Shown: positions 1-22,514, numbered from the stretch's first letter. The stretch is 22,514 nt of DNA from Candidatus Baldrarchaeota archaeon (GCA_019056805.1 DXJG01000008.1:1-22514); one strand, 5' to 3'. Notes: generated by a model not told the origin, from the sequence alone. Translations and numbers: made by a program.

Positions 1-116
1 CAGAATATATAGATCTTATAATCACAGAAAATGGCGTAATACCACCACAGGGAGTCATATACATGTTAAAAGAGATCTACGGTTGGCCTACATTCGAAAT
101 AAAACTACTAGAATAA
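1..116 (+). CDS. 3' end (partial) of a second R15P isomerase / eIF2B-family paralog
   Basis: Frame from nt 3 reads [37 protein letters not shown], stop TAA 114-116. This matches the C-terminus of the R15Pi at 1181-2182 ([29 protein letters not shown]). Not in the ORF track. Confidence 0.88.
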   Translation, partial: EYIDLIITENGVIPPQGVIYMLKEIYGWPTFEIKLLE

Positions 117-196
117 TAAAATCTATTTTGTCTTTACACTACTTATATTTCAAGGATTTGTACATTCAAACCAGAACTCCACATTTTAAGATCGAT

Positions 197-208
197 GGAC
201 ATTGTCTA
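197..208. promoter_or_regulatory. Candidate operator GGACATTGTCTA (palindromic core GACAWTGTC) upstream of prs
   Basis: Intergenic palindrome about 35 bp upstream of a TATA-like TTTAAAT (238-244). Its reverse complement matches 15051-15062 at 11/12 and 7963-7974 at 10/12. Confidence 0.4.
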
Positions 209-288
209 TTTCGAAAAAAGAAAATTGACGAGATAATTTTAAATCACAAACTTTCTTACTTTTAATGGAGTGCTTAGGGGGAATACAT

Positions 289-2182
<1,894 letters not shown>

Positions 2183-2208
2183 AAGAAGTGTAAAGGGAGG
2201 AAAAATCC

Positions 2209-3513
2209 TTGGATGTTAAAGTAGATCAAACATTTATAGCTGCCCCCGAAGAAATAGATCCGGAAAACAATATTATTGCAACATATTATGTTGAAAGCGA
2301 GTATCCCACGATTAAAGCTGGAGAGCAAATTGCAATTGAAGAAAGTATAGGAACATGGACAGAAGTAACAACGGAAACAGAATGGATAAGGAAAAAACTA
2401 GCAGCAAAAGTATTCCAATATGAAAACAAAAACGAAGGCATAGTAAAAATAGCTTTCCCACTAGAGCTTTTTGATCCAGAGATCGGAGGAATACCAAACC
2501 TCCTTTCAATGGTTGCTGGAAATCTCTTCGGCTTGTCATCATTGAAAAACTGTAAGCTTCTTGACTTAGAAATGCCAAAAGAATATGTTAAAGTATATCC
2601 AGGGCCGAAAATAGGGTTAGAAGGAGTAAGAAAAATCGTAGGAACTCTTGAGGATAGAAGACCACACCTAGGAACTATCATAAAACCTAAAGTGGGATTA
2701 AACCCGGATCAAACAGCAAAAGTAGCTTATGAGGCAGCCATGGGCGGTGTAGATTTTATAAAAGATGACGAAACCCTTACTAGCCAAAAATTCTGTCCTT
2801 TCGAGGACAGATTAACTAAAGTATTGGAAAAATTAGATCAAGTAAGAGAAGAGACCGGAAGAACAGTATTATACGCTGTAAACATAACAGCAACCTACAA
2901 TAAGTTGCTAGAACTTGCAGACCTAGCGATAGATAACGGGGCAAACTGCTTAATGATAGATGTATTAACCACCGGGTTTTCAGCAGTACAAGTACTTGCC
3001 GAAGATCCTTCAATAAAAGTGCCTCTTCATATACATCGAGCTATGCATGCCGCATTAACACGAAACCCAAAACATGGAATTTCAATGATGGTGATTGCAA
3101 AACTTGTAAGACTCGCAGGAGGAGACCAGCTTCACACAGGAACAGCAGCAGGGAAAATGGGCGTTAAAGGAGAAGCAAAGAAAATTAGAAAAATAAATGA
3201 TTTCCTTAGATCAGATTGGCATGGCCTAAAAACAGTTTTTCCAGTAGCTTCAGGTGGTATACATCCAGGAATAGTACCTGTAAATGTAGAACTTCTAGGC
3301 AAAGATATCATAATAAATGCTGGTGGAGGAATACATGGACATCCATGGGGAACAAGATCTGGTGCAAAAGCTATGAAACAAGCAATAGAAGCAGTTACAA
3401 AGGGTATATCATTAGACGAATATGCTAAGGATCATCCAGAACTAGATGCAGCCCTCAAAAAATGGGGTCAACTTTACGTGGAAAAAGCAATTGGAGATGA
3501 AGAGCAATCATAA
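2209..3513 (+). CDS. rbcL: RuBisCO large subunit, form III (archaeal type)
   Basis: Catalytic set intact (spinach numbering): E60/T65 (EESIGTWT), N123 (AGNLFG), K175/K177 (GTIIKPK), K201/D203/E204 (IKDDE), H294/R295 (HIHRAMH), H327/K334 (LHTGTAAGKM), S379 (ASGG), G403/G404 (AGGG). TTG start with GGGAGG upstream. Confidence 0.95.
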   Translation: MDVKVDQTFIAAPEEIDPENNIIATYYVESEYPTIKAGEQIAIEESIGTWTEVTTETEWIRKKLAAKVFQYENKNEGIVKIAFPLELFDPEIGGIPNLLSMVAGNLFGLSSLKNCKLLDLEMPKEYVKVYPGPKIGLEGVRKIVGTLEDRRPHLGTIIKPKVGLNPDQTAKVAYEAAMGGVDFIKDDETLTSQKFCPFEDRLTKVLEKLDQVREETGRTVLYAVNITATYNKLLELADLAIDNGANCLMIDVLTTGFSAVQVLAEDPSIKVPLHIHRAMHAALTRNPKHGISMMVIAKLVRLAGGDQLHTGTAAGKMGVKGEAKKIRKINDFLRSDWHGLKTVFPVASGGIHPGIVPVNVELLGKDIIINAGGGIHGHPWGTRSGAKAMKQAIEAVTKGISLDEYAKDHPELDAALKKWGQLYVEKAIGDEEQS

Positions 3514-3521
3514 CATTATGA

Positions 3522-3560
3522 CAACGTAACCGTAATAACCATCATAATCATAATCATACA
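3522..3560. repeat. Low-complexity CRT/AAY trinucleotide-phase repeat
   Basis: caa cgt aac cgt aat aac cat cat aat cat aat cat aca, in the rbcL-lrp spacer. Confidence 0.6.
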
Positions 3561-3571
3561 TATATTTTATT

Positions 3572-4039
3572 ATGAATCCAGTTACAGGGGATAGAATTTT
3601 GGAAGAAGAAGAGGTTAAACTTGATGAAATAGACTTAAAAATTATAGAAATTTTACAGAAAAATGCAAGAACATCTTTTAGAGAAATTGCCAAAATGCTT
3701 AAAATTTCTCCCCAAACCGTAAGTAACAGAGTCTCCAGGCTAATTAAAGAAGGAATAATACTTGGCTTCATAACAATTACAGACCCGATGAAACTTAAGA
3801 GAGGGATATTAGCATTTCTTGAAGTAAGCGTTAGACCAGGACATAGTGAAAGGGTAGCCAGAGAAATAACAAGCTTGAAAGATGGAATTATCGTGTTTGA
3901 AACAATAGGTACCCATGACCTTATTATATATGGATTTTTCAAAGATCACAAAGACTTAGCGAATTTTGTTAATAATAAACTAGGAAAAATAAAAGAAGTA
4001 GAAAAAGTTAATATTGATTTTTGTCTCAGAAAATATTAA
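3572..4039 (+). CDS. Lrp/AsnC family transcriptional regulator
   Basis: N-terminal HTH LDEIDLKIIEILQKNARTSFREIAK..ISPQTVSNRVSRL followed by a RAM-type domain. Alternative start TTG 3599 after AGGGG. Confidence 0.93.
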   Translation: MNPVTGDRILEEEEVKLDEIDLKIIEILQKNARTSFREIAKMLKISPQTVSNRVSRLIKEGIILGFITITDPMKLKRGILAFLEVSVRPGHSERVAREITSLKDGIIVFETIGTHDLIIYGFFKDHKDLANFVNNKLGKIKEVEKVNIDFCLRKY

Positions 4040-4062
4040 TTCTTCTGATTTTACTTCAAGAT

Positions 4063-5601
4063 TTACATTTCGATTCGGCCAAGTTCTTTGTATAGTGGAA
4101 CCAACGTCAAATACAGTTTTTTGAAGAATTCGTAAAGTAATTTGTACTTTTTATGTGTTTCTTGGTTTGGAACATGTTTCTCAACAGTCCTTACAATTTC
4201 ATGAATCACGCTGAAGTCTCTAAATATTTTTACTCCTATTCCACCTGCTATAGCTGCACCTACTGCAGTTGCTTCCTCTAAAAATCGTGGAACCAAAATA
4301 TTTTTTCCGAATATGTCTGCAAGAATTTGTCTCCACAATTTACTTCTCGCTCCACCACCAATAACCCTAATGTCCTCTATTTTCCCCACTAGTTCCTCAA
4401 GAATATCAACTATAATTTTAAGATTAAAGGTAACTCCTTCGAGGACAGCACGTATTAAATGGTCTCTTCCATGACTCAGAGATAAACCGAAGAATACACC
4501 TCTAGCATATGGATTCCACCAAGGAGCTCTTTCCCCCATAAGGTATGGTAGAAAGATTAGTTTTTCAGCTCCCGGAGGTACTTTGGCTGCTTTAGAATCT
4601 AAAATGCTATAAGCATTTCCACCAGTATTTTCAGCACATATTTTTTCAAGTTTACATATTTCATCTCTTAACCATCTATATGAAGCTCCAGCTGCTTGCA
4701 TAGTTCCAATAATTAATAATTTATTTTTGTCGAGGTGCCACATATTGAAAGTTCTCATATCAGGATCAAATAAGGGAGTCTCTGTACATGTGGCGATCCA
4801 AGAAGATGCACCTATATAATTGTAAGTTTCTCTTACCTCAATTACACCAGCTCCTGCAGTTGCACATGCTCCATCACCTCCACCTACAACAACAGGAATA
4901 CCCTTGTTTAGATTCAATTCCTTTGCAACTTCTCCACTAATTTCACCAGCTACATGTGTAGACGGGTAGATGTCTGGAAGCTTTTCGCTATCGATATTTA
5001 AAGTTTCAAGAAGGAAATGTGACCATTGTCTCTTATTAACATCAAACATTCCAGTGAGAGAAGCGTCGGAAAAGTCTGTTAAAAATTGACCAGTTAACTT
5101 GCAAATTATGAAATCCTTGGATTGTAAAAATTTGTAAGCTTTTTCATATATCTGTGGCATGTTGTTTTTAAGCCAAAGTATTTTGGCAATAGGATAAGTA
5201 GGGCTATTACGGTTACCGGTGATCTTATAGAATTTCTCTTCGCCAATTTTCTGCTCGATCAATTCACTTTCTTTAATGCTTCGTTGATCCATCCATATAA
5301 TGCTACTAGTTAAGGGTTTTCCCTGTTTATCTACAGGCATACATCCCATCATTTGACCACTAAAACTTATTGCGGAAATATCGCCTGGTCTTATCTTACT
5401 TATTTTTAAGATTTGTTTAGTTGTTTCTTTAAAAGCATTCCACCAGTCTTGTGGATTTTGTTCAGCCCAGCCAGGCTTAGGATAAAAAGTAAAATACTCA
5501 AAGTACATGGCAGATACTATTTCTTCTTTTTCTACATCGAATAGAACCGCTTTATCGCCGGTTGTTCCTATATCGTGGGTTAAAATATACGGACCGGTCA
5601 T
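4063..5601 (-). CDS. FGGY-family carbohydrate kinase (xylulokinase/pentulokinase-like)
   Basis: HDIGTT, SGQMMG, WMDQRS, GGGDG, LPYLMGERAP, RAVLEG, GGGARS. ATG 5601 overlaps the upstream stop (ATGA), so it is preferred to 5613. Substrate not assignable. Confidence 0.9.
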   Translation of the reverse strand: MTGPYILTHDIGTTGDKAVLFDVEKEEIVSAMYFEYFTFYPKPGWAEQNPQDWWNAFKETTKQILKISKIRPGDISAISFSGQMMGCMPVDKQGKPLTSSIIWMDQRSIKESELIEQKIGEEKFYKITGNRNSPTYPIAKILWLKNNMPQIYEKAYKFLQSKDFIICKLTGQFLTDFSDASLTGMFDVNKRQWSHFLLETLNIDSEKLPDIYPSTHVAGEISGEVAKELNLNKGIPVVVGGGDGACATAGAGVIEVRETYNYIGASSWIATCTETPLFDPDMRTFNMWHLDKNKLLIIGTMQAAGASYRWLRDEICKLEKICAENTGGNAYSILDSKAAKVPPGAEKLIFLPYLMGERAPWWNPYARGVFFGLSLSHGRDHLIRAVLEGVTFNLKIIVDILEELVGKIEDIRVIGGGARSKLWRQILADIFGKNILVPRFLEEATAVGAAIAGGIGVKIFRDFSVIHEIVRTVEKHVPNQETHKKYKLLYEFFKKLYLTLVPLYKELGRIEM

Positions 5602-6257
5602 TTTCTCTCCCATTCAACTTTTATTTTTTCCCAACATTTGTTCATTTCTTCTATAATAGAAAGAGAATGAGGATTTTCTATCACATCACGTAAGATATCG
5701 AATTTTACCGTGGCTGCTTGTGCACCTACCTTAAAAGCATATACTACTTGCATAGCATTTTTAATGCTTGCCGCGAGAATTTCGGTTTTAACGTCGTGTT
5801 CCTTGAAGATTTTTGATATAGTTTTGACAAGTTTTAACCCCGAATGTGAAGTATTATTTACTCTACCTATAAATGGAGCAACGTAGGTTGCACCTGCAAG
5901 AGCTGCAGCTAAAGCTTGAGAAGGAGCTGTTATTGCTGTTGCGGTAGTTTTTATTCCCATGGAGGAAAGTGTTTTTATTGCTTTTATTCCTTCCATAAAA
6001 GTGGGAATTTTAACTATTATAACTGGAGAGATTTCTGATAGGGTTTGGGCGTTTTTTATTAGTTCATCAGCTGTTTTACCTTCGGCTTGTACATGAACTT
6101 CTGTTTTTACTAATTCACAGATTTTTTTAATTCTCGTAATATATTCTTCCTCTAGTTCAACTGCTATGAATGGATTAGTAGTTACGCCATAAATAATTCC
6201 GGTATCTAAGGCTTTCTGGATCTCTTTTACGTTCAAAGAATCTATATACAGTTTCAT
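5598..6257 (-). CDS. Transaldolase / fructose-6-phosphate aldolase (FSA/TalC) family protein
   Basis: Asp6 (YIDS), TTNP, Schiff-base Lys83 (IVKIP), AGATYVAPFIGR, LAASIK. GGGAGG SD upstream. Confidence 0.9.
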   Translation of the reverse strand: MKLYIDSLNVKEIQKALDTGIIYGVTTNPFIAVELEEEYITRIKKICELVKTEVHVQAEGKTADELIKNAQTLSEISPVIIVKIPTFMEGIKAIKTLSSMGIKTTATAITAPSQALAAALAGATYVAPFIGRVNNTSHSGLKLVKTISKIFKEHDVKTEILAASIKNAMQVVYAFKVGAQAATVKFDILRDVIENPHSLSIIEEMNKCWEKIKVEWERK

Positions 6258-6433
6258 GTTTCTGCCTCCCTATAACATATAATACTTGAATGTTTCAAAG
6301 GACCTCTTATTAGCTTTGCTTGATAATATCCATCTATCAGTTGTTCAATATCTCATAAACACTTATAAAAATTGAAATATAATAATTACAATAATTGAAC
6401 TTAAATTATCCTAAAAATAGGTGAGGGAGTGAA

Positions 6434-7885
6434 ATGCGAGGGCAAACATTCTCAAGAATTACTATTCTCCTATTAATAAGTAGCCTACTGCTAGCTTCGA
6501 CCAATATCACATATTTACCCAACATATCAATATCGTTCCACGCAACACCAATTACGGAAAACTCTAACACTTATACACCAGAAACTACCTATACTGGAAA
6601 CGTAATGACACCTAACACCAAAATCATTCGGGAAACCACAACCATAGAAAATAATGTTAAGAGCCCTCAAGATATTACGCCCCCTGTGATTTCTGATTAT
6701 GGACCAGAGACGTTAAGCATATGGAAAGGGGCAAAGGAGGGAGCTGATGAAAACGTAACTTACACAACGACAACACCAGTAGCATTAGTTGATTTCAGCT
6801 TTAATATCTCTGCGACAATAACCGATGATGAAGCTGGCGTTAAAAATGCAACAGTAGATTATGCAATCTACAATGGAGCCCAACTTATTGAAAGTGGAAG
6901 TAAATTAATGGTCAATGTTGGAAACGATAAATATACGGTATTAATAGGTACCTATTCAGAGAGTTACACGGTAGAATATAACATTACAGCCTATGATAAT
7001 GCTGACAACATGCAAAAAGTTTCTGGTACTTTTGTAATTGTTGAGGATGATACTCCTCCAACAATATATCTTGAAGACTACGTTGTAGGGTCGTTTGATC
7101 CATATAAGTCATGTCTACTTTTAAACGGTAACGAAACTGATTACACGTACTATGAAACGGAAAACTGGATGAGCATTATAGTAAACGATACTCTAACTGT
7201 CGATGGCGAAGAAGTTTTAGGTTCTGGTGTTGAAGCCATAATTCTCGTTTGGAGAATCGGGGCAGCTAAAACTGAAAAAATAATGTATACAAATAGTACA
7301 GGCTTTGCTCAACATAGATTTTTCGCTCCAATCACTGGTGAGTATCCTTATGGTTCAAAAATCGAGTTCTGGTTCAAAGCAATTGATGCAGCTGGAAATA
7401 TAGCGGAGTCGAAACACTTCATACTACTTGTTAAAGGTGACGATGTACCTCCAATAATTCGACATTACGAAGTTCGACCAGAAGAGCCAGAACCAGGAGA
7501 AGAAGTAACAGTCATCGTATGGGCTAGAGATAAAGATGAACCATATGACTCCTACCTAACTAAAGCTGTTCTAAAATATTCCACAGATGGAGGAGAGACA
7601 TGGAAAACAGTGGATATGGTATTACAGTCGGCAGTCGTAACAGAACCAGGATTGGAAGATACCCACAAATACATGTTACATCTACCAGGACAACCTGCAG
7701 GTACCAACGTATCAATCATAATCACCGTATATGACAACGCTGGTAACTATGCATCTGTTGAACTCTATTACATAGTAAGAAAACCGCCGATATCCTTGCC
7801 CACAACGGTTCTAATAGCCGTTACAGCCGTCGTGGTGGTCATCATAATCGCAAGCATCTTTTGGAAAAAACTATACAAAAAATAA
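6434..7885 (+). CDS. Secreted, C-terminally membrane-anchored protein with three Ig-like repeats
   Basis: N-terminal signal peptide; three modules opening with DITPP/DDTPP/DDVPP and closing with AYDNADN/AIDAAGN/VYDNAGN; C-terminal hydrophobic helix plus KKLYKK. Confidence 0.8.
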   Translation: MRGQTFSRITILLLISSLLLASTNITYLPNISISFHATPITENSNTYTPETTYTGNVMTPNTKIIRETTTIENNVKSPQDITPPVISDYGPETLSIWKGAKEGADENVTYTTTTPVALVDFSFNISATITDDEAGVKNATVDYAIYNGAQLIESGSKLMVNVGNDKYTVLIGTYSESYTVEYNITAYDNADNMQKVSGTFVIVEDDTPPTIYLEDYVVGSFDPYKSCLLLNGNETDYTYYETENWMSIIVNDTLTVDGEEVLGSGVEAIILVWRIGAAKTEKIMYTNSTGFAQHRFFAPITGEYPYGSKIEFWFKAIDAAGNIAESKHFILLVKGDDVPPIIRHYEVRPEEPEPGEEVTVIVWARDKDEPYDSYLTKAVLKYSTDGGETWKTVDMVLQSAVVTEPGLEDTHKYMLHLPGQPAGTNVSIIITVYDNAGNYASVELYYIVRKPPISLPTTVLIAVTAVVVVIIIASIFWKKLYKK

Positions 7886-7920
7886 TTTTATTAAATAATT
7901 TATTTTTATTTTAAATAATA
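7886..7920 (+). terminator. Probable T-rich archaeal terminator
   Basis: ttttattaaataatttatttttattttaaa directly after the stop codon. Confidence 0.35.
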
Positions 7921-7941
7921 ACTGCGTTGTTAAAACGTTTT

Positions 7942-8035
7942 TAGACGGTAACACCGAAAAATTAGACAATGCCAAATCTAATTGTTGACACTCACTAAAG
8001 AAAATCGGTTAATAGAGAGTTAAATTTATTAGTAA
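7942..8035 (+). promoter_or_regulatory. Promoter of the solute-binding protein gene with periodic TWGAC sites
   Basis: GAC at 7944, 7965 and 7987 (21-22 bp period); TAGACAATGCCA 7963-7974; TATA-like TTTATTAGTAA 8025-8035, identical to 9842-9852. Confidence 0.45.
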
Positions 8036-8098
8036 GGTTCTTTCAATATTTACAGTTGAAATAGTATAGCTAAACGAGTTAAATTTTAGGTGATAGAC

Positions 8099-9694
8099 GT
8101 GTCTGAGGGGAGTAAAACAAAACTGATAGGCCTTTTATTGATAATAGTTATCATAGCCGGTGTCGCCGCTGGTGTCTACTATTTCTACTATGCAAGAAAA
8201 GCCCCAACGAAGTTAACAATAATTACCTCTGCGCCACTAGTACGAGCAATATATTACTATGAAGAAGACGTAGAAACAGAACTTGGATTCGAATTAGAGG
8301 TCGTCGAAGTACCATACGGAGAAATGTACGAAAAAGTAATGACAGATGTACAAACAGGAGCAGGAAAATTTGACATCTTCCTAATTCCAAACGACTGGAT
8401 TGGAGACCTTGCAACAGGTGGCTACGTAATTCAATTAGATGACTATATTGCACAAGACGACCCAGCCTTAAACGACTACCTACCACACATAAGAGAGAAA
8501 CTAATGAAATGGGGAGGCCACTACTACTGCTTAGCCTTTGACGGAGACTGCCACATACTCTTCTACAGAAAAGACCTATGGGAAAACACAACCATCCAAC
8601 AAATGTTCCAAGACCAATACGGATATCCCTTACCTGATCCACCAAGAACATGGGACGAAGTAATTGATTGTGCAGAATTCTTCAATGGATGGGACTGGGA
8701 CGGAGACGGAGAAGTTGAATATGGAATTGGAATAAGCTGCAAGAGACATGCACAAAGCCCATGGACCGCAATAGACTTCGCAGCACCCTACACAGTCATA
8801 CCAGGTGCACCAAGCAAATACACAGGCGTATTATACTTTGACCCAGAAACCATGGAACCACTAGTCAACACTCCAGGTTGGATCAGAGGCTTTGAAAAAT
8901 TCAAAGAAATAATCCAGCATGGTCCGCCAGGAATTAAAGACTTCGACGTTAGCGATGTCAGAGCTCGATTTACACGTGGCGAACTCGCAATGGGAATCGA
9001 CTGGACAGACATGGGACCACTCTCAATAGCCGAGGACTCAGTTGTAGCAGGAAAAGTAACATTCGCCATGCTACCAGGATCCATGCAAGTATACAACAGA
9101 GAAACTGGAACCTGGGAAACAGTAGACGAGCCCAACCAAATAGCAATCTTAAACTTCGGTGGCTGGTCATTCTTCATCTCAAAATACTGCAAGAACCCAG
9201 ACCTCGCTTACAAATATATTAAATGGATGGTAATGCCAGAACACGCAAACTATCTAGCAATTGCAAAAGGAGAAACAGGAGTAAACATATTCAGATACTC
9301 ACAATTCTACGATGAAAACCCAGACCTCTGGCTAGAGGTCGGCTGGGACGAGGCTAGTGCAAGACAATACTGTGACATTATAAAGAGCATTTACGAGAAC
9401 CCATACGCTGTTTGGGACATAAGAATTCCAGGATTCCAAAGATTCTGGGATGCACTAGACACGGCAATGTCCGAAATCGCGGCTGGAACAAAAACACCGT
9501 CAGAAGCGGCTGCATGGCTATATGATGAATGGAACAGCATAATTGATGACCTAGGAAAAGACGACCTATTAGGATACTACAGAGAGGACCTAGGCTTACC
9601 ACCATTGGGAAGCTTTGTTTCACAAGTAACTATGCCACTAGTTCCATCACTAGTTACCGCAGATGTATCCCTTACATACGGCGTTAAATTCTAA
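8099..9694 (+). CDS. Carbohydrate ABC transporter extracellular solute-binding protein (family 1)
   Basis: N-terminal TM anchor; PYGEMYEK, DWIGDL, LFYRKDL, PRTWDE, GGWSFFISK. GTG 8099 follows AGGTGA (ORF track start 8090). Adjacent permeases and ATPase. Confidence 0.9.
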   Translation: MSEGSKTKLIGLLLIIVIIAGVAAGVYYFYYARKAPTKLTIITSAPLVRAIYYYEEDVETELGFELEVVEVPYGEMYEKVMTDVQTGAGKFDIFLIPNDWIGDLATGGYVIQLDDYIAQDDPALNDYLPHIREKLMKWGGHYYCLAFDGDCHILFYRKDLWENTTIQQMFQDQYGYPLPDPPRTWDEVIDCAEFFNGWDWDGDGEVEYGIGISCKRHAQSPWTAIDFAAPYTVIPGAPSKYTGVLYFDPETMEPLVNTPGWIRGFEKFKEIIQHGPPGIKDFDVSDVRARFTRGELAMGIDWTDMGPLSIAEDSVVAGKVTFAMLPGSMQVYNRETGTWETVDEPNQIAILNFGGWSFFISKYCKNPDLAYKYIKWMVMPEHANYLAIAKGETGVNIFRYSQFYDENPDLWLEVGWDEASARQYCDIIKSIYENPYAVWDIRIPGFQRFWDALDTAMSEIAAGTKTPSEAAAWLYDEWNSIIDDLGKDDLLGYYREDLGLPPLGSFVSQVTMPLVPSLVTADVSLTYGVKF

Positions 9695-9760
9695 ATTTCT
9701 AAAATATACTCTTATTTTTTTACTTCCTAGCAAGTTTTTGTACTTTTTGATTTTGCTTTA
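9695..9760 (+). terminator. T-rich terminator region after the solute-binding protein gene
   Basis: cttatttttttac, gtttttgtactttttgattttg. Confidence 0.4.
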
Positions 9761-9784
9761 ACTATCATTAAATAAATTTAACTT

Positions 9785-9852
9785 GATTTGTCATTGTAAA
9801 TAACATCGATTGACACTATAAGAACTAGAATTAAGAATAATTTTATTAGTAA
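9785..9852 (+). promoter_or_regulatory. Separate promoter for the permease/ATPase genes, sharing motifs with the SBP promoter
   Basis: GATTTGTCATTGT 9785-9797 is 12/13 identical to the reverse complement of 7966-7978; TTGACACT 9810-9817 equals 7985-7992; TTTATTAGTAA 9842-9852. Confidence 0.45.
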
Positions 9853-9897
9853 AATACCTAACTTAACTTGGCTATTTAACCATATAGGATATGGAGT

Positions 9898-10809
9898 GTG
9901 AAGGCCTTGGAAACTCCACAAAAGCCAAAAGGCCGTAAAAAAGTAAGGTGGATAGAGAAAAATATTAAATTCCTGTTTGTTGTGCCTGCCATAATTTATC
10001 TTTTGGCTTTATTATTGTTTCCAGCAGTTTTTAACTTATATGCCTCTTTACATGATTGGTGGATTGGAAGATCGCCTAAATTTATAGGGGCAGAGAATTT
10101 TATAGAGCTATTTCATGATAATCGTTTCATAAATGACGTTATTGTTACTTTTAAATTCGTTATTATCGCTGTTACTATAGAAGTTGGTTTAGGTTTCCTG
10201 TTAGCGTTAGCAGCCACAAAAATAACTAAGGGTGTACAGATTTTCAGAGTTTTATTTATTTTTCCTATTATGGTTGCTCCTATTGCTGCAGGATATATGT
10301 GGAGGATGCTTCTCCACGCAGACTATGGAGTAATACCAAACCTTCTAGCAAGATTGGGCTTTCCTCGAGTAGAAGTTCTATCTAATCCTAAGTTAGCCTT
10401 CTGGGGCATAATATTAATAGATGTATGGCAGTGGATGCCTTTCGTATTCCTAGTCACCTATGCTGGTCTCACCGCCCTACCTAAGGAGCCTTATGAGGCC
10501 GCTCTGGTTGATGGGGCATCTTCATGGCAAATCTTCCGCCACATAACACTACCCCTAATCTCCCCGATACTTCTAACAGTAACCCTTCTAAGATTTGTTG
10601 AAGCTTTCAAGGTGTTTGACATCATTTATATTACGACTGGTGGCGGCCCAGGAATAATGACCGAAAGTCTATCACTTTACGTGTATATACAAGGCTTAAA
10701 ATTCTTTAACCTAGGTTATGCTGGCTGTATTGCCTGGGTCTTCTTCTTAATCGTAATGGTGTTAACAACCCTTTATATCCTGAGGTTAAGAAAGGAGATG
10801 AAACTTTAA
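9898..10809 (+). CDS. Carbohydrate ABC transporter permease (MalF/UgpA-like)
   Basis: FIGAENF, about 6 TM segments, EAA loop EPYEAALVDGAS..QIFRHITLP. Confidence 0.92.
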   Translation: MKALETPQKPKGRKKVRWIEKNIKFLFVVPAIIYLLALLLFPAVFNLYASLHDWWIGRSPKFIGAENFIELFHDNRFINDVIVTFKFVIIAVTIEVGLGFLLALAATKITKGVQIFRVLFIFPIMVAPIAAGYMWRMLLHADYGVIPNLLARLGFPRVEVLSNPKLAFWGIILIDVWQWMPFVFLVTYAGLTALPKEPYEAALVDGASSWQIFRHITLPLISPILLTVTLLRFVEAFKVFDIIYITTGGGPGIMTESLSLYVYIQGLKFFNLGYAGCIAWVFFLIVMVLTTLYILRLRKEMKL

Positions 10810-10822
10810 GGAGGTTAGAAAA

Positions 10823-11689
10823 GTGAGTTACCGCAGAAATGGAACAAAAAGATTTGCAATATTAGACTTTGTACCCTATTTACTACTTACTATCGTTATA
10901 GTATTCTTGTTGTTTCCAGTCTATTGGATGGTCATTACTTCGTTTAAAAGGCCTATTGATACTACGACACCAACCTTAATACCTTTCGTAGACTTTCAAC
11001 CAACATTACGTACATGGACAGACATAGTTTTTGGATTTAACTTTTACCAATCAATTAGAGCACTTCTTAACAGCATAATAACCGCAACAGTAAGCGCAAC
11101 GCTTTGCGTATTAATTGGCGGTGCTGCTGGCTACGGACTTTCAAGATTTAGATTTGAAAAGTGGAAAAATAGAGATATAGCGAGCTTTATACTTGCGCAG
11201 CGAATGATGCCACCAGCGGTAGCCCTCGTGCCACTTTTCATAATGATGAACTACTTCCGCCTAATCGACACGATAATAGCCATAATTCTAATTCACACAG
11301 CCTTTAATTTACCATTTGCAATCTGGATAATGAAAGACTTCTTTGACGAGATCCCTGTTGAGATAGAGGAAGCTGCAATGGTAGATGGATGCACAAGAAC
11401 AGACGCATTCTTCAAAATAGCTTTACCACTAGCAGCACCCGGTCTTATAGTATCATGGATTTTCTGTCTAGCCTTTTCATGGAACGATCTCATGGTAGTA
11501 TTGGCAATGGCATATAACAAAGCCGTAACCTTACCATGGATGATAGCAACTGGCCACTCCATGAGAGCACTGGAATGGTGGACAATAAGCGCATATGGAA
11601 CCCTTGCCATAGTTCCACCAATGATTCTTGCAGCCCTTATTCAAAAATATATAGTTAGAGGTTTAACCTTTGGAGCTGTAAAGGGATAA
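10823..11689 (+). CDS. Carbohydrate ABC transporter permease (MalG/UgpE-like)
   Basis: FPVYWMVITSFK, LPFAIWIMKDFF, EAA loop EIEEAAMVDGCT, YIVRGLTFGAVKG. GGAGG SD. Confidence 0.92.
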   Translation: MSYRRNGTKRFAILDFVPYLLLTIVIVFLLFPVYWMVITSFKRPIDTTTPTLIPFVDFQPTLRTWTDIVFGFNFYQSIRALLNSIITATVSATLCVLIGGAAGYGLSRFRFEKWKNRDIASFILAQRMMPPAVALVPLFIMMNYFRLIDTIIAIILIHTAFNLPFAIWIMKDFFDEIPVEIEEAAMVDGCTRTDAFFKIALPLAAPGLIVSWIFCLAFSWNDLMVVLAMAYNKAVTLPWMIATGHSMRALEWWTISAYGTLAIVPPMILAALIQKYIVRGLTFGAVKG

Positions 11690-11737
11690 AATAAAAACGT
11701 TTAAGATTTTAAGGTAAAAGAACTATGAAGGGGAGTT

Positions 11738-12832
11738 GTGATGGTAAAAATACATTTAGAACATGTAACAAAACTGTTTGGAAAAGTAGTAGCAGTAGAT
11801 GACGTAACCCTAACAATTAATGAAAAGGAATTCATGGTTCTTTTAGGGCCTTCAGGCTGTGGAAAAACAACAACCCTAAGAATAATAGCGGGGCTTGAAG
11901 AACCTACAGAAGGAGAAGTTTACATAGATGACGAACCTGTAACCTATTTACCGCCCAAAGACAGAGATATAGCTATGGTATTCCAAAACTATGCTTTATA
12001 TCCACATATGAAAGTTTACGACAACATAGCATTTCCATTGAGACTTAGAAAATATCCAAAGGAAGAAATTGATAAAATGGTGAAAGAAGTCGCAGAGATG
12101 CTACGCATAGAAGAACTTCTCGATAGAATGCCTAAACAACTAAGCGGTGGAGAACAACAACGTGTAGCACTTGCAAGAGCACTAATAAGAAGACCAAAAG
12201 CCTTCCTCCTAGATGAACCCCTAAGCAACTTAGATGCAAAATTAAGAGTAATGATGAGAGCAGAGCTAAAAAGACTACAAAAAGAACTTGGAGTCACAAC
12301 AGTATATGTTACACATGATCAAGCTGAAGCTATGACTATGGCTGACAGAATCGCCATTATGAAAGATGGAAAAATACAACAAGTAGGATCTCCAGCAGAT
12401 GTGTTTAACAAACCTGTTAATCTGTTTGTTGCAGGTTTCATCGGTAGCCCACCAATGAATTTCATAGAATGCACTGCTACTGAAAAAGGCGATCAATTTC
12501 TTCTTGATGCAGGGGAATTTCAACTAGATGTAACTTGTTTCAAAGATATAATAAAGAAGAATGCTACAAGTAGCGAACTAGTTCTAGGTATAAGACCTGA
12601 CAATGTTATGGTCGACAGGGAAAGAAAAGAGGGACTAGTAGCAAAAGCTACGGTTTACGTTATTGAACCCCTAGGCTCAGAAACCATAATAGATTTAGCA
12701 ATCGGAGACAATATAATAAAAGCTAGGACGCTGGAAGTTGTGGACTTAAAAATGGGTGATGAAGTCTGGGTAGGCTTTGACATGGAAAGATTACATATAT
12801 TTGATAAAAAAACCGAAAAAGCAATAATATAA
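11738..12832 (+). CDS. Carbohydrate ABC transporter ATP-binding protein (MalK/UgpC-like)
   Basis: Walker A GPSGCGKTT, VFQNYALYPH, LSGGEQQR, LLDEPLSNLD, YVTHDQ, C-terminal regulatory domain. Start GTG 11738 or ATG 11741. Confidence 0.95.
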   Translation: MMVKIHLEHVTKLFGKVVAVDDVTLTINEKEFMVLLGPSGCGKTTTLRIIAGLEEPTEGEVYIDDEPVTYLPPKDRDIAMVFQNYALYPHMKVYDNIAFPLRLRKYPKEEIDKMVKEVAEMLRIEELLDRMPKQLSGGEQQRVALARALIRRPKAFLLDEPLSNLDAKLRVMMRAELKRLQKELGVTTVYVTHDQAEAMTMADRIAIMKDGKIQQVGSPADVFNKPVNLFVAGFIGSPPMNFIECTATEKGDQFLLDAGEFQLDVTCFKDIIKKNATSSELVLGIRPDNVMVDRERKEGLVAKATVYVIEPLGSETIIDLAIGDNIIKARTLEVVDLKMGDEVWVGFDMERLHIFDKKTEKAII

Positions 12833-12836
12833 AAAT

Positions 12837-13865
12837 TTACGGTTTAAGAACCACTTTAATAACCTTTTCTTTTCTTTCAGATACTATTCTAAATGCTTTT
12901 TCAAATTCCACTAAAGGTAAAACATGAGTAATAAGAGGTTTAACTCTAACGAGCCCGTTAGAAACAAGTTTTATAGCATTTTCCCAAACATTTGGACTAG
13001 AGAAACAACCGTAAATACTTACATCCTTAAAAACAATTTTATCAGAGTTTATTGGAGCTGTTTCACCACCCGAAAGACCAACAATAGAAATACTTCCACC
13101 TGGCTTAACCATATCTAAAGCTGTATCTAAAACCTTTGCAGCATTAGAAGCTGCAATAATTACAGCATCAGCTCCTCTACCAGTTACATGTAAAACAGTC
13201 TCAACAGCAGATTCTTCCTCGATATTAACGGTAATATCAGCTCCAAGTTCTTTTCCCAATTTTAATTTATACTCACTTCTAGGCGTTCCAATTAAGATTA
13301 CCTGAGTTGCGCCCAGAGCTTTCGCAGCCTGGAGAGAAAGTAAACCTATTGTTCCAGGACCTATTATAACTACGCTATCACCAGTTGAGACATTAGCTCT
13401 TTTAACAGCTCTTAATGAAACTGAAGTAGGCTCTATTAGAGCACCTTCAACATCTGATATGCTCTCTGGAATTTTATGCACTGCCCTTTCATTAACGCAA
13501 ATATAGTCTGAATATGCTCCAATTAAAATGCCATCAGCCCACTTACCTCTATAATTTATACAAAGATTATATCTTCCAGAAATACATTCTGGACAATAAC
13601 CACAACCCATAGTACATTCCACAACAACTTTATCTCCAATCTCAACACTACCCACAAGATCTCCAACTTCCACAACTACACCACATACCTCATGTCCCAA
13701 AACTACAGGGAGAGCATATTTACCAGAAAAAAGCTCTAAATCAGTCCTACAAACTCCAACTGCTCTTACCCTTATTAAAACTTCATGTGACCTTGGCTTA
13801 GGTACCTCAACTTCTTCAATTACCGCTTTATACGGACCAATAACTTTTACTTGCCTTGATTTCAT
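12837..13865 (-). CDS. Zn-dependent MDR dehydrogenase (polyol/sugar-alcohol dehydrogenase-like)
   Basis: GVCRTD, GHE, structural Zn CGYCPECISGRYNLC, IEP, Rossmann GPGTIG. Confidence 0.88.
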   Translation of the reverse strand: MKSRQVKVIGPYKAVIEEVEVPKPRSHEVLIRVRAVGVCRTDLELFSGKYALPVVLGHEVCGVVVEVGDLVGSVEIGDKVVVECTMGCGYCPECISGRYNLCINYRGKWADGILIGAYSDYICVNERAVHKIPESISDVEGALIEPTSVSLRAVKRANVSTGDSVVIIGPGTIGLLSLQAAKALGATQVILIGTPRSEYKLKLGKELGADITVNIEEESAVETVLHVTGRGADAVIIAASNAAKVLDTALDMVKPGGSISIVGLSGGETAPINSDKIVFKDVSIYGCFSSPNVWENAIKLVSNGLVRVKPLITHVLPLVEFEKAFRIVSERKEKVIKVVLKP

Positions 13866-13961
13866 TTTGATCCCCTAAACCCAACATTCTAAACATTAAA
13901 TTGAAATAATAACTTCTCAACTTAAGCCATCGAACTTTCAATACTACTACTGCGCACAAGA

Positions 13962-13973
13962 TTTTATATAAAA
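13962..13973. promoter_or_regulatory. Palindromic TATA element in the divergent dehydrogenase/pfkB spacer
   Basis: Perfect palindrome TTTTATATAAAA, usable in both directions. Confidence 0.35.
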
Positions 13974-14064
13974 AGTATGATTTTTAAAAGAGATAAGAAT
14001 CATTGTTTATTGCCAAAGTTTATATTTCGATAAAATTTTATGTACATAGTTGAGGGTGGAGAAA

Positions 14065-15045
14065 TTGCCTGAAATTATTGGAATAGGAGAAATTTTGATC
14101 GATTTTGTTGCCTTAGAACCAGGATCTTATGTTGATGTATCAGGTTTCTTAAAAAGATTAGGCGGAGCACCAATGAACTGCATAATAGTTGCAAAAAAAC
14201 TTGGAATAGATGTAGGTGCTATAACCGCCGTAGGTAACGACCCTCTTGGAGACTTCCTAATTAATGAATTAAAAAAGCAAGGCGTAGATATAACTTGTGT
14301 AAAAAGGAAGAATGCACGAACAACCATTACCTTTGTAGCTAATGACCCTGAAACAGGAGAAAGAACTTTCCTATTTTACAGAGAACCATGGATCAAAGGA
14401 ACAGCTGATAACCTTCTTAGCCCCGACGATATCGATGAGAAGTATATAGCGAGAGCCAAAATCCTCCACGTTAGCGGATTTGCTATGTCTAAAGAACCAG
14501 CTAGAGAAGCAGTTCTCAAAGCAGTTGATATAGCAGTGAAAAACAAAGTCGAGATATCTTTTGACCCAACACTTCGACTAGATGTATGGCAATCTTCAGA
14601 TGAAATAAAAGATTTGTATGATAAAGTCCTAGAAAAGGCGAGTATAGCTACTTTTTCAAAAGAAGAAGCAGCATTTGTTTTAGGCGAACTTGACCCACTC
14701 GAGGCTGCGAAAAAGGCATTAAAATACGGTTTAAAAATCGTAGGGATAAAACTTGGTGGAGAAGGATCTCTTATACTGAGGGATAGTGGAAAAGGAATAA
14801 AGGCTTCTGCATTTGAAATAAAGCCGGTGGATACTACTGGTGCAGGTGATGCATGGAATGCTGCACTCCTAGTTGGCTTACTTAAAGGTTGGGGCTTAGA
14901 GAAATGTATATTGTTTGCTAACGCCGCTGGAGCTCATGCATGCATGCATAAAGGAGCTACAGAAGGAATACCAACGTTACCAGAATTAGAAAAATTTGTA
15001 GTAAGGTGGAGAAACAGAGTAAAAATAGAATACATAGAAACCTAA
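14065..15045 (+). CDS. PfkB-family carbohydrate kinase (fructokinase/KDG kinase-like)
   Basis: GIGEILID, GGAPMN, SFDPTLR, anion-hole motif DTTGAGD. TTG 14065 follows GAGGGTGG (ORF track start 14050). Confidence 0.9.
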   Translation: MPEIIGIGEILIDFVALEPGSYVDVSGFLKRLGGAPMNCIIVAKKLGIDVGAITAVGNDPLGDFLINELKKQGVDITCVKRKNARTTITFVANDPETGERTFLFYREPWIKGTADNLLSPDDIDEKYIARAKILHVSGFAMSKEPAREAVLKAVDIAVKNKVEISFDPTLRLDVWQSSDEIKDLYDKVLEKASIATFSKEEAAFVLGELDPLEAAKKALKYGLKIVGIKLGGEGSLILRDSGKGIKASAFEIKPVDTTGAGDAWNAALLVGLLKGWGLEKCILFANAAGAHACMHKGATEGIPTLPELEKFVVRWRNRVKIEYIET

Positions 15046-15050
15046 TTTTC

Positions 15051-15083
15051 TCGACAATGTCCAGGCTCTGAGTAGACTATCCA
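15051..15083 (+). promoter_or_regulatory. Candidate operator TCGACAATGTCC plus second half-site, upstream of rbsD
   Basis: Perfect GACAATGTC palindrome at 15053-15061; second GAC exactly 22 bp downstream (15075). Confidence 0.4.
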
Positions 15084-15142
15084 CAAAGGTCTTGGAAATA
15101 ATCTTAAAAATATGATCAAACAAAAATTATTAGGTGGTTTGT

Positions 15143-15538
15143 ATGAAGAAGAGGGGTATACTTAATCCCGAACTATCTAAGGTTATTGCAAGTTTAGGTC
15201 ATACAGACATGCTTGTAGTATGTGATGCCGGTTTCCCAGTGCCAAAAGAAGTTAAAAGAATAGATCTAATTTTAACCGAAAATATACCTCGATTCTTTGA
15301 CACACTAAAACTTATTTTGGACGAATTAGAGGTTGAAGGCGCTATAGTAGCAAAGGAGACAAGACAAACAAGTCCTCAAGTATATGAAAAAATCAAGGAA
15401 ATGTTAAAAGATATTCCAATAAAGGAAGTCTCACATAAAGAGTTCAAAGAAATTTCAAAACAGGCAAAAGCAGTTGTTAAAACAGGAGAATTCACACCCT
15501 ACGCAAACATAATATTAATTTGCGGAGTCGTCTACTAA
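15143..15538 (+). CDS. rbsD: D-ribose pyranase (RbsD/FucU family)
   Basis: MKKRGILN..LGHTDMLVVCDAGFP (catalytic His), SHKEFK, KTGEFTPYANIIL. ATG 15143 follows AGGTGG. Confidence 0.93.
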   Translation: MKKRGILNPELSKVIASLGHTDMLVVCDAGFPVPKEVKRIDLILTENIPRFFDTLKLILDELEVEGAIVAKETRQTSPQVYEKIKEMLKDIPIKEVSHKEFKEISKQAKAVVKTGEFTPYANIILICGVVY

Positions 15539-15736
15539 TCCTCATCTTTCCTTTTTAAACTCGACAAGAAAACATAGTTTTCAACTCTAAAACGTAGACA
15601 GAGACGCTTATAGATTTTCCATCACTAAATTTGATAATTTCAAGGAAAATTATATAAGGAACGATTAAAAGTATAAATTAATGTTAAAATTAAATCTACC
15701 CCGAGATTTTCATATGAATCAAAAGGAGGGTGAGAA

Positions 15737-16297
15737 TTGGAAAAATTAGAAAGATTTTTTGCAGCCCTTAGCGAAATAGCAGGTCACATAGATAAAGTGA
15801 GAAACGAAATAAACAAAGATGAAGTAGAAAGGTTAGTAAATGCTGTTCTTAATAGTAAAAAGGTTTATTGCTATGGAGCTGGTAGATCAGGTTTTATGGC
15901 AAGATCATTTGCTCAAAGATTAATGCACATAGGAATAGAAGCTTATTTTATTGGAGAAACGATCACCCCAGCATGCGAAACAGGAGATCTCCTTGTATCT
16001 GTTTCTGGAAGTGGAGGAACAACCTCAACAGTAAGTATCGCCTCAAAAGCAAAAGAACTAGGGGTAACTGTAGCAGCCATAACAGCTCATAAAGAAGGAA
16101 AACTAGCCAAAATAGCAGATATAATTGTATATGTACCTGGCAAAACTAAACTGGTAGAACAAGAATCCTATGCACCATTCACTTCGCTATTTGACATAGC
16201 AACATTATCAGTTTTAGATAGCGTAGCAGCTGAAGTCATGGCTAGACGCGGCGTAACAGAAGAACTAATATTAAAACGACACGCAAATGTCGAATAA
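15737..16297 (+). CDS. hxlB: 6-phospho-3-hexuloisomerase (PHI/HxlB, SIS domain)
   Basis: YGAGRSG..ARSFAQRLMHIG, VSGSG, C-terminal RHANVE. TTG start after GGAGGGTGA; TATA TTATATAA near 15650. Confidence 0.87.
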   Translation: MEKLERFFAALSEIAGHIDKVRNEINKDEVERLVNAVLNSKKVYCYGAGRSGFMARSFAQRLMHIGIEAYFIGETITPACETGDLLVSVSGSGGTTSTVSIASKAKELGVTVAAITAHKEGKLAKIADIIVYVPGKTKLVEQESYAPFTSLFDIATLSVLDSVAAEVMARRGVTEELILKRHANVE

Positions 16298-16311
16298 AAG
16301 GAGGAATCAAA

Positions 16312-17250
16312 ATGTTAGACATAATAGGCTTAGGAGAAGTTTGTATAGATTGGATAGTCAAAGTTGAAAGATTCCCCGAACCTGATGAGAAAATCTTCAT
16401 GAAAGGTTCTGGAAAATTTCCAGGAGGCGTTACTGCGAATTTCGTAACAGCATTCGCCAGACTAGGAGGTAAAGCCGCATTTATTGGTGGAGTTGGTAAA
16501 GATGAATACGGAAAATTCATCATAGACACATTCACGAAAGAGGGAGTAGACACAGCTCACACAGTTAGACATGAAGATAGATCTACAGCAGTCAACATAA
16601 TACTTGTGGATAAAAATGGTGAAAGAGTAATAGTTCAAGACCCAAATCTAAGAGACAATGTCCCAGAACCAGAATACTTCGATCGAAAAGATGTACAAGA
16701 ATACATAGCCTCCTCCAAGGCACTACACACCACCGCTATCAAAGTTAAAACTTCAGAGAAGGCATTTAAAATAGCTAAAGAACATGGACTTCTAACATCT
16801 TTTGATCTTGAAAAACACGTAGCCGAATATGGATTGAACCAGCTTAAAACCATCTTAAAGTTAACAGACATATTAATGCCAAATAAACTTGGTATACGCG
16901 CTTTAACAGGAGAAGAAGACTTTGAAAAAGCAGCTAGAAAACTTATGGAACTAGGTCCAAAAGTCGTAGTCATAACATTAGGTTCCAAAGGTAACATGGT
17001 TGTAACTGAAAGTGACGTTATTACTGCTCCAGCATTTCAAGTAGAGGTTGTAGACACAACTGGTGCAGGTGATGCCTTTAACGCCGCTTTCCTATACTCT
17101 GTAATAGTGAAAAAATGGGATTACCAAAAAGCTTCAACATTTGCCAATGCTGTTGCAGCCTTAAAATGTACAAAAATAGGAGCACAAACAGGCCTACCAA
17201 AACTTGAAGAAGTCAATGAATTCCTAAAAAACAAAGGCGTCACACTTTAA
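16312..17250 (+). CDS. PfkB/ribokinase-family kinase (ribokinase, ribose-1-phosphate kinase or nucleoside kinase candidate)
   Basis: GLGEVCIDWIVKVERFPEPDEK, PGGVTAN, IGGVGKD, DTTGAGDAFN. GGAGG SD. Confidence 0.88.
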   Translation: MLDIIGLGEVCIDWIVKVERFPEPDEKIFMKGSGKFPGGVTANFVTAFARLGGKAAFIGGVGKDEYGKFIIDTFTKEGVDTAHTVRHEDRSTAVNIILVDKNGERVIVQDPNLRDNVPEPEYFDRKDVQEYIASSKALHTTAIKVKTSEKAFKIAKEHGLLTSFDLEKHVAEYGLNQLKTILKLTDILMPNKLGIRALTGEEDFEKAARKLMELGPKVVVITLGSKGNMVVTESDVITAPAFQVEVVDTTGAGDAFNAAFLYSVIVKKWDYQKASTFANAVAALKCTKIGAQTGLPKLEEVNEFLKNKGVTL

Positions 17251-17464
17251 TCCACTTATTATTGCTACTTTTGTAAAGTGCCCTTTTTCTCTTTATATAG
17301 TCCATTTGTATCTAAGATTATTAAAACGAATTTTCAATTCATTTTGCAGTTATCTATGATTTATGTGGCTTAAATGAGAAAGAAGTGAAAAATGTCAAGT
17401 TTTTTGTAATTTTTCTATTTGTATAGGATTTTTGTCTAAAAACAAAAATTTTAAATACTTCTTA

Positions 17465-17499
17465 TATAACATTGTCATATAACACTGTCATAAACATTT
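17465..17499 (+). promoter_or_regulatory. Tandem 13-bp direct repeat over the core promoter of the sulfur/selenium operon
   Basis: TATAACATTGTCA (17465-17477), TATAACACTGTCA (17478-17490), partial TAAACATTT. Overlaps TTATATAA 17462-17469 and follows TTTAAATA 17450-17457. Confidence 0.55.
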
Positions 17500-17529
17500 G
17501 ATGCACACGGGAAAGGATGGCGATGCAAC

Positions 17530-18054
17530 ATGCAAAACACCATTCTTAAGCTTTACAAAAAAGCATTTCAGCAAGCATGGCCCGCCTGGTTAGGAGGTAT
17601 ATTATTAGGGCTCTTAAATGTTTTAGAATTCGCATTCAAAAAGCCATGGGGCATTACAACGAGTGAATCCCGTTGGACTGGCTGGTTTCTTTATGCTCTA
17701 GATGTCCAAATAGACAAAGCTCCTCAATGGCTCTACTATCAGCAATATAAGACATTGATTAACCCTCCATTGCTTGACAGTGGAACTTTAATAGATATGG
17801 GAATTATCGCTGGCGCATTAATCTCTGCTCTTTTAGCTTACGATTTTAAACTTCGAGTTCCTGCTAAAAAGAGTAGGTTGGCTCAAGGATTTATTGGAGG
17901 AGTATTAATGGGCTATGGTGCCAGACTAGCCATGGGGTGTAATATTGGCGGATTCTTCAGTGCGATTCCCCAGCTAGCCTTTAATGGATGGGTTTTCTTC
18001 ATAGGACTTCTAATAGGCGGATATATTGGCGCTAAACTGGTGGTGAAATTATGA
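17530..18054 (+). CDS. yedE: YeeE/YedE-family sulfur/selenium transporter, N-terminal half
   Basis: WPAWLGG, WGITT..SRW, GGVLMGYGARLAMGCNIGGFFSAIPQL, matching the E. coli YedE N-half as I recall it (GARLAMGCNLAAFFTGIPQF). Confidence 0.85.
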   Translation: MQNTILKLYKKAFQQAWPAWLGGILLGLLNVLEFAFKKPWGITTSESRWTGWFLYALDVQIDKAPQWLYYQQYKTLINPPLLDSGTLIDMGIIAGALISALLAYDFKLRVPAKKSRLAQGFIGGVLMGYGARLAMGCNIGGFFSAIPQLAFNGWVFFIGLLIGGYIGAKLVVKL

Positions 18055-18647
18055 AACTAAAACAGCCCATGCTAGGTTTAATAGCACTAACCTTGATTTT
18101 CATTATAATCGCCATATACACCTATGTAGGACTAATTGAACTTGGAATTTTCCTTCTGTTCGGTCTAGCCTATGGAATCGTCTTGGAAAGAAGCAGATTT
18201 TGTTTTGCGTCATCGTTCAGGGATCTATTTATCACAAAGGATGCTAGATTGGCTCGTGGAGTAGCAGCAGGGATCCTTGTAGCCACAATCGGTTTCTCAA
18301 TTCTAATGATATCGGGCATACGAAGTGCCAAAGTTCTTCCCGTCGGTTTTCATACGCTCATTGGAGGCATATTATTTGGTTTTGGAATGGTTCTTGCTGG
18401 TGGCTGTGCATCAGGCACGCTCTTCAGGATCGGTGAGGGATATGTTACACTCTGGTTCGCACTACTGGGCACGTTAACAGGGATGATTCTTCTCGCAGCT
18501 ACATGGCCATTTCTATGGTACAATTACATAAAATATCAGCCTAAAATCTGGTTAGTTGACTATCTAGGCTGGGGCGGTGCCATAGCACTAACAATCTCTC
18601 TAATTCTAATCTATTACATAATTGTAACTCTTTGGGAGAAGAGGTGA
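18051..18647 (+). CDS. yedE: YeeE/YedE-family sulfur/selenium transporter, C-terminal half
   Basis: LERSRFCFASSFRD, GGILFGFGMVLAGGCASG, ends WEKR. ATGA overlap with the N-half gene. Confidence 0.85.
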   Translation: MKLKQPMLGLIALTLIFIIIAIYTYVGLIELGIFLLFGLAYGIVLERSRFCFASSFRDLFITKDARLARGVAAGILVATIGFSILMISGIRSAKVLPVGFHTLIGGILFGFGMVLAGGCASGTLFRIGEGYVTLWFALLGTLTGMILLAATWPFLWYNYIKYQPKIWLVDYLGWGGAIALTISLILIYYIIVTLWEKR

Positions 18648-18652
18648 AAGTT

Positions 18653-18883
18653 TTGAAACCCGATAGAAAACTCGATCTAAGAGGTGAAGTATGTCCTTAT
18701 CCTGTTATCTACACCCTTAAAGAACTGGACAAAATGAAAAGCGGAGAAATACTGGAAGTAATTACAGACCATCTTCCAGCAACAGAAAACGTACCAGCTG
18801 CAGTGAAGAAAAAGGGACACGAAGTACTGGAATTGAGTAAAATTTCTGTCGGCACATTTAGAATACTAGTCAAAAAGAGGTGA
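18653..18883 (+). CDS. TusA/SirA/YedF-family sulfur (or selenium) carrier
   Basis: LDLRGEVCPYP motif with the persulfide Cys; GEILEVITD. TTG 18653 follows GAGGTGA (ORF track start 18632). Confidence 0.92.
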   Translation: MKPDRKLDLRGEVCPYPVIYTLKELDKMKSGEILEVITDHLPATENVPAAVKKKGHEVLELSKISVGTFRILVKKR

Positions 18884-20286
18884 AAATAGTGGTTACTGAA
18901 ATACTCGAATACTACAAGAGCTTAGGAATTAACGTATTCAGTCTTGCATGTGGATGTGCAGTGAAAGTCGATTTAAAAGATGTAGTTTATCCAGCTCTAG
19001 AAAAAATTAAACCCGAACTTGAAAAATTAGGAATAATCCTTAATCCTAGGGAAGACGCTGACATCTTTGAACGAACAGAAGAAATACACGTATTTAGAAA
19101 AATATACAATTTAAATACACCTGTGATTGACGACCTAGACTTTATACCGGATAGAGCAGTAGCAGTTTTCTCCGTTGAACAAAGAAACGCATTTGACCCT
19201 GAAACCTTTGCACAGAAACTATTATCGGTTTATGCGAAACTAGCAAACAAGGTAGACAGATTAATCATTGGAAAGGGACATTCCATAATCGGTGCAAAGT
19301 CTCCAGAACAGGAAATAGCGGTTCTCGACTTCATACGTATTGAAGGTAAAAGTATTGAAGGGTACACCCTAGCAAATAATTGTACTGTAAGAATTTTGGA
19401 TCCTACTGATAAACCGGGTTCATCTCTCCAAGTAGAAGCTATTCTAAGCAATTCTTTAAACGATCTATTTTCTCTCGGAGTAACAGAGAATATAAGGATC
19501 TGTCCATTGTTTGACATGCCAACTAATGAACTTCTAAATGAAGCTGAAAATAACATCGGTAACTTCTGCAAAAAATATAATTTCAATCTACAAATGACTA
19601 GGCCATTAGGCTATGGTGACATTATGATGGGAGCTACGGTTATAGGTGAAACATCAAAGGAAATTCCTGCATTCAAAGACAAAATACGTAAAGGAGACAA
19701 AATCCTGATTCATAGACCAATAGGAGACCTAGCACCCATAAACCTATATTTGGCGGCTTTAATCCATGGTGAAGAATACGTCAACTCCCTAGGATTTTCG
19801 TTGAAAGAACTTGAAAAAGCTAAAAATATGGTTTTAAATGTCATGAGAAAACCGAACATACAAGTCGCTAAGGTGATTAGTAAATATTGTCCCGAATTCG
19901 GTGAGAAATTTAACGATTCAGAGCACATAAAAGAAACAACAGATATTTCAGGACCAGGGATCTATGTCTTCAAGGAAATAGCTGAAGCAGCTAATGTAGA
20001 TATGAGAATCGAAAAAATACCATTAATGAATGAGGAAATCGTGAGAACAACTGTTAGAGAATTTTTAATGCCTAACGGAACGACAGGTACCAATGGTGCA
20101 ATAGCTATCATCGCTTCAGAAGAAGTAATTGAAAGCATATACCATGATCTTAGAAAGCAAGGATATAGACCTGAAATAATCGGAACTATATTAGGGAAGG
20201 GAAGAGGAAGAGTTCTAATTCCTGAAAATGTCAGGGAACTCATGTCATCTAAAAGTTTACTAGATGAATTCGAAGTTATAAATTGA
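18880..20286 (+). CDS. SelD-like (selenophosphate-synthetase-related, archaeal subfamily)
   Basis: GINVFSLACGCAVKVDL (C-x-x-K), REDAD, SNSLNDLFSLG, TTDISGPG, PurM/AIRS-type C-terminus. About 120 aa longer than canonical SelD. Alternative start GTG 18889. Confidence 0.82.
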   Translation: MKIVVTEILEYYKSLGINVFSLACGCAVKVDLKDVVYPALEKIKPELEKLGIILNPREDADIFERTEEIHVFRKIYNLNTPVIDDLDFIPDRAVAVFSVEQRNAFDPETFAQKLLSVYAKLANKVDRLIIGKGHSIIGAKSPEQEIAVLDFIRIEGKSIEGYTLANNCTVRILDPTDKPGSSLQVEAILSNSLNDLFSLGVTENIRICPLFDMPTNELLNEAENNIGNFCKKYNFNLQMTRPLGYGDIMMGATVIGETSKEIPAFKDKIRKGDKILIHRPIGDLAPINLYLAALIHGEEYVNSLGFSLKELEKAKNMVLNVMRKPNIQVAKVISKYCPEFGEKFNDSEHIKETTDISGPGIYVFKEIAEAANVDMRIEKIPLMNEEIVRTTVREFLMPNGTTGTNGAIAIIASEEVIESIYHDLRKQGYRPEIIGTILGKGRGRVLIPENVRELMSSKSLLDEFEVIN

Positions 20287-20453
20287 ACCAACAAATCCGA
20301 CAAGATCTTAACCATCTCATTAAGGGAACCATCCTTGAGTTAATCGGAAAAACACCAATCGAGAGGAATAATGGACGAGGGGTAATTGTTACAATATTTT
20401 TCGATGAGATTGAAAGGCGCTTAAGTACCGAAGTTTTGGAGGAAATTAAATGA
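20283..20453 (+). pseudogene. 56-codon internally deleted cysteine synthase (CysK/CysM)-like remnant
   Basis: TTG 20283 to TGA 20453 reads MNQQIRQDLNHLIKGTILELIGKTPIERNNGRGVIVTIFFDEIERRLSTEVLEEIK. ILELIGKTP resembles the CysK N-terminus (ILELIGNTP); GVIVTIFFDEIERRLST resembles its C-terminus (IVTIFPDxGERYLST). TTGA and ATGA overlaps at the two ends. Confidence 0.62.
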
Positions 20454-21271
20454 AACTTCCTAAAATGAACTACCATATTCATACAATATTCAGCGATGGG
20501 AAAAACGAGCCATCAGACTATGTTGAACGGGCCATAGCTATTAAAATAGATGAAATAGGATTTTCTGACCATCTCATAATCCTAGAAAATCTAAAACCAT
20601 CTAAAAACTCAATGGAACCTAGAAAACTAGATCTTTATATCGAAGAAATAAATGAAATTAAAGAGGAATATAAAGGCAAAATAGAGATAAAATGTGGCTT
20701 GGAAGTAGATTACATTCCGCAGTCATTCAAATACACCTTAAAACTACTAAACGAATACGATTTTGACTTTCTTATTTTATCCGTACATAGAATTGGAAAA
20801 TTCCATATTGATAGTCAAAAATCAAGAAAAATATGGAAAAAACTAAGTTTAAACGAAATTAGGAAAGTTTATTCAAGCTACTTCAAAATTTTACAAGAAG
20901 GTGCCAAAACAGGAACATTCGATATCGTTGCTCACTTTGACATAGTGAAAAAATTCGGATATAAACCAGATTCATTACCAATTAATCAAATAGAAGAATT
21001 AATTGAAACGATTAACTCCTATGAAATGGCTGTAGAAATAAACTCCGCAGGTCTAAGACACCCCGTCAAAGAAATTTATCCCGCCGAAGAAATAATAAGC
21101 ATTCTAATTAAATACAAAACTCCACTAACTTTAGGAACAGATGCTCACATCCTAGAACATCTGAACTATGGTTTAGATAAGATAATTAATATTCTAAGAA
21201 AAAAACATTACTCCTTTTCAGATAAACTTAAAAGAAACAATCTAACCATTTTTTCACATCCAACCAAGTAA
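20450..21271 (+). CDS. PHP-domain phosphatase, histidinol-phosphatase HisJ family
   Basis: YHIHT..SDG, FSDH, GLEVDY, LSVH, DIVAHFD, EINSAG, TLGTDAH. Confidence 0.88.
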   Translation: MKLPKMNYHIHTIFSDGKNEPSDYVERAIAIKIDEIGFSDHLIILENLKPSKNSMEPRKLDLYIEEINEIKEEYKGKIEIKCGLEVDYIPQSFKYTLKLLNEYDFDFLILSVHRIGKFHIDSQKSRKIWKKLSLNEIRKVYSSYFKILQEGAKTGTFDIVAHFDIVKKFGYKPDSLPINQIEELIETINSYEMAVEINSAGLRHPVKEIYPAEEIISILIKYKTPLTLGTDAHILEHLNYGLDKIINILRKKHYSFSDKLKRNNLTIFSHPTK

Positions 21272-21371
21272 GCAAAGCATCAAAATTAAATCATATTTAA
21301 GGGACAAAACATTAATTTTAGATGAAATTGTAGTTTATCTAAGGGACACTGGTCTCTAGGAGGAGGGTTTC

Positions 21372-22310
21372 ATGACCAAGATTTTCAGAGTAAAATTTGA
21401 ATACTACCTTGTAGCTATGGGCTTCATTATCCAAATTATAAGTTTATTCTTTCCTCTCTACGAATATTATACCTCCTCACCCTACGTTGGAACTGGTCCT
21501 TTCCGTAAAATAACTCTGGTATATGAAAGCCCACTTAACTTACTCATTCCACTCAGCTTTATTTTGCTGGTATATTCTGTATATAAAGACGATCTGCGAA
21601 TTAGATGTTATTCAGCGATTTTCTCGTTTACATTTCTATTAGAATTCTACATCCTTCTCATTAAAGGAACAGCTATTCCCTTCCCAACAGACGAGCTCCC
21701 TACATCTGGCGAATACCTTATCCTTCTCCCTGGAATATATGCATATACCGCTGGATTCTTACTCATTTTATTCTCACTATTAGTCTCCATCTCAGAAAGG
21801 TCTTTCACCATTAAAGCCATTATTCAAAACAAAATCGACATACTCGGCCTTCTGCTATTCATATCTCTAATTTCATTTTACTCGATTGAGGTAGGAACGG
21901 CATCCATAGTTTTCTCGTATTTGGAGAAATTTTTTATCCAATATGAAATTCTTTTTTGGCTTTTTTATTCTGGCACGATTTCACCTATGATACTCATCCT
22001 TCTTTTCATCTTTGACCTCATATTAACATTTAAACTCGGTCAGAAGTCTTTACTTGACATAAAATCCCTTTTCAGTGTTGAACAGGTTAAGAAATCCTTT
22101 ACATGGTTTATCTGGGCCGTTGCTGCAATATCCTACATTGAATGCGATAGACTAAGATGGTATTTTTATCCTCCATTTGGACTCATACGTCTTGCTGCTT
22201 TCTGGTTATTATTGATAGGTTGGTCAGGAGGATGCTCTTTATTCGTAATGGACATCATAGTGAATATGATTATTTACTTCAAATTGGCTAAACAGATCAG
22301 AGAAAACTAA
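21372..22310 (+). CDS. Hypothetical polytopic membrane protein
   Basis: 312-aa ORF with about 8 hydrophobic segments and a strong GGAGGAGGG SD. No family recognised. Confidence 0.7.
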   Translation: MTKIFRVKFEYYLVAMGFIIQIISLFFPLYEYYTSSPYVGTGPFRKITLVYESPLNLLIPLSFILLVYSVYKDDLRIRCYSAIFSFTFLLEFYILLIKGTAIPFPTDELPTSGEYLILLPGIYAYTAGFLLILFSLLVSISERSFTIKAIIQNKIDILGLLLFISLISFYSIEVGTASIVFSYLEKFFIQYEILFWLFYSGTISPMILILLFIFDLILTFKLGQKSLLDIKSLFSVEQVKKSFTWFIWAVAAISYIECDRLRWYFYPPFGLIRLAAFWLLLIGWSGGCSLFVMDIIVNMIIYFKLAKQIREN

Positions 22311-22435
22311 TAATTTTGGCAAAAATCCCTTGGATTGATATACTAAGCCTTTATTTTTATATAATAACTTTTTAAGTTTCTGAGAAGAGACACGAGTACA
22401 AATTTAGAGTTGATTACGATGGTCGTGAAAGAGAC

Positions 22436-22514
22436 ATTTTTTTAATTTTTTTTTTTTTAAGTTCCTCTCATTTTTTTTTTTTTATATATTCTTTTTTTTT
22501 TTTTTTTTTTTTTT
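22436..22514. repeat. Poly-T low-complexity tail, probably a contig-end artifact
   Basis: Several long T runs continue to the last base, unlike the composition elsewhere in the window. Confidence 0.6.

Follow-up and report, generated by a model that had tools for sequence, protein, structure and literature searches.

A translationally coupled YedE-TusA-SelD-like operon with a deleted CysM-like gene in a Candidatus Baldrarchaeota archaeon: a possible pathway for sulfur import, relay and activation

A divergent family of SelD-related proteins was described by Li et al. 2014 (BMC Genomics 15:908, PMC4210487), characterised by a Cys-x-x-Lys motif with a set of Asp and Asn residues and by a TusA/SirA gene as neighbour. 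A role in making thiophosphate was hypothesised. The family has posed a biochemical question ever since: we found no biochemistry of any member in the literature, and a 2026 review still terms its role speculative. Selenophosphate synthetase SelD, which feeds SelA or SepSecS, has a PurM fold with an N-terminal Cys/Sec-x-x-Lys loop, four Asp and one Asn, and the activated chalcogen is passed to a PLP enzyme that works via an aminoacrylate intermediate. In the YeeE/YeeD system, a cysteine of YeeD accepts sulfur from thiosulfate delivered by YeeE, and the downstream acceptor was left open (Ikei et al. 2024, PMC11073785). YedE is statistically tied to SelD, and is split into two adjacent genes in archaea (Lin et al. 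2015, PMC5322559).

The window analysed here is the whole stretch of 22,514 nt from Candidatus Baldrarchaeota archaeon (GCA_019056805.1 DXJG01000008.1:1-22514). The host is a heat-loving Asgard-type archaeon. Six ORFs, all co-directional, occupy positions 17530-21271 on the plus strand, exactly where the initial annotation had placed them:

17530..18054, + strand: YedE/YeeE-type channel, first half (174 aa)
18051..18647, + strand: YedE/YeeE-type channel, second half (198 aa)
18653..18883, + strand: TusA/YedF-type sulfur carrier (76 aa from TTG 18653; alternative starts at 18644 and 18632, 76-83 aa)
18889..20286, + strand: SelD-related PurM-fold enzyme (465 aa; alternative GTG start at 18880, 465-468 aa)
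20283..20453, + strand: CysM-like PLP enzyme relic (56 codons; in-frame internal deletion with the joint near 20360)
20450..21271, + strand: PHP-domain phosphoesterase, HisJ family (273 aa)

The junctions can be read directly: ATGA at 18051-18054, GTGA within GAGGTGA at 18641-18647 and again at 18877-18883, TTGA at 20283-20286 and ATGA at 20450-20453. The likelier starts of the TusA and SelD-like genes, TTG 18653 and GTG 18889, each lie 5 nt 3' of a GAGGTGA and agree with the gene calls of relatives; both GAGGTGA junctions are therefore fusions of a stop codon with a Shine-Dalgarno sequence, in agreement with the initial annotation. Since an equally tight geometry is found in three related contigs (L098, L099 and L100), the arrangement is that of a genuine operon and no coincidence. 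The tight coupling proposed initially thus holds on reading the junctions, and the gene identities on comparison with family models.

Upstream of the operon, a candidate promoter and a pair of operator-like sites were identified:

17449..17457, + strand: TATA-like box TTTTAAATA of the operon promoter, read in the sequence
17464..17492, + strand: tandem operator-like sites, 2 x ATATAACAyTGTCATA, each with an ACA-n-TGT palindrome at its core; they lie downstream of the TATA box and ahead of the start codon

The TATA-like box is kept in L098, L099 and L100 despite diverged flanks (alignment A4), and the tandem sites are also conserved in these three relatives. The genome contains eight copies of the operator-like unit, where about 2.3 would be expected. 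One site is located 33 nt upstream of iscS-iscU, another, upstream of FTR1, is a perfect palindrome, and the cysteine desulfurase loci of a congener are likewise marked by the unit. The pattern suggests that the operon is co-regulated with iscSU and FTR1 through a common operator.

Both channel halves match PF04143 (126.7 bits for the first and 105.3 bits for the second, cut-off 27). They cover positions 2-158 and 189-382 of the YedE/FdhT model NF033796, at 121.2 and 138.5 bits, and do not reach its cut-off of 350. TIGR04112 scored 40 bits with one half only (cut-off 200), and the TsuA/YeeE models NF041049 and NF052577 scored 41-90 bits, below their cut-offs of 645 and 400. Three relay cysteines were recognised: C137 of the first half is conserved in 10 of 13 sequences, and C51 and C119 of the second half are invariant in all 13. 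The carrier matches PF01206 (89.1 bits, cut-off 28.6) and falls just below the cut-off of the single-domain YedF model NF008242 (78.3 against 79). Comparison with two-domain YedF (TIGR03527, 34 bits against a cut-off of 110) shows that a DsrE domain is absent from this protein of 76-83 aa. The cysteine of its G-x-x-C-P-Y-P motif is kept without exception across 24 operon-linked homologues (alignment A3).

A PF04143 channel with three relay cysteines adjoining a TusA-family CPxP carrier resembles YeeE/YeeD (TsuA/TsuB), but the window's channel is encoded by two genes and lies far below the TsuA cut-offs, and the acceptor beyond the carrier would here be an ATP-dependent SelD-like enzyme. Channel and carrier score nearer to the selenium-associated YedE/FdhT and YedF models (NF033796, TIGR04112, TIGR03527), the best-scoring NCBIfam models for both, than to TsuA/TsuB. 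The channel genes of L098-L100 are split in the same way, as in the archaeal YedE of Lin et al. 2015 (PMC5322559). Unlike YedE and YedF, the window's proteins score below the model cut-offs, the carrier lacks the TIGR03527-type DsrE domain, and neither SelD nor a selenium trait was found in the host.

These scores bear on whether the operon handles sulfur or selenium, both of which the initial annotation had allowed. If it imported and activated selenium, the SelD-like protein would be a divergent selenophosphate synthetase serving a not-yet-known selenium use. Such a role would suit the YedE/FdhT matches (121 and 138 bits) and the near-threshold YedF match (78.3 against 79), the published link of split archaeal YedE with SelD (Lin et al. 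2015, PMC5322559), and the full SelD catalytic set and fold retained in the enzyme. The genome, however, lends it no support: canonical SelD, SepSecS and SelU were not found in a scan of the 91%-complete genome, and neither was tRNA-Sec, for which the best hit scored 31 bits against a threshold of 47. Because of that completeness, these absences are not proof. Both YedE model cut-offs are missed, the SelD-like family occurs mostly in lineages without any selenium trait and travels with rhodanese, DsrE and CysM-type genes, and the operator is common to cysteine desulfurase genes. Taken together, we consider a selenium function distinctly unlikely.

The SelD-like enzyme scores 542.4 bits against NF038049 (cut-off 250; model positions 4-464 of 465), the "SelD-related putative sulfur metabolism protein", which corresponds to the family of Li et al. 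2014 (PMC4210487). It fails the canonical SelD model TIGR00476 (21.1 bits, 16.7 in the genome scan, cut-off 125), is about 120 residues longer than SelD and is encoded in a genome without detected selenium machinery. Across 18 diverse members of the family, the residues C23-x-x-K26, D56, D147, N188, D192 and D352 do not vary. N188, D192 and D352 align with N87, D91 and D227 of E. coli SelD in an hhalign profile alignment, and C23, K26, D56 and D147 were placed by motif only because this alignment spans just residues 183-375. The AF2 model (pLDDT 93.5) has SelD structures as its best matches, with Z of 25-29 (28.8 for 3fd5, 26.4 for 2yye and 25.2 for 3u0o, over about 300 residues at 2.8-3.1 Å rmsd), followed by HypE (Z about 24), ThiL (about 21) and PurM (about 19). 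Judged from the alignments and the predicted model, the enzyme retains the catalytic set and the fold of SelD.

The closeness of HypE and ThiL (Z 21-24) raises the question of whether the enzyme might use ATP on carrier-bound sulfur without releasing thiophosphate, for example in ATP-driven release or reduction of persulfide sulfur, in a HypE-like dehydration, or in transfer to an adenylated or phosphorylated acceptor. In 17 of the 80 members an acylphosphatase is fused to the C-terminus, reminiscent of the way HypF pairs with HypE, and phosphohydrolases of varied kinds (acylphosphatase, DSP-type phosphatase, PHP) recur beside the SelD-like gene, so that a phosphorylated intermediate could simply be hydrolysed. 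Nevertheless, the Cys-x-x-Lys loop and the Asn, which within the PurM superfamily are peculiar to SelD, are invariant here, SelD structures lead the ranking by 3-5 Z units, and the C-terminal cysteine motif of HypE is not conserved. We therefore regard a different chemistry on the same substrate chain as rather unlikely.

Docking of the carrier on the enzyme is suggested by structure prediction. The predicted complex of TusA with the SelD-like enzyme reached an ipSAE of 0.78, a mark that is the model's own confidence, obtained with unpaired input alignments, compared with 0.00 for the best control; among 80 solved complexes, 58 attain the same mark, as do 2 of 110 mismatched pairs. Contacts agree by at least 78% between runs, with a partner pLDDT of at least 87, and the loop carrying Cys17 of TusA is predicted to contact residues 15-28 and 391-395 of the SelD-like enzyme.

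In the survey of Li et al. 2014 (PMC4210487), the family was restricted to Sulfolobales and Thermoproteales and absent from Desulfurococcales and bacteria, a range on which the initial annotation had also relied. The distribution found here is wider, and includes Desulfurococcales, Nitrososphaeria, Hydrothermarchaeales, Methanobacteriota MAGs, Bipolaricaulota, Fraserbacteria and the Asgard-type host. Over 80 loci, the neighbours of the SelD-like gene were TusA (59), tandem rhodanese (27), YedE (21-23), DsrE (10) and FTR1 (6). Six Thermoproteota lineages keep YedE, TusA and the SelD-like gene colinear in this order; the combination, whose lack of conservation elsewhere was to count against the initial annotation, thus recurs widely. 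The core module belongs to the family already published in 2014. The links to YedE, rhodanese, FTR1, CysM-like and PHP genes were not part of that description, and the new elements are the association with CysM and PHP genes, the deletion that arose naturally in the window and the regulon.

The closest relatives (L098-L100) share the order YedE1-YedE2-TusA-SelD-like-PALP, followed in L100 by PHP. At 74-75% identity, they hold a full CysM-like gene (311-330 aa) in the slot of the 56-codon ORF. Residues 5-30 of the 56-aa ORF correspond to residues 2-27 of the L100 PALP protein and residues 26-56 to residues 281-311, and relative to these relatives about 765 bp are missing in frame from the window (DNA alignment A2). 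The deletion joint is spanned by contigs of two runs, X2 and X3, from two independent studies, with 0 differences. The ORF fails the CysK/CysM test (PF00291; TIGR01136/8/9), as the PLP-binding lysine and the core are gone and the S-V-K-D-R region is deleted, and on its own it has no Pfam match. The sequence match at both ends nonetheless identifies it as a descendant of a CysM-like gene, in agreement with the initial annotation, which had called it a cysteine synthase relic.

The relatives' enzyme resembles CysM and the O-phosphoserine sulfhydrylases in its PLP lysine, SGN loop and CysM-type double-arginine loop. In CysM, this loop makes room for anionic partners, among them thiosulfate and O-phosphoserine. 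The relatives' enzyme differs from CysM and CysK in that its score (about 285) falls short of the 344-394 required by their equivalog models and in that it belongs to a separate clade tied to SelD-like genes, whereas the window copy is reduced to 56 codons with no PLP site. Five Bipolaricaulota-type loci likewise have a PALP gene directly beside the SelD-like gene, in the order opposite to that of the window's clade. The SelD-like-linked PALPs form a single clade (SH-aLRT 99) in which the PLP lysine and the double-arginine loop are kept, and the linkage is limited to one 13-member clade of the SelD-like family. Rather than the second sink initially envisaged, the CysM-like enzyme seems to serve this clade as its dedicated sink.

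With the only dedicated sink gene destroyed, the operon might be a functionless remnant heading for loss. The host is the only one of 400 genomes of its phylum with the SelD-like family, which is missing from three congeners and 399 other genomes of the phylum, and the locus lies immediately past a synteny break. Decay is at odds with the five other ORFs, which are all intact and retain the residues needed for catalysis or relay, with a deletion that is in frame and preserves both coupling junctions, with the conserved promoter and operator, and with the identical allele in two independent studies. We hold decay to be very unlikely.

The PHP protein (PF02811, 80 bits) passes both HisJ-family cut-offs (TIGR01856, 164.3 against 90.2; NF005596, 205.5 against 202), and could be a common histidinol-phosphate phosphatase whose gene happens to lie at the end of the operon, without a role in sulfur metabolism. 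Neither hisD nor hisB (IGPD) was found in the 91%-complete genome, however, although both were detected in 14 of 14 control genomes, and the PHP gene would therefore have no histidine pathway to serve. It is, unlike HisJ-type genes, translationally coupled to a sulfur operon: the ATGA coupling is found both here and in L100, whose gene in the same position is 70% identical. Homologues elsewhere in the phylum are just 30-39% identical, with none in the genus, the order or the nearest families. In favour of an ordinary phosphatase, a PHP gene is found at none of the 80 other SelD-like loci and is also missing from L098 and L099, and hence it is no general requirement of the module. The gene is lineage-specific and outside the general module, and we consider it unlikely that it has no part in sulfur metabolism.

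Our preferred reading, to which we give slightly less than an even chance, is that of a laterally acquired operon for the import, relay and ATP-dependent activation of sulfur. The two-piece YedE/YeeE-type channel, with its three relay cysteines, would admit reduced or sulfane sulfur, for example thiosulfate, and the TusA-type carrier would receive it on the CPxP cysteine. The loaded carrier would dock on the N-terminal Cys-x-x-Lys loop of the SelD-related enzyme, with its full ATP and metal site, which would most likely produce thiophosphate from ATP, or else an enzyme-bound phosphorylated sulfur. In the ancestral operon of the clade, a dedicated CysM-type PLP enzyme would turn the activated sulfur into cysteine, which parallels, for sulfur and a free amino acid, the supply of SelA or SepSecS by SelD, and the PHP phosphoesterase might strip phosphate from the product or an intermediate. 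As the deletion of about 765 bp took the CysM-like catalytic core, the line here would end at the SelD-like enzyme and PHP. The proposed end use thus cannot run here as in the relatives, and the line presumably supplies both housekeeping cysteine synthases as well as the Fe-S machinery, with which the operon has its operator in common.

A bolder proposal, which we think rather improbable, is that the SelD-like enzyme and its dedicated CysM-like partner constitute a tRNA-independent sulfur counterpart of selenocysteine synthesis, with thiophosphate as a natural metabolite. Thiophosphate would form from ATP and the sulfane sulfur on the carrier, its addition to an aminoacrylate by the CysM-like PLP enzyme would yield S-phosphocysteine, and a phosphoesterase, PHP here and an acylphosphatase or DSP-type enzyme elsewhere, would free cysteine. 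In a wider sense, the module may represent the missing ATP-driven sulfur supply for archaeal cysteine and Fe-S synthesis, here wired to the iscSU and FTR1 regulon. The parallel with SelA and SepSecS differs in that the linked PLP enzyme is of the CysM type, for a free amino acid, and not tRNA-dependent.

The window and its relatives provide what a direct test of the family's chemistry had lacked. The compact operon names a donor, TusA loaded by the YedE channel, a candidate acceptor in the dedicated CysM-type enzyme and a candidate finishing phosphatase, and it provides a natural knock-out of the acceptor. As a hypothesis, the SelD-like enzyme is offered as an answer to the question raised by YeeE/YeeD of who takes the carrier's sulfur. 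The relatives whose CysM-like gene is intact point to a sulfur counterpart of selenocysteine synthesis that could be tested. If the SelD-like enzyme makes thiophosphate, this would be a new natural sulfur carrier and a new route by which sulfane sulfur is assimilated without free sulfide.

Six ORFs were found by ORF reading of the window sequence, and the operon they form has turned out to be real and to have been well read overall in the initial annotation.

17530-21271, + strand: six ORFs, encoding a split YedE/YeeE-type channel (ORF1 and ORF2), a TusA carrier (ORF3), a SelD-like enzyme (ORF4), a 56-codon ORF (ORF5) and a PHP phosphoesterase (ORF6)

ORF1 is preceded by 280 bp of non-coding DNA with a TATA-like box. 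Direct reading of the sequence gives the junctions, in order, as ATGA, GTGA within GAGGTGA, GTGA within GAGGTGA, TTGA and ATGA. At both GAGGTGA junctions the likelier start lies 5 nt further on (TTG 18653 and GTG 18889), and since these starts agree with the gene calls in relatives, both junctions are stop/Shine-Dalgarno fusions, as had been claimed. Directly 3' of the operon (21372-22310) lies a gene for a 312-aa multi-pass membrane protein without a family match; no homologue was found in the four nearest genomes, and a congener search was likewise empty.

A PF04143 channel is split between ORF1 (127 bits) and ORF2 (105 bits). Among the NCBIfam models, YedE/FdhT fits the pair best (121 + 138 bits, cut-off 350), with TsuA/YeeE far behind. 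Three cysteines are kept in the channel (C137 of ORF1, C51 and C119 of ORF2), and these correspond to the trio of relay cysteines reported in YeeE (PMC11073785). ORF3 is a TusA-family carrier (89 bits) whose nearest model is the single-domain YedF (78.3 versus a cut-off of 79); the cysteine of its C-P-(Y/W)-P motif is kept in 24 operon-linked TusA proteins. The channel halves (17530-18647) are swapped relative to the Pfam and TsuA models, ORF1 resembling the C-terminal and ORF2 the N-terminal half, yet their order is colinear with the YedE/FdhT model, so that the YedE and YeeE channel types appear to be permuted relative to each other. At a Bipolaricaulota locus (L057), a YedE channel and TusA are found in one ORF of 476 aa, apparently fused.

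Over its full length, ORF4 belongs to NF038049, "SelD-related putative sulfur metabolism protein" (542 bits, cut-off 250), and falls below the cut-off for canonical SelD (21 versus 125). Invariant in 18 diverse members are G-C-x-V-K (C23, K26), D56, D147, N188, D192, D352 and a T-G-T-N-G-A motif, and the clade of the window has an extra cysteine (C21-G-C23). By profile alignment (hhalign), N188, D192 and D352 fall on N87, D91 and D227 of E. coli SelD. This alignment covered residues 183-375 only, and the N-terminal catalytic residues were therefore placed by motif: pattern matching pairs the Cys-x-x-Lys, REDAD and LDF motifs with C17/K20, D51 and D68 of E. coli SelD, in agreement with the mapping of Li et al. 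2014 (PMC4210487). A comparison of folds was needed because searching PDB sequences with the profile of alignment A1 returned nothing at E<=0.001. The AlphaFold2 model of ORF4, a confident one (pLDDT 93.5, pTM 0.92), has selenophosphate synthetases as all of its top structural matches (Z 25-29 over ~300 residues at 2.8-3.1 A), followed by HypE (Z ~24), ThiL (~21) and PurM (~19). About 150 residues of ORF4 are insertions relative to SelD.

We know of no solved TusA-SelD complex. The predicted complex of TusA and ORF4 scored 0.78, versus 0.00 for the best of three controls; 58 of 80 solved complexes attain this score, as do 2 of 110 mismatched pairs. Contact agreement between runs was at least 78%, with a partner pLDDT of at least 87, and the predicted interface places TusA residues 13-19, including Cys17, against residues 15-28 of ORF4, which flank C21 and C23, and 391-395. 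The modelling thus supports binding of TusA to the SelD-like enzyme.

Eighty genomic loci of the SelD-like family were fetched, and their flanks were searched within 7 kb.

Genes and fusions linked to the SelD-like gene among the 80 loci
TusA-like: 59, mostly abutting and co-directional
Tandem rhodanese: 27
YedE-like channel: 21-23
C-terminal acylphosphatase fusion of the SelD-like enzyme itself: 17
DsrE: 10
FTR1 permease: 6
ThiF: 5
DSP-type phosphatase: 4
PHP: 0
56-aa ORF: 0

YedE, TusA and SelD-like genes are colinear in Pyrodictiaceae, Desulfurococcales, Acidilobaceae, Aeropyrum, Thermofilaceae and 'Benthortus'. The gene order in Nitrososphaeria is either TusA-SelD-like-YedE-FTR1 or SelD-like-TusA-TusA-rhodanese. 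The DSP/PTP-type phosphatase lies ~300 nt downstream of the SelD-like gene on the same strand, and so brings the kinds of phosphohydrolase associated with the family to three; this is seen at four Pyrodictiaceae/Desulfurococcales loci (L058, L061, L062 and L066). Beta-propeller proteins with cytochrome-D1/YNCE-like matches and one weak match to the SBP56 selenium-binding family recur beside SelD-like genes in Bipolaricaulota (L026, L029, L057) and Thaumarchaeota (L049, L051). Upstream of the operon of the nearest relative, a metagenomic contig (L098:569-3446), are genes for a MoaD-MoaE fusion, a MoeB/ThiF adenylyltransferase and a SufS cysteine desulfurase, a thiocarboxylate-type sulfur-carrier set.

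The initial annotation had proposed activation of either sulfur or selenium. The sulfur half of this proposal is favoured by the partners of the family, which are sulfur-trafficking proteins. YedE and YedF have been linked to selenium by comparative genomics (PMC5322559), and the resemblance of ORF1-ORF3 to these models speaks against a sulfur reading. In the genome's 1.92 Mb (18 contigs, 91% complete), canonical SelD is absent, the best match (93 bits) being a HypE/ThiL-like protein, tRNA-Sec was not found with Rfam (31 bits versus 47), and there is no SelU or SepSecS. We consider it likely that the operon handles sulfur. An ARAGORN call of a tRNA-SeC (contig C9:448264-448366) was rejected: with a normal acceptor stem of 7 bp and a variable loop that is short, it is a mis-parsed intron-containing tRNA.

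On its own, the 56-aa product of ORF5 gave no Pfam match at E<=10 and only noise in a PDB search; its origin is apparent only because relatives carry an intact gene. The two nearest relatives of ORF4 (75% and 74% identity) are on metagenomic contigs with the order YedE1-YedE2-TusA-SelD-like-PALP, where PALP, a CysM/CysK-type PLP enzyme gene (330 or 311 aa), overlaps the stop of the SelD-like gene. Residues 5-30 of ORF5 align with residues 2-27 of the PALP on one of these contigs, L100 (54% identity), and residues 26-56 with its residues 281-311 (68%). The suspected CysK relic is thereby confirmed, both of its ends aligning to the intact PALP. In DNA alignment, ~765 bp of the relative's gene are cleanly missing from the window, with both flanks homologous and in frame, and ORF5 lacks the PLP-lysine region and the entire catalytic core. 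Independently assembled contigs bridge the deletion joint near 20360 with 0 differences.

20209-21100: contig from run X2, a second sample of the same study
19600-20609: contig from run X3, a different study

A contig from a further run (X4) reaches <31 letters past the joint and was not counted. The deletion therefore exists as an allele in nature and is no artefact of assembly. Two genuine cysteine synthases are encoded elsewhere in the genome, with cysKM scores of 390 and 357 bits.

In five Bipolaricaulota-type loci, too, a CysM/CysK-type PALP adjoins the SelD-like gene, here directly on its upstream side, opposite to the arrangement in the clade of the window; in a quick tree, the enzymes of these loci form the nearest clade to that of the window (SH-aLRT 99). 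The SelD-linked PALPs form a clade of their own (SH-aLRT 99), separate from the housekeeping enzymes of the genome and from E. coli CysK and CysM, and retain the PLP lysine, the SGN loop and a CysM-type G-x-R-R-P loop. That PALP and the SelD-like gene are neighbours in either order speaks for a functional tie rather than mere inherited synteny.

ORF6 is a HisJ-family PHP phosphoesterase (TIGR01856 at 164 versus 90). Neither hisD nor hisB was found in the 91% complete genome, while both were detected in 14 of 14 control genomes, and there is thus no pathway for a role as histidinol phosphatase. Within the phylum its homologues share 30-39% identity with it, and none occurs in the genus, the order or the nearest families, compared with 70% identity for the PHP that follows PALP in L100; judged by these identities, the PHP gene travels with the operon of this clade. 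Different phosphohydrolases (acylphosphatase fusion, DSP-type phosphatase, PHP) recur with the SelD-like family, which fits a phosphorylated product or intermediate in the pathway.

The SelD-like family was found in 1 of 400 genomes of the phylum, the present one, and is absent from three congeners. The window is the entire 22.5-kb contig C16, and since 14,032-15,658 matches a congener (76% DNA identity, 79-84% protein identity), the contig is not mis-binned. Congener synteny stops before HxlB, PfkB and the operon. The remainder of the window includes an archaeal AMP-salvage set at 265-3513 (ribose-phosphate diphosphokinase, ribose-1,5-bisphosphate isomerase and type III RuBisCO), followed by a Lrp-type regulator, xylulokinase, fructose-6-phosphate aldolase, a sugar ABC transporter, HxlB and a PfkB kinase.

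Upstream of the operon (17449-17492), a TTTTAAATA box and two tandem ATATAACAyTGTCATA sites are kept in 3 of 3 relatives. The genome has 8 copies of this unit versus ~2.3 expected, and one intragenic match is probably due to chance.

Other operator sites in the genome
iscS-iscU: 33 nt 5' of the genes
iscU: in the ORF-free gap on its 3' side
FTR1 permease gene: upstream, as a perfect palindrome
Radical-SAM gene: nearby

The other TATAACA-n-TGTTATA sites are at C3:26642, C11:215455, C11:217186 and C9:277745. In a congener without the operon, the palindrome precedes a SufS-type gene and recurs at the corresponding position 3' of iscU. The genome's FTR1 is 60-63% identical to FTR1 genes within Nitrososphaeria operons, and at four Thermoproteota loci, proteins encoded divergently from SelD-like genes are homologues of a PRTase-domain protein whose gene adjoins iscSU. 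With the operator in common with iscS-iscU and FTR1, and with these ties to SelD-like loci, the operon seems to be wired into a regulon for sulfur and iron mobilisation; the genes that share the palindrome make up a candidate archaeal sulfur/iron regulon. The PRTase-domain protein was dropped as the regulator because no DNA-binding domain was detected in it. The gap 3' of iscU (C11:214899-215555; L134:2900-3556) spans 650 nt with no ORF of at least 70 aa and one operator copy, which congener G001 shares at that position (L142), and may hold a small gene or RNA. Two congeners (G001 and G002; L137, L140, L147, L148) have a repeated ~35-nt element, GTATCA..TTAACAGTGTTATACCTAAA.TTTGTCC, that contains the operator core and is possibly a dispersed promoter or mobile element.

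The family has been described computationally (Li et al. 2014, PMC4210487): a thiophosphate model was put forward, linkage was noted to SirA/TusA, to a Prx-like (COG2210) protein and to acylphosphatase, and the family was reported in two crenarchaeal orders only. A 2026 review still regards its role as speculative, and our literature search found no experiments on it. The window adds an Asgard-type host, a dedicated CysM-like partner together with a PHP gene, the natural loss of this partner by in-frame deletion, a docking model and a common operator. For a family that is known but uncharacterised, its value is that it makes the chemistry directly testable.
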